Source: Eledone cirrhosa
Taxonomy: Eukaryota
Assembly (NCBI GenBank): GCA_964016885.1
Contig: OZ024742.1
Location: 306,776,001 to 306,840,000, forward strand
Length of the DNA stretch: 64,000 nt
Direction of reading: 5' to 3'
Part shown: piece after piece, positions 1 through 64,000 of the stretch
Layout: every line of letters begins with the position of its first letter
Position numbering within the stretch: the stretch's first letter is position 1
Position numbers and translations under genes: made by a program
Notes under the pieces: generated by a model
Databases searched by the model: none
The model's input: only the letters and a program-made list of their open reading frames with translations
What the model was told of the DNA's origin: nothing

Positions 1-2150
1 AGCTAACATTGCTAGTAACTACAGACTGTCCTACTTCCTCTCCCTGATCATACGCCCCATCATTGAAATGTCCCCAGATGTATGTGACAGCACGGAGGAC
101 TTCCTCAGCAGAATCGGCGTGTGTAACCGATCTAGGGACCTAACAAACTGCATAATAGGTAGTATGGATGTTGTGTCCCTGTATCCATCTATTGACGTGG
201 ATTTTGCCGTGGATTTTAATGTTGAGTTCCGTGGGATTGATACCTGTGAGCTGGGACTCCTACTTAAACTTACCTATAGTAATAATTATCTAGACACATA
301 TGACCTTAGCAACCTGTGCCCTACAAGACCAGCAAGAGGCAGACCACCTACCATTACCTCAATGGCCAAGAAAACCCACACAGATAGATAGAACGGGTGG
401 ACCAGAGCCATACGGACACCCGAAAACCACGATGAACTGAAGAAAATGACTGCACAAGCGGTAGGGGCCAGCATAAAACTAACCCTTAAGGAACATATGT
501 TCAAATTTAATGGAAAAACATATGCCCAAGAGGAAGGAGCAGCCATTGGTGTTAGCATTGCAGGCGACATAGCTAACTTATTCATGGTATGGTGGGATAG
601 TAGACTTAAACTTAAACTTAAAGAACAATTAGAAGACCCCTTAACCCTGATAATGTACTCCCGCTACGTTGATGATATAAACATCGTGTTAAGACACCCC
701 CACTACAGAACAGTCAGGAACTAGAGAAAAACACAATGGAAAGCATCCAGCAAATAGCTAACTCCATCCACCAGAGCATTAGAGTTACTATAGACTACCT
801 AAGTAAACACCCCAACCATCGATTACCTGTACTAGACACAGAGCTCTGGTTAGATACCATTAATAACAAAAAACAAATCCTCCATTCCCATTATGCCAAA
901 CCCATGACTTCCAAACATCTGATCCACCGAAACTCGGCCGTTTCGGACCATACCAAAATCAACATACTGATTGCGGATTTGGTAAGGGTGATGAGAAACG
1001 TGTCCCGCATGTGCAACCCCGAAGAACTAGTGAGACACATACAACACTTCATCCACCGTATGCAGTTCTCTGGCTACAATCAGAGAGATAGGATCAGAGT
1101 GTATAGAGGAGCCAGAACTAAATGGGAAAAAATCGTAAATAATGACATAAATGGGACCTGCACCTTGTATAGGAGACAATTTTTTGGAATAGAATAGAAA
1201 GAAATAGGAACAAGGCTAATAGAATAAACTCATGGTATGATAGCAATAAATACCAGAGTGTAATGTTCATCGATACAACCCCTAGAGGTGAATTAGCTTA
1301 CAAATTTAGAAGGGCCCTAAATAAACATAAACTCAATATTAAGATAGTAGAAAGACCAGGTACCTCCGTAAAAACACTTATTAGCAAGACATACCCTTTC
1401 CATAGACCCTCATGTATAGATAAGAAATGTATAACCTGTAAAATAAGCCCCCATATTAACTGTAAAACTAGAAATGTAGTGTATAGCATAAGATGTACTG
1501 AAGGACAATGTAGAGACAAAAATATAGTGTACATAGGTCAGACAGCTCGTATTGTAGGGGTACGGATAAATGAACACTGGCGAGACCTTCAAGATAGTAA
1601 AGAATCATCTGTACTCTACCAACATGCTAAAATAGAACACAAGGGTAAATTAGAGAAGATAGAAATAAAAATAGAATCTACACACAGAAAAGACGCAATG
1701 TTTAGACAAATTACAGAGGCAATAAACATAAAAGAATTACAACCAAAATTAAATAGAAAATATGAGTGGAACAGCAACATCACAACTTACAATTAAGGAC
1801 AAAATGAAAACACACACACACACATAGAACAAACAACCAACCAGTAACATGTAAATAAACAAATAAATAAATGAACATAAACACACACAGACACCCGGAT
1901 GTGGCGCATGCGCAGACTGAGCACACAACACACACACAGAAACAAAATGGCGTAGGACAGAACAAAGGAGAGGCACAGAAACAAAGAAAGGAATCCCCAG
2001 TCACTGAAGAGGTCACAGAGTGTGTGACGAAAGAACTATGACTATATATAAACAACTATCTGGTTGTGGAACCAACCAACCAACCAGAAATTTATAAATT
2101 TATAAATTTATTATAAATTTATTATAATAAATTGAAGTGAAAGCAACAGG
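1..2150 (+). mobile_element. Penelope-like retroelement (RT + C-terminal GIY-YIG endonuclease), degraded, 5' end outside the window
   Basis: Broken ORFs 68-391, 446-724, 736-1197 and 1263-1796 carry RT motifs GSMDVVSLYPSI, QEEGAAIG, YSRYVDD, LPVLD and GIY-YIG motifs NVVYSIRC..YIGQT..RINEH..EAINIK..PKLN. The 3' UTR contains an HHR. Confidence 0.93.
1999..2043 (+). ncRNA. Minimal type I hammerhead ribozyme in the PLE 3' terminus
   Basis: AGTCA-CTGAAGA-G-GTCAC(agagtgt)GTGAC-GAAA-GAACTA-TGACT. Stem I AGTCA/TGACT, stem II GTCAC/GTGAC, very short stem III, CUA triplet. Confidence 0.7.
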
Positions 2151-2261
2151 TGCGTGTGTTTGTGTGTTTCTTATTGGCAACATGACCCTCCCAAAGTATA
2201 ACAATATCGGTTTCAACACACGATTTCAGATAAAGAATCTTGCTAAACAAATTCAGAAACG

Positions 2262-2292
<31 letters not shown>

Positions 2293-2295
<3 letters not shown>

Positions 2296-3088
2296 GATAT
2301 TAATAAATGGAAACTATATTTATAAAACCACATTTATTTCATTATACATATTTCAGGCATACCAAATTAAATTATGGTATGCCTTCATCAGACAAAATAC
2401 AATATATAACAGTTTTACAAATAAGCTTTGACGTACCCTATTAAAATGCAACCATTATTTTTGGAAGCCATCCGGATAGTGATTTGTTTATATTATTTTA
2501 ATAAGTCATAGTGTTAAGGACAATTAGAAAAAGACGGAGAGAAAGAAAAAGACGGAGAGAGAGAAAGAAAAAAACGTGGAGAAGTATCTGAGAGAGAGAG
2601 ATGCATGGAGAAAAAAGAAAGAGATAAATAAAGACAGGAGGAAAGAAAGAAAAAAAGAAAAAAAGAAAAAAAGAAAGAAATAAGAAATAAGAAAAACAGA
2701 GGAAAGCAACAGAGAGATATTAAGTTATCAGACAGATAGGAAAACTCAAGAGAGAGAAATATTATATAGAGAGAGGGGGAAATAATGAAAATTTTACGTC
2801 ATGTCATATTAAGTTGAGTTAACAATTTATATGAAATCAATAATAAAAATATAAATATTAATATTCATGAATGGGACATAAATATATAATATGAGAAATT
2901 AAACATTGTTCAATAATGACTACATGTTTAGTTTAAGAACTTGAGATCAATATACCAAAATTTGGGTTTAATCAACCAAAATGCTAGAGAAATCAGTATA
3001 TCTACTCCAAATACTTGTCGAGTGCTTTATATCAGTTATAAAAATATTTACTTGTTGTATCCCAACAATTTTAAATAGAACTTTTGCA
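2293..3088 (-). mobile_element. Non-coding HHR-bearing repeat (PLE-terminus-like), family A copy 1, inside a (TA)n tract
   Basis: Highly similar to 38939-39550. Both copies are flanked by (TA)n and carry a minus-strand HHR. Confidence 0.75.
2335..2399 (-). ncRNA. Type I hammerhead ribozyme
   Basis: Minus strand reads tattttgt-CTGATGA-AGGCATACCA..TGGTATGCCT-GAAA-TATGTA-TA-atgaaata, with a perfect 10-bp stem II. Confidence 0.8.
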
Positions 3089-3206
3089 TATATATATATA
3101 TGTGTGTGTATGTGTATATATGTGTATATGTGTATATATATGTATATATGTATATATGTATGTATATGTATGTATGTGTGTGTGTATATATGTATATATA
3201 TGTGTA

Positions 3207-3291
<85 letters not shown>

Positions 3292-3335
3292 GTATATATA
3301 TGTATATATGTATATATGTGTGTGTGTATGTATGT

Positions 3336-3375
<40 letters not shown>

Positions 3376-3416
3376 ATTTTTGTGTGTGTGTGTGTGTGTG
3401 TATGTATGTGTGTATA

Positions 3417-3485
<69 letters not shown>

Positions 3486-3580
3486 GTGTTTATATATATA
3501 TATATATGTGTATGTGTGTGTATATGTATATATGTGTGTATATGTGTATATGTAGGTGTATGTATGTACGTGTGTGTGTG

Positions 3581-3668
<88 letters not shown>
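3089..3668. repeat. Compound (TA)/(TG)/(GA) microsatellite
   Basis: Direct reading. Similar tracts lie at about 4199-4790, 5380-5686, 15265-15580, 44130-44490, 55250-55845, 56210-56635 and 61100-61640. Confidence 0.97.
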
Positions 3669-3669
<1 letters not shown>

Positions 3670-3672
<3 letters not shown>

Positions 3673-4198
3673 GAGTTTATGTTGGTTGTATACCAACACC
3701 TCAGTATACAGGCTGGAGCACTCGACGAAGTGCGCAGGTTGGTTTGGTTACTCCGGAGTAGTGTAAAATAAAGTTAAATAAAAGTCAAATGATTAAAATT
3801 TAGCTTCGTTTATTACTGCTATATATATTTTAGTGACATCCATCTTTGGCTGTGACCTCTTCAGGCAGTTTGAATTAGTATGGTATAGACAAGTACATAT
3901 GTTGTTTAGGTGTATAATATTGTCAATACTCTGATATGCCCAGTTCCTTGTTGGGTTGTTAATTCACTGAGGAACATATGACTCCAGTTCCTGAGTGAAT
4001 TAACAACCCAACAAGGAACTGGGCATATCAGAGTATTGACAATATTATACACCTAAACAACATATGTACTTGTCTATACCATACTAATTCAAACTGCCTG
4101 AAGAGGTCACAGCCAAAGATGGCTGTCACTGAAATATATATAGCAGTAATAAACGAAGCTAAATTTTAATCATTTGACTTTTATTTAACTTTATTTTA
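3670..4198 (-). mobile_element. HHR-bearing PLE-terminus element (family B) with a ~435-bp fold-back palindrome
   Basis: 3764-3975 is a near-perfect inverted copy of 3987-4198. 3670-3870 is homologous (reverse complement) to 42630-42834. Confidence 0.85.
4093..4147 (+). ncRNA. Type I hammerhead ribozyme (mirror copy at 3815-3869, minus strand, has GAAA>AAAA)
   Basis: ACTGC-CTGAAGA-GGTCACAGCC(aaagat)GGCTGTCACT-GAAA-TATATATA-GCAGT. Stem III is palindromic. Confidence 0.85.
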
Positions 4199-4322
4199 TA
4201 TATATATATATATGTATTTATTTATGTATACGTATGTGTGTATGTGTGTACGTATGTGTGTGTATATTTGTGTGTATGTGTATATATGTATGTGTATCTG
4301 TATGTATGTGTATGTATATTTT

Positions 4323-4457
<135 letters not shown>

Positions 4458-4728
4458 ATATATGTGTGTGTGTGTGTGAATATATATATATATATATATA
4501 TCTGTGTGTGTGTATGTATATATATGTATGTATGTGTATATATGTATGTATGTATATATATATATATGCATGTATATATATGTGTGCATATATATATGTA
4601 TATGTATATGTGTATATGTGTATGTGTGTATGTATATGTGTGTGTATATATATATATGTGTGTATGTGTGTATGTGTATGTATATATATATATATATATG
4701 TGTGTATATATATATGTATGTGTGTATA

Positions 4729-4763
<35 letters not shown>

Positions 4764-4790
4764 GTGTGTATATATATATATATAAATATA

Positions 4791-5378
4791 GGTAGAAGTT
4801 AATATGTCCAGGGATACTGAGGTAAATATTTATATTATATTTTTTAATGTATTTTGAAAAATTGATTGAATTTTACTTGTTCTGCTTATCTTAATATTAA
4901 AGTTCTGGTGTATCAAATTAACACCATTGAACAACCTTGAATCATAGACAACCTATGTATTTCTAGGGGTACCTAGTATCCCTGGACATATTAACTTCTA
5001 CCTTTTTCTCCGTCCGTTGAGAACAATCCTGTTGCTCTACTTGGCTGCTATTTTTTTAGTAGTAATTGTAGACAGCAAGTCTTTGATTTTCCCGCTTTTA
5101 CTTCGGTCCAGTTTACATACGGGTCAATTTTACGACCTTTCAGACCTTTATTAGCTGGCAGGAGGTTGTATATTTTGTCGTTCCTGGGACGTTTAGCCCT
5201 AGGAAGGGAAAATGCTTCTCTGATGAGCTTTGGTTTTCCATCATAAATCCATCGGATTTATGAGGTTTTACAAAGCGAAACTGATCAGTAAGGACCACTA
5301 GGAGAGGTAAATATTTATATTATATTTTTTAATGTATTTTGAAAAATTGATTGAATTTTACTTGTTCTGCTTATCTTA

Positions 5379-5380
<2 letters not shown>
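4791..5380 (+). mobile_element. Retrozyme-like HHR element family C copy 1 (485-bp unit, partial tandem, 28-bp 5' inversion)
   Basis: 4821 onward repeats at 5306. 4791-4818 is the reverse complement of 4975-5002. Flanks are (TA)n. Confidence 0.85.
5216..5294 (+). ncRNA. Type I hammerhead ribozyme
   Basis: TTCT-CTGATGA-GCTTTG..(TCATAAATCC/GGATTTATGA)..CAAAGC-GAAAC-TGATCA-GTA-AGGA. GUA triplet. Confidence 0.9.
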
Positions 5381-5469
<89 letters not shown>

Positions 5470-5538
5470 TATGTATGTATGGTGTATGTGTGTATATATA
5501 TGTGTGTGTATGTGTGTATATATGTATATATGTGTATA

Positions 5539-5577
<39 letters not shown>

Positions 5578-5579
5578 GC

Positions 5580-5610
<31 letters not shown>

Positions 5611-5626
5611 CATATGTGTGTATGTA

Positions 5627-5685
<59 letters not shown>

Positions 5686-5690
<5 letters not shown>

Positions 5691-6332
5691 GATAAGCAGA
5701 ACAAGCAAAATTCAACCAATTTTGCTTGTTCTGCTTATCTTAATATTATAGTTCTGGTATGTCAAATTAATACCATAGAACAACCTTAATACATAGACAA
5801 CCTATATATTTCCAGGGGTACTTAGTACCCACGGGCATATTAACTTCTTCTATTAATATCTCCGTTATGTTGAGAACAAATCTGTTGTTTATATTTAGCT
5901 GCTATTTTTAGTAACGAGATAGACAACACGTCTATGCTTTTCCCGCTTTCACCTCGGGTAGTTCACGTACAGGTCATTTTTCGGCCTTTCGAATCTGTGC
6001 TAGCTGGCAGATAACAATATATTTTATCGTTCCTGGGTCTTTAGCCCTAGGAAAGGAAAATGCTTCTCTGATGAGCTTTGATTTTCTATTGGAAATCCAT
6101 TGGATTTCTGGTGTTTTACAAAGCGAAACCGATCGGTAAGGGCCAAAAGAATAGGTAAATATTTAAATTATATTTTTTTAAATTTTGTTTTTAAAAAATT
6201 GGTTGAATTTTGCTTGTTCTGCTTATCTTAATATTATAGTTCTGGTATGTCAAATTAATACTATAGAACAACCTTAAATCATAGACAACCTATATATTTC
6301 CAGGGGTACTTAGTACCCACGGGCATATTAAC

Positions 6333-6337
<5 letters not shown>
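5686..6337 (+). mobile_element. Retrozyme-like HHR element family C copy 2 (488-bp unit, different start point, 5' inversion)
   Basis: 5723 onward repeats at 6211. 5686-5720 is the reverse complement of ~6198-6232. It is a diverged relative of copy 1. Confidence 0.85.
6064..6142 (+). ncRNA. Type I hammerhead ribozyme
   Basis: TTCT-CTGATGA-GCTTTG..CAAAGC-GAAAC-CGATCG-GTA-AGGG. The palindrome ACCGATCGGT covaries with ACTGATCAGT of copy 1. Confidence 0.9.
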
Positions 6338-6407
<70 letters not shown>

Positions 6408-6971
6408 TATATATGTGTATATATATGTATATGTATATATATTTGTATGTGTGTGTGTATATATATGTATATATGTATGTGTGTGTGTTTATGGGTGCGC
6501 GCGAGTGTGTGAGTGAGTGTGTTTTGTGAATGTGTCTGTTGATTTTTGGCATATAGTTGAATAGTTTAAGATGAAATTTGAAGATAATTGTAAGATATGC
6601 ACTCAATATTTTGAATTTGTCTACATAATTCTCTAAACCTTTGTCACATAGTAGAACCTTAAAGAATTTAGCTTTTAAAGAATCTCCCTTTCCTTTAAAT
6701 CTATCTACCATGACTTACCCCCACTGATCTTATAGACACCTGTTAGCTTAAGAGAAACTTAATAATACGGAGTGGCATGCCATCCTGAACCTGTTTATAG
6801 AATCCTTTCTGCCTTTGTTACTCTAAAAATAAAAATTAAACTATAGCTTTGTAGAATTAGCTTTTAATGAATTCCCTTTTCTATCAACCAATGACCTACA
6901 CCCATCCCACTCCCCATCCTCTCCTACCACTTGTAGAGACCTATAGATACCATACTTATTTTTTGATACCC

Positions 6972-7022
6972 AGATTCCTGATGATTTCTAAAGAATGAAA
7001 CAGTTCTAGTCCTGTAGAATCT
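6972..7022 (+). ncRNA. Type I hammerhead ribozyme at the end of a ~500-bp PLE-like remnant (about 6530-7040)
   Basis: AGATTC-CTGATGA-T-TTCT(aa)AGAA-T-GAAACAG(ttctagtc)CTGTA-GAATCT. 6-bp stem I, closed stem III, GUA triplet. Confidence 0.85.
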
Positions 7023-7041
7023 CATCTATATTAAAACTATA

Positions 7042-7105
<64 letters not shown>

Positions 7106-7119
7106 GTGTGTGTGTATGC

Positions 7120-7166
<47 letters not shown>

Positions 7167-7189
7167 TGTATGTATGTATGTATGTATAT

Positions 7190-7784
7190 GTCAGGTCACC
7201 AGTTGGTGCTAATGGTAACATGTATCCCAGTACAACCTCTCTCATGGTCGGGTCGTTGGCGATTAAACTGGCAACCCCACCAAGGTTTCTTGGTGAGGAG
7301 GGTGACTTTGGACATCCTGCAGGACTAAAAATAAAACCTGTCAGAGGGCAAAGGAGCTCTTAAGAGTCAATGGCCATCCAAAATCACCGGGAGAGATGAC
7401 CCCTTAGCCTTTGTCAAGGCAGAATTCTAGGAGAAGGAAAACTCTGATATAACACCTGCAACCTTGATGGTATCCAATGATGTTGACTTTTTCTTCTTTT
7501 TGGTAAATATCATCTTGGTTAAGAGAGTGGGACTGGCTTTGTGCAGTGCCTTTGCTCACTATAAAAGCTTCACGGCACAGGCATTGCTTTATATCTGGAG
7601 ATATCTCTGCACTTGTCATCACATGGTACTATGTGTCAATAATTGTCACAAGTGTAGTGTTTGTACCAGAGTTTTCAAGTCGCTGGCTGGACTAAAAAGT
7701 CACACTCGTTCAGCTCATCGGTAGGGGTTCTCCTACATGGATTAAAGTAGTGGCCGTACTCGAAAACGAGTTGGCAGCCACCAT
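7190..7784 (+). mobile_element. Internally deleted (bipartite) RTE-type non-LTR derivative, copy 1
   Basis: The 5' ~400 bp is shared with 30621-31156 and 41162-41630. It retains a C-terminal C2H2 finger (HKCSVCTRVFKSLAGLKSHTRSAHR*) and the 3' hairpin CTCG-aaaa-CGAG, and sits in (ATGT)n. Confidence 0.7.
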
Positions 7785-8476
7785 GTATATATAGATATAT
7801 TTACAGGGAGATGAATTGCCTTATGGACAGCAGCATAACCTATATTGGATTCTCTAATTTACATAAGACTTGGATGCATTTATTCCCCTCTTATTTGTTC
7901 TTTTATTAAATTAAATTAGACACCTAGCTTTCAGACAAATGTAATCATATTTTTGTATGTATTCATATACATAAAATATTTGGATTGCCCTGCTATGTTT
8001 CATTTATGCTTAGAAATTCACTAGAGAACACGTATGCTTATTTTTTATCAATATAGCGACTGCGAGACTATAGTTTATAATATCATTTACAGGCTCTGGC
8101 TGAGCTGTAATAATCATTCTACTTTGGATAACTTTGGATAACTGTGCATTTTTTATAATTCATTGATTAACTATTTTATGTCGAGCACAAATATTGGCTA
8201 ATCTAAAAAACCTAAAATGCTTATATAGTTATAACTGTAAGTTTTATTTAATAAACCTTTCTGATAGTAGTAAATATATGTAAAAGCATTTATGATATAT
8301 GCCCATATGGAGAAAAATATTAAGATTGTTTGTCATGTGTTATTTCGGCTTGACAGTTCAGTAGAGAACACATGTGCGCAAGCATGCATATACATACAAA
8401 TATTTATGCATATATGCTCAAACAAATATATTTCATAATATATATTTATAGGCACCGACACACAAGTAAACAGAGC

Positions 8477-8590
8477 ATGACGGAATGGTTAAGGACTTCG
8501 CTTCGCAATCGTTAAGTCTTGGTCTCCTTCCCATTGCGTGGCATCTCGAGCAGGTGTCATTTACGATAGACATAGATCGAACCAAACATA
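8477..8590 (+). mobile_element. Degraded tRNA-derived SINE
   Basis: A-box-like GACGGAATGGTTAAG, followed by a degenerate B-box region and GAGCAGGTGTC. Confidence 0.45.
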
Positions 8591-10976
8591 GAAGGTGCAA
8601 TTAAAGAATCATAAAAAACAAAGTTGTGGAGGGGAATTCGTTGAACGGGCAACAGATTGCACTATCATGTTTGACAAATAGAATGGGGTATAAAAGGAAA
8701 CATTGTAGGCGTATATTATAAGTGGCGAGAGGCTTTGCCAATGGCCAATTCGCTGTCGTGCGGAATTGAGGAAAGCCACACAACCGTGTGTAAGGAGAAT
8801 GTGTTTGGTTTGTTAATATAGAGAGAATATATCCTCGTGTCGAATAAGAATTGTGAGGTGCAAAGTCGGAAAACAATAATTTGAGAGAGTTAAGAATATT
8901 GTTAGTATCCTTTATATGAAAATAAAGGGTAGTGAGAACGGGTGATATAAGTTCATATATAATATATAGTACATGTAAGAAGTATGTTTATGATGAGATT
9001 ATAATATGTATAGTTATGAAGATTTATAAGTGAGTTTATAATAATATCTAGTGCTAAGTGTTAAGAGATTTAGGTTAAGGATATGTCATCTTTAGGTAGC
9101 TACCAGTAGAAATCTAGATCGTTAAGCTACTGAAGATCTGCCTCTCGTCAGAGATTAGACCGCCTGAGAGCTAGAGCACACCCATTGTTGGCAGGTTTAA
9201 TTCTAAGCTATGACTTCATAAATGCCACGTGAACATTATCTGAGAGTGATTTTTAGCCGTTTTAACTCTTTTCAAATTAGAATAAAATCCAACTGCTGAA
9301 ACGACCTCATATAATGGTTTCAAAGTTGCATAATCATAAGTCAGAAATGATCTGTCAAATCAAGCCAAGCACAATTTCAGTCAAATGTGGGTAATGTAAA
9401 TTCAAAGTTGCCACCACTCTTATTGCTATATTGTACAGATAAAGCATCGATTAAAATGATCTTGTCTGGGTAGTGTTTAGAACAATCAGTATACATAATT
9501 GTGGCATCATACATTTGGTATAAAACTTTAACGGCATGAATTAAATTAAATGACATCAACCAAATATCGAAACCACTCTTTAGAATCGCAATACAGATTG
9601 TGTATCATTACTGCACGGCTGTTTGCAATGCACGGATAACACTTTAACAGATTTTATTTAATCAGTGTCATTTCTTGTATTCAGCTAATAACTGACTGAC
9701 ACCCGTAACGATTAATCTGTAAAAGCTTTATTATAATGTGCATCATTATAATAAACCCACTACCGATCTATAGCCCCGTACTAATGTCAAATCAGTAGAA
9801 ACAAATATTATTTTATGTTCAACTGATTTCGTGCAAACTATGGAAGCATTTGTGAAGTTTTAATAATGGATGATAATTGTGAATAAACAACTGTCACCAA
9901 ATACTATATATTTATTCAATGCATAATGCGGTTAAATTATTAAAATCATGCGAAATATGTTGCTTCTATAATTTCAAACACAATAAAACAAATCTTCATT
10001 TTAGATATTTTATTCAATTAATTAAATGGGGAATAAAGAAACAAAATGCGGTGAAATGTACTTTGCCTTTAAATAAATAAATCTTTGTTTCACTGCTCTT
10101 CAAAATAACCTATGGATATATTTTCCAGTTAAATGGTCAAAAATACTAAAATATTCTTCAGAGATTTTGGAGAAAACATTCATTTTTCTTCATCAAATAC
10201 TATTATGTTATAAGAGAATGACGATTTAGCAAACATTGATGCGAACAGTCGAAGGCTTTAAATATCACACATTTTTCTAGGATATAACTAAGATTGTGAA
10301 AAGAAAATGCAATTGTATCTATAAACATGAAATTGGTTTAACCGTTATTATTGTTGTTGTTCGTCGTTGGGATGGTGGTGGTCGTAGTAGTGTTGATAGT
10401 TTTGTTCCTTGTGTAGTTGTGGAGTATTATGTCAACCTTGACGAAGCAAAAGGAATTTCTTGCCGTGACCATATTCTAAGTTTAAGCAGTAACTACAACT
10501 AAATTATCTTATGAAACTTTCATTGATGCGGTGCCATTAGAGAGATATGGGATTGATGGTTCACTATAGGAAAGTCATAGGGATGTCTTACATACATTTA
10601 AAGCATGGTGACATTTTCTGCGATATTAGAAAGAACATCTGCCATAACATACATATTTACATTTCTCAGTCTTCTTATATGCAATACGCAGATATGTATA
10701 TATACATATAGATATTTATATGCGTGTGTGTGTGTGTGTGTTTGCGTGTGTGTACATGTGTATGTGTATAACAGGAGTGGATATAAAAGCATATGCTATA
10801 TGATTATGATATGTCCCAAACTTACAGAAACAGTCATCTGGCATTCTCACACGTTACCGACATACCTGTGATATAGCAATAGCTTAAAACATTCATAATC
10901 AGATTTGGTATGTTTCTTATAAATAAATGTATCGTATATGCGTTCATACACACTTATTTCATAAAATGATCCTATA

Positions 10977-11871
10977 TTAGGTTGTCCGGAATGTTCTGAG
11001 CGTTTTTAAGCTAAATCTTTTTACGCTTCATTAAACACACCTGAAACGAAACACAGTTGACGCTTTGCGTTGATTGAAGTGGTAGTGCATCTCTTCTTTC
11101 TTCCTGACTATAAATAGATTTATCTTTCATTCCAATTACACTTTATTCACACTTGAAATGGTTAACCAAAATTTCCATATTCGCGTTGTAATTCTTTTTT
11201 TTTTTTAAAGGAAGAAAAGACTATTCCGTTTATGATATGCTTTTGAAACGAAATGAAAGTATGCCTTTTTTAAACAACTTGTGACTGGAGATGAAAAATG
11301 GGTGGTGTACGAAAACGTGGTACGAAAAAGATCCTAAAGTTTGCGTGTGGATACCCAAAACAGCAACCAAATATGAATATCCATGCCAAAAAGGATATGC
11401 TTTGTGTTTTGGTGGGATCATAAAGGCATTATTTATTATGAGCTTCTCCAACAAAACCAGGCCAATAATTCTGATGTGTACTATTGTCAGCTGGCTAATT
11501 TGAACCAAAAAGTCAAAGAATTGGGGCCGGAGATTGCCAACAGGAATGGGGTAGTTTCCAACAAGACAATGCCCGACCACATGAACTTGGTTGGGATCTC
11601 TTACCCCATCCGCTATATTCTCCTGATGTTGCGATATCCGGCTATCACTTGGTTCTCTATCTACACAACTAATTGCAAGGAAAAACATTTAACGATTTAG
11701 ATGAGGTCAAAATGCATCTAGATAAATGTTTTCTTCAAAGCCAGTCAAATGTTATGCTGACGGAATATTTACATTGCCTGATAGATTGAAATTATTTCAT
11801 TGAATACAATTTATTGAAAGGTCAATTATTTATATCGCTTTTTGCATATAAAAAACGCTCAGATCTTTCCA
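10977..11871 (+). mobile_element. Mariner (Tc1/mariner) DNA transposon, degraded and internally deleted
   Basis: TA precedes the left TIR TTAGGTTGTCCGGAATGTTCTGAGCGTTTTT, and a partial right TIR AAAAACGCTCAGA is present. Transposase motifs VTGDEKWV, HAKKDMLC/FWWD and HPLYSPD occur across frameshifts. Confidence 0.9.
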
Positions 11872-12207
11872 TTTCTACCCCCCCCCCCCCCCTTATCAGT
11901 AGTTATTCTTCTTCTCCTTTTAGTCTTAAGTATTTCCCTTGAAAAAGTAATGGAAAAAAGAGTGCTCTATGTATTGTACAGAGCTATTTAATTACATAAA
12001 ACAATATCACAACATAATTATTTCATTACCGATCGATGGTTTCAAAAAACTAGATGATTCTTACAAGGAAAATCCAGTTCATTCGTCAGAGAAAATTATT
12101 ATTTATATATATATATGTAAGTAAAAGGTAAACAGAAATAACAACACCATCGGTACAGTATATGGAAGGTATATATGAGGTTAACGCTTGATATAGCAGG
12201 AAGAGGG

Positions 12208-12243
12208 TCTTAACGTTTCGGACGCTAGTCCTTCATCGGAAGA
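12208..12243 (-). ncRNA. Minimal HHR-like motif (CCGAUGA core variant) in a short (TA)-flanked PLE end at about 12118-12332
   Basis: Minus strand reads TCTT-CCGATGA-A-GGAC(tagc)GTCC-GAAACGTT-AAGA, with the AACGTT palindrome. Confidence 0.55.
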
Positions 12244-12331
12244 AAGAATGAGAAATAAAATAGATTAAGGGGAAGGGCGGGATGGAATTGGAAAAAATGT
12301 CTTTAGATAAAAATAATAGGTCCATTCATGT

Positions 12332-12372
<41 letters not shown>

Positions 12373-13270
12373 AGAAGGAGGCTAGAACGGGAAGAATAAC
12401 TACTGGATAGAGGGAGGCTAGAAAAGGAAGAATAACTGAAAATACAGGAAGGCTATAAATTGAAGAATACATACGGAAAGATGGAGTACAAAAAGGGAAC
12501 GGAAACTAGTAATACAGGGAGACTAGAAAGAGAAGAAAAACTACTGATAGAGGGAAGCTAGAAATGGAAGAATAACTAGGAATAGAGAGCGGCTAGAGAG
12601 GGAAGAATAACTAGGGATACGGGGAGGCTAGAAATGGAAGATTAATTATTGATAAGGGGAGGGTAGAAATGGAAGATTAACTATTGATAGGGGGAAGTTA
12701 GAAATGGAAGATTAACTATTGATAGGGGGAAGTTAGAAATGGAAGATTAACTATTGATAGGGGGAGGCTAGAGAGGGAAGAATAACTAGGCATACGGGGA
12801 GGCTAGAAATGGAAGATTAATTATTGATAAGGGGAGGGTAGAAATGGAAGATTAACTATTGATAGGGGGAAGTTAGAAATGGAAGATTAACTATTGATAG
12901 GGGGAGGCTAGAAATGGAAGATTAACTATTGATAGGGGGAAGCTAGAAATGGAAGATTAACTATTGATAGGGGGAGGCTAGAAATGGAAGATTAACTATT
13001 GATAGGGGGAGGCTAGAAATGGAAGATTAACTATTGATAGGGGGAGGCGAGAAATGGAATATTAACTATTGATAGGGGGAGGCTAGAAATGGAAGATTAA
13101 CTATTGATAGGGGGAGGCTAGAAATGGAAGATTAACTATTGATAGGGGGAGTGTAGAAATGGAAGATTACCTATTGATAGGGAGAGGCTAGAAATGGAAG
13201 ATTAACTATTGATATGGGGAGGGTAGAAATGGAAGATTAACTAGGGATAGGGGGACGCTAGAAACGGAAG
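12373..13270 (+). repeat. 35-bp purine-rich minisatellite (~25 units)
   Basis: Unit GAAATGGAAGATTAACTATTGATAGGGGGAGGCTA (e.g. 12911 and 12946). A 175-bp higher-order repeat occurs at 12596/12771. Confidence 0.95.
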
Positions 13271-13362
13271 GTTGTCCCAAAAGTTCCGAGCGTTTTTTAA
13301 TATGCAAAAAGGCATATAAATAATTGACCTTCAATAAATTTTATTCAATGAAATAACTTCTA
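13269..13362 (-). mobile_element. Mariner right-end fragment
   Basis: Reverse-complement similarity to 11785-11871, including the TIR (AGGTTGTCCCAAAAGTTCCGAGCGTTTTT). Confidence 0.75.
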
Positions 13363-13364
13363 TT

Positions 13365-13750
13365 AGGGGGATTGGCAGTGTCGGTAGAAGGTCGAAGCCT
13401 TGCTTTACAGCATAGAGTTACGCCCCTTTAAGGTCTGAGTTTAAATCGAGCCGAGGTTAACTTTACCTTTCGCACTGGGTTCGATTTAATCGACTTTTCC
13501 CTCCCCCAAAATTGCTGGCCTTGAGCCTATATAAGAAACCATTATTATTAATGACCTTTGCGGTGGATTGGCAGTATCGGTAGAGGGTCAGACGCCATGC
13601 TTTGACGCATAGAGTTACGGTCCTTGCCATTCTGAGTTCAAATCCCGCCGAGGTTACTTTGCCTTTCATCCTTACGGGGTTGATAAAATAAAGTACCAGT
13701 AATACACTGGTTAATTTCTGGCCTTGTGCCAAAAGTAGAAACAATTATTA
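13365..13750 (+). mobile_element. Two tandem tRNA-derived SINEs (Octopus-like family)
   Basis: TGGCAG..GGTAG A-box, GAGTTCAAATCC B-box, conserved GCCGAGGT..TTTGCCTTTCATCCTT.CGGGGT.GATAAA..AAGTACCAGT, and (ATT)n tails. Confidence 0.8.
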
Positions 13751-13836
13751 ATGACCTTTGCCCATCTATCAAGCAATGTAAATATTTCATCAGCATAAAA
13801 TTGACTGGTTTTGAAGAATATATATATATATATTTA

Positions 13837-14035
13837 TAACGAAGGCAGTGTGGTAAGGAACCAGATGGACCATAACGCACCAGAGTACTCAGTACTTAGG
13901 GTAGTAGGGTGGGTAATAGGAAATGGTTAACCTTGACGGCAGAGCTCAAGCCTTTTCGAAGACTATTTCTGGACGGTCCAGAAATAGCCGTCGAAACGAC
14001 TTGAGCTCTGCTGTCGGGGTTAAACATGTTTCTAT
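13837..14035 (-). mobile_element. ~200-bp hairpin-ended element (family D) copy 1, containing a half-HHR
   Basis: Homologous to 14817-15013 and 43927-44121. The terminal ~120 bp forms a hairpin, and flanks are (TA)n. Confidence 0.8.
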
Positions 14036-14362
14036 ATATATATATATAATAATAATACTATTTATAGTTATCTATATACTATACGCTTGCATATGTATTG
14101 CTAATGTACTCTTTCTTTCTCAATGCTCCTTTCTCAATGCCTCTTTAATTATTAGACTATTCTCTTGTAATATTCTCTTGTATTATCTGTTGCATGTATT
14201 CCACTGTGTGCTTCTAATTTGAATTTGAATTTTTGTACAATTCTCGTAAAATATATGTCACACCTATTCCACCCTGTAAATACGAAACTGTTGCTCACAA
14301 CATCAATATATATGTATCTATATTATTGTTCAGTTGAATATATATAAGAATAAATAATGTAT

Positions 14363-14408
14363 CTTGTTAATCGGGAGTTCCATCTGCTTCTCGGGGTCAT
14401 CAGACAAG
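14363..14408 (-). ncRNA. Degenerate HHR-like motif
   Basis: Minus strand reads CTTGT-CTGATGA-..-GGAACTCCCGATTA-ACAAG. Stem I is intact, but the GAAA box and stem II are eroded. Confidence 0.4.
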
Positions 14409-14684
14409 AAATAAGCCTTCAATAGTAGAAACAGTTCAGATAAACGAAGATTTATGGGGGGATTAATTGTACTGCCTCTACATTGAAATCCATCAAAACA
14501 TGTACATGTTCCCCATCGAAACATGAACTATTTCACCAAATTTAAATCCATGTAATATACCTAACAATTATAAACTATTTATTGTCAGATTAAAGAAAAA
14601 ACAATCTTTAAATATACTCCTTTCCTTACTTTTATTTTTTACCTATAATCTTCGATTTATTCAAAACTTACCCCCTTTTGCAAC

Positions 14685-14755
<71 letters not shown>

Positions 14756-14783
14756 CTGTGCGCGTGTATGTGTGTGTCTGTAC

Positions 14784-14815
<32 letters not shown>

Positions 14816-14816
14816 G

Positions 14817-15012
14817 TAACGAAGGAAATGTGTTAAGGAACCAGATGGACCATAACGCACCAAAGTACTCAATACTTAGGGTAGTAGAGTGGGTAATAGG
14901 AACGAGTATGACCCCGACGGCTGAGCTCAAGCCGTTTCGACGGCTAATTCTGGACCCAGAATTAGCCGTCGAAACGGCTTGAGCTCAGCCGTCGGGGTCC
15001 TACTGGTTCCTA

Positions 15013-15013
<1 letters not shown>
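14817..15013 (-). mobile_element. Family D copy 2, near-perfect hairpin at 14896-15013
   Basis: GACCCCGACGGCTGAGCTCAAGCCGTTTCGACGGCTAATTCTGG-ac-CCAGAATTAGCCGTCGAAACGGCTTGAGCTCAGCCGTCGGGGTC. Confidence 0.85.
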
Positions 15014-15099
<86 letters not shown>

Positions 15100-15276
15100 G
15101 TGTATGTATTATATATGCGTGTGTGTAGTGTATTGTGTTGTTCACGAATGCAATTTGAACTCGCACCGATTCACTTTGATTTATCGATTGAATTTACTAC
15201 CACGGATTACATAATTCCTCCTAGCCGACATCACACACAGAAACATGCATATTATATATGTAATAATATGTATATA

Positions 15277-15423
<147 letters not shown>

Positions 15424-15424
15424 G

Positions 15425-15456
<32 letters not shown>

Positions 15457-15478
15457 CATTTATATTTATATATATACA

Positions 15479-15553
<75 letters not shown>

Positions 15554-15964
15554 ATGTATATATAGTATATGTATATATATTATCGAGAGTCAAATAGATA
15601 GAGACATAGATAAAATCTTCATTTGTATATGATATAAAGAGAGATCAATTAGTTTATCCTAAATAACATGCACAAATACACATACATGATGTAATCCTTG
15701 AACCTTTAGCGAATATGAAACTTTCAGAGTGTTAACGCTTCATTGATGTTTCAGTAGTGATAGGTTGTATGTCGAGTGTAACCTGCTGTATATGAACAAA
15801 TTAATGACATGCAGCTAATGTATATAATCAGCGCTACTTTCCCATGGATGTATCTATGTATACAAAATCTTACATAGAAAAACACATATCAACACCAGTT
15901 AGAAAAAGACACACGCACATATGCAAATACACAAATAGCTAGATAGCTAGCTAGGGTAGCTAGC

Positions 15965-16026
<62 letters not shown>

Positions 16027-16265
16027 TGTTTCTTTATTAGCCACAGCGTCACACAAGAAGGGGACAAATACAAAGGGGGAAGTTTACATACAATAAAAAC
16101 GTGTAAAATGTTATCACAAATGCAATTTAAAAAATTAGTCGATTTTCCCCAATGGGGGGAGACAGTTCATATAGGTAACACATAACCCCGAAAAAATGTG
16201 AAACCCTCATCTCCAGGAGTACGAAGAGTTTGTACTCCTTTCCTCTCCTCCTCCTTTTCCTCAAC

Positions 16266-19200
16266 CTACAGGCTGATATAGAGAGAAGGCCCATTCACTC
16301 GGGCCAATCTCGCCACTTTCACCCACCTTTCATAAAACTTGCTGGGGTACAGCACCTCTCTCTCCATCCTGATTCTTCTTCCAAAGTGGTATTTGAAAAA
16401 AATAATCAGTTGTTGGCCGGAGAGAAAGGTGTCTGACCTCAGCCCTTTCAACCTTGTCCACCATACAACCTCTTTCGCCATAGCTATCACACAAAGGAAA
16501 ACCGCCTCTCCTTCGTTTTTGAAAGAGGGTAGCGGAGTGATCATGACAATGGACTCGGTGGTCAACCGGATTGGTCCCACCCGCGACAATAGTCTTTCTA
16601 CATAGCCCCCAGGTCAGTGACACCCGGGCAGTGTATGAATGCGTGCGCGACGGTTTCTTCGTTACGCACGCATCTCGGACAGATCTTTTTTGCAGGGTCC
16701 CTGCTCGGGCGCCCATGTCTGTAGAGCTTGTCTCGAACTGGTAGAGCTCCTCGGTAGCACTGCCAGGCCAGGGACTTTTGGAAGTTGTCCATCGGTCCCG
16801 GGTGGAAGGTCCTACCGAACAGACTGGCCAGTTCATCTTCCTCTACGCCTAGAGTTTCACCGAGCGCGTCGTCGCACTTGCTGCGGATCAACTCTCTATA
16901 GAATGACGAAGTGGAGTCTCCACTGATCGCCGGGTCCGCCTGCCAGAGGGCTGTGAGCGCTTGAGCACATTCGATGTGCCAGTCGCCCATTTTCCTCGGT
17001 CTTTGCTTGACCCAGGACTGCAGCTCGGTCAGCGAGACGAGTCGTGGGAAGGCTCGCCTCACGAACGGGGCCCACACCGGTTGTCCGGTGAGGAATACGT
17101 AGAGATGCCGCAGCCTGAGTGCGTGTTTGCGCATCGTCAACCACGGCATCCCCAGCCCTACGTTAGAAGGGTGTTGGCAGCAGATGGATCTTCTCACCAA
17201 AGGAGCCCGCCTCTTCCAAAGGAATTGGAAGAGCGCGCGCTCCATTTTGGAGAGCGTTTTGGCTGGACAAGGCACGACGGTCAATCGGTAGTAGATGGCG
17301 GACGCTATAAAAGTTTTCGCCACCTCCGCTCGACCTTTCAAGAATAGTTTGCACTCGGCCCACTTCTGGGTGAGTGCAAACACCTTGGCCGTCACTGCGT
17401 TCCAGTTCTTCTCCACCTGGAGGTCCGGACCAAACCAGACCCCAAGCAGCTTTACCGGTCCTTCCGTCCAGCGTCCGACGACGCCATCGGAAGGCATCGG
17501 TTTGCCTCTCCACGATCCGAGTTGCAAACCGATGGAGTTGTCCCAGTTCAGCTTCGCTCCTGTAAAACTTTAGTATTCCTTCAGTAAGGTGCCGACTTCC
17601 TCGATTTGCGAGGCGCTCGAAACCATTACTGTGACGTCGTCGGCGTAGGCCGACGCCGCTTTCCGCAGTCCCGGTTCCAGAGGGATGCCCTGCAATAGCT
17701 CCAACTTCCGCAGTAGTGGCTCGAGAGTCAGTACGTACAGAAGGGAGGAGAGAGGGCATCCCTGTCGAATGGATCGCGTAATATGGAACGGCTCCGAGAG
17801 GTAGCCGTTCACCTTGACCCTTTAGCAGATATTGCTGTTGTGCATTGCAGCAATCCAGCCCCTGAACACGGGTCCGAAGCTTGTCGCCTCGAGCACCGCA
17901 TCCAGGTAACGATGGTCAACCCTATCGAAAGCCTTAGACTGATCCAAGTTGATCAGGGCCCCACCGAAGCCGGGTTTACACCCAACCCTCTCTATGATGT
18001 ATCGCATGAGGTGGAGGTTGTCGTGTATGGACCTTGTCGGGATTGCGCATGTCTGCGCTTCTCCCACCAGGTTCTCGACGACAAGCGCCAGCCTCTTTGC
18101 CAACACCTTGGCCAAAATCTGTAACTCTGTGTTTAGCAGAGTTATGGGCCGGAAGTTGCCTGTGTCATCCCCCTTATTCTCGTCCTTCCTGACTAGTGTG
18201 ACCACGCCCCCGGTTACAGAACTGGGAATTCTCCCGTTCTGTTGTCAGTTGCAGTAGACCGCTTCCAGGAGACCGGAGAATAAGTCCGGCATTGCTACGT
18301 AAAATTTGTAGGGTAGACCGTCGAGACCTGGAGATTTGCATTTGCCGCATTGGCTTAGCGCGACCACTATGTCAGCGGCTGAAATCAACTTTTCGCAGAA
18401 CTTTGACTCGCTGTCCGAGAGTCGTGGTAGGCCGTCGAGGTATGGACCGAAATCCATAGCCTCTCCCGGCGCGCGGCCCCGCCCGAACAGTTGAGCAAAG
18501 TGTCGCTCAATGGCCGCACACATCTGCTTCGGCTCACGTATCACGCGTCCGTTTTGGTCCTTCAAAGACCGAATCGTGGACTTGTTGCCACTTTTTGCCT
18601 CCGTCACTCGGGCCCAGCTAACAGCTTTGGCTCCCTCGTTTCCCAGAGCACGTATTTTGCTTCTGACAACGCAGCCCTCGTGCTTTGCGTCGAAGAACTG
18701 GTCCAAGGCCGTTCTCGTTGCTAGCACGCTGGCTACGTTGCCACTTCTAATTGCCTCTTCTACTTTATCTACCAGTTTCTTCTCGGTTCTATTTCTATCT
18801 AACGCTAATTCTTTACTAAAAACTAACGAGTCTAATCTAACTGCCTTCTTGAGAGAACCACCATCTGTTGTTGACAATGGCTCCTGTCAAGTGCTGTTTA
18901 ACTAAAGTGCTAATCCGTCTACTGGAGGCTTTGCTTGTCGGTAACGACAAGTTCAGCTTCCAGTAGCCGGGTCCTTGTCTATGGGTTCTATCAAGATTGG
19001 CCATGCAGGTCACTAGTTTGTGATCTGAATAGGCAACCATGAACATTTGTGGACAGCTTAACATGTCCCTATCCTTATTTCTAACTAGAACCCTATCTAG
19101 GTATGATCTAGATGTTCCGCTGCGATTAGTCCAGGTTCATAGTGGCACAGTCGGAAAATCTAGTCGATATCTATCGGCCAGGTCAAATCTGCCGTTAACT

Positions 19201-19706
19201 GTTTAAGGCTGTTACACGCCCCCTCCTCCTTTATCTGGACATGCTCCCACATAGTCCCAACGTGCATCTAGGATTCCATTCCAGTCCCCCACTAAAAGCA
19301 AGGAGCGGGACGTTCCCAGAAAAGTCTCTACATGTTTGAAGAAGTCTAGCTGTTGTGTCCCGGGTGGGGCATATGCAACCACCAGTCTGAAGGCTCCACC
19401 TTCACTACCGTCAACGTCTAGGACCACCAGTCGACCCTCCGAGTCCAGATGTACCGTCTGTGTTACGAGGCCCAGGTGTTTCCGCAGCAAAACGGCAACT
19501 CCGCCCCCACCCCCCGGTTGACAGAGAGATGCGTAGATCTCAAAGTCATCGAAGATGGGGGCCAGCTGTCGCTCGCTGTGAATCCTGTACTCGCAAATGG
19601 CTACCACATCCATACTGTGCGACCTGAAGTTGTTTAAGAGTTTGCCCTGTTTCCAGGGTATCGCCAGGCCGCGTACATTCACACATCCAACTCTTATATT
19701 GGCCAT
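16266..19706 (-). pseudogene. LINE ORF2 (AP endonuclease + reverse transcriptase + C-terminal Zn motif), disrupted
   Basis: VGCVNVRGL, LLVGDWN, YSDH, KSPGLDGLP, FRPITLLN, LDQSKAFDRVDH, IRQGCPLS, AYADDV, LLGVWF and CPRC..ETVAHAFIHC occur, with several stops and frameshifts. Confidence 0.92.
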
Positions 19707-21549
19707 GTTGGTGCTGGAAATTTAAAAGAAGGGGAAAAGAAATCACTTACCTCTTCGTCTTCTGGGAACCAGGCTGCACGATTTCCATGGGGGTGTTTGA
19801 GGGGTTGTTTGGTGGTGGTTTCTGGTGGGATGGGGACGGAGATTTTTGGTGGAGAGGGGGTGTATGGTGGGATGGAGTGTCTGGGGTGGGGGTATCTAGG
19901 GTGGGGGTGTGGAAACATTTTAACAGGACTCGATTGTATATTTGACGCAGGCGTTACCTACGTCGTTAGGAAATTTTCCTTTTAACTGTTTACGTGTGTC
20001 CATGGAGATCCTAATCATTTTAAGGTTAGGATTCTCCGAATACTGTGTAAAAGATTTCCCTTCGGTCTCGACCGAAGGTTTTTTATATATGGGGTCTGTT
20101 AAAGTGTTATTCTTAGTATTTATGTAGGTGTAACATTTTTGTTGCGTTGTGTTGCTTTTTGTCTGTGGTTCTTGTGTGTGTTTATGTTTTGTAGTAGGTG
20201 TTTTGTTTTCAGGAGGGGGTGTTTTTGTTTGTGCTGTTTGCGTTGCTTGTGTGTTTGTTGCATTTTTGTTTGTGTTATGTCTTTTCTTTTTTTCTTTTTA
20301 CTGGTCGGAAAAGCTCTCCCTCATCGTCACTGGGTGACGATGATGAGGCCTCATCCGTGTTGTTGGGGAGGGGTACATTTTGGGGAGTTGTTATGTGTGT
20401 GGGTGTTTCTGGAGTTGTTTTAGTTGGGGAGGGGTTGGGTGGGACTGTGTTTGTCGTTTGTTTTGTTGTCACTATTTTTTATGTTGTTGTTGTCGTTGTG
20501 GTGGTGATGGTTGTGCTGGTGTTGCAGGTGTTGGCAGTAGTGCCTTTTTGGGGCTAGTTAGCCGAGGACAGGAAGCTCTCAGGTTACCCCTGCTTAAGCA
20601 GTGGTAACATGAGGGCCGCCTACCCTCGACCGAAATGTTTATGTATATAAGCCCATCCAGCAGAACACGTTCCGGGATCCTAGCTAATCGTTCTGGCGTC
20701 ATTTGGACCAGAATTTCCAGGCTAGATCGGCTAAACAGGACTTACCTACCGATATTATTGAGTCTTTTTGGAGGTTTAAAATCCACATAGTACCCACCAA
20801 ATATCAATATTTGGTGTGATGCTTTCGATTTTTATTTTCTGTGTTCTTTTCCCCATGTAAGTGGGGGAAAATGTGAACAGCGGTAACACAATTGGCGACA
20901 CAGAATATCTCTGTGCCGTCAATTGGTTTTTCACCAGAATGGATAAACTCCCGTAGAGTCTACCCTTCTGAATGAAAGCAATGTCTTTTAAGGCATCTTT
21001 TAAAACCAACTCAATTTCACCTTGTGAAAGTTTAGTTGGTTTTCGGGTTTTGTTTGAGACTGTCCTGAAAACCAGTTTTCAAGGCAGTTTCTCTTCGCAA
21101 ATCTGGGGGAGAGTTTATGGAAAATGATCCGTTCTCCCCCAAAGTTACGTACTGTCTGGCGTTATTCAAAAGATCATTTGCATTTGAAATATCCACCGGA
21201 GTGTAGCTTACCGTTTTCTTTACGGTTTGCGCAAACGGTATTTTGTCGTTTACTTCCTTGTTGCAGTTATTGGTCTTGTTGTTGTTGTTGTTGTTCTTGT
21301 TGTTGGTGTTGTTTTAGTTCATAGTATTGTTGTTGTTGTTGTTGCTGGTGCCGCTGGTTGTGTTGTCTTTGTCCATTGTTTCACACTTTTGGCCATGGCA
21401 ACGTCAAGTTGTTAGTCAGCAGGTGAACAAAATCCTTCCTCTGGCTGAACTTTGTCTGAGACATCTGCTATTATGACAGTGGGATGGGGAAGCTGTAAGC
21501 ATATCTTCCCCGTTCCTCCTGTTGGTGAAGAAGCTGTTGCCTCAGCCAT
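19694..21549 (-). pseudogene. LINE ORF1 (gag-like), disrupted
   Basis: Candidate start MAEATASS at 21549. VEGRRPSCYHCLSRGNLRASCP is a CCHC-like knuckle (H>N), flanked by low-complexity Q/T/P/K regions. Confidence 0.7.
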
Positions 21550-21935
21550 TTTTTTTAAAAACGTTAGTTTTTCCAAAATAAATTTTTATGAACTATTTCG
21601 TCTAAAGGCGTAGAATATTTTGAGAGACTGACCAGATCAAAATTTGACCTGGCAGTCCCTCTACAAATCGGTATAAAAATGAAGGTTCACAGTCAAAAAT
21701 TTCTATAGCAATTTAAGCAGAACATACCCAGCAAGTTTCACGGGTGTGTCCATCCCAGAGATAGATAGGTAGATAGATAGATAGATAGATAGATGTAAAT
21801 GTATCTATATATGTATTAATATATCTATATGTGTATTGTACGTGTGTACAGATGCATTCGCAACTCTTTACATATCGTACAAGCATATATACACATATTC
21901 GAGGTGATAGCGTGCGCATGTGCGGCTTTAGTATC

Positions 21936-22011
<76 letters not shown>

Positions 22012-22078
22012 CATTTACATCTACCTATCTATCTATCCATTTAAAATAACAGATTAAAGTTTAATCAAAGAATCGCTA

Positions 22079-22689
22079 GTGAGGTATATGATTTTTAATG
22101 CAATGAAATATCTATGATCGTTGGCAAATCACTGATGAGGGACTCATTTTATAACATGTTATCCATGTGCAACCTGCAGTATTCTTCTCCCCATTTTTCA
22201 CATATATTTACCTAAACTGCGATTCTGTTTTTCTCTCTCTCTCTCTTACTGCTCCCTCGTTCTCTCTGTTTCTCCTACTTTCTTTCGCCCCCTCTGTCAT
22301 GTCAGTTAACTCTTCCTCACACTTCCACTCACTCATTCACTTCACCCCGTTCGCGACGAATACATTTTCCTTCTTTCTTACATTTGGATTCATCTCGAAA
22401 GGTCTTTTTTCTAAGCGCTCATATATTCACCTAACTTATGCTAACAGAATAACTATGTAGCTTGTTCCCTTCCTATCTACGGTTAGCTTTCCTCTTTGTT
22501 GTTTACTTGTCTCACTTGCTTTACGCGTTTTAATTGTCCTAATAACTTAATTTAGTTATTATTGCACCAACGTGAGGTATATGATTTTTAATGCAATGAA
22601 ATATCTATGATCGTTGGCAAATCACTGATGAGGGACTCATTTTATAACATGTTATCCATGTGCAACCTGCAGTATTCTTCTCCCCATTT

Positions 22690-22693
<4 letters not shown>
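22079..22693 (+). repeat. Partial tandem repeat (493-bp period) ending at (TA)n; PLE-terminus-like
   Basis: 22079-22200 repeats almost exactly at 22572-22693 and contains CTGATGAG. Confidence 0.7.
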
Positions 22694-22747
<54 letters not shown>

Positions 22748-23984
22748 AAGTTTCCGTTGAGAATTTAAAATTTAAAATTATATATATATATATATACATA
22801 GTGATTATTTCCTTAAATTTTAATCTGTTATTTTTATAAATATATACACATTTATATATATATATATATATGTGTGTATGTGTGTGCGTGTGTAATATTC
22901 AACCAAAGCAATGTAAATGTCTATATATATACACTGATAGATGTAAATATATGACATATTGTGTATTTCTCTGTGGAACGTGAGAGATTTAAATGTGAGA
23001 CTTATGTTTCGATTGTAGTAGGAGTCATTCTGAGATACAGTGTACAGCTCTGTGAGTTCACAAATAAATACTAAACTAATGGAAATTCTAATTCTAATGT
23101 CACAGTTACAGTATTTTCTTGCCGTAAGCCTGCTCTGTTTGGTTGCTAAAGTCACCTAAAGGCCAGAATTTGGTATTAATCTGATCTGCATCAACCCCAT
23201 AAATATGCTAGCTCGACACTTTATATTCAACAACATTACATTAAACTATGCAGTATTAGAGATATGATGACCCAACTTCAAACACCAGTGCATCAGTAGT
23301 GTCCCAATCATAGTTAATTGCTTTAAATCATATCCAACACATTGAACCCAAAAGAGCATTCAATCAATCTAAATTACAATGAAAGGAAAATCACCAATAT
23401 TCTGCTCCACAGAATCGTACGAAACAGCAGTCAAAATTATATCCCATTACTTCTTTCGTTCATAAAAAAGCTGAAGGACATATGAACAGGGATCATGGCA
23501 ACATACACACTATCATACGCCGTGGGATCAAATACAAACATTCCCGATTGTGAGAAACACGTCTTGTAAGGTCCCTTTTGCACATGCTTTTCCAATGTGT
23601 GATAACAATAATGTTAACATCTGTCCTATTCCATGTGGAAAAAATATTGACAATACACGTTCAGAACAATATGGACGTCGAAGGGAAAGGAATTTCGATA
23701 GGGTGAACAAGTTAATATTGAAAGCGCATGGCAATCAGGGGAATATCCCGTGATTGTTCGCTATTTATCTTTAGATAAAGCAGGCGGGACTGAGCTTCGT
23801 TCGGTAGGCTAACACACTGCTGATAATATTTTCATTTTACTGTAAAATATTTACTAAAATAATAGTCGTATATATGTTTTTAGTATCGTTGATAGAAAGG
23901 TCCCTTATAAACGCCTCAACATTGCCAACTATTTCTAACTGGGTGCGTGGAGGCAATTTCCATGATGCCACTTTAAAATTTAAC

Positions 23985-24200
23985 CAATTTGAACAACATG
24001 GAGTTTTCGGGTGTTCTTGGTACCTGGGCGACATCCCTACTCATTGCTATCGGGGCGAAGTTGGCCGCAGGTATGTGCGAATCCTACGAGGTGAAAAGGC
24101 TGTTTCAGCGCATATTCCTCGCCGTCCTCCGCGGTAATACATTCTCCATACTTTCGGCCGAGACCGGCAAGTTAGTTGGTGGTTGGCGATAATCGTACAT
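23985..24200 (+). mobile_element. 3' fragment of an RLE-type (CRE-like) non-LTR retrotransposon
   Basis: GVLGTWATSLLIAIGAKLA..EVKRLFQRIFLAVLRGNTFSIL resembles the CRE-type C-terminus (LFQRxSxAxQRGNA). Confidence 0.6.
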
Positions 24201-25069
24201 TATTCTACTTAAACCCACAGGCAGATAGCCCAACAACCGGAACCTTAAATTATTAACTTTTACACAAATTTAAATATTTTGTTCTCTCCGAAGATGAATT
24301 TTAGTATATTCTGTGCAGAAACAGCTAACGGAGGAAATGATGGTATGGCTCCGTGCTATACACCCTATCAAGTAACATTACTCTAAACAACATTGTATTC
24401 GTGATCGTACTATTTTGGTCAATACCCACGATACATGACCATAGTTCAGGGTAAGCACTAAAACCAAATTGAAGATAGTGAGTTTGTATTTCAATCCTAC
24501 TTTTCTTCTTTAGATGACTGAGTACGGAAGAAGAAGCATTTTTGCACCGGCTCTTGTGGTTCTTGTATTTAATTACAATCACACTCGCACATTGTCTTCT
24601 CATCCCTTTTCCACGCTATGACGGACAATTTACGGCAGAGTTACAACTACTTTAATAACATATAATTGTTTGTTGGAACAGAGACATGGCTGAGTGATGA
24701 AGAGGTTGGCTTACAATCAAAACCTATGCAGAATCTATCACCTAATGATTTATTAGTGGTAACATTTTACTCAGTATAAATCACCAAAGTGGTTCTTGTT
24801 AGTTGTCATCCATGTTCTACCTCCAGCATATTGGTCTCAAATGATACCATTAACAAAAACGAATACATCAATACTTGTTTCAGATTTAGGTTCACCGTCG
24901 AAACTTCACGATTGTGGGAAGGTTGATCACATCTATCCGATACTTGGTTTTATCAACTCTTGTAGGGTGAAAGCAAATTTGTAAACTCAGAATTTTAAGA
25001 ACCGGAACAAATAGGGCAAAGTATTTTGTCGTCCCTCATTCTAAGGATAATGCCAACGCATTAATAATT

Positions 25070-25440
25070 CTTTCGAACACTGGCACAAGAGCAACAATTT
25101 GGATGAAGGAATTTACTGATATTTGGAAGGGAAATAAGGCAAGGCTGACACCGGTGGGGATTTGAACACAGAACATAAATAACTAGAACAAATATTGCTA
25201 AGCATTTGCCAACGCTCTAACTACTCTGCCAATCTATATTCCTCACAATCCATTCTATTTGTTGCGCAAGGAAAGCAATTTGGAGGAAAAGGAAAGTCGA
25301 TTATATCGACACCAGTATTTTAAATTAATTGCCCCAAAAGGAGGAAAGGCATAGTTGACCTCAGCGGGATTTGAACTCAGTATGTAAAAAGCCAAAAAAT
25401 ATACTGCTAAGCATTTCTCACACTTCAAACAACTTTGTCA
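25070..25440 (-). mobile_element. Two degraded copies of the Octopus-like tRNA SINE
   Basis: Reverse-complement B-boxes GGATTTGAAC and GAAAGGC..GACCTC.GCGGGATTTGAACTCAG match 13560-13750. Confidence 0.65.
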
Positions 25441-26169
25441 TTCCACCACCCCGTTATCGCCCTAATAATAATAATAATAGTAATAAGAATAACAAAAATA
25501 AGAATAATATTCTACACTACCCTCTTCATTATCACTTGATGTTTTTACCAGATTGCATTTTTGCGTTTGATTATCTTCCCTAAAGACATATTGCAACAAA
25601 TATCAGTGATTACAAGAGCTCTCAGATATATTTATTGTGAAGTTCCACATAAGAACTGTATCAATATCAGCTATCGAATTTTACAAGTTCTTCAAGGAGA
25701 TACTTTTCGTTCGGCAACTAATTGCGCCACAGAACATGTGGAATGTGTTCAAAACTGAGTGGTGTGGAAAGAGTTTGTGTATGTTTGTATCTGTGTATGG
25801 GTATGTGTATCTTGTCTTCGTGTATGTGTGTATGTAGATGTAAATGTATGGATATATATATATATTTATGAGTATATACATATATATTTACACACACACA
25901 CATATATTCATATACATTTATATCTACATATATATTTACACACACCCACATATATATATATACATTTATATCTACATATATATAAATACATATATACATA
26001 TATATATACACACACACATATATATATGTATACCGTGAGTGTGTGTATGCATGTGAAGGGAAGGCATATATAAAAATAGTGTGAGACAGAGGTCGATAAA
26101 TAGATACATAGATAAGTAAGTAGATTAAAGGTAATACATATACACACTCATTATATGTGTGGATGTGTG

Positions 26170-26280
<111 letters not shown>

Positions 26281-26685
26281 GTGTGTCTGCGTGATTGTGC
26301 CTATATGTTTTACATAGGTTCATATATAGACAAACAATGCCGGAGATGATGTGTGAGAGTGACCAAGTATAGAAGGTAGTGGAGTACCATCTCCTGAAGC
26401 GTAAGTCTCTATTGGCTGCAGGCGTAGTATTGCCTTTAATAACAGAAAAGGTAATTCGACGTTATTCTGTTCATGTAATGAACAGTAATAGATATGGCAA
26501 CTTGTAAATGTGTTATCTGAGTTTAATTGGTGTGTCATAAAGTGAAGAGTTTAATCTGGGACTCCAACATCACCTATGGATGTATTCATGTCATCCTGTG
26601 CCAGAAGCTTTGTCATATTTTCAATATTTTATTTAATGTAATTTTATTGCATTTTCTATATAAATTTGTTATAATAGAGAATGAT

Positions 26686-26749
<64 letters not shown>

Positions 26750-27109
26750 AGAATCACAGAGAGGGGGAGAGACAGAAAGACACACACACACGCACTAAGG
26801 TTGAGAGAAACACAGAGAGGTTGAGAAAGAGAGAGAAACACAGAGACATTGAGAGAGAGAGAGAGAAACACAGAGAGGTTGAGAGAGAGAGAGATAGTTG
26901 GCCAGGCAGATAGTCAAATCAGTAGACTCCACCAATATAAATATAAGGATATGGAGGAAGAATATCATTCTGATAGAGAGATTATATATATAGATAAAAC
27001 ATGTCAAAACAAGAATTTATATGTGAGCACATATAGCCATGTATGTGTGTGTATTGTTAGACCTCCACCCTTTCTGACGATAATTGTTCCAGTTGGTTCA
27101 ATCAATGGA

Positions 27110-27385
27110 ACTGCATTCTGGTGAAATTAGCATATAAGTGCCTGAGCATTCATCTGAAACATGTACCATTGATGTAGTTATCAGGGAGATTTAGCGTAAC
27201 ACAATGTGTGACAAAACAGGCCCTTTGAATTACAGGCACAACTCATTTTTTTGTCAGCTAAGTGCACAGAAGCAACATGAATAAAGTGTCTTGCTCAAAG
27301 ATATAGCGTACCATCCAATCCGAAAATTGAACTCACGACCTTGTGTTCGTGAATCTAGCTTACTATCTACTACACCACATGCCTT
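27110..27385 (-). mobile_element. tRNA-derived SINE (second family)
   Basis: Minus strand reads GGCATGTGGTGTAGTAG..GGTCGTGAGTTCAA..CTTTGAGCAAGACACTT. Related eroded copies lie at about 28995-29330 and 52490-52750. Confidence 0.55.
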
Positions 27386-28292
27386 CCTGAATGAGTATGC
27401 ATGTTTATGTGTGAGTGTATGTGTGTTTGTGTGTGAGTGTGTATATGTGTTTGTGTGTTTGTGTGTGAGTATGTGTATGTGTTTGTGTGGGAGTGTGTGT
27501 AACCAAACAAGCAAAACTAAAGAAACGATAAGTGATGTGGTTAGGTTCATTAGGTTACGAAAGATTTTAAATAACCAAATATAAAAACATGTATATAACT
27601 ATATGTAAAGAGGTACATGTATATAATTATATGAAACTAGCTGCATGTAAATAGCTACAGCTAAACCACATGTATGTAGCTACATGTATATAACTGCCTA
27701 TAAATATGTGGATGTAAATAATTATATGCACATAGCTAAGTGTAAATAACTACATACTGCAATTTAAAAAAGTTACACGTATATTTCACTAATGTATATA
27801 AATTATGTGCTACTTAAATAACTACATATATTTTTGTGTCTGTATTATTATTGCTATGGCACAAAAAATAATATAGAAAAGGCGAATTAGTGTAGATTTT
27901 TTAATACATCTCTTAAATGTCCGAAGATTGGAAGCGTGGAAATCGAACCAATGGCTAGATAAGTCAGCTTATATATATATATAAAAAAATTAAAGTATAG
28001 AAATTGTTGTGAGCGTGAAGCCAACAGTATTTCTTAATATATAAGTGACCATAACGTCAAAATGGAAAAATAGTTAACGTAAGATGTGGGAAAATAATTC
28101 AAACTCAATTTTAAAAAAATCAAGACATAGATTAATCCATAGAATTTTGTGAAATCCAGGGAAAAATCAATAGAGCCTTCGAAGCAATGGCTAGCTAAGT
28201 CAGCTTATATATATATATAAATTAAACGGAAAAAATGAAACGAAATTTCATTTCTCACTCTTAGTACGGCTGTTAGTACAGCAGGAAGGTAT

Positions 28293-28335
28293 ACGTTGCT
28301 GACGATAGCTAATAAGCTTGAAACTAGTACAACGT
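28293..28335 (+). ncRNA. Minimal type I hammerhead ribozyme
   Basis: ACGTTG-CTGACGA-T-AGCT(aata)AGCT-T-GAAAC-TA-GTA-CAACGT, with the ACTAGT palindrome. Confidence 0.9.
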
Positions 28336-28721
28336 TCCTTTGTCAGTGTTGAACAAACGAGCAACGATGGTTGCTAGACACTACGGCTTAACACGGGATG
28401 CTTGTTTACAAACACACCGAGCATTATAATAAATGTTCGGTGAATCCATACGTACATATATATATGTGTGCATGTATGTATATATATATATACATACTAC
28501 TGTACGTCTGTATACATATATGTATGTACGTATACATACTTATATTTAAGTATCAGCCGTACTAACAGTGAGAAATGAAATTTCGTTTCATTTTTTCCGT
28601 TTATCGTTTTCGGTACCCCGGCCGATTAACTCACTCGATATGCAAATTAGGCTGCTCAGCCGTTAATATGCATAAGGAAAGTATATACTTTCAGACGTTC
28701 AACCATCTGGCAGGAAGGTAT

Positions 28722-28764
28722 ACGTTGCTGACGATAGCTAATAAGCTTGAAACTAGTACAGCGT
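28722..28764 (+). ncRNA. Minimal type I hammerhead ribozyme (second copy)
   Basis: Identical core. Stem I is ACGTTG/CAGCGT, where the A>G change gives a U-G wobble. Confidence 0.9.
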
Positions 28765-30620
28765 TCCTTTGTCAGAGTTGAACAAACGAGCAACGATGGT
28801 TGCTAGACACTACGGCTTAATACGGGATGTTTGTTTACAAACACACCGAGCATTATAATAAATGTTCGGGGAATCCATACGTACATTTATATATGTGTGC
28901 ATGTATGTATATATATATACATACTACTGTACGTCTGTATACATATATGTATGTACGTATACATACTTATATATATAAATTAGTAAAGTAGTAGGCGCGT
29001 GTACATTTGTTGTTAGGGAGATCGTCTCACGATTGTAAGGTTATGAGCACGATTCCCGACGGTAAGTTGGGTCCTTGAGCAAGGCACACTATTTTGTATT
29101 GTTCAAGTCCTCTCAGCAGGAACAAAAGCTAGTTACACACGATTAAAAGATCCAAACTTATGACACGCTGTATCACGTAGAATCTTCGTGAGAATTACGT
29201 TAAGAACCCTCGTGTCTGTGGAATGTTCAACAAATTAAACGGTATTTCATGAGAAGTCTCTTCTGTTGAACAAGCAAGTGAAGAAACGTCGTCGGAACTG
29301 ATAGATGTCCAAGACACACCCATATACACAATTTGTATAACTGCAAGTATACAGACATGTATTCTATATAAACCGCAAGTAATGCCAATAATCCAATAAA
29401 ACAAATAATTCATGCAAAAGCCAATGTCAATTTCTTACGTCTTTAGAGTGTTGGACAAAGTACTTTGAAATGTTCCCTTATTTGGCGGTCTGATTTCAAT
29501 TTCCACAAAGTTTTCTATAAACAAAAAATAAAAACATGGGTTTATTGAGGGAGCTAACAACCACTTCTTATCTAACATCCAAGATTTAGCATCAAACCCT
29601 ACGTAACAAGATAAGAGTTTAAATAAAGAAATATTCCATGTATTTACACGGTAATCATGTATTGTTACAATTTCCTCATATTTCGATCTATATTTACGAA
29701 TGTCAACCGGATAAGAATAGCAGCAATATTTTGAAATTACATAGTAATGTCTTACACAATGAACGGCTTATTGAATAATTTAAAAGAATATCAATAGATA
29801 ATAATTTAAAGATCCGAAGCCCTTCTTATAATGCGACAGTTCGATCTGGAATGACATATGATTAAACAAAAACACAAACACACTCCAAATTTACAAATCA
29901 ACGACAAAGCCTCTATTCTGTAGCTTGACTTGCTAGAAATAGTCGCCAAGTATAATTTAAATAAATGGCTACTCTATTAATATGATATAATGTATTCCTA
30001 AATTTAAAAAAATCCTAGAAAAATGAGGGTTTGCACCCGTCTAGATGACATTTTTATTTAGGTTTAATCGTCATCAACAATATCAACAACAACGTGACGT
30101 ACGCATATGCATTTTGTTGTTGCTATTGGTACAGGTGATGATGATGCTATAGGTGATGACTACAAACATAAGTGGTAGTAATAGAGTTAGAGAAAATAGA
30201 GAGATTGAGCACGTTTGTTGCTTGGTAACAGAGTATTTCGCTGTTGTAAATTTACCGTTCGTGTTCTAAGGATTGTGAGAGACAAACAGATGTGATGAAT
30301 ATTAAAAAAGAAAACAAACAGTCACCAGAGTACGACATTGGCACACAACATTCTGGATGCCCCCTTTAAATAGAATCATTCACATCAACTTTATTAGCAG
30401 TCGACTGAGGATAGCAACCAGTACTTTACTGGGAGTCGAATTTACAGCAGTTTTAATATATACATACATAATATATAGGTTCATACATGCACACATGCAT
30501 ACATACATACATACATACATACATACATACATACATACATACATACATAATACATACATACATACATACATACATACATACATACATACATACATACATA
30601 CATACATACATACATACACG

Positions 30621-31156
30621 ATGATAGCCGCCCCCTCATTATCGAGTATGGCCATTGCACGATATACTATTATTAATAATTATTAATTAATTCTATCGTG
30701 CAATGCCTGTGCGTGAAGATATTTTTTAAAGTGGGGAAAGACTGTGCACTGAGCCAATCCCACTCTCTGAGCGACAGTAGCTATAACCCGAAAAGCAGAA
30801 TAGATCAACATCATCGGTAGCTACTGAGCCGCATGTTTTATATCGGCGTGATCCCAGTTTCCTGAGATGCCTTCTCCTAGAAGAATGCCCTGACAAAGGC
30901 TGGGTTCCTTCACTCGGAGTAGTTGAACCGCGCGGTACATATGTATATACATATTTACACACTTTCGGATGGCCGTTGACTCTTATGATTTCTTCCGCCC
31001 TTTGTCAGGTTTTGTTTTTTGTCCTGCAGGGTGTCCAAAATCACCCTCCTTATCAAGTAAACTTGGTGGGGTTGCCGGTTTAGTCGCCGACAACCCGACC
31101 TTGCGACAGGGTGTAATGGGTTAAACGTTACCAGTAGCACTCAAGAGTGACCCGAC
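30621..31156 (-). mobile_element. Bipartite RTE-type derivative copy 2, in (TACA)n
   Basis: The 5' part is homologous to 7190-7590. The 3' end ..GCAATGGCCATACTCGATAATGAG..GGCTATCAT is shared with 60090-60135. Confidence 0.7.
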
Positions 31157-31254
31157 ATTCATACATACATACATACATACATACATACATACATACATAC
31201 ATACATACATACATACATACATACGTACGTACATATACACACTCACTTTCACAA

Positions 31255-31703
31255 TCATGGAAGGCAGGAGCCTGTAGAAGGGGGGTAGATGAAAAAAACC
31301 AATCCCGCTATTTTCAATTTCGAGCTAATCCTGAAACTTGTGTAATGATCGAAAGAATACGATTCCGAATACGAGTGGCCGAAAGTGAGTTTCATCCGAA
31401 GGGTCTTTGCAGGAATGTTACTCCATTGACTAGGTAGCTCGGAGCTCAGAGAGTTGCTCCAGGTAGAGCTGCTACTTCTCCAAATAGATAGGTCAGGACA
31501 GATTTCACTGGCAAATGCAACTGGCAGGGTACCCAATAGAAGATGGTTGGATAGCATCCATCAGTTTGGCTGGTCTCGCAAGGGGATTCAAGCAAAACAG
31601 GTAGAAACGGTTGCTTCTAACAGGGTCCTCTGGAAGGACCGTCTGAGGACTCTGACCCCACTACCTTTTCAGGAATAAGTGGGTGAAGAAGAAGAAGAAG
31701 AAG
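31255..31703 (+). mobile_element. RTE-clade LINE 3' fragment with (GAA)n tail
   Basis: LLLQIDRS..GRVPNRRWLDSI..VASNRVLWK is an RTE-type C-terminus and is homologous to 54260-54760. Confidence 0.7.
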
Positions 31704-32099
31704 AATATATACAGATCTACTTTTATGTATATACACTAATATACATATATACATATATATTTATATTTATATATGTTTGTGAGAGATAGTGTGTGTGTGT
31801 GTATGTATGTATGCATGTATGTATGGATGTATGTGTGTATTTAGGTAAGCCACCTGTTGACAACTCATAACGCAAAACATATGTTACTTTTCTTTTCTAT
31901 CATTTTCTTTACTGTTTCTTGCATGATTTATTTACCTAGAAATGATGTAATATTAGCGAATATTAAAGATCTCATGCTTGGTTGATTTCCTCATTGTATT
32001 CTTTCTCAAGCCCTGCTGTTATCTTTAAATTAGAATAATTCGTTTTTATCTTCCGAAAACAATTATATTCTCATACATAAACTCATTTTTGATATGACT

Positions 32100-33100
32100 A
32101 CTATCATTTTTCTCCTAGAAAGGAAAGTGTTATACATCTTCATAGTTTCATTTTGTAAGATAACTGGAGATTCACGAGTATCACAATATTTTATCACAAG
32201 AGAATTTCAACTGGGTAGCTCGATTATGAAGAGCAGATTTAAGACTTTTATTATCTTCCGGTATATTTCATGGAGGATTGGGAGTTACATACTGAGGATT
32301 GCGTTATTATCTAAGAATATAGACCAGAGGAAGGAAATTTGCAATCTCTATATTAGAAAATGTATCTATTCCTTTCAATAATTGTAATGATGATAGCTTA
32401 CTTCAGTATGGCAAACATCGTTGCTTTTGCAACCCCGTGTTCAGACAGGATATGTACAACCAAATCGAGGATTTTGTTTACAACTTACATGTGATCCATT
32501 CTTTCAAAGCCTTCATAATTGTTCTTTTTGCATTTTATGCTCATTTCTGTCTTGATTGCCCTAACATACGATCAATATCGTTATATCATCGTATTGTTTC
32601 TATGTAGTACTAAATTTCTTAATATGCCCTTCCTGTTTAAGGAGATAAGGTGGGATTTTGAGAGAAGTTTGCTGGAATTTCTTGCACTTCGACTATGATA
32701 TAATGGCCCCCACAATGACTCCTATATACCGCTTCAACATGGTCCTCATATATGCCATCATTATCTCCGTTTTTTTGCCACCTGCATAAGTTTAATGCAC
32801 TCAAACTTCTTGATTCCACTTTGTTAATGATGTGATAACACATTAACAATATTTAGTTCGATCACAGTCAACAAAATAGGAAAATTGTACGCACGCTTGA
32901 GAGTTAGAAATAATGTGATCAACATTAAGATATACGTTCTTATACTGCTCTAGGTTATTTAATCGTCCCCTGCCACCATTCCATCTAAGAATATATTGTC
33001 GGTGGATGCCAGACTTATTATGATGATTTTTTCTAGAAAGTTATCGTAGGGTCTAAAATATCGTTGTCGGTTATATTCCAGTATAATACTACAGAACCAA
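32100..33100 (-). pseudogene. Possible highly eroded hAT transposase remnant
   Basis: Fragments LNLCRWQKNGDNDG..HCGGH (compare CRGQxYDNG..HCxxH), FVDC and FLWSIFL are present. The match is weak. Confidence 0.3.
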
Positions 33101-34619
33101 ACGTTATCTCTGGTACAGTAAATGTGTTTAATGAGCGGTCACCTATTGGGATATTTTCATTTTAATGTATATTTATTTGTTTTCCATTCCACGTAGATAC
33201 TCCCTCGTTGGCTCGATTTCAAGGAGGTAAATATTCTCGATTATGGAAATGTATTTCAATTATTGCTCTTGAACAGAAATGTTTCACTATCTCACAACAA
33301 TGTTCCCTAATAGATTAGCTGTGTGTCTCCTACCACAAAATAAATCAATATTTAGGAACACTTGTAATTCTTAGACCAGTTTTCTTATCTTAATGTTGCT
33401 GCAATATTCACATGCATTGTGATCGCTGCTCAAAATTGAATCTATTTATTTATTACATAACACAAATCAGCAGAATATTTGAAATTAAATTCCACTTCAT
33501 TTAATGTTTATATGATTGCTTGTCGCTATTTCCTTCCATTTGTGACTTGTTGTACAGTAAAGCACCAAGCTCTCAGTGAAGTTATTGCTTGATCGAAACT
33601 TTTTATTCTACTTACCGTGGTAGGAGTAACAATTGCTATTAAGTATATGCAACATTTATCTCAAAAGCTCTTCTTTCCAACCGGGAATAGTTTTGCTCTT
33701 CATTTATCAGGCGTCAATAAAATAAATGCCCCCAATATTTTCGAGTTGATACACTTGATAATGTATCAACATATATTATTCTATTGTTAGCGTGTGTGCA
33801 ATATGGCTGTGTGGTTAAGCAGCTCATTTCGTAATCACGTATTTCAGTGTCTGTGAGGTTTGTGACACCGGGTCGTGAGTAAAATTAAGTAAACAGAAGC
33901 CCTGAAAATCTCATCAGACGTTGAGTATAAGAATTTGTGTATTAGACCTAGGATGTCGAATAGTTTATCAACTCAACCTATCTATTTGTTGTCGTGCTCA
34001 AAGTTCATTCTCTCTTTCTTGTAAGCATTCCAATTTGGTGATCCCTCCCTACCCACAAGCCTCGCAGAACCTTCAAGATGACTTCATTTTCTGACTAAGT
34101 TAAATTTCCTCAATTTGTAATAATAAAAAAGAAATATTTGAGAGTCATATATTTGGAAGTTAAGCGTCAAAGTTAAAACCGTGCAAATTTGTATATTCAC
34201 ATACCAAATATTTGTAACTTACGTACAAATAATTTACCCTGAACGGTTTATTCCACTGAAGGATACTAGCGGTGGTGTTGGGTATGATGATGATAATGAT
34301 GGTTATGGTGTTGTTGTTCGTGATGATGATGATAAGGATGGTAAATATGAAGGTTGAAGAGGTATTTGTTGGTTGACACATGCTGACACGTTAATATCGT
34401 ATATTACTGGTATATAATCGATTAACCTTAGAGGGATAAAACTTAAATAGGACTCCAGAGGAATTGAACATTAGTTATACCCTAAGTATGTCTTCTTACA
34501 AACCTGTACATAGAAATAAAAGAAAAAGAAGCATTTAAATGATCTTGATACCATTTCTTATGGGTGAACAATTTAGCACAGGAATTTGAGATGTTCCCAT
34601 AGAATAACGAAATGAAGAT

Positions 34620-35800
34620 TTGGAAACATAAACAACAACAATACTATAAGCAACTTCAGCAAGGCATATAACATCGGAAATGACGATGACATTAACAACA
34701 GCATAAGCAATATCAACAATGACGACGACAACGACATCAACAACAGCATACGCAATATCAACAATGACGACATCAACAACACTAAAAACATAAACATAAA
34801 CATCAACAACAATAACATCGACAATGTCAATAACAACAACAACCGCAATATTAATAAATAAATTAATAATTTTCTCCAATTTAAATATTTTAGCTGTCAA
34901 AGCGGCAATTGCAATTTATATTACTAATTCTTCAATAACTTAATAATGTAATACACTTGATATCCTACAAAGAATTTTATAACCTAATGTCTCTATTATC
35001 GTTCTATAATGGTAGTTGATCATCAGCGTCATCATCATCATCATCATCATCATCAGCATCATCATCATCATCATTGCCGTCATAATCATCATCATCTTGG
35101 TAATTATTATCACCACCATCGTCATTATCATCATCACGACCTTCATCTTAATCATATCATCGTACTGCTTCCTCATCATCATCATCATCATCGCAATTCT
35201 ATCTTCACCACTCATCGCCGTCATGATAATGATGATGATCATCATCATCATCCTCATCATCATCACCATCATCATCATCATCGCCATCGTCATCATCATC
35301 ATCATCATCATCATTATCATCGTCGTCGTCTTGTAATGATAGTAAATAATAGTAACCAAAAAAGACAACACACAGAAAGGATAACAAAAGCATTATTAAT
35401 AACAATTAAGTTTATGATGATGACAATAAAGATAATGACACTTATAAGTGCGACATCTTCTAACGCCTCCTCCTTCTTCACATATTAATAATAATAAAAA
35501 CAATAATAATAATAATAATAATAACAATGATAATAAGTTTAATAATGATAATACCACCATCATCAACACACAATAAGAACAGCAACGACTACAACAAAAA
35601 CATCAATAATAGTAATAATAAAAATAATATTAATAACAATAATAATCGCCATCATTATCGCATTATCGTCAAGACAACCACTATCAGAATCAGTATCAAT
35701 TTTAATATTTTTATTGCTATTTCTATTTAAATTCCTATTGCCATTGCTATTATTGTCGTTGTTGTGAAATTGTCATTATTAATATTATTATTATTATTAT

Positions 35801-35884
<84 letters not shown>

Positions 35885-35917
35885 TGGTAGTGGTGGTAGT
35901 TGTAATAGTAGTTGTAA

Positions 35918-35967
<50 letters not shown>

Positions 35968-35970
35968 ATG
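34620..35970. repeat. Trinucleotide microsatellite cluster (CAA, CAT, AAT, TAG)
   Basis: Degenerate (CAA)n at about 34630-34850, (CAT)n at 35020-35330 and (TAG)n at 35801-35966. Confidence 0.92.
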
Positions 35971-37285
35971 ATATAATTGCCACAATCGACACCTTCCTTA
36001 TTCTATTGCAACGGATGTATTATGTTGTGAAATGCCCCCCCCCCCCCCCCCTGTTTCTCAATCTCCCTCTTTATTCGACCCCTAGCTTTCTATCTCTCTG
36101 TCATTTCCACTCTCCCTCTCACTCACCAAACCTTCCACCTATATCTTTACAGAGTGTGTTCATCCCCTTCCAGCCCCTCCTACTCTCACTTCCACCCATT
36201 TACATCCCTTCTCATATGCCCACCTCCATCTTTCACTATTAAAATGAAAAAAAATAAAGCGTACAAAATTTCCCCAGTTAGAGAAATGTTTCACTATTGT
36301 GGATGCTGTTTCATCTTATCCGCCACCAGAGGGCAGAAGACGCAACTTTTAAGTTGAACTAATTTTTCCCTCGATTATTCAGATAAAGGCATTTCTAATA
36401 TATACACATGAGGTTATTGAGAAATTATAAATTGATATGTAGATAAAAGAAGGGGAAGGAAGAGAGAGAATAGCAGAGAGTGAGTGAGCGAGAAAGAGAG
36501 AGTGTGTGTGAGAGAGAGAGAGAAATCTATAATGAAGAAAGGAAAATTAAATGAAGAAAGTTAGAGAGAAGTAGAAAGATGTATATAAAAGAAAAATCAG
36601 GATTATAAATGTGTGAAATACAGCGGATATTGTAAAAGAAAATATGAAGGGTAAAAATTAGAGTAATAAAGAGAGAAAAATAAAGAACAAAGGAGTTTGA
36701 GAGAAGGAGCGAGAGAGGGAGAAAGTGAGAGAGAGACTATATGTCACATGCAGTGAGATAGAGAGAGGGCCTGAAAGAAAGACAGGGAGAGAATTGAAGA
36801 GAGACGATGAGACAGATAGACGAAGTGAAGAAATGAGAAAAATACAGAGAGAGGGGGGGATAAAGATAGAAATAAAATGAGAAAAAGAGGAGATGAGAGA
36901 GAGGGAGACAAGATGAGAGATGAGAAAGATAGAGAACAAATAAAAGTATATCAAAAAGCAGAGGGGGGACAGAAAATGAAAGAGATGGGTTGGATAGAGA
37001 AATAGATTCAGGGAATGACAATAAATTATTTGGAGAAAATAAAAGGAAGGAAATGTGGAAAATGTTATGTACCAATATATATATATATGTGTGTGTGTCT
37101 TCACATTGATTCTTATTACTATATATATATAAAGAGAGAGAGATGTATGTGCATGTATGTATAAGCTATATATATATATGTGTATTTATACACACACAAA
37201 CACATATTTGTATGTCTATATTTTTATCTCTGTCTGTCTAAATTATATACAGAGAGTGAGAAGAAGATCTCATTGTATATTTATG

Positions 37286-37316
<31 letters not shown>

Positions 37317-37573
37317 AAATATATATACGTGTGTGGGTGTAAATATATATACGTGTGTATGTGTGTAAATATAGATGCATACTACTGTGTATGCATGTAT
37401 ATTGTCTTTGTGCATCTATATATGTATGTAAATTTGTAGAAAAGCGAAAGACATATCGTACTGTATGAGAGAAGGGTATGTATCATGAATGTTGTACAAC
37501 AATGTTAGCTAGTGTTAGAGATAATAGATATAACATAGATAGTAATAGTAATATGGAGAGAGAGAGAGAGATT

Positions 37574-37650
<77 letters not shown>

Positions 37651-37878
37651 TGTGCGAGAAAAACTGAAAGAATAGATTAAATTGTAAAGTGGGTTGGTAC
37701 AAACAGTGTAAAATATTAAACAAGAAAAATACATTGACGACGGATTGAGGAAATGTATAGTGGTTCCCGGAAGGTAAAATTCACATTAGCTTTATAAATT
37801 GGCAACTACAAAATGAATGAAGGAAAGGCGGAGGTGGTGATGTGTGTGTCAAAGAAAATATAAAGATGAAGGATAAAG

Positions 37879-38006
37879 AGAAGAAGAAGAAGAAGAAGAA
37901 GAAGAAGAAGAAGAAGAAGAAGAAGAAGAAGAAGAAGAAGAAGAAGAAGAAGAAGAAGAAGAAGAAGAAGAAGAAGAAGAAGAAGAAGAAGAAGAAGAAG
38001 AAGAAG
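37879..38006. repeat. (AAG)n microsatellite
   Basis: Pure AAG run. Confidence 0.97.
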
Positions 38007-38380
38007 CTGGTGGTGCAGAAGAACGACAACAAAAAACAAACAAGATGAAGACAATAAGGAAAACTAACAGCTTCACTAGCAACAACTACGAAAAGTTAAC
38101 GCAACCCCAAAATGAAGACAACAATAAATAGATAGATAACAGTGAACAATAAATGGTCTCTCAGAATGTTGAAGTTAAAGGGAGAATGAGAAAACAAGAT
38201 ATGAAAGAAAATGAAAAATTATCCCCAAAAGACAATAGATCCTTGCGCGCGCACACACACACATACACACACATAGAGACGCACATACTTACGCATGTAT
38301 GTATGTATTCAGGCATGTATGCATATGTATATATATTTATATATGTATATACATATATGTGTGTGTAAATACATATATAA

Positions 38381-38440
<60 letters not shown>

Positions 38441-38887
38441 TCGTTTCTGTGTATGTGTGTGTAGTAATGTAGCTAGATGCATACATATACATATATATCT
38501 ACATATAGACACACATATATATAGACACATACATTTAAATATATATAAATATATATATACACACACATATACATATAGAAACAAACACACCCATATCCAT
38601 ACGCACACACACACACATATATTTGTATATATATATATATATATAAGAATCCAGCCTCTATAATTTTCGGCAAAGGCAGGGAGTACGTTGCTCTGAGCAA
38701 CACCAACAGTGTGAAACAGAATCTGTCAGCTTTTCTCCCTTCTTTGCCGAAAAAAATGAAGTGACATGGTCACTACTATAAAATGATAGCGCTAGGTCTT
38801 CAAAATGTGTTTAATTAAACATACGGTATATTGCCAAATATACTATACATACATTCATGTATACATCGCTATTTCAGAGCACCAATC

Positions 38888-38938
<51 letters not shown>

Positions 38939-38941
<3 letters not shown>

Positions 38942-39546
38942 CGATATTAATAAATGGAAACTATATTTATAAAACCATATTTATTTCATTATACATATTT
39001 CAGGGATACCACATTAAATTATGGTATGCCTTCATCAGACAAAATACAATATATAACAGTTTTACAAATAGCTTAGACGTACCCTTTTAAAATGCAACCA
39101 TTACTTTTGGAGGCTGTGTGGATAGTGATTTGTTTATATTATTTTAATAAGTCATTGTGTTAAGCACAATTAGAAAAAGACGGAGAGAAAGAAAAAAAGA
39201 AAAAAGACGGAGAGAGAGAAAGAAAACCTGGAGAAATATCGGAGAGAGAGAGAAATGTATGGAGAAAAGAAAGAGATAAATAAAGATAGGAGGAAATACA
39301 AAAGAAAGAAAAAAAGAAAGAAAGAAGAAAAGCAAAGGAAAGCAACAGAGAGATATCAAGTCATCATACAGATAGAAAAACTCAAGAGAGAGAAATACTA
39401 TATAGAGAGAGGGGAAGATAATGAAAACTTTACGTCATGTCATATTAAGTTGAGTTAACAATTTATATGAAATGAATAATAAAAATATAAATATCAATAT
39501 TCATGAATGGGACATAGATATATAATATGAGAAATTAAAATAGATT

Positions 39547-39550
<4 letters not shown>
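38939..39550 (-). mobile_element. Family A copy 2 (shorter, ~170-bp deletion) with an HHR at 38982-39046
   Basis: Collinear with 2293-2903, and ends ..TAGATTTGCA like 3088. The minus strand retains CTGATGA-AGGCATACCA..GAAA-TATGTATA. Confidence 0.78.
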
Positions 39551-39599
<49 letters not shown>

Positions 39600-40227
39600 C
39601 TGAATAATATACTAAGTGTTTTTGTATATTTATTTATAAATGCCTGCGCTGTAAGTCTATAAATGTGTCACATATGTATATATATATATATATATATGTA
39701 TATACATACTATATATTTCCTCTCTCGGACACTGACTTCACAATCACACAATCGCATAGACATATGTACTAACTATACATTTTTATCTGTAAATATCTAT
39801 TTCTTCAACGTTACTCATATATTTAGTCCTGTATGTTGATTGTACATATGCCGTAATAATATGCTAGAAATAAATTATTAAAATATCCATACTATCTTTA
39901 AAACACTTCCATATTGCATTATTTTATCAGAACATAATTTTTTATGATTGTTCATATATCCGGTGATCTTGGTGTATATATTGTTGGTCTGAACTAAGTG
40001 ATACAATTCTTGTGTAATGTCTTTTTCTGTTGGATGCATATATTTTTGCTTGATATAGCACCTGGGGTGAAGGGGGACTTTCACTTGATGTCCAGTCAAT
40101 TTTATTGGCCTCTAGAGAGTTTAATCTGCTACGATTAATCGGATACTTTCTTGAAATATATATATATATAATGTGTGTGTGTGTATGTCTGTCTGTATGT
40201 ATGTATGTCTGTGTGTGTTTGTGTGTA

Positions 40228-40317
<90 letters not shown>

Positions 40318-41161
40318 AGTGTGAGTGTGTGTGTATATGTGTGTGTCTATAATTGTTTATGATTTCCTCGTTGGATTGTGCCCATGCTTATGTGGTTTTC
40401 TTACAGTTTTGCTGAAGATTATGGCCGGAAGTTGATCTTTGTGTTTTTAGCATCTGAACTTCGTTTAGTGCATCCTCGAATAGGCGGCTTGTCCAGTATC
40501 GTGGTTAGGAATTCCTCCTCTGTTTTTTGAATATTTCTATAGAGGTGCCTTTTATATTTCTGATTCCTTTAAATGGACAGTTGCACACTTGATGACCACC
40601 AAATATCAGATTCATTTAATAGAGCCTTTTTCTCTTTCGAAGATTGTACAGCGTTGCTCAGTTCTTTGAGGACAAATCTTTTAGTAACTCTAACGTTTGT
40701 GTAACTTGTTCTGATAATCATTTGACTTCAGGTAAATGGTGACAGACATCAGATTAACCACATTAAAAGCAGAGCATAATGATTTAGAAATGATCTTGTG
40801 TTGCTCACATAGAGATGGAAGCGGCTGACAGTGATTTTACAACAGTAGTCTAACCTAAAACGCCTGCTACTTGCATAACACCCAAATATGTTAGAAAGGT
40901 GCACAAAATTAGCGTTAAGAATCCTAGAGAGTCAATTAGGTTCATTGCTAAGGGGTTCAACGTTTCGAGGCACACTATCGGAAGAATTGTGCATGACGGC
41001 GTACCAAGTCATATGTGATACAGAGAAGCCAATTCATGTCTGCAGAAGCAAAAGGTACCGTAAACGTCTGATCCAAGCAAAGCGCTTGTTTAACAAGCTG
41101 AGACATCAATGTGTGTGTGGGGGGGGGGGGGATTATATGTGTAATATATATATATATAAAT

Positions 41162-41730
<569 letters not shown>

Positions 41731-42013
41731 TTATAAATATATGCTCACATACATACACAGGTTCATATATATACAAATGTATCGATAGAGAGGGTGATTC
41801 TCCGTGGTGGAACAGAAATCGACTACAATGCATTATATAGAAATAGTTTCAATACATTACACAGAGAAAATTGGATGTATTTCAGAAGGAATTAATTTAT
41901 GCAGGGACCGCACTCCTTCATGAAAAACACAGTCGAATATGTAGGAAGAAACTGTTTGTCTGGCGAGTAGAATATGTTTAAGAAACCCGGTGCTAGTTTA
42001 TTTGAAGAACGTT

Positions 42014-42242
42014 AGAAGAAGAAGAAGAAGAAGAAGAAGAAGAAGAAGAAGAAGAAGAAGAAGAAGAAGAAGAAGAAGAAGAAGAAGAAGAAGAAGAAGA
42101 AGAAGAAGAAGAAGAAGAAGAAGAAGAAGAAGAAGAAGAAGAAGAAGAAGAAGAAGAAGAAGAAGAAGAAGAAGAAGAAGAAGAAGAAGAAGAAGAAGAA
42201 GAAGAAGAAGAAGAAGAAGACGAAGACGAAGACGAAGACGAA

Positions 42243-42288
<46 letters not shown>
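42014..42288. repeat. (GAA)n grading into (GACGAA)n and (GAC)n
   Basis: Direct reading. Confidence 0.97.
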
Positions 42289-42834
42289 TTAGATACTAGG
42301 CAGTACTGGGTTAGTGAATGTCACTGATGAAATCTTACCGAATCTTGAAAGAACTACCAATCCGGACCACCGCTGGCAAATAGGAAACCTGTTCACAGAG
42401 AAAAATAGAGAAATATATTTTCTTTCCCCAAAAGAATTGATTGCAATCAAGCATATAGCATATACTTTGATATACACCGCTATTATCCTTAATTGCTGCC
42501 CGGGTGTGTTGTTAGTCCTCAGGTTCCTTTGAGGACTAACAACATACCCAAGAGCTGGACATATCGATGAATTACCAGAGTGGAACACATTACAACACCA
42601 TGTTTACCTTTTTTTCTACATTAATTCTTACTACCTGATGAGGTCACAGCCAATAATGGCTGTCACTGAAATATATATAGCAGAAAATTAGAATAAACGA
42701 AGCCAACTTTAACATGTTTGACTTACACATTTTATTTTACATTACTCCGGAGTAAACAAACCAGCCTGCGTACTTCGTCGATTGCTCCATCCTGCATACT
42801 GAGGTGTTAGTAAACAACCAACACATACTCAACA
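42289..42834 (+). mobile_element. PLE 3' remnant, family B copy 2, with an internal hairpin (42502-42549) and an HHR (42631-42683)
   Basis: CTAC-CTGATGA-GGTCACAGCC(aataat)GGCTGTCACT-GAAA-TATATATA-GCAG. The tail matches the reverse complement of 3670-3810. Confidence 0.8.
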
Positions 42835-42942
42835 TATATATATATATACATATATACATATATATATATATATGTGTGTTTGTGTGTGTGTGTGTGTGTG
42901 TTTGTGTGTGTTTGTGTGTGTGTACGTGTGTGTGTATATATA

Positions 42943-43849
42943 CAGTAGCGGACTGGACAGGTTGCCCAATGGCAAGCGGGCCCCAGGGAGCCCTCGGTAG
43001 TATTACATGAGCCCACAGTAGCATTGCAGGTCGCACTGTAGTATTTTAGGGGCCAATGCTTTGCATTCAAAAATACCTCAAATCTAAGAGAAAGAATAAA
43101 GTTATTAAAAAATAAATAAAACAATTAAGCAAAGCATTTGGTCAACCAATTCCCCAGGTAATTATTAGAAATTAACCTTAAGTACGAGCAATAACATTAA
43201 GAAAGACATGAAAGACACCACAACACTTTGTTTTGGAAATTTTGAAAGTAGGTTTATAAGTATGAATTTTCATAAGATTTTCGGTGTTGTGTTTGTGGCT
43301 TCGCGGAAGGTACTAGAGACGGTGGAGATCGTGGCTTTGGGTTCAATCCTGGTCAAGAGGTGTATATATATAAACATTTTCAGTTTTTATTTTACAACCA
43401 ATAGAAAAAATTGAAAAGGTTTACCGGGAACCCTACTCCGACAAGGATTGAACTTCAGGATCACTACCTTCTATGAATGTTTCCTCCAACTATGCCACCA
43501 AGACAGCTACAAATGTATAATGACAATTGATAATTATAAACCTACTTACAAAATCAAAGTTTAAAAGATGAGGTGTCCTTCATGGCTTTCCTAGAGCTAT
43601 TAATAATATGTAGGGTCGACTTCTGGTCATTATTGATTTCGCATTGAAGTCTATGGATTTCGCAAAATACATATACTGGAGAGGGTGCGATATTTTTCTG
43701 CAAAAATTTGATTGCACGGTTTTGTTTCCACATATGTATTTTTCGAAAATGTTATTTATTCATTATGAAAAAATTAAATGATAGCATTCTACATGTAGGT
43801 GGGCCCCCTTCATCTCCTTTCAACCAATATTTTTAGACCCAGTCCGCCA

Positions 43850-43852
<3 letters not shown>
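42943..43852. mobile_element. Non-autonomous hAT-like element (MITE)
   Basis: TIRs CAGTAGCGGACTGG / CCAGTCCGCCACTG, subterminal GGGCCCC motifs, and an 8-bp TSD-like pair TATATATA/TGTATATA. Confidence 0.75.
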
Positions 43853-43896
<44 letters not shown>

Positions 43897-43926
43897 GAGG
43901 TGGGGGGGGGTGTATGTGTATGTATA

Positions 43927-44121
43927 TAACAAAGAGAGAGTGGTAAGATACCAGGTGGACCATAACGCACCAGAGTACTCAATACTTAGGGTAGTACAGT
44001 GGGTAACAGGAAATAGAGTCAGGACCCCGACGTCTGACCTCCGGCCGTTTCGACAGCTAGATCGGATCTCGCTCTCGAAACGGCCGGAGCTCAGCTGTCG
44101 GGGTCCTGACTCTTTTCCTAT
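43927..44121 (-). mobile_element. Family D copy 3 (hairpin at about 44008-44120)
   Basis: Same GGACCATAACGCACCAGAGTACTCAATACTTAGGGTAGTA body and terminal fold-back, in (TA)n. Confidence 0.8.
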
Positions 44122-44165
44122 AAATAAATATATATATATATATATATGTGCGTATGCGTGTGTGT

Positions 44166-44214
<49 letters not shown>

Positions 44215-44224
44215 CTTACATATG

Positions 44225-44475
<251 letters not shown>

Positions 44476-45458
44476 TTATATATATATATATACCGTGTCA
44501 TATGTACAGATATAGATATATCCTTAAATGCATGTATACATTTTCCATATGCGCACTATCACCGTTGCTTACATGCCGAAAGTATTTTAAAATATATTTT
44601 AAAAAATAAAGCGAAAACATACATACGGATTTGGGACTGAGTAACGAACGAGAAAGTTTAAAAAGCAGAAACAGAAAAAAAAGTTTAAGTGAAAACCGAA
44701 AAATACGTAACAAAAGAAATCAGGAAGAAATGGGAGGTAGCAAAAAATGAAAGGAAGTTACGAAGGTGGGATAAAGCATGGTTGACGATTTATATGTGAT
44801 TTCGTTATTGTATCATATTATTTGTTCCTAAAGACAGAGTATTAGAATCGAAAACTAAAAAAAGCTTCATGAAATAAAAGTAATAATATAAATATGCATA
44901 TTATGAATAAATAAATGTATAATAACAGTAATGAACATAATAATAATGATAGAGAAATAATAATGATATAATAATAACAATCATAATAATGATAATAATA
45001 ACCACGTTAATATCATGAGGAAAAAATGAGCCATATCTTGTAGCGAAACAACCACAGTAAGAATGGAAACAATAGGCGATAGAGAAAAAAATAAATAAAG
45101 TAATTGTATTACTAAAAGGAGGCAACAAACACGTAAAAATGAATGAGAAATGTTAGATGAACGATGTGTAGAGGCTGGGAGCAATAAACATAAAATCAAA
45201 TGAAGATTTTACATTATCTGAGAAAAAAGAAAAATACTTCGTCAATGGAAATGCGTTTGAAATTTCTTTTTATCAAAGATTACTCAAAGAAAAAAATATT
45301 GACTACATCCTTATAGCATGTTTTATGTTTTCAACGGCCCCCGGATTTACAGGTATTGGACAAGTGAATAAAGATGGAGGTTTTAAGCAAATTGGCAACG
45401 TTAGCAAAATACGGAAGGAAGAGAGGTCAGAAAAAAATTAAAAACACATGCCATTATG

Positions 45459-45494
<36 letters not shown>

Positions 45495-45556
45495 CATATA
45501 TATATTAATACATATGTATATATATACACATATATATATGTATATATATATATGTT

Positions 45557-45609
<53 letters not shown>

Positions 45610-45665
45610 ACATATATATATACATACACAAACGCACAGACACACACACACACATACATACACAT

Positions 45666-45698
<33 letters not shown>

Positions 45699-46202
45699 AT
45701 ATACACGCAAATATCAATACACTTATATATGTATGCATATATACGTTTATATATATATATATATATATATATATTCGTTTATTTATGTGAGTGTGTTTGT
45801 TTATATACATATATCTATCTATATTTATGTATATGTACATATGAACACATATTTACATATATAAAGACATAGGAAAAGTGCAAAATAAATAAGAAGGCTG
45901 TTCAGATCGGAAGCGGAAGTGAACGTTGTAAATAAATGCACGTTCTATGCAATAGCATAGTTTTACTTTGTGTTACATATCTACCTTAAAGCTGTAGTTG
46001 ACAAAATCGTTTCCTCTGTTTTGTTTTGATACATTATGTTTCCAACACATAAATGAAAGAAGTGTGAAAAAATAGTCTGAGAAAGTACAATACATAGTTT
46101 GTTGAGAAGTAGTTCGAAGTAAACAAAACTGAAATGTCTTCACATCTTCCCTCACTATCTTTTATCTTTGTCAATATGAATGGTTATATATATATATATA
46201 TT

Positions 46203-46237
<35 letters not shown>

Positions 46238-46238
46238 G

Positions 46239-46695
46239 TATTGGTAAAAGGAAAAGAAAATGCTGACAAATTGTTCCCAGTGAAAAATAGTTTAATTAGG
46301 AATAAGTAAAAATTAGTAATAAATATTGGTTAGTATTCAGTTTTGGTTTTAAGTTTTTACCGGTTGCGCATTTCTAATGCTTTTCAAAAATAATTTTGAG
46401 ATAGAGCGCCCGTGATTTTTACTCTAATCTGATTAGTTTTGGAAATTCTACCTGTTTTATGTGAAAAAAGTGGCTCCAGATGTAATAAAATAAGTTTCGC
46501 GCCATCTCAAAATTATTTTTGAAAAGCATTAGAAATGCGCAACCGGTAAAAACTTAAAACCAAAACTGAATACTAACCAATACTTATTACTAATTTTTAC
46601 TTATTCCTAATTAAACTATTTTTCACTGGGAACAATTTGTCAGCATTTTCTTTTCCTTTTACCAATATATCACAACTCGTGTGTTACACCTCTAT

Positions 46696-46700
<5 letters not shown>
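46239..46700 (+). mobile_element. PLE-terminus element family F: 164-bp inverted arms with a variant HHR, in (TA)n
   Basis: 46239-46402 is the inverse of 46504-46667, with a ~100-bp spacer and a 33-bp tail. The motif TTT-TTGAAAA-GCATT(aga)AATGC-GCAAC-CG-GTA-AAA is at 46516-46551. Confidence 0.75.
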
Positions 46701-46769
<69 letters not shown>

Positions 46770-47421
46770 AGAAGCAAAAAATTGCTTATTGTGATCCAGT
46801 TTTTGGTTAAGAAAGCCAGTTTCATGGATGGTTTCAACGTACGGTTAGGGGTAACTCCACAAGTTTGTAAGAATTCCTTTCAATCTTGGAATATAAAGTA
46901 TAAAAGAGAAAATACAGGTAAGCATTAAGAGTAGGATGTAATCCAGGTATTTACGACCGTTTCATTGGTAAGTGCAACCTTATATTGCTATACTGCAAAT
47001 AGCAGCCACTCAATTATAATTGTTGTTCACAGTCCAAATTTTCAAAATAGTGAGTTACTCTTGAAATAATTCTTAATATATAGAGAAAAACATTTATTTG
47101 GAATTGTATTTACTAGTATAGAGAGAGAGGAATCAGGAGGTGGGGGGACAGACGGCATAGTATAGAGAGAGAGGAAGGGGGAAGAGGTAGGAAGTAGAAT
47201 GACAAACTGAGGTGGAGGTAGGGGTAGAGGTGGAAGGATTCTTTGGTCAGTTTTGATAGCAGACATCATGTCGTGGAGTGTAGTGAGTTAAAGAGAATTA
47301 AATAGATAATAGTGGGAGGGATGGATAGAGAGGGAGAGAGAGAGGGGGGAGATATAAAGAGATAAATATATATATATATATATATACACACATACATACA
47401 CATACATATATACACACACAT

Positions 47422-47504
<83 letters not shown>

Positions 47505-47778
47505 CATACACACACACACATATACACACATATATATATATATATAAAAAAATAAAAATAAAGATAATAATGACAAAAATAAAAGCAAAGAAGGGGGTGA
47601 GGAGGAAGAAAAGAAAAGATAGCCAAGAAGGGGGAAGGAAGGAAGAAAACGAAGAAATAGAAGAGGAATGAGGGAGAAGGGGGGGATATATGTATTGGTT
47701 TTGTGGGTAATTAAAGGGTTTAGATATAAGAGGGTATAAAGTCTAAGTATATGCAGTTTGTCAGTTGGTAGTAAGAGG

Positions 47779-49657
47779 TTAAGTGTTCGATTTGTAGTGC
47801 GAAAATTTCTCTTTGAGTCTATGGTTACAGTAAATTGATCTCTCAATTTTATTGTTGAGTAACCTATTCTTCGAACTTAAGATGTGGAACAGCTCAAGGT
47901 CGCATAATCGACAGCTTCTCATACCACTCCGATATGGAGGCGCGTTTGATAATTTTTTCCACTTCAGGGTGTATTGATGGTTACTTTCCCTCAGTTGCCA
48001 CGTCTTGTTTGCAAGGGTAGTTGCATAACGGTGCTGGGAATGTTTCATTGCGTAACGGTGTGTATACCAACGAGCTTTAAAAGTATTCCCAGTCGCTCCG
48101 ATGTAATACCATTTCTGGTTGTCTGATTCCACTGTGCATTGGTAAACCAGGTTAGACTGCATACATTCATTTTGTAATGGACAGGTTTCAGGTAGGTGGC
48201 AGTTGCATTTCTTGTTATGGGCAACTTTGGCATTATTTGTGGGCTGCGATGCCTGAACAAGTGTGTTACGTTTTGTTTGCCTATTAGCGGGTGGTTGTGT
48301 ATTAGATATTCTTTTGTGTTCGGTGGTAATTGTATTGTTATTGTCGTAAATTTGTGTTTTGGTGTTGTTATGTATCTTTTTAGCGTTAAGCATCTTAATG
48401 TGTGCTTCTATATTTGGTGCCGTGGAGTAAGATAGTCTAATAGATTTAGTGTTAAGGATTTTGCTGTATCTATGTGAATCTGGAAAGTGCCTATTTATTA
48501 TTCTAAAGAAAGTAGAGGGTAGGTTAGTACTAATAGAGGTGTTAAATATGGGGTTATACCAAATATATTTTCTACTGCGTGACTTGTTTGATTTCGATGT
48601 TGTACTTCTATTTGCCGTATACTTTGCAGTTCTATGCGTAAATGTGTGTATGCGTGTGTTTCTGGAGTTTGTGTTATGCGTGTTCGTGTGTGCTTCACAG
48701 AGGCTTTCATCTATATATTCTACTCTATCTAAGTGGCCTGCCTTGTCTAATGCGGTATTGTAGTATTCTGCATGTTCTTCGAAGATTTGCCGGTTAGATG
48801 AGAGGCGGGAGATCCTAAGGGATATGCTGCGTGGAATGGATTTAATTATTGATAGTGGGTGGTTTGAGTTACAGTTGATGTATGCTAAGTTTTCATTTAT
48901 CTTGTGAAAAGGTCTTATAAGTCCCGTATTTAGGTTAAGCGTCACATTTAGAAAGTTAACTGTTTTAGTGCTATACTCGTACGTTATGCTTAGGTCTAGT
49001 TTTCCGAGAGTCTTTCTAATATTCTTACGGAGTCTTTCTATGCTCTAGTTATTTAGGTTCTTAACTAGGAGAAGGGCGTCGTCTCTGTAGATTCCACCGT
49101 GAAGGTCGCTAAACTCGCTTTGTAAACTATGGGCTATGTAAATACCTACTAAGTCTGTGACTTGAGCCGAGTCGTTAGCCCTCATCGTGATGTCAAAGTT
49201 ATTTAATCTATCCTTACGTTCCCAATAGGCGTTTTCAAATTTAATTATTGTTTTCCTAGCAGCTAATATGATTTTTATCTCGTCGTCTGTTATGTCAGAA
49301 TTGGCTTTGGCGAATGCTAAGGCTTTATCCAAGGTGTTGGGGGATATAGATGAGTAATAATCGTTAATGTCAAATTGTATAAATTTAGATACTTCTTTGT
49401 TAGCTATATTGTTAAACCATTTAATTGTTTCCGTAGCGTTACCCCATAGTTTAATCACTAGTTTATTCTTCATTTGTGCTATCACTCTGTCTAATATATG
49501 TTTACTAATTTTCCCGATGTCCGATTCGGATGGGCATATAAGTCTAATAGTGGGGTTATAATCAAAATTTACCTTGTGGTCTTTGAGGGTAAATGTGGGG
49601 GTACATGGCTTAAGTGGCTCCGTTCCGTCGTCTATTCCTAGGTGTTTGACTATATTG
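47779..49657 (-). pseudogene. PLE RT + GIY-YIG endonuclease ORF with a single in-frame TAG at 49045
   Basis: TLKDHK..RLICP, QFDINDYYSSI, FDITM, GIYRDD, SNHP, the CxCx5Cx5C linker (CNCHLPETCPLQNEC), LVY..YIGATG..FKARW and CRLCDLE are present. The two ORF-track pieces are in the same frame. Confidence 0.92.
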
Positions 49658-49969
49658 GACAAAACATCAAATGTGTATACGATGGATGTTAATACATACA
49701 ATAGCTTCATACGGAAAGAATTACATAGGAAATACAAAAAAAACAAATGGGGCGGCACTGATAAACATCAACAACGAGGCACACAATATAGTCAATATAT
49801 CCCCCCCTCCCCCTTCTCCCTCATTCCTCTTCTATTTCTTCGTTTTCTTCCTTCCTTCCCCCTTCTTGGCTATCTTTTCTTTTCTTCCTCCTCACCCCCT
49901 TCTTTGCTTTTATTTTTGTCATTATTATCTTTATTTTTATTTTTTTATATATATATATATATGTGTATA

Positions 49970-50000
<31 letters not shown>

Positions 50001-50390
50001 ATATATATGTATGTGTGTATGTGTGTGTATATATATGTATGTGTATGTATGTGTGTATATATATATATATATATTTATCTCTTTATATCTCCCCCCTCTC
50101 TCTCTCCCTCTCTATCCATCCCTCCCACTATGATCAATTTAATTCTCTTTAACTCACTACACTCCACGACATGATGTCTGCTATCAAAACTGACCAAAGA
50201 ATCCTTCCACCTCTACCCCTACCTCCACCTCAGTTTGTCATTCTACTTCCTACCTCTTCCCCCTTCCTCTCTCTCTATACTATTCCGTCTGTCCCCTCAC
50301 CTCCTGATTCCTCTCTCTCTATACTAGTAAATACAATTCCAAATAAATGTTTTTCTCTATATATTAAGAATTATTTCAAGAGTAACTCAC

Positions 50391-50492
50391 TATTTTGAAA
50401 ATTTGGACTGTGAACAACAATTATAATTGAGTGGCTGCTATTTGCAGTATAGCAATATAAGGTTGCACTTACCAATGAAACGGTCGTAAATA
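50391..50492 (+). ncRNA. HHR with U3-A8 variant core and long stem II insert (mirror copy at 46948-47049, minus strand)
   Basis: TATT-TTGAAAA-T-TTGG..(65 nt)..CCAA-T-GAAAC-GGTC-GTA-AATA. Confidence 0.6.
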
Positions 50493-50539
50493 CCTGGATT
50501 AAATCCTTCTCTTAATGCTTACCTGTGTTTTCTCTTTTA

Positions 50540-50575
<36 letters not shown>

Positions 50576-51242
50576 CCGAAATTTATATTTTTCTTGGTGC
50601 AATACCTCATTATATATATATACATTTATATATATGTGTGTGTTTCTGTGCGTGTATTACACTTTTATTGGTTTTACTCAGCAAGCTACAGTCAAGCATA
50701 AAAGAACTGCCTTTCAGTCATACCTCAGTCTGTATTTATTTTTCATTCTGTGAATCATATTATTCTGTGAATCATATTATTTTATCAATCACTGATTGTA
50801 CCTTTCTCTTCACACTCTCTATCCTTCTCCATCTCTTCTGATGTAAGTCTAGTGTCTGAAACATCCAATAGTCTGTCTCAACTATGAACGAATCACCACT
50901 AGTCCACAATCAAATTTTCTTAAGTGTGTCTATATTATTTATAAATATCTTTGAATGTCTAATGATATTCTATCATATTTAAATATATGTGTTGTGTTGG
51001 GAAAGTGTATGTGTGTAAAGGTATTTCCCTGAACAGGCAGAGAGATTATGTTTTATTTTCATCTAGATTAGTAAGACGATAAACACATATAATTGTAGAC
51101 CGACAGAGATTCAAATAGCTGATAAGGAATTTTAATACAGAGGAGTTAGAGATATCAACAAGATAGGTAAGTAGGTGGGTAGATAGATATATTGATAGAT
51201 ATGTTTCTTTATTTGCCATAGATAGGTAGATAGATAGATAAA

Positions 51243-52058
51243 TTTCTTTATTAGCCACAAGGGCACAAAAGGGGACAAATACAAACGGGGAGTTTACATA
51301 GAGGTATATGAAAATAAAACTATTAATAAAATAATAAATAACAATTAAAATCGCCAAAAGGGGGGAGGTGTTACACAGGGGTTGTACACACCCTGTAAAA
51401 AAAATGTACAACCCTCACCTCCAGGGGCAACAAGAGTGAGTACTCCCTTCCTCTCTAACTCTTTTTCTTCAACCTACAGGCTTATATAGAGAGCCCAAAC
51501 ACTCGGGCCATCTTTGCCACATTCACCCACCTTTTATAAAATTTGCTGGGGTACAGCACCTCTCTCTCCATCCTGATTCTTCTTCCAAAATGATATTTCA
51601 AAAAACGAATCAGTTTCTCGCCGGAGAGAAAGGTGTCTGACCTCTGCCCTTTTAACCTCGTCCACCAGATAACCTCTATCACCATAGCCAAAACACATAG
51701 GAAAACCGCCTCTCCCTCGTTTTTGAAGGAGGGTGGCGGTTTGATCATGACAATGGACTCGGTGCTCAACTGGATTGGTCCCACCCGCGACAATAGTCGT
51801 TCTACATAGCACCACAGGTTGATAACGCCAGGGCAGTGTACAAATGCGTGCGCGACGGTTTCCTCGTCGCGCACGCATCTCGGACAGATCTTTTTCGAAG
51901 AGTCCCTGCCCGGGCGCCCGTGTCTGTAGAGCTTGTCTCGAACTGGTAGAGCTCCTCGGTAGCACTGCCAGGCCAGGGACTTTTGGAAGTTGTCCATTGG
52001 TCCCGGGCGGAAGGTCCTACCGAACAGACTGGCCAGTTCGCCCTCCTCTACGCCTAGA
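51243..52058 (-). mobile_element. 5'-truncated copy of the Tx1/L1 LINE in (GATA)n
   Basis: Collinear with 16030-16855 (MDNFQKSLAWQCYRGALPVRDKL..CPRC..HC). GATA repeats flank both sides. Confidence 0.93.
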
Positions 52059-52077
52059 GAGATAGATAGATAGATAA

Positions 52078-52147
<70 letters not shown>

Positions 52148-54259
52148 AGTAGATAGATAGATAATAATTAGATAGATAGATCGATAGATAGATTGATAGA
52201 TAGATATACATCCATACGTATTTCACACACAGAGGTACGTGCATATTTCTCTACATATAAATGTATACATATGTGGACATATAGATACACGTATTTACTT
52301 ACATCCCTACGTACTTATGTGTACTTGTGTCCTTTGTGCTTGTGTGTGGGTGTGAGAGCGCATATACATTTATTCATATATATGTGTTTCACATTTATGT
52401 ATGTATTTCAATATGTGAAAACGTGTTATCGCAATTTGAATACAATTTGTGCGAAAATGTGTATATTATAATTGAACACTCTTTGTGATGGTACGTGGTT
52501 CAATGGTTAGGGTGTTCGAATCAGGACCATAATTAATTGGTTTGATTCGCGGTGGCGAGTTTTGTCTTTGTGCATGACAATTTATTTCAAGATTTATCAA
52601 TACACTCAGCATGCAAAAGCGAATTTTACCTGTAATGCAATGGCTTTGTCTTTTTACACAATATGTCACGGGGAATATCTCAGAAGCGAAATAAATTAAA
52701 AAGTTTGTGGAATGCTCAGGTTTTCACCTTGTAATATCAAGAGTAGGCTCTTCCGTTTCTCAAATAACTGAAGAACGCATCATCGCACCGACGGAGGTCT
52801 AACACACACACTACCCCCTCTATTTCGTTCCACCGTCTAGATGCTCTAAATTATGAATTAAATATGAGATCTTGAAACTATCTTACAGACACTTAAACTG
52901 ATGTAAATTTGTCTGATATTTTTGTTGTCTTATTAACATTTATGTTTGTGTTTATATCTGTTGTTGTTTCCCAACTTTGCTATTTGCCTGCAAGCTAATA
53001 TGTGAGTTAGAAAATTAATTTAATGAAATCATTAAGGCATTCAATTAAATCAAATATTAAGAACTAATAAATAAAAATAACATCAATAAGTGAATAAGTA
53101 AAGAAAATAACTCATGTTTTCGCCTTATAATATTTTGTTATGGTACTATAAATATTAAATTTGTATTCATTTTATTATTATTATTTTTGTTGTTGCTGTT
53201 ATTATTATAATTATTTCCACCATCATCCTCAATACCGCCAACATTATAAGCAGCAATAGTGGTGATGATATTGATGGCCGTGTTGGTGACTTTGTTGGTG
53301 ATGATGGTGTAGGTGGTAGTATCGTGGTGGTAATGGTAATATTGAGATTGGTAGTGGTAGAAGTAGACATGGCAAGAGCCCAGGCAGAAAGACAAGATAG
53401 AATCTTGCATTATAGTTGAACCTCAGTTTTAATACCAAAACGAACAAAACGCAACTCAGAAAAATAGAAAAAAAAACAACTAATAGCCTTCAATATAGTG
53501 TCTCTCCTTGAATTGATGTGATTACTTCACATATTTACATTATCTCTGTATCATCATCATCCTTATCATCATCATCATCATCATATTATTATTATTATCG
53601 CCTAATATAGTTGGCACTTAGCCATGCACCCATATATATATATATATACATACAAAAACATATATATATGTGTGTGTGTGTGTATCCAAGTGATGTTGAC
53701 GGACGCAGAAATAAGTACTCAATACCGAAATAGAGTTTAATAAGATTATATATTCTGAAGGAGAATAGCTTCAAAGCCCGATGACTCAGCACCTGATTGC
53801 GTTTAAGAATATGATATTCCAAAACTCAACATTATCATCGAAATACGTCTGTAAATTGTCATATATCGGCATTATAAAACCCACCATCAAATGGAGTATT
53901 TGTACCGAGAGAAAAGCTTATAAAGTACGTGGTACTATATCCAATTGATGCACCACAGAAAACCTGTATATCATCGATTGATGAACGAGTAATCTGAGTT
54001 GCCTACATATAGCCTGAGTCTATTGCAATACATCCGTCTTAAAGTAATCCCACTAATATACTAGATAATTACTGCCTTATACATAAAATCCAAGAATACT
54101 GGATAATAATATATATGAGATCGTCCAAATAGTGGATGACATATTCATTTATCTACCAAATTCATGTCTACCCATGCTTGGCTTCGTTTTATTCCTCGTG
54201 TTACTAGTGGCATCCCTCATCATCCCTAATGTTACGTATAAGAATGGCAGAATATGGTA

Positions 54260-54760
54260 TGTACCACCTTATCCATGAACTTCTTCCAAAGCTTTCATCG
54301 CCCACTTATTCCTGAGATGGTTGTGGGGGAAGATCCTCAAACACTCCTTCCAGCAGGCCCTATCAGAAGCAACCATCTCCAACTGATCTGGCTGGTTTCT
54401 CAAGCGAGACCAGCCAAGGTCATGGGTGTTATCCAACCATCTTGCTCGGAGTCTACCCCTGGGCCTCCTTCCGGTTGATTTTGCCAGTAAAATCTGTCCA
54501 CCTATTCCTTCCTGAGACATTCTAACCCCATGCCCCGTTTTGGTATTAAAACTAAGGTTCCACTATAATGCAAGATTCTATCTTGTCTGTCTGGTCTCTT
54601 GCCATGTCTACCTCTATCACTACCAATCTTAATATCACCATTACTCATGCCCGGAGCTGCGATCTCTCAACTCGGAGACGTAGCAATCAATCTATTAGAG
54701 TAATTCTGTACCTTGCGAATTAACCCACGATTATCATTTGCAAAGCAACAGAGACTGTAG
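54260..54760 (-). mobile_element. RTE-clade LINE 3' fragment interrupted by a 110-bp insert
   Basis: RVERSQLR / GHGVRMSQE..GRRPRGRLRARWLD..ASDRACWK. Confidence 0.75.
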
Positions 54761-55292
54761 ACAATCTAACGCAGCAACTTTTTCAGCTTTGCCAATCTTT
54801 ATAGTTGTCTTCCCGGTGTGTGTGGTGAAGCCCTAGTTTAAATAATATTGCTACAGCAGTTATCATCACCATTTAATTCTAAGAATTTTACCATTCAAAC
54901 CTTATTCTTTTTTAATTTCTCAACTTTTTTTATGTTTCAGTTTATTCCATTCCACTCTACTTCCTAACGACTTCAACACCATTGTGTATTATCGCCATTC
55001 TTATTACCATATATAGATAATAAAGAAATTGTTATTATAATTGTCTTTATTATTACTATTAACATTAATACTATAAGCTGTACAGCTAACTGTACTCCCT
55101 ATAACAGATTAGTCTTTTTATCATTATTGTTATGCATATCACTAGCTACTGTACATATATGTATAAACACATACATATATACATATATAAATGCATATTT
55201 ATATATACATATATATACACGCGCGCGCGCACACACACACACACACAGGAGATGGCTTTTCTACATGTATATATATGAATACATATATATGT

Positions 55293-55325
<33 letters not shown>

Positions 55326-55472
55326 CATGCATATATATGTATATGTGTATATATATATATATGTGTATATATATATATGCATATGTGTATGTATATATAT
55401 ATATATTTACATATATATATATATATATATATTATATACATATACATATGCATATAATATATATATATACAC

Positions 55473-55523
<51 letters not shown>

Positions 55524-55695
55524 TATATATGCATGTAAATATATATATATACATATACATATATATATATATACATATATATGGGTATATTTATATTACA
55601 GTTGAAATATTACGTCGATGGTGGCGATAATGGATGGAGCACTCAATTCCAGTGAAAAATAGATTATATAGATTATAGATATGTATGGATTCACA

Positions 55696-55737
<42 letters not shown>

Positions 55738-55754
55738 GTACGTACATATATATA

Positions 55755-55815
<61 letters not shown>

Positions 55816-56237
55816 ATATACATATGTATATATATATATATGTATTTGCACTTGTGTGTCTGTACGTACTAGTCTGACTCACTGTGGTTTTTAGTTATTT
55901 ATGTATTTATATGCACACGTGAATATATATATGTGTGTGATTACGATTAAGCTTTTATTGGAAGGTTCATTAAAATATCGTCATGTTTTGCAAGAAAACA
56001 AGAGGATTAAAATTGAATCAATAATATATTCTCTTCCCACTCCTCTATTTCTGCAGCAATGTATTATTCCTGAAATTGTTGTCGTATTTCGTATACAATG
56101 TGTATATGTATTTATTGCTGATTATAGTTTGGCTTTTTCTAGCTGTCAATTCCAATCTCAAAAGATATGAAATGCGGAAAAACAAGATATTTTTTTGAAT
56201 TTAACATCATATATATATATGTGTGTGTGTGTGTGCT

Positions 56238-56305
<68 letters not shown>

Positions 56306-56335
56306 ATATATATATAAATATATATATATATAAAT

Positions 56336-56446
<111 letters not shown>

Positions 56447-56495
56447 TACATATATACACACACATATATATATATATATCACGTACACACACATG

Positions 56496-56637
<142 letters not shown>

Positions 56638-56922
56638 TTCATGCAATTGACTTATGTTTTGTCACTATATATATATATATATGCATGTATGTATGTATAT
56701 ATGTATATATTGCAATTATTCATTTAATTAAATTACTGATCCTATTTTTACATTGAAGTCACTAGTACTGATATAGAATTTAGTAAGTCTGCATATATAC
56801 ATGTGCATACATATAATTATAAACGTGGTATATATATATATATATATATATATACATACACATAGATACACAGATATGTATATCTATACATATCATATAT
56901 ATATACAGTACAAATGTATATT

Positions 56923-56984
<62 letters not shown>

Positions 56985-57070
56985 AATGTACTGTGTTGTT
57001 GATGAAATGTTAAAGGAGTACTTAATATTTGTCCTGTAACTATGTTTTTTAAATACAGACACCTGTGCGC

Positions 57071-57111
<41 letters not shown>

Positions 57112-58024
57112 GTCTGTGTGTGTGTGTCTGTGTGTGTGTGCGTGTGCGTGTGTCTGTGTGTGTATGTGTGTGTGTGTGTGCGGTATCTGTGTATTTCTGT
57201 TTAGGCATGTGTATTCTCTGTTTGTGTGTGAGTGCTATTAAATTTCAACATATATAAGTATGACGAAAAACACTTCATTTCGAGAACATGGAAGAAAGAG
57301 AGATAGAGAGAAAAAAGAAATAGTGGCATAGGAAATTAGAGAGTGGGTTATTAGCATAGGAGAGAATTTAAATATCTGTAGTCTTGAGGAAAACAGATTG
57401 GTGCATATAAAGGAAAAGTATAATTAAGAAATTAACAATGAAATATATAGAAAATAAGAAAAATATGCTTGTTTCAGATTGTATCTATTTTTTCGCTATC
57501 AAATTCCTTTGTCCTATACAAAATAATGAAAATGATCTGTGGATTGAAATATGTAATAATCACAATTTTGTAAATGCCATTATTACAACAATAGACAGGA
57601 CTGATGTTGGCGAGCTTTGAAAGTGTTTAAGACATCGGATAGATTTGTCGTACGGTATTCTTTTCTGGTTTTCTGCATTAAGTCAGTTAAGTACTTTGGT
57701 CGATTCTTCTTCTTCTTCTTCTTCTTCTTCTTCTTCTTCTTCTTCTTCTTCTTCTTCTTCTTCTTCTTCTTCTTCTTCTTCTTCTAAGGATTATGTTCAA
57801 ACCTGCTGATAGATGACATTAGTAACTATGAGACGGGTGAGGAGAAGAAGACCTGACGCAAATGCTTGCAACACTATAGATTCCAGGCATAATGATATAA
57901 TCGAAGAATTATGATAGAAGCCACTGGCACGTGTTATCGGGAAGCCAGACTGAATACAGAATCAAGGCGTTTAAAGCGAACCTCTTAAGCCCGTATCTTA
58001 ATTTGCGCAAGGAGCAGGTGTAAT

Positions 58025-58205
58025 AATTGTTTCTACTTTTGTCGCAAGGCCACCAATTATCCAGTGCATTACTGATACTTTATTTTATCGACCCCGTAAG
58101 GATGAAAGGCAAAGTTAACCTCGGCGGGATTTGAACTCAGTCCGTAAAGGGACGTAACTGTGCTGCAAAGCATGGCGTTATACCCTCTACCGATACTGCC
58201 AATCC
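58025..58205 (-). mobile_element. Octopus-like tRNA SINE
   Basis: Reverse complement of the 13560-13750 family (ATCGACCCCGTAAGGATGAAAGGCAAAGTTAACCTCGGCGGGATTTGAACTCAG). Confidence 0.8.
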
Positions 58206-58779
58206 AGTAATAATATAGTAGAAATATATACACTTGCACATATCCATGTCTGCACATAGAGTGGTTTTTAATGGTATACTGGAACTACATATAACTGCAA
58301 ATATCCATAACTGCATATAATTGCATAGTAGAATTATATAAAACTGCTAATATATATGTGGGCATATAAGAAGCTTCAATGGCATATTCAATCTTATTAT
58401 AACGACCAACATTCAATGATGGTGCTTTCTCGTCGAATGCTAGCAATAGGGGCAATATATCCTGCTGAAACTCTACATTTCTGAACATGTAAAGGCATAT
58501 TAACTTACTTTGTACTATAAATCACAATAAAGGAGAATGGTATTAAATTTCATACATAAATTCTCGAACAGACTTTAAAAAGATATATATATATGCACAC
58601 ATACATACAAACATACATGCATGCATACATACATATAAACATAGATGCATGCATACATACATATATACATACATACGTACTACATACTAGCGTACGTACA
58701 CAGGCATACATACAAACATACATACATAAAACATACATACATACAGACATACTTAATCGATATCTGACGAAGTCTGCTA

Positions 58780-59900
58780 CATATACCTGGGGATAGATGA
58801 GAATATATCCTATAATTGTATTTGTAATAAGTCACGCGTAACCAGGCAATATTACACCCGATTAAGGAAAGTACTGTCATCGGAACTCTCTGCGCACAGT
58901 AAAACAGAGGCTCACAAAGTGTTTGCTGTGCCTGTCCTAACACCAACGTTTGGAATACTCGAGCGGATGATACACGAAATCCGAGCAATTGATGTTAAAA
59001 CTCGAAAAATTCTAAACAACACCGGAAACTTCCACATCAACCGTGATACAGTCCACCTCTACGTGAAACGTAAGCAGGGAGGCAGATGCCTAACATCGGT
59101 CCAGACAGCATTTGAGTGTCGCATCATATCCCTCCGATAGCATTTACAAAACTCCAAGTGAAGGAGCCTATCCATTGAGCAAGTCTGTCAGCATTAGACA
59201 GTTAAGATTATGAGAGTTGGGAAGGAACTCCTTGTAAGATGTTCCCTTCATGATAATCAAAACTCACACCCAGAGAAATTGCGCAGCATTACCGCAGCGA
59301 ATACATGGATAAAAGACTGCAAGCTTACCTCCAGAGTTGGAGTAATATAGATAAGCAAAGTAGTCTATCTTGGAACAACAACCGCTATATTGGCTCTCAA
59401 TTTGAAGGATATGCCTTTGCAATCCAAGAACAGGAAATCAATACAAAATACCTGATTCACAAAAGAGATAGGGATGCAGGCAAAACACCTAGATGTGACA
59501 AGTGCAGACTCTGCAGAATTAACATCGAAGATGTCATCCATGTCATAAACAGCTGTCCAAAGATGTCATCACGGTACTATCTCCCTATGAGGCATGATGT
59601 AGTGGCGAAATCACTGTACAATGCAATCCGTAGAAAAGATAGCCCCGACAATAAACACATTAAAAGTTACAGTAATGTGGAAGACATACATATACATAAT
59701 ATGAAAGAGTACTGGTGGAATGCTCCAGTAAAAGCCTCAATAAAATGCGGGCATAATAGAGCAGATATAATGATATGGGACAGGCAAAAGAAGGCATGCA
59801 CAGGGGTGGAAGTTAGCTGCCCAGTAGATGCCAATATAATATTAAAGATTAGCGAAAATATCTATGCAGAACTAATGAGAAATCTACAGATACTTCAACC
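58780..59900 (+). mobile_element. R4/Dong-like RLE non-LTR retrotransposon fragment
   Basis: YLGI, FAVPVL, LYVKRKQGGR, AIQEQEINTKY, CRLC..EDVIHVINSCP..RHD and RADI..EVSCP (CCHC plus restriction-like endonuclease). Confidence 0.85.
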
Positions 59901-60089
59901 TTACCTGCACACGCATGCAGACATGCAGACATATCTACCTAGTTGATGTTGTTAAAATTCCAATGAGTCTTGTATCTATGTTAGAAACCGACTCCCTCTC
60001 ACTATTGATAAAGGTTTATAAAATTATAAAACCAGAAGAACATACATGCGTACGTGCGTACAGCATACGTTCATACACACCTACATACA

Positions 60090-60198
60090 TGATGGCTGCT
60101 ACCTCGTTATCGATTATGGCCATTGCACGATAGAATTAGTAAAAGCAAATAAAATAAAATAAAAAGTACACACCTACACACATACACACGCACGCACG

Positions 60199-60230
<32 letters not shown>

Positions 60231-60242
60231 CACACACACGCA

Positions 60243-60324
<82 letters not shown>

Positions 60325-60600
60325 TATCGATCGAATGTGTTTTCTTAGGACAGCCAATGATCTAAAATGTCTTAGCAAGCATTCACCGACAGTGGTTGTT
60401 CTTCCTGTACTGTTGCATGTCGTTTGAACCCTCCTGCTGATCGCCACGCTCTTCCACGTGCTTGACAGGTATGATGAGTAGTATCTCCGACAGCAGCCTG
60501 GTAGTCAATCACTGGTCTCAATTTTATATGACTGCGAAGATAACTTTTGAGTCCAGGTTCGCTGAGGCAGAGTCTTGCACAGACGCTGCATGTCAGCGCA
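60090..60600 (-). mobile_element. RTE-type LINE 3' end with C2H2 fingers and (TG)n in the 3' UTR
   Basis: LTCSVCARLCLSEPGLKSYLRSH is followed by a second eroded finger. The 3' terminus is shared with 30621-30664. Confidence 0.7.
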
Positions 60601-61129
60601 ATACATACATAATACATACATACATGCGTACGTACGCACATACATTCATACAAACAAATATACATACATACATACATACATAGAAACCTACCTACATACA
60701 TACATACATTCATACACGTATATGCATTTGCATATATACAGCAACCAGTGTATGCATTTCAACTCTGAGTAGTATCGAACGCTCATGCTTTTGTACGATA
60801 AAATATAGAACACACACATATATATGTGAGTGTGTCTGCATGAGTGTTCTTGTGTACGTGTGTGCATATTCACACATCAATAAGAACAAATCTTGATCCG
60901 ATTTTCGATGCTTGAGGAGTCTGGACACATTTATAAGATTCTCTTATAAACCATTCTATCAAATGCTATAACTAGTAGTTATTCTCCCAATTGCATACAC
61001 TGACTGATAAACAGACACACATTGCCATATACATGCAAGTACACACATATGCAAACATGTACATACGTGAATATTCATGTGAGTGTGTTCATATATATAT
61101 ATGTATATATATAAATATGTGTGTGTTGT

Positions 61130-61186
<57 letters not shown>

Positions 61187-61297
61187 TCACATACATATAA
61201 ATATTTACTTACATATAGATATAGATTTATATATGCATATGCATATATCTATATATTTATACATATAAACCATGTATCTTAGTGTGAGTATGTATGT

Positions 61298-61419
<122 letters not shown>

Positions 61420-61520
61420 GTATATATATTTATTTATATGCACACATACATACACACACACACAAACACACACATATATATATCGGGGTATGTATAAACA
61501 TATGTAACTACACAGAAGCA

Positions 61521-61627
<107 letters not shown>

Positions 61628-61939
61628 GTGTGTGTGTGTGCATACGTACATACGTATATACAGATTTTTTTTATTCTTGGAAGCTATGTAAATTTCTTTT
61701 TCTTCAAACTTATCTTGCCGTTCAACGAAATTATCGATTTTTAACATTCTATTGTTAAATTCCTCCTTTCTTTACAGCTACTTTTTCTTGCGATTTCTTC
61801 TTATGATTTATTGTTATTATCCATATTATCATTATTACTATTTTTATTACTATTAATATCATCATCACCATTAGAATTATTGTTTTTAATTATTATTTTG
61901 ATTATTATTATTATCATTATCATTATTTTGATGATGATA

Positions 61940-62007
<68 letters not shown>

Positions 62008-62498
62008 TATCATTATTATTATCTTTTCATACTCAATATTTTTATGCAACAGCCGTAAGCTTAGTCGATTCTTCCTGATGTTGTTGTTGTTGTTGTAAGC
62101 AGTGTTATCTTTTTTTTTCTTTTTTTTTCAATGAATTACTGATATATTTCTTTTCAATAATTAAATTTATAAAGAAAGAGTGTCGCCTAATCATTTCTAT
62201 TTTGTCTTGAGAATTTACTTCACGATAATTCTTTAATTAGAATTTATGAATATGTTCGGCTTGCCACGAGGGTTGTATCATCTAGATGAAGCATAATTTC
62301 TAAAGAACCAAATCTATACCACCCTTCATTCTTTTGTAGTCGTAATTTTGACTCGAACACAACTAACATCTGTTCACATACCATAACACATTACGCTGTC
62401 AGTTTTTGCATAACTGCATATTTTGACAACAGAATCGAATTGAACACACGCATACCTATAAATAGAGTGTTATATATATATAATATATATATATACAT

Positions 62499-62575
<77 letters not shown>

Positions 62576-62576
<1 letters not shown>

Positions 62577-64000
62577 AACCTAAACATCTAGCACGTATGC
62601 AACTCCATGGAAAAACTTATAAACGTTAAAACAGAACAAGAAACCTCACACCACATTAAAAACAAAATTGGACACTGGAAAAAAACAATTGAAAACAAGG
62701 AAATTCACTTTTTGGAATATGGTGAAAAATTTCAACAAAGATGGAATATATCAAAAATGGATCAACTCCACACCAATAATCTTACCCCATAAATTCCAAA
62801 TAAAACCCGTAACTAATGAACCTGAACAACAACGGAAACTACGAGAACAAATGTCACTCAACAAAATTAATATGGAAATAGAACTCCTAAAACTAAGAGC
62901 CACCTCCAATGAACAAAAATACCAGGACATCGATCAACAAAGGTAAATAGAATGTGCGAAACACACAGATGGACCAACTCTACAAAATCTAATTAAATCC
63001 TGGAAACAGGACTGCGAGAATGCAGAACTAATCTCATTAAAACGATGTGAAAAGAATCTGAAAATTGGTTCCTCAAATATGAAGTGGATTTCAAAACAAT
63101 GCATCACACAGATAACCCCTTTACAAAGAAATTTAACAAAACAAGAATCCCCTCAGCGAAATACATACTTCCAACCCCAACACACATAGACTACAGACAA
63201 AACCTCACTCTACACAGACCATATACAACCAACTGCAGCAGAAGAAACATACCCAACCACCACATCATAGGTACCCACAAGAGAAACCAACCCCCAAACA
63301 ACATAGTACTAGCCCGCAATACAAACACCATACACTCTAGAAGAAACCCACTGAGACCACATAAAATCCCAACAAAACCTCTCCACACTAACAACTACCA
63401 CACATATCACCCCCTAACACTATAAGAAACAACCCCACATCAACACTATGCATCCCAGAAGGAACCCACCCTGACCACATGAACCCACAACAGAACCCTT
63501 ACACAATAACAACTATAACAGACACCACCCCCATCACACATTAACTTTCATGTAAAAACTAACTACAGACCCATACAAAACAGACAAGCAGAATACAATT
63601 ACAACCAAAACAACATTACTTTTTTAGGAACAAAACTGAAATACCAGAACACCCGATGGCCTCCACTCATGAGAAGCCGAAGTTAATTAACTTTTAAAAA
63701 GCATCACTAACCAACACACAAATTAATACTTTAAGTAAGGGACTGAAATTTACACCAACACCACAAAAATCTAACTTGCCCGAAATGAAAGATGACATCA
63801 TGGAATTCAGCCGAAAACTCAGACTAATAGAATACTTCTCTAATGACAACAACACTGAAGACGAATCAATACTCTGAAACAAAAGTGATTTCTGCCCACA
63901 GAAAGGGAGGAACAGAGCACTGGACATCTACTGCGATCGCACCATCAACTTCCCCTATGAACAAATTACAAATAAACACACGAAATCGAACCTCTCCAAA
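62576..64000 (+). mobile_element. Penelope-like element 5' portion (upstream ORF + RT N-terminus), degraded, continuing past the window
   Basis: From 63668 the sequence reads KLINF*KASLTNTQINTLSKGLKFTPTP..DIMEFSRKLRLIEYF..SNLS, a PLE N-terminal signature. A broken, helical K/E/Q-rich ORF lies upstream, and the element starts after (TA)n. Confidence 0.8.

Follow-up and report, generated by a model that had tools for sequence, protein, structure and literature searches.

In Penelope-like elements (PLEs), a layout has been described in which a direct pseudo-LTR (pLTR) and an adjacent inverted pLTR overlap at a palindrome, with a tail on one arm (PMC3846280, PMC8557442). Palindromes at such inverted junctions were read by Arkhipova et al. 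(2013) as self-priming on an antisense template, and Adineta PLEs were reported with a 15-bp overlap and 5' palindromes of 18 and 38 bp (PMC3846280); the formation of tandem and inverted PLE ends has been named as an open problem (PMC8557442). In vitro, the Poseidon PAc protein of Anolis cuts and extends both strands and uses two reverse transcription start sites that bound the tail, the protein being a predicted dimer (Frangieh et al., 2024, PMC11167929). Regarding hammerhead ribozymes, a 2014 study described opposite-strand pairs separated by 100-700 bp (PMC4209133), and non-LTR retrozymes have been defined by Li et al. (2026, bioRxiv 10.64898/2026.07.22.740005) as tandem repeats, every unit of which carries a hammerhead.

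The locus studied here is a palindrome at 3764-4198 of a 64,000-nucleotide window of Eledone cirrhosa DNA (the whole stretch that was analysed), and together with a sister copy at 42520-42835 it represents a hammerhead element family labelled family B in an earlier note on this DNA. It resembles EN+ PLEs in its head-to-head copies, junction palindrome, one-arm tail and microsatellite targets, and differs from them in the length of the tail (96 nt against 30-40 nt) and in carrying no ORF (PMC3846280, PMC8557442). With PAc it shares two starts bounding the tail, an AC-rich 3' stem-loop and an AT-rich target; the PAc starts were determined in vitro, whereas those of our locus are placed by genomic ends alone, and the available sections of the PAc report offer no explanation of inverted pLTRs (PMC11167929). 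The right-arm hammerhead has the architecture of those reported in 2014, with a helix I of 4-5 bp, a long helix II and a small palindromic helix III, but, unlike them, one core of the pair is mutated here and cleavage is predicted from sequence and fold (PMC4209133); lying on opposite strands, the two copies cannot form a dimeric ribozyme in one transcript. Non-LTR retrozymes and family B are alike as short non-coding type I hammerhead elements, thought to be derived from PLE pLTRs; retrozymes are tandem, whereas the two window copies of family B are single-unit or inverted, and a retrozyme reading was rejected on that ground (10.64898/2026.07.22.740005). A further parallel is the snap-back documented for the R2 protein, in which the cDNA 3' end self-primes before the 5' junction; this fits the 20-bp arm of the sister copy, but R2 is a different class of element and such a snap-back gives neither a tail nor a fixed second terminus (Zhang et al., 2024, PMC11371274).

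The layout has already been described, and the self-priming interpretation, put forward in the earlier note as a concrete route to inverted pLTRs, was partly anticipated in print by Arkhipova et al. (PMC3846280). That work explains the palindromes by self-priming, whereas the loop orientation and arm ends at our locus lean to two cDNAs.

Structure and class of the palindromic element

Walking outward from the centre (3981), the fold-back was found to span exactly 3764-4198 (435 bases), with two arms of 212 bp pairing at 209 of 212 positions; the three mismatches lie at 3831/4131, 3839/4123 and 3969/3993, and the apex words given in the earlier note were located at 3956-3968 and 3994-4006. The near-perfect fold-back claimed there is real and its coordinates are exact, but the element extends beyond them, with 96 nt (3668-3763) lying outside. 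The features of the locus and of the sister copy are as follows:

3668-3763, minus strand: 3' tail of 96 nt, on the left arm only; matches the sister region 42736-42835 and is covered by family contigs
3764-3975, minus strand: left arm, element sense on this strand, continuous with the tail; the main copy
3816-3869, minus strand: hammerhead copy bearing two private changes: AAAA in place of the core GAAA (G12 lost), and a mismatch in stem II
3976-3986, plus strand: unpaired apex loop of 11 nt, which prolongs the right arm in the 5' direction, from CATATG (3975-3980)
3976-4028, plus strand: element-encoded stem-loop of ~14 bp (3976-3992/4014-4028) with a 21-nt AC-rich loop
3987-4198, plus strand: right arm, an inverted, tail-less copy with a T-rich tract at its end, then (TA)n
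4093-4146, plus strand: type I minimal hammerhead with intact core; predicted cut after 4142
42502-42549, plus strand: sister hairpin of 20 bp with an 8-nt loop, at the 5' end of the sister; likely a short fold-back product
42520-42835, plus strand: sister copy, a subfamily ~80% identical; its hammerhead core lies at 42635 and its 3' terminus is that found at 3668

Compared with the upstream sequence of the family, the apex loop agrees at 11 of 12 letters in the element-sense orientation, which is that of the second arm, versus 2 of 12 when reversed, and the tail-less right arm extends ~12 nt further 5' than the tail-bearing left arm. The stem-loop at 3976-4028 (fold z -3.29, 1/200 shuffles; DNA fold -9.0) takes its 5' strand from the upstream continuation of the family. 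At the other extreme, the tail terminates in an AC-rich stem-loop (3670-3703, fold -7.5 kcal/mol) adjoining a (GA)n/(TA)n microsatellite. Both flanks of 3668-4198 are microsatellites, (GA)n/(TA)n on the left and (TA)n on the right, as is the 3' flank of the sister, and a search of these flanks found no target-site duplication. Private changes number 3 in ~308 nt and 2 in ~223 nt for the two arms, or ~1% per arm since insertion. The tail also holds a perfect palindrome of 12-14 nt conserved between both subfamilies (3749-3760 and 42742-42755), which lies 4 nt from the end point of the second arm and is a candidate binding or start signal.

Of the hammerheads that the earlier note placed in each arm, the one in the right arm stands: it has a 5-bp stem I, the core CTGAAGA, a long stem II, GAAA and a palindromic TATATATA helix/loop III, and folds at -16.7 kcal/mol (z -3.04, 3/200 shuffles). 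The left copy, with its mutated core, folds at -9.0 kcal/mol (z -0.54) and is predicted to be inactive. Both of its changes are private, the other letter being present in >99% of family depth in run X1, and the sister and the right arm keep the wild-type letters at both sites, which identifies the left hammerhead as the mutated copy. Selection against this copy was considered and rejected, the occurrence of two of the three arm mismatches inside the ribozyme being not significant (P ~0.16). Rfam returned no hammerhead at the gathering threshold in the 64-kb window (0 matches), and none within 3660-4210 at E values up to 5, where 17 matches to miRNA and snoRNA hairpin models at the apex, all below the gathering score, were rejected as fold artefacts. 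Given that Rfam is silent, the hammerhead call rests on core letters and fold, for the arms as for the sister (42630-42683), the letters having been matched to what we take to be the hammerhead consensus.

Judged by its sequence, the 435-bp locus consists of two 5'-truncated copies, placed head to head, of a hammerhead element that is abundant and non-coding, and this element is likely a non-autonomous PLE derivative of the pLTR type. The traits of a solo pLTR are present, namely a type I minimal hammerhead whose helix III is palindromic (called by core letters and fold), an inverted head-to-head partner with the tail on a single arm, and an AT-rich or microsatellite target. No ORF for a PLE-type reverse transcriptase (RT) and GIY-YIG domain was found in 3668-4198 or in the sister copy, and the element is therefore at most a non-autonomous PLE derivative. 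No autonomous RT-coding partner of family B could be linked by comparison with the 3' region of an in-window PLE (1797-2100), which has 15 nt in common with the element at the hammerhead core, in an alignment matched by 77/500 shuffles; similarity to the PLE at 2-1796 was accordingly not above shuffles, and neither was that to hammerhead family A (20/500). A MITE or foldback DNA transposon was rejected, considering that the sister and the family contigs are single-armed and that a 96-nt tail outside the repeat on one side makes the ends asymmetric. The structure is real, of a known kind and ordinary for the Penelope-like class.

The in-window PLE (2-2085, plus strand) is frameshifted, with weak RVT_1 and weak GIY-YIG similarity, and carries at 2004 the hammerhead that shares 15 nt with family B. 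Family A is found on the minus strand at 2295-2903 and 38942-39539 (cores at 2391 and 39038), in copies ~94% alike in which no inverted arm was seen.

Family contigs and the sister hairpin

Contigs of the family were collected by aligning runs X1, X5, X6 and X7, of 22 listed, to the left half of the element (3668-3998), which yielded 2384, 1, 15 and 2 contigs, respectively; X1 is among the three runs with the best coverage and is possibly the source sample; runs X12-X19, with small shares, were left out of these counts, and the contig details given below come from a sample, the best 12 of 124 loose ends and the best 19 of 2418 pieces. The best runs contain 0.72-0.80 of the 39 words sampled from the palindrome locus, and the tail and left arm are spanned together by X5 record 9 (3696-3975) and X7 record 18 (3678-3900). 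At least 13 X1 and at least 3 X6 contigs continue behind 3975 into one upstream sequence with a perfect 8-nt palindrome, TCATATGA, and it is on this family-encoded palindrome that the apex of the 435-bp palindrome sits. Summed depth in X1, which is not a copy number and served only to locate the edge of the family, was ~1.5-3.9e5 in the tail, 6-8e5 at 3788-3870 and 2e2 past 3979; over 3976-3998 it was 104-225, and therefore apex-like contigs exist. Within the duplicated part, the two arms agree at every listed polymorphic position of the family.

Other junctions were found in single contigs. One from X5 (depth 2.6) turns back at the same CATAT, its arm being 13 bp long, one from X6 (depth 4.2) forms a loop-free fold at 3938/3939, and in one from X6 (TA)n is joined at 3764, the element position of the outer end of the right arm. 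The four apices (435-bp locus, sister, X5 and X6) all fall within or at the edge of the stem-loop 3976-4028, a clustering that does not constitute an enrichment test, as the aligned stretch ends at the 435-bp apex. Furthermore, library chimeras form at palindromes (PMC10908179), and the X5 and X6 apices, as single low-depth contigs, may be such chimeras. Among the matches listed, no contig spans the 435-bp apex. The joints table is empty for runs X1, X5, X6 and X7, but this does not speak against fold-backs, since a family of high copy number assembles into contigs too short for the purpose. Exact-pattern scans gave 0 matches in metagenome contigs, viral contigs and prokaryote genomes, as expected for an animal repeat.

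The 96-nt extension of the element to 3668 matches the 3' end of the sister copy, at ~80% over 217 columns. The 20-bp hairpin that the earlier note saw in the sister is well supported, with 19 of 20 pairs between 42502-42521 and 42530-42549 (z -6.48, 0/200 shuffles), and the two hairpins do align: 3982-4029 and 42518-42565 match without gaps with a score of 40, reached by 0/1000 shuffles, and the apex at 3981 and the sister hairpin lie at equal distances upstream of the hammerhead. The claim that the apex maps to this hairpin holds to the extent that both fall in the same ~55-nt stretch, but the centre of the sister loop maps to 3989.5, 8.5 nt from the 435-bp apex, near and not identical. By contrast, the notion of a pre-existing, element-encoded hairpin acting as template was not supported by comparison with the family: the 5' arm matches its own diverged 3' arm at 19 of 20 positions and the family at 13 of 20, and the upstream continuation of the family in contigs is a different sequence. 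On these grounds, the sister hairpin is more likely a fold-back product than a template or a family feature, and would have arisen by fold-back of the cDNA end with ~2 nt of pairing and 20 nt copied, the loop having the orientation expected. The consensus of one X6 contig gives a hint of a degenerate upstream inverted copy of the sister's loop, and the hairpin may be element-encoded in the sister's subfamily, of which no second whole copy was seen. The flank upstream of the sister (42290-42501) was rejected as element sequence, with 1/200 versus 83/200 shuffles depending on the strand and no clear alignment.

Related layouts in the window

Three other families of the window served as controls for the layout of the palindrome:

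4790-5385 and 5688-6337, plus strand: hammerhead family C, two partial-tandem loci with a unit of ~488 nt; cores at 5221 and 6068
28223-28975: hammerhead family D, a 429-nt partial tandem with cores at 28299 and 28728 and a microsatellite inside the unit
47779-49767, within 46763-50549, minus strand: PLE with broken RT and, C-terminally, a GIY-YIG-like domain

The family C hammerheads have a long stem II and a palindromic helix III, with a core read by eye; the energy fold gave stem II, not the whole ribozyme. At 4790-5385 the long arm ends at a terminus T1 (~5378) and a 34-nt inverted arm ends 2-5 nt from a second terminus, T2. For the locus at 5688-6337, T2 is where the long arm terminates, whereas a 36-nt inverted arm stops at T1. 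These termini, 104 nt apart, are thus used reciprocally by the two loci, with a chance of ~2e-4 to 3e-4 under a uniform null that is too lenient, as AT-rich sites are favoured and the ends were compared after seeing the data. Because long-arm ends must be RT starts, the short arms end on RT starts. The junctions carry microhomologies of 5 and 6 nt, the second of which is a 6-bp hairpin carried by non-inverted copies, on which the hairpin at 5688-5742 sits; this supports the general idea of the earlier note that element-encoded inverted sequence sets the junction.

In family D, a 53-nt inverted 5' arm corresponds to 55 nt beyond the main terminus and ends on (TA)n offset from it. Families C and D are also compatible with long-range snap-back and fixed-site cutting, because the partial-tandem long arm could template the short arm. 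The PLE at 47779-49767, whose RT and GIY-YIG labels we take from motifs, had 0 Pfam matches; a GIY-YIG cluster is among its atlas neighbours. Its 3' region recurs in inverted form at 49795-50549, and both ends lie on (TA)n. A 750-nt inverted 5' arm faces the element across a 2.1-kb loop, for which no local hairpin is needed; the end of this arm, on (TA)n, is offset from the main terminus.

The window holds several other repeats. A G+C-rich family has three copies (13923-14027, 14899-15010 and 44009-44118), each ending in a hairpin of 105-112 nt by (TA)n, which is element-encoded, as it is present in all three. A MITE-like element at 46242-46664 has near-perfect terminal inverted repeats of ~165 bp, a 100-nt spacer and a TA context; a tandem array with a 70-nt period occupies 12373-13273; and a mariner-type transposase fragment lies at 11377-11700 (Pfam Transposase_1, E 7e-14). 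At 16191-19721, minus strand, there is a broken ORF2 of a non-LTR retrotransposon, presumably with endonuclease, RT and a zinc-finger-like end as its motifs suggest, and a second copy of its 3' end (88%) lies at 51399-52054.

Origin of the palindrome

If a simple snap-back had occurred, the cDNA would be the arm that carries the full 3' end, and the loop would have to read from that arm. Here, the loop is oriented like the second arm, and hence the tail-bearing cDNA can have been its template only if 7 nt were deleted later; a loop in the tail-less arm therefore leaves either a symmetric fold at CATATG followed by the loss of 7 nt, or two cDNAs joined. The outer end of the second arm is not random, as (TA)n adjoins the same position of the element in the X6 contig, a junction that may be the same locus in a related species, and the second arms here and in the two family C loci end at recurrent element termini. 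In addition, the loop-free or nearly loop-free apices (X5 at CATAT, X6 at 3938/3939) suit end-to-end annealing better than a hairpin. We tentatively prefer, at somewhat less than even confidence, a palindrome formed during insertion by the head-to-head joining of two target-primed cDNAs over the fold-back of a single cDNA, and, taken together with the in vitro data on Anolis, this joining may well be the most economical reading.

The anatomy of the locus is what we observed, and from it we infer all the enzymatic steps of such an insertion. A Penelope-type RT/GIY-YIG protein acting in trans would nick a (TA)n/(GA)n tract on both strands; of the DNA ends, one would prime at the distal start site (the equivalent of 3668), with the tail included, and the other at the internal start site (the equivalent of 3764), giving a tail-less copy. 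Both cDNAs would halt in one and the same structured region close to the 5' boundary, formed by the stem-loop and the TCATATGA palindrome, and their 3' ends would be joined by microhomology, of 1 nt as found, and then filled in; alternatively, the joining would involve 8 nt via the TCATATGA palindrome, with 7 nt subsequently lost. Private change of ~1% per arm has accumulated since insertion and has presumably inactivated one hammerhead core.

Several observations weigh against the joining of two cDNAs. Only one long-armed locus of family B was seen whole, and the symmetric CATATG fold with a 7-nt deletion at the apex yields an identical sequence; the centres of palindromes are known to lose bases. 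The agreement of the arms at the listed family polymorphisms is that of a one-molecule copy, although two RNAs of the same subfamily would also agree, and the long cDNA of families C and D, being a partial tandem, holds the template of the short arm, which long-range snap-back and fixed-site cutting would fit. Craig et al. (2021, PMC8557442) ascribe the tail to endonuclease resolution, the X5 and X6 apices could be chimeras of the library (PMC10908179), and the arms of the sister (20 bp) and of X5 (13 bp), which do not end at a terminus, fit a snap-back. Short 5' hairpins such as the 20-bp arm of the sister are better read as true cDNA snap-backs, and both routes, joining and snap-back, probably operate in family B.

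An amended snap-back ranks close behind as a possible, though rather doubtful, account of the 435-bp locus: the tail-bearing cDNA would have run just past TCATATGA, folded there, self-extended and been cut or stopped at the internal terminus, with 7 nt later lost from the apex. The position of the apex on a family-encoded 8-nt palindrome favours it, with ~6% of element positions, by a rough estimate, lying within 2 nt of such a centre, as do the X5 contig folding at the same place, the geometry of the sister, whose 8-nt loop has the expected orientation, and the agreement of the arms at family polymorphisms. Moreover, such junctions are documented for insertions by the R2 protein, especially after full-length cDNA (PMC11371274), and self-priming has been proposed for PLEs (PMC3846280). 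Nevertheless, it calls for one event more, the loss of 7 nt, and for synthesis to be halted in a programmed way at the internal terminus; leaving aside the bulge seen in the family, the intramolecular stem measures only 2 bp; and the 20-bp hairpin of the sister differs from the upstream sequence of the family. The snap-back self-priming advanced in the earlier note thus retains an apex on family-encoded self-complementary sequence and the sister geometry, but has against it the loop orientation and a second arm longer by ~12 nt.

A post-insertion, two-step origin is unlikely. A second copy would have inserted head to head into an older one, or host replication or repair would have switched template at the stem-loop and so duplicated part of a single copy; an inter-strand template switch gives an inverted loop, as found here. 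PLEs are reported to be able to nick their own pLTR (PMC11167929). However, the similar private change in both arms points to a like age, the same layout recurs in the three other families of the window, and host switching would not stop at element termini. An assembly or library artefact is highly improbable: the lack of an apex-spanning contig among the matches listed, the empty joints table, the incomplete recovery of the 39 sampled words in the best runs and the difficulty of assembling palindromes within microsatellites would speak for it, but the arms do differ at three sites, which the earlier note rightly counted against it, no adapter is present at the apex, the X1 depth extends over 3976-3998, and the loop consists of genuine family sequence that the left arm lacks, and so was not copied from that arm.

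For inverted pLTRs of PLEs in general, twin target-primed reverse transcription, with each target end priming at one of the start sites that bound the tail, is a conceivable route that we hold with some reserve; within it, and with similar caution, short palindromes encoded by the element may be where the two cDNAs anneal head to head. A two-cDNA reading of PLE inverted ends was not found in the literature searched, and the 2005/2006 reviews and the 2017 Terminon paper may contain one. The orientation of the loop and the outer end of the second arm give opposite predictions for a snap-back and for two joined cDNAs, and can be tested from sequence alone; the abundance of family B, with 2384 contigs in one run, makes it a test bed in which both read-outs can be counted. 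If true, the joining of two cDNAs would tie the in vitro findings on Anolis, namely the extension of both strands, the two starts and the predicted dimer, to a genomic layout.

Follow-up and report, generated by a model that had tools for sequence, protein, structure and literature searches.

How does a short non-coding repeat come to carry one half of a ribozyme twice, in mirror image, and how has such a repeat been spread? This question is raised by family D, a set of hairpin-ended elements of about 200 bp found in a 64,000-nt stretch of Eledone cirrhosa DNA, referred to here as the window. The answer we favor, with a probability of roughly 55%, is that family D is a stub made in trans by the enzyme of a Penelope-like retroelement (PLE), the template being a short RNA whose start probably lies within a hammerhead.

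Copies of family D in the window

Blastn located three copies of family D, at 13837-14034, 14817-15012, and 43927-44120. They have a single orientation, and their pairwise identities are 84.6%, 79.3%, and 75.0%. A search with word size 7 returned no fourth copy in the 64-kb window. Each copy of about 200 nt consists of an 80-nt segment present on one side only, here called the tail, and two inverted arms of 57-59 nt each, which together make a hairpin of 113-118 nt. In copy 1, the tail (13837..13916, minus strand) extends from end A to end B and is flanked by (TA)n. It runs on into the left arm (13917..13974), which is sense on the minus strand and has a decayed half-hammerhead; the right arm (13976..14034, plus strand) is inverted and tail-less, with GAAAC at 13993 and the end of the GTC triplet at 14015. 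Copy 2 has a one-sided tail at 14817..14896 (minus strand), a left arm at 14897..14955 (minus strand; GAAA from 14938 downwards, triplet end at 14916), and a right arm at 14956..15012 (plus strand), and the half-hammerhead is intact in both arms. Copy 3 is made up of a one-sided tail (43927..44006, minus strand), a left arm belonging to a second subfamily (44007..44063, minus strand) with a microhomology of 2 nt at the apex, and a right arm (44064..44120, plus strand) with GAAAC at 44077, the triplet end at 44099, and one G-U pair in stem III.

The hairpins that the initial annotation had placed at the end of each copy were readily recovered. Over 113-121 aligned nt, their self-complementarity was 82.6%, 94.9%, and 88.5%, the fold z-scores were -10.3, -17.0, and -11.1, and none of 200 shuffles was equally stable. 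The apex sequence varies among the three copies, as had been stated. In all three, an inverted arm adjoins the main arm head-to-head, and the 80-nt tail lies at one end only, outside the inverted repeat; classification as a terminal-repeat MITE was rejected on this ground. The one-sided segment had gone unremarked earlier and is the main clue to the origin of family D. A TA-rich microsatellite, (TA)n, surrounds all three copies, and in public records from runs X1, X14, and X4, (TA)n is likewise what follows at 15017.

Family D contains no reading frame for RT plus GIY-YIG, the longest open stretch being 46 codons (not significant). The last 36 nt of the copy 2 tail (14818-14853, minus strand) begin with ATG and are open in copies 1 and 3 as well. 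Several common variants hit third positions of this ATG and the 11 codons after it, which is not significant; the stretch may represent the beginning of a PLE frame. A tRNA-derived SINE origin is unsupported, since ARAGORN predicted no tRNA gene in family D and Rfam gave no tRNA match. By eye, a 5-bp stem with the 6-nt loop TCGAAA resembles a T arm, one base short. tRNA-like SINE copies adjoin copy 1 (13366-13750) and occur at 58021-58206 and 25332-25388; these resemble octopus SINEs. The surroundings further include a 35-nt minisatellite (12336-13273) and a decayed LINE (16029-19721 and 51243-52222; zf-RVT match, L1/Tx1-like by look).

A half-hammerhead motif in the arms

Both arms of copy 2 read GAAAC-GGCT(TGAGCTC)AGCC-GTC-GGGGT, exactly as first described. 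On the plus strand (14971..14993), this corresponds to the 3′ half of a hammerhead, i.e. the GAAA box, a 6-bp stem III, the GTC triplet, and then a putative stem I strand, GGGGT. The loop of stem III holds the palindrome GAGCTC. Considering either strand of the arm plus tail unit, the half-motif (GAAA, a 6-bp stem, and UH) arose in 37 of 20,000 dinucleotide shuffles; with a 5-bp stem, it arose in 164 of 20,000 shuffles of this unit. When the GTC triplet was required, the counts fell to 1 (6-bp stem) and 15 (5-bp stem) per 20,000. The half-motif faces the tail, in the same orientation as the complete hammerheads in the window.

Conservation among the copies is partial. The half-motif is intact in just three of the six arms (two with Watson-Crick pairs, one with a G-U pair), the sixth pair of stem III holds in two of the six, and none of the six pairs showed a two-sided change, with only six arms compared. 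In the best-supported population variants, GAAAC, the stem III core, and GTC are retained, and the changes within the core, among the variants listed, are C-to-U and compatible with G-U pairing.

The other half is missing, in agreement with the initial annotation. No CUGANGA half fitting family D lies within the 64-kb window, and as it was found nowhere, the hammerhead ancestry of the family rests on half a motif. A complete type I hammerhead was accordingly rejected, the CUGANGA box and closed stems I and II being absent. Rfam returned no match at gathering score in the window; the 33 weak matches around family D include no hammerhead, and those on the hairpins are generic and miRNA-like. Pattern scans yielded no match in viral contigs and none for the tail motif in metagenome contigs. 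The stem III motif matched six times in metagenome contigs and three times in genome contigs, and all nine were dismissed as chance (GC 0.64-0.73, no likeness past the motif, no CUGANGA within 150 nt). The half-motif is thus above chance level, and an origin of the arms from a hammerhead's 3′ half, as had been proposed, is likely.

These observations bear on a different explanation, in which family D is a fold-back DNA element (a MITE, a Helentron-type element, or a TIR element with a variable interior) and the GAAAC...GTC pattern is due to chance. The lack of covariation in stem III is in its favor, and so are the AGCCGTC motif, which repeats in alternating orientation in the family D sequence, the long inverted arms, and the TA targets. 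Against it stand the rarity of the half-motif among shuffles and the 80-nt segment that extends beyond the inverted repeat at a single end. We return to it below.

Abundance and population variants

Matches to a 206-nt family D stretch were found in 20,802 of 17,142,217 contigs of run X1 and in 24,386 of 12,467,656 reads of run X14, both from organism A. Organism B had 8 matching contigs and organism C had 2. The figure for run X1 is a count of contigs, and summed contig depth was not taken as copy number. Counts come from 4 of the 16 listed public runs, runs X7-X13 being left out (under five words or small shares); none of the 16 listed runs was of RNA. If the window is typical, three copies per 64 kb amount to about 47 per Mb. 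Copies of this non-coding repeat are therefore very abundant.

The two arms of a copy had been reported to share copy-specific changes. That changes are common to both arms was borne out. Most of them are common population variants, though, and not specific to a copy: in run X1, 14922 T>A accounted for about 52% and 14947 A>T for about 40% of the depth. Variants common to both arms (e.g. 14922, 14947, and 14979/14980) are common in the population and thus mark subfamilies, not single copies. The comparison of arms and copies suggested earlier gave, for the oldest copy, 11 differences over 59 positions between its own arms and 9-13 over 58-59 positions against the 14817 copy. In copy 2, about 44 nt are identical between the arms, and two positions within the arm differ. 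Both differences are common population variants, which favors two templates in this one example.

Transitions appeared to be directional. Among the best 40 of 83 variant rows, all 17 in the tail and left arm, and all 5 in the right arm, give a pyrimidine on the sense strand (p of about 0.0002 and 0.04, respectively, by composition, among the variants listed), and the direction flips at the apex (again among the variants listed). In run X14, 4 of 15 C>T places are among the variants listed. Symmetric CpG decay would not yield such a bias. Selection acting on an RNA in which G-U pairs are tolerated may be the cause, the bias itself not being established. In one contig of run X4, at the loose end behind 14902, the family D tail is joined to other sequence that is richer in GC and may belong to a second family with this tail.

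Arm ends, joints, and inner boundary

All six arm ends in the window fall within 6 nt, at +2 to +7 when the A of TTAGT is set to +1. Longer copies exist: loose ends in three runs continue inward through TTAG on the sense strand, with 1,037 and 1,273 reads (run X14, each side) and 124 and 103 contigs (run X1) extending past the boundary. As many records pass it, an RNA 5′ end at this place would be preferred, not absolute. The sequence inward of the arms is heterogeneous (consensus agreement 0.46-0.49), which would suit the variable interior of a fold-back element. In the longer copies it is AT-rich and, over the up to 30 letters visible, does not complement the stem strand.

In run X14, reads end sharply at 14949 and 14960, but both positions sit on AATT sites of a RAD library; the ends vanish in a variant that destroys AATT (1,444 of 1,651 reads) and were therefore taken as library cuts, not as RNA ends. 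TTAGT resembles an initiator, and in a single contig of organism B, positions -29 to -20 relative to the A of TTAGT are TATA-like, a spacing that we take to fit; this match is one contig in AT-rich DNA, which counts against the run-off step proposed below. PLE terminal repeats hold promoters, TATA plus initiator has been proposed in a rotifer PLE (PMC3846280), and the Drosophila Penelope promoter is TATA-less (PMC2377424).

The inner boundary might instead be a 3′ splice site, in which case the source hammerhead would be split by a spliceosomal intron in loop 2 and completed by splicing. Three inward views end in TTAG on the sense strand, one of them with a pyrimidine run, and one view has CTAAT 14 nt before AG; TTAG, the pyrimidine run, and CTAAT all match splice signals. 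In Drosophila Penelope, moreover, an intron ends at hammerhead helix I (PMC4209133). The branch spacing, however, is short, and AT-rich DNA easily yields such matches. A splice site alone would not stop an RT at this place, and the apexes in the window differ and match no single exon junction. We regard this explanation as very doubtful.

In public contigs, the two halves of family D are joined at varied places. Fifteen of 52 joints were listed, one being a tandem join and 14 involving arms. Among these, 8 of the 14 arm joints land at 14951-14962 and 6 land deeper inside the arm. On the tail side, the cuts are spread between 14859 and 14938. Several joints have unread letters between the halves, so longer arms may hide there. 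Varied cuts on the tail side combined with clustered arm ends fit the joining of one cDNA primed at end A with another primed at end B; varied truncation, moreover, is retrotransposition-like and speaks against a fold-back element (among the joints listed). With differing apexes, the same subfamily markers in both arms, and varied joints, the earlier suggestion that the mirror image is built during insertion appears likely.

Whether the apex is set at stem II is a separate matter. In this proposal, which was also part of the initial annotation, a PLE-type insertion would have its apex fixed by snap-back or strand annealing at stem II, the cDNA folding back and copying itself to end A. The arm ends do sit at the expected closing point of stem II, copies 1 and 3 share a CGG apex, and self-priming has been proposed for palindromic PLE junctions (PMC3846280). 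On the other side, the inward sequence of longer copies does not provide the stem complement, and the joints pair a short piece of tail with a full arm, which is unexpected from one self-copying strand.

Insertions of similar layout in the window

The family D layout recurs in five further insertions of this stretch; complete hammerheads are present in three of them, and another encloses a PLE frame. A strict hammerhead descriptor found four complete motifs in the window, compared with none in the reversed and none in the complemented control. The insertion at 3672-4196 has arms of about 215 nt, a 94-nt tail, and, at 4098, a complete hammerhead in which one stem II pair is mismatched (by eye). 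Its relative at 42502-42831 has a complete hammerhead at 42635 and a short palindrome at the same 5′ boundary; the palindrome is 48 nt, compared with the full 431-nt palindrome of 3672-4196. In this family, the head-to-head junction is fixed about 110 nt upstream of a complete hammerhead. Such a whole-hammerhead sibling, with a junction equally fixed and far from the ribozyme, makes snap-back at stem II unnecessary, and we hold the latter to be unlikely. The specific site named in the initial annotation is therefore not sustained.

The insertions at 4790-5382 and 5688-6335 contain complete hammerheads at 5220 and 6068, respectively. Each has one A-type and one B-type end, in opposite left/right order. 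Their family has a tandem unit of about 490 nt and a hammerhead loop 2 of about 40 nt, and by eye the junctions of both look microhomology-like. A further insertion in (TA)n (46242-46705) forms a palindrome with arms of about 190 nt and a one-sided extension of about 40 nt; no hammerhead was seen in it. A decayed Hydra-like PLE (46765-50549, minus strand) comprises a frame (47779-49767), inverted repeats (46891-47508/49932-50549), and a one-sided extension, or tail, of about 130 nt. The descriptor found no complete hammerhead in this PLE, only a GAAAC...GTA stretch at 46963. Pfam assigned no family to the frame at 47779-49767; HTH_animal and GIY-YIG occur in some members of the Atlas clusters nearest to it. 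The part at 49045-49767 aligns by eye with the published Hydra-1_Obim protein, which, together with the richness in microsatellites, suggests an octopus-type host genome. No sequence is shared between family D and the PLEs of the window.

Two additional features were observed: (i) a 5′-truncated PLE (676-2260) with a weak GIY-YIG match and a complete hammerhead at 2004; and (ii) a pair of 600-nt repeats (2297-2903 and 38944-39539), 89% identical, with minus-strand hammerheads at 2391 and 39038.

That the layout is common to hammerhead-bearing and PLE-frame insertions is difficult to reconcile with a fold-back DNA element, and together with the evidence given above, this leaves such an origin distinctly unlikely.

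Predicted folding and possible cleavage in trans

In all full-copy transcripts tested in which the motif is intact, the predicted pairing probability of stem III was 0.0000. For a single arm plus tail unit it was 0.70; the competing hairpin AGCCG-TCGAAA-CGGCT, which hides the GAAA box, made up 0.29 of this ensemble. Inserted hairpins would thus be poor substrates, and trans-cleavage of full copies, as suggested in the initial annotation, is unlikely on these predictions; a source RNA with a single arm may still be cleaved.

The hairpin copy of 200 nt could itself be the replicating unit, cut in trans by a separate CUGANGA strand. The very high abundance would agree with this, as would the retention of GAAAC, the stem III core, and GTC in the population variants and the stem III pairing predicted for single-arm RNA. 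By contrast, pairing is predicted to be lost in full copies, the apexes are not inherited among the three copies, and no fitting partner strand lies within the window. Hammerhead cleavage was, in addition, dispensable for PLE insertion in vitro (PMC11167929). A replicating hairpin of this kind seems highly improbable to us.

A further reading takes family D to be a genome-wide PLE parasite whose single-arm source RNA of about 140 nt keeps only the substrate half under RNA-level selection, with the catalytic half coming from elsewhere, either a separate trans RNA or a spliced upstream exon. The mobile element would then be controlled by a naturally split ribozyme; we view this as a long shot.

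Comparison with known elements

PLE insertions often show an inverted 5′-truncated copy beside the main one, together with a tail at a single end and a preference for (TA)n (PMC8557442; PMC3846280). Endonuclease-bearing PLEs share with family D the head-to-head inverted copy, the one-end tail, (TA)n, and a palindromic junction, and also the sufficiency of terminal repeats for mobilization in trans (PMC8557442; PMC3846280). Family D differs from published insertions in lacking a frame, in its total of only about 200 nt, in a tail of 80 nt compared with 30-40 nt (PMC8557442), and in a junction inside the hammerhead, of which just the 3′ half is carried; no autonomous partner was identified.

The protein of the Anolis carolinensis Poseidon PLE (PAc), a predicted dimer, cuts and extends both target strands in vitro, and its RT begins at two internal positions in the RNA, between which the tail lies (PMC11167929), as proposed here for family D. 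Both also have AT-rich targets and a hammerhead shortly upstream of the RT starts. PAc, however, has a whole hammerhead and an ORF; in family D, the triplet precedes end A by 19 nt. Joining of the two cDNAs is inferred for family D and, in the available part of that paper, was not demonstrated for PAc (PMC11167929).

The minimal or dimeric type I hammerheads of metazoan PLEs resemble family D in the C-GAAA-C...GUC half of the core, the variable stems, and the palindromic loop 3 that is typical of PLE hammerheads, and Schistosoma has opposite-strand hammerhead pairs 100-700 bp apart (PMC4209133). Their stem III is usually 1-2 bp, compared with 5-6 bp in family D, which is without the CUGANGA half (PMC4209133). 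The 'half core' hammerheads of Naiads, unlike family D, keep both halves at a distance (PMC8557442). Animal non-LTR retrozymes are likewise short, non-coding, high-copy, and hammerhead-related, with a presumably borrowed RT; they form head-to-tail tandem units with complete hammerheads and circular RNA, whereas family D is head-to-head and single-unit with an incomplete ribozyme (PMC7229834). Assignment to the retrozymes was rejected because the units are single and head-to-head. One head-to-tail join of family D units in run X14 has (TA)n in between.

We found no published description of family D or of half-hammerhead palindromes, and Repbase, Dfam, or the library of PMC13282606 may hold the family. 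The available part of that O. vulgaris repeat paper does not mention hammerheads (PMC13282606). Six family D motifs had no match in the supplement of PMC8557442, where line breaks may hide matches.

Proposed origin

The inverted copy, the one-sided tail, and the TA target make family D likely to be a non-autonomous PLE product. For its formation as a stub made in trans, the following course can be envisaged. A source locus would give rise to an RNA that begins about 16 nt upstream of the GAAA box. As this RNA would start inside a hammerhead loop or stem II, the CUGANGA half would be left behind in the source locus. A PLE RT-endonuclease would nick both strands of a (TA)n target and prime a cDNA on each, one from start site A, which follows the GUC triplet by 19 nt, and the other from site B, a further 80 nt along. 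Both cDNAs, about 58 and 138 nt long, would run off near the 5′ end of the RNA; run-off at an RNA 5′ end inside the hammerhead loop or stem II is probably the simplest reading of the halved hammerhead. Joined end to end, the two cDNAs would give arm, arm, and one tail, with a new apex per insertion. By analogy with PAc, we infer two-site priming with head-to-head cDNA joining. The inserted copies would mostly be dead, having no upstream sequence, and read-through RNA would form a long hairpin hiding the ribozyme half.

Several points weigh against a PLE stub. Neither an autonomous partner nor a source locus was found, the 80-nt tail exceeds the published length (tails of the sibling insertions in the window are 94-130 nt), and target-site duplications are illegible in (TA)n.

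Only if the missing half acts in trans or via splicing would family D amount to a novel type of system. If the PLE-stub reading is right, the family documents both ends of PLE integration in nature on a very large scale, as every copy holds one A-primed cDNA, one B-primed cDNA, and their junction. Counts of apexes and arm haplotypes could then separate twin priming of PLEs on two RNAs from self-priming. Some families filed as 'MITE' or 'unclassified SINE' in such genomes would be PLE products, and the hammerhead could be dropped without loss of spread.

Follow-up and report, generated by a model that had tools for sequence, protein, structure and literature searches.

The locus at 28223–28975 of the window, the whole stretch of 64,000 nucleotides of Eledone cirrhosa DNA analyzed here, is one copy of a non-coding hammerhead repeat family of about 10,000 copies. 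On every feature testable here the family is an animal non-LTR retrozyme, with cleavage and circles predicted from its sequence, and its mobilization by a Penelope-like element (PLE) is very probable. We regard the locus as probably an aged insertion of this 421/429-bp family, likely a PLE passenger, whose RNA would be predicted to self-cleave as a dimer, to circularize, and likely to be reverse-transcribed at a nicked (TA)n tract.

Two hammerhead motifs stood exactly 429 nt apart on the forward strand, with cores CTGACGA at 28299 and 28728 and an ACTAGT palindrome in each (28323–28328 and 28752–28757), as described in the first-pass annotation, and the predicted cuts, 28329/28330 and 28758/28759, agreed with the 429-nt interval 28330–28758 that it had proposed. 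With units numbered u1–u429 from 28281–28709 (+), the repeat at the locus amounted to 1.6 units: 28281–28548 and 28710–28975 were 96.6% identical over 268 columns, and the 429 period was absent from the Tandem Repeats Finder output for the window. When the monomer was read as a circle, the longest ATG-started frames were 68 aa (+) and 37 aa (-), in agreement with the earlier statement that there was no convincing ORF, and no frame with RT plus GIY-YIG, as in an autonomous PLE, lay between the repeats. A 50-bp 5' inversion had also been reported; the inverted arm was real, and it proved to be 53 bp long and to correspond to the terminal tail of the family. The sequence 28223–28275 matched 28551–28603 over 53 nt with 96% identity and had 0 private differences from the commonest family letters. 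The short junction duplication TTAGTAC was present at 28261–28267 and 28273–28279, as claimed, and the 5-nt filler at this junction may have arisen either by backward slippage within the tail or by a jump via the ribozyme's own TAGTACA stretch. Both flanks carried a 15-nt TA-rich target duplication (13 nt by an automated measure), overlooked in the first-pass annotation; that 15-mer occurred only twice in the window, and the entire 753-bp structure sat inside this one duplication. A 43-bp repeat at 27943 was considered as the mark of a paralogous empty site and rejected, because the flank itself was a high-copy repeat. The monomer folded as a circle was predicted to have 69% of its bases paired (-138 kcal/mol), and the predicted fold of the linear monomer had a z of -8.3; in the parts that exclude the TA hairpin, z was -3.9 and -2.3.

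Table 1. Coordinates of the features of the hammerhead repeat locus within the window
Feature	Position	Strand	Remarks
Left target-site duplication	28210..28224	+	In (TA)n tract; last 2 nt shared with element end
Inverted arm	28223..28275	-	u323 to u271; the family's ~55-nt terminal tail
Junction filler, 5 nt	28276..28280	+	Generates second TTAGTAC
Unit copy 1 (u1–u429)	28281..28709	+	429-bp length class; 5 private changes
Hammerhead motif 1, type I	28293..28335	+	Core 28299–28305, GAAA 28320–28323, palindrome 28323–28328, predicted cut after 28329
Predicted 429-nt monomer between two predicted cuts	28330..28758	+	37% GC
TA-rich long hairpin	28445..28550	+	Ends at tail-less end site u268
Internal tail copy (u269–u324)	28549..28604	+	
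Unit copy 2 (u1–u268)	28710..28975	+	Ends at tail-less site; 3 private changes
Hammerhead motif 2	28722..28764	+	Core 28728–28734, predicted cut after 28758; commonest family sequence
Right target-site duplication	28968..28982	+	First ~5 nt shared with the element's TA-like end

Stem I of each motif was 6 bp long and stem II 4 bp (AGCT/AGCT, loop AATA), and each had GAAA, ACTAGT and a GTA cleavage triplet; stem II was flanked by a T.T mismatch in both motifs, the loop of helix III had 2 nt, and the usual G10.1–C11.1 pair was absent. From the motif and its conservation, each unit had a type I hammerhead with an intact catalytic core, for which catalysis is predicted. In Rfam, no hammerhead family matched the window at gathering score, and at E ≤ 10 the 73 matches to the surroundings of the locus likewise included no hammerhead; the miRNA matches corresponded to the TA hairpin, scored below gathering, and were rejected. 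The "minimal" class to which the motifs had been assigned was wrong. Their helix sizes are those of the canonical metazoan type I layout as described in PMC4209133 (helix I of 6 bp, helix II of 4 bp, short palindromic helix III), and the motif did not have the long helix II, short helix I and conserved G10.1–C11.1 of minimal hammerheads. The two motifs differed at one position only, an A or G in stem I on its 3' strand, giving U-A in one and U.G in the other, and both of these pair. The claim that pairing was preserved was thus correct, and the U-A change was a private mutation (0/38 motifs in a position-ordered sample), so that it gave no evidence of selection at the locus; the TA variant of the stem I pair is that of window motif 1, enriched only in loci found using the window copy.

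Loci chosen by a sequence pattern that lies outside the ribozyme gave 103 segments. Their common variants were at N7 (C/T), H17 (A/T; GUA or GUU), loop 2, one pair of stem I and the mismatch at the base of stem II, and the fixed core letters had just scattered changes. Across 320 segments, the variable stem I pair was TG in 101, AT in 28, TA in 16, GT in 14 and unpaired in 7, and the stem II base mismatch was TT in 164 and CA in 9. In a 24-row alignment hand-chosen across subfamilies, pairing was kept in 98.1% of cells across 18 distinct motifs, compared with 19–38% in slid controls; two-sided change was found at one ribozyme pair only, and sequence relatedness inflates the covariation test. 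The catalytic positions were kept across subfamilies that were 10–15% different elsewhere. Subfamily changes fall at positions that the ribozyme tolerates, with covariation in stem I, and in the source lineage the ribozyme seems to be under constraint. When a single motif was folded alone, its core was predicted to mispair with stem III; the palindrome–palindrome duplex was predicted at -6.8 kcal/mol, and an unconstrained co-fold did not produce the double hammerhead. Self-cleavage of RNA from tandem motifs is predicted by the model. The first-pass annotation had taken cleavage of such tandem dimers as a given, which the literature does not bear out: PLE-type hammerhead dimers were described in PMC4209133 as cleaving weakly, and 1/9 Xenopus retrozyme dimers cleaved (Li, Clavereau & Pollet 2026 preprint, 10.64898/2026.07.22.740005). 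According to PMC7229834, the axolotl HHR_Amex2 monomer reached 22% cleavage in one hour, and the dimer cleaved better. For the dimer of the present locus, measurable cleavage in vitro is possible, somewhat short of probable.

Counting copies and longer arrays genome-wide, as the first-pass annotation had suggested, gave 11,409 exact matches of the 26-nt ribozyme core in the 3.0 Gb searched (1,796 contigs) and arrays of up to five ribozymes. The reversed control had 0 matches, and therefore the motif is not due to chance; an older core variant had 979 exact matches. The copies were dispersed over many chromosomes with fixed ends, their units were of 421 or 429 bp, the two length classes differing by an 8-bp indel, and the subfamilies were 84–97% identical to the window copy. 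Among the first 100 matches listed, there were 78 loci, of which 10 had same-strand cores 420–453 bp apart and one had five, and extrapolation from these figures puts the genome-wide number of loci having exact cores in tandem at about a thousand. The peak same-strand ribozyme count was one in 120 insertions, two in 26, three in 5, four in 1 and five in 1 (n = 153), so that 33/153 had at least two; array length dropped about fivefold per added unit and was roughly geometric. Sequence data from two other organisms also contained pieces of the family. The literature searched held no description of it, and an entry for it in a repeat library (Repbase/Dfam) is possible. The portions of PMC13282606, PMC6962438 and PMC6765202 considered here, on PLE activity and hammerhead counts, make no mention of it.

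The ends of the insertions pointed to the mobilizer. In a map of 153 insertions in 151 non-overlapping loci, there were two fixed 3' end sites, the tail-less u268 and u324, which includes the ~55-nt tail. Fifty-five two-arm insertions had both ends at fixed sites, and 53 of them had one u324 end and one u268 end (p 4e-14 versus 50:50), that is, the ~55-nt tail at one end only together with an inverted truncated arm; the remaining 2 had like ends (1 and 1). Of the other insertions, 30 were two-arm copies in which one end or both lay elsewhere, 40 were single-arm copies ending at a standard site, 7 were single-arm copies ending elsewhere, and 21 were complex or tail-to-tail. In all, 58/153 insertions departed from the two-end rule (7+20+16+9+5+1), and 43/153 were single-arm or complex insertions with non-standard ends or orders. 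Standard ends reached (TA)3 within 16 nt in 171/210 cases (control 13%), a signal that may partly derive from the element's own TA-like end. Target duplications were pure TA in 40/53 and therefore unreadable, and non-TA target duplications of 8 nt or more were found in 8/53 (control 2.2%). PLE insertions have partial tandems, an inverted truncated arm and a tail at one end, and their (TA)n bias is tied to the cysteine linker of the Neptune type, as described in PMC8557442. The genome contained 10,596 GIY-YIG candidates for PLEs, with unbroken frames of 1096 and 938 aa; the intact 1096-aa RT/GIY-YIG frame (L091/L141) had a Neptune/Nematis-type cysteine linker, and an L141 copy had the same two-ended insertion layout as the hammerhead family. 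The carrier is likely a Neptune-type PLE, with the family as its non-autonomous passenger. PLE machinery had been put forward earlier as the mobilizer from the single inversion, and the one-tail rule (53/55) with the TA targets now makes a stronger case.

By the mechanism that we propose, two ribozymes of a multi-unit transcript would fold together through the ACUAGU palindrome and cleave after GUA, and a host ligase would close the monomer into a circle. The PLE endonuclease would nick both strands of a TA tract, and reverse transcription would be primed at u324 on one strand and at u268 on the other, each by TA-like microhomology. Both cDNAs would run round the template, stop at random and join head to head; at the present locus, the tail primer would have been extended by 53 nt and the other primer by about 695 nt. 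Strict twin priming would favor stops at u268, yet only 8/53 tail arms, that of the locus included, halted near this site, and 3/53 of the other arms; the mild excess among tail arms is no more than suggestive of twin priming on one RNA.

If a cut linear RNA had been copied, 5' ends would have accumulated at u50. By a pattern count, 142 copies started at u44–u58; among the first 100 listed, from which 8 internal deletions were dropped, 18/92 started at u49–51 in a tally made by eye, 4 of them at u50, against a uniform expectation of 18. Upstream of the ribozyme, the starts of 116 copies were also spread without a pile-up. At u1, 5' ends seemed to accumulate, but a direct count showed them to be spread, and the accumulation was rejected as an artefact of mapping at the unit boundary. 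Median divergence within insertions was 3.3% for tandem units and 3.1% for inverted ones, compared with 7.3% between loci. Rare alleles were shared in 12/37 tandem and 8/36 inverted loci and in 0.5% of 2,455 between-locus pairs, a contrast in which the definition of rarity lowers the between-locus control and one locus, L121, contributes many pairs; the locus's own unit pair shared no rare allele in 164 columns. The absence of cleavage-site stops and the shared rare alleles fit reverse transcription of either one ligated circle or an uncleaved multimer. The missing pile-up is explained equally well by the latter, because nothing is cut, and the same family and PLE mobilizer could have used an uncleaved linear multi-unit transcript as template, with the ribozyme slow or idle and no circle formed. 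Arrays of mixed subfamilies (L021, L147, L151 and part of L121), for which a single circle is insufficient without template switching or later recombination, also favor an uncleaved multimer, as do the weak published PLE-type dimers and the 1/9 active retrozyme dimers cited above. However, the catalytic positions were kept across subfamilies with a compensated stem I pair, there was no fixed 5' end at the two places tested, and the arrays of 4–5 near-identical units and the rare alleles that inverted arms have in common agree with one monomer having been copied repeatedly. We therefore consider the uncleaved multimer unlikely as an account of the family, and on the choice of template we lean with some confidence toward a circular rather than an uncleaved linear RNA.

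The first-pass annotation had singled out the locus as the best candidate there for an active retrozyme. This claim did not hold: outside the TA hairpin, its units differed at 5/164 columns (3.0%), which ranked 20th of 40 tandem pairs; younger arrays (L121, L078 and L017) had pairs at 0–0.7%, and about a thousand tandem loci are expected. The locus is an ordinary middle-aged copy. Unit 1 started just 18 nt upstream of its core, and with this upstream truncation monomer release would require outside read-through unless the promoter is internal; a promoter within u325–u429 would drive internal transcription of the second ribozyme alone. That the locus is at present an active source of 429-nt circles is improbable, although both motifs are intact and in tandem and the predicted monomer fold is stable: besides its median age and the lack of sequence upstream of unit 1, it carries 8 private changes, no private allele marks a daughter subfamily in the sample, and younger arrays are many.

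Less probable still is a reading of the copies as terminal repeats (pLTRs), in truncated form, that belong to a coding PLE, which would make the locus a PLE insertion truncated at its 5' end; the PLE-type insertion grammar and the single ribozyme in 120/153 insertions would fit this reading. We searched for such a parent in a sample of 55 PLE loci of the 10,596 GIY-YIG candidates. None of these was an autonomous PLE sharing sequence with the family, and a search of the 55 loci and the window with a profile of the unit detected only inserted copies and TA-repeat noise. A PLE protein match lay within the DNA analyzed at 20/165 unit-bearing loci, some of which overlap, at mixed distances and orientations. 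At one locus, L220, a decayed PLE frame lay about 110 nt upstream of a young unit in the same direction, as the pLTR reading would have it; however, this ORF-then-ribozyme geometry was absent from 23 relatives of that fossil PLE. In the loci sampled, the unit was not tied to a coding PLE; constant attachment to one had been named at the outset as evidence against a retrozyme. Upstream of the ribozyme, copies entered another unit or stopped, with no reading frame. By the pattern used, 38 copies genome-wide left the unit after u400, and the 30 of these that were read had deletions, rearrangements or unrelated flanks and no shared coding continuation. The coding PLEs sampled bore other ribozymes, and the older subfamily was also without a coding partner in the loci examined. 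The likeness of the tail to the L141 family was not significant (15/500 shuffles were as good for one copy and 296/500 for the window copy, in 18 comparisons) and is a lead only. We tentatively suggest, as a possibility that we rate below even, that the family is a free-standing ribozyme circle lineage without a surviving coding parent, copied through several subfamilies by a borrowed PLE enzyme, its insertions recording two-ended rolling-circle reverse transcription. Local tandem duplication or satellite-like expansion of one monomer, with the ribozymes as relics, is highly improbable, in that the slippage-prone TA-rich hairpin and the likeness of the tandem units are outweighed by the enclosure of the whole 753-bp structure in one target duplication, by the subfamily and rare alleles that inverted and direct arms share, and by copies with fixed ends on many chromosomes.

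Plant LTR retrozymes are non-coding and have two hammerheads that bracket a monomer, as in the family here; they have type III ribozymes, LTRs, PBS/PPT and 4-bp duplications, whereas the family has type I ribozymes and 12–15-bp duplications. The family resembled the animal non-LTR retrozymes described by Cervera & de la Pena (2020, PMC7229834; coral, mussel and axolotl) and in parts of the 2026 preprint in its non-coding unit (150–450 bp in those systems) with GC below 50% and a single type I hammerhead, its thousands of copies, its forms from monomers to multimers, target duplications of more than 4 bp, a self-paired predicted circle and coexisting PLEs; like that of axolotl HHR_Amex2 (PMC7229834), its helix II had a basal U.U mismatch. 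Unlike those retrozymes, the family occurred mostly not in long arrays but as scattered insertions, either with a single ribozyme or short and inverted; it had no parent pLTR in the 55 PLE loci and a helix III loop of 2 nt, and its cleavage and circles are predictions. For Xenopus, the preprint reports 21 matched elements with PLE homology, among 24 of 57 families. With EN+ PLEs of the Neptune type, as described by Craig et al. (2021, PMC8557442), the family had in common partial tandems, an inverted 5'-truncated arm, a tail at one end, the (TA)n bias and a type I hammerhead with a palindromic helix III; it differed in having no RT or GIY-YIG frame and a tail of ~55 nt versus 30–40 in PLEs. 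In the same genome, the ribozyme of the coding family L094 likewise had a T.T mismatch at its stem II base, together with a 6-nt palindrome. The coding PLEs sampled had no sequence homology to the hammerhead family. The minimal hammerheads of PLEs, as presented by Cervera & de la Pena (2014, PMC4209133), were similar in the palindromic positions 15.2–16.2 plus loop 3, the extra base after A9 and the predicted need for dimers. They differed from the family, which has a helix II of 4 bp versus 7–8 (schistosome), a helix I of 6 bp versus 4–5, no G10.1–C11.1 and low within-family sequence variability.

Mobilization of animal retrozymes by PLEs and an origin of PLE tandems from circular RNA were proposed in PMC7229834 and PMC4209133, and the 2026 preprint reports co-occurrence of retrozymes and PLEs and pLTR homology in vertebrates, calling the mechanism unresolved. 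The portions of PMC7229834 and of the preprint considered here contained no analysis of insertion ends. The present family is a further example of a known genome parasite, not a special locus. It gives insertion-level evidence for a PLE enzyme, in the form of the one-tail rule and the TA targets, and its 5'-start counts exclude a cut linear template. The single locus is unremarkable; the family is a small and abundant substrate for testing. If the family is indeed a free-standing circle lineage, it would lend direct support to the circle route of transposition that has been proposed, though not proven, for PLEs and retrozymes, and it would supply two defined sites of priming.

The coding Penelope-like element (PLE) at L141, another locus in this genome, is of the Neptune type and, as far as its sequence indicates, apparently intact. 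It had an inverted arm, a tail of ~42 nt on one side only and a TA target, and its 3' region was TA-rich and very long; its ribozyme-like motif read TTGACGA rather than CTGANGA. Within the window, the broken PLE belongs to a different family from the 421/429-bp hammerhead unit. The two long reverse-strand frames had no Pfam match, and their motifs suggest that they probably represent another PLE family.

Coordinates of PLEs, hammerhead-like motifs and other repeats
Feature	Location	Strand	Details
Broken PLE	window 1-2270	+	RT and GIY-YIG pieces, own hammerhead at 2004
Hammerhead-like motif, other repeat family	window 2295-2420	-	
Hammerhead-like motif, other repeat family	window 4098	+	
Hammerhead-like motif, other repeat family	window 6978	+	
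Hammerhead-like motif, other repeat family	window 39038	-	
Two long frames	window 47782-49767	-	RT-like (YRDD) and GIY-YIG-like motifs, by eye
Decayed LINE pieces (endonuclease, zf-RVT) and 35-bp minisatellite	window 16330-19721 (-), 51485-52222 (-), 12377-13270		
Neptune-type PLE	L141 3351-8675 (G000:C1, about 83.81 Mb)		1096 aa
Young insertion of 421/429-bp unit	L121 (G000:C2, about 231.49 Mb)		

An inverted pair was present in the window at 3822-3973 and 3986-4200. The element at 2295 ended in a T-run/CCATTTAT word, which resembles the older subfamily of the 421/429-bp unit. The left flank of the retrozyme copy (27943-28221) was a separate repeat of high copy number, whose 43-bp end was duplicated at a distance of 236 bp.

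In the unit itself, most copies retained the word ATGCAAAT within u356-u400 (window 28636-28680), which we take, by likeness, to be a putative octamer-like word. The 421-bp class carried AGGTAAGT immediately 5' of its 8-bp deletion, presumably a splice-donor-like sequence, a putative label likewise given by likeness. The young array at L121 extended past both ends of the 3-kb locus. Its units were 0-0.7% apart; one strand carried four or more ribozymes and the opposite strand at least three. As a test substrate, L121 is far better than the window locus.
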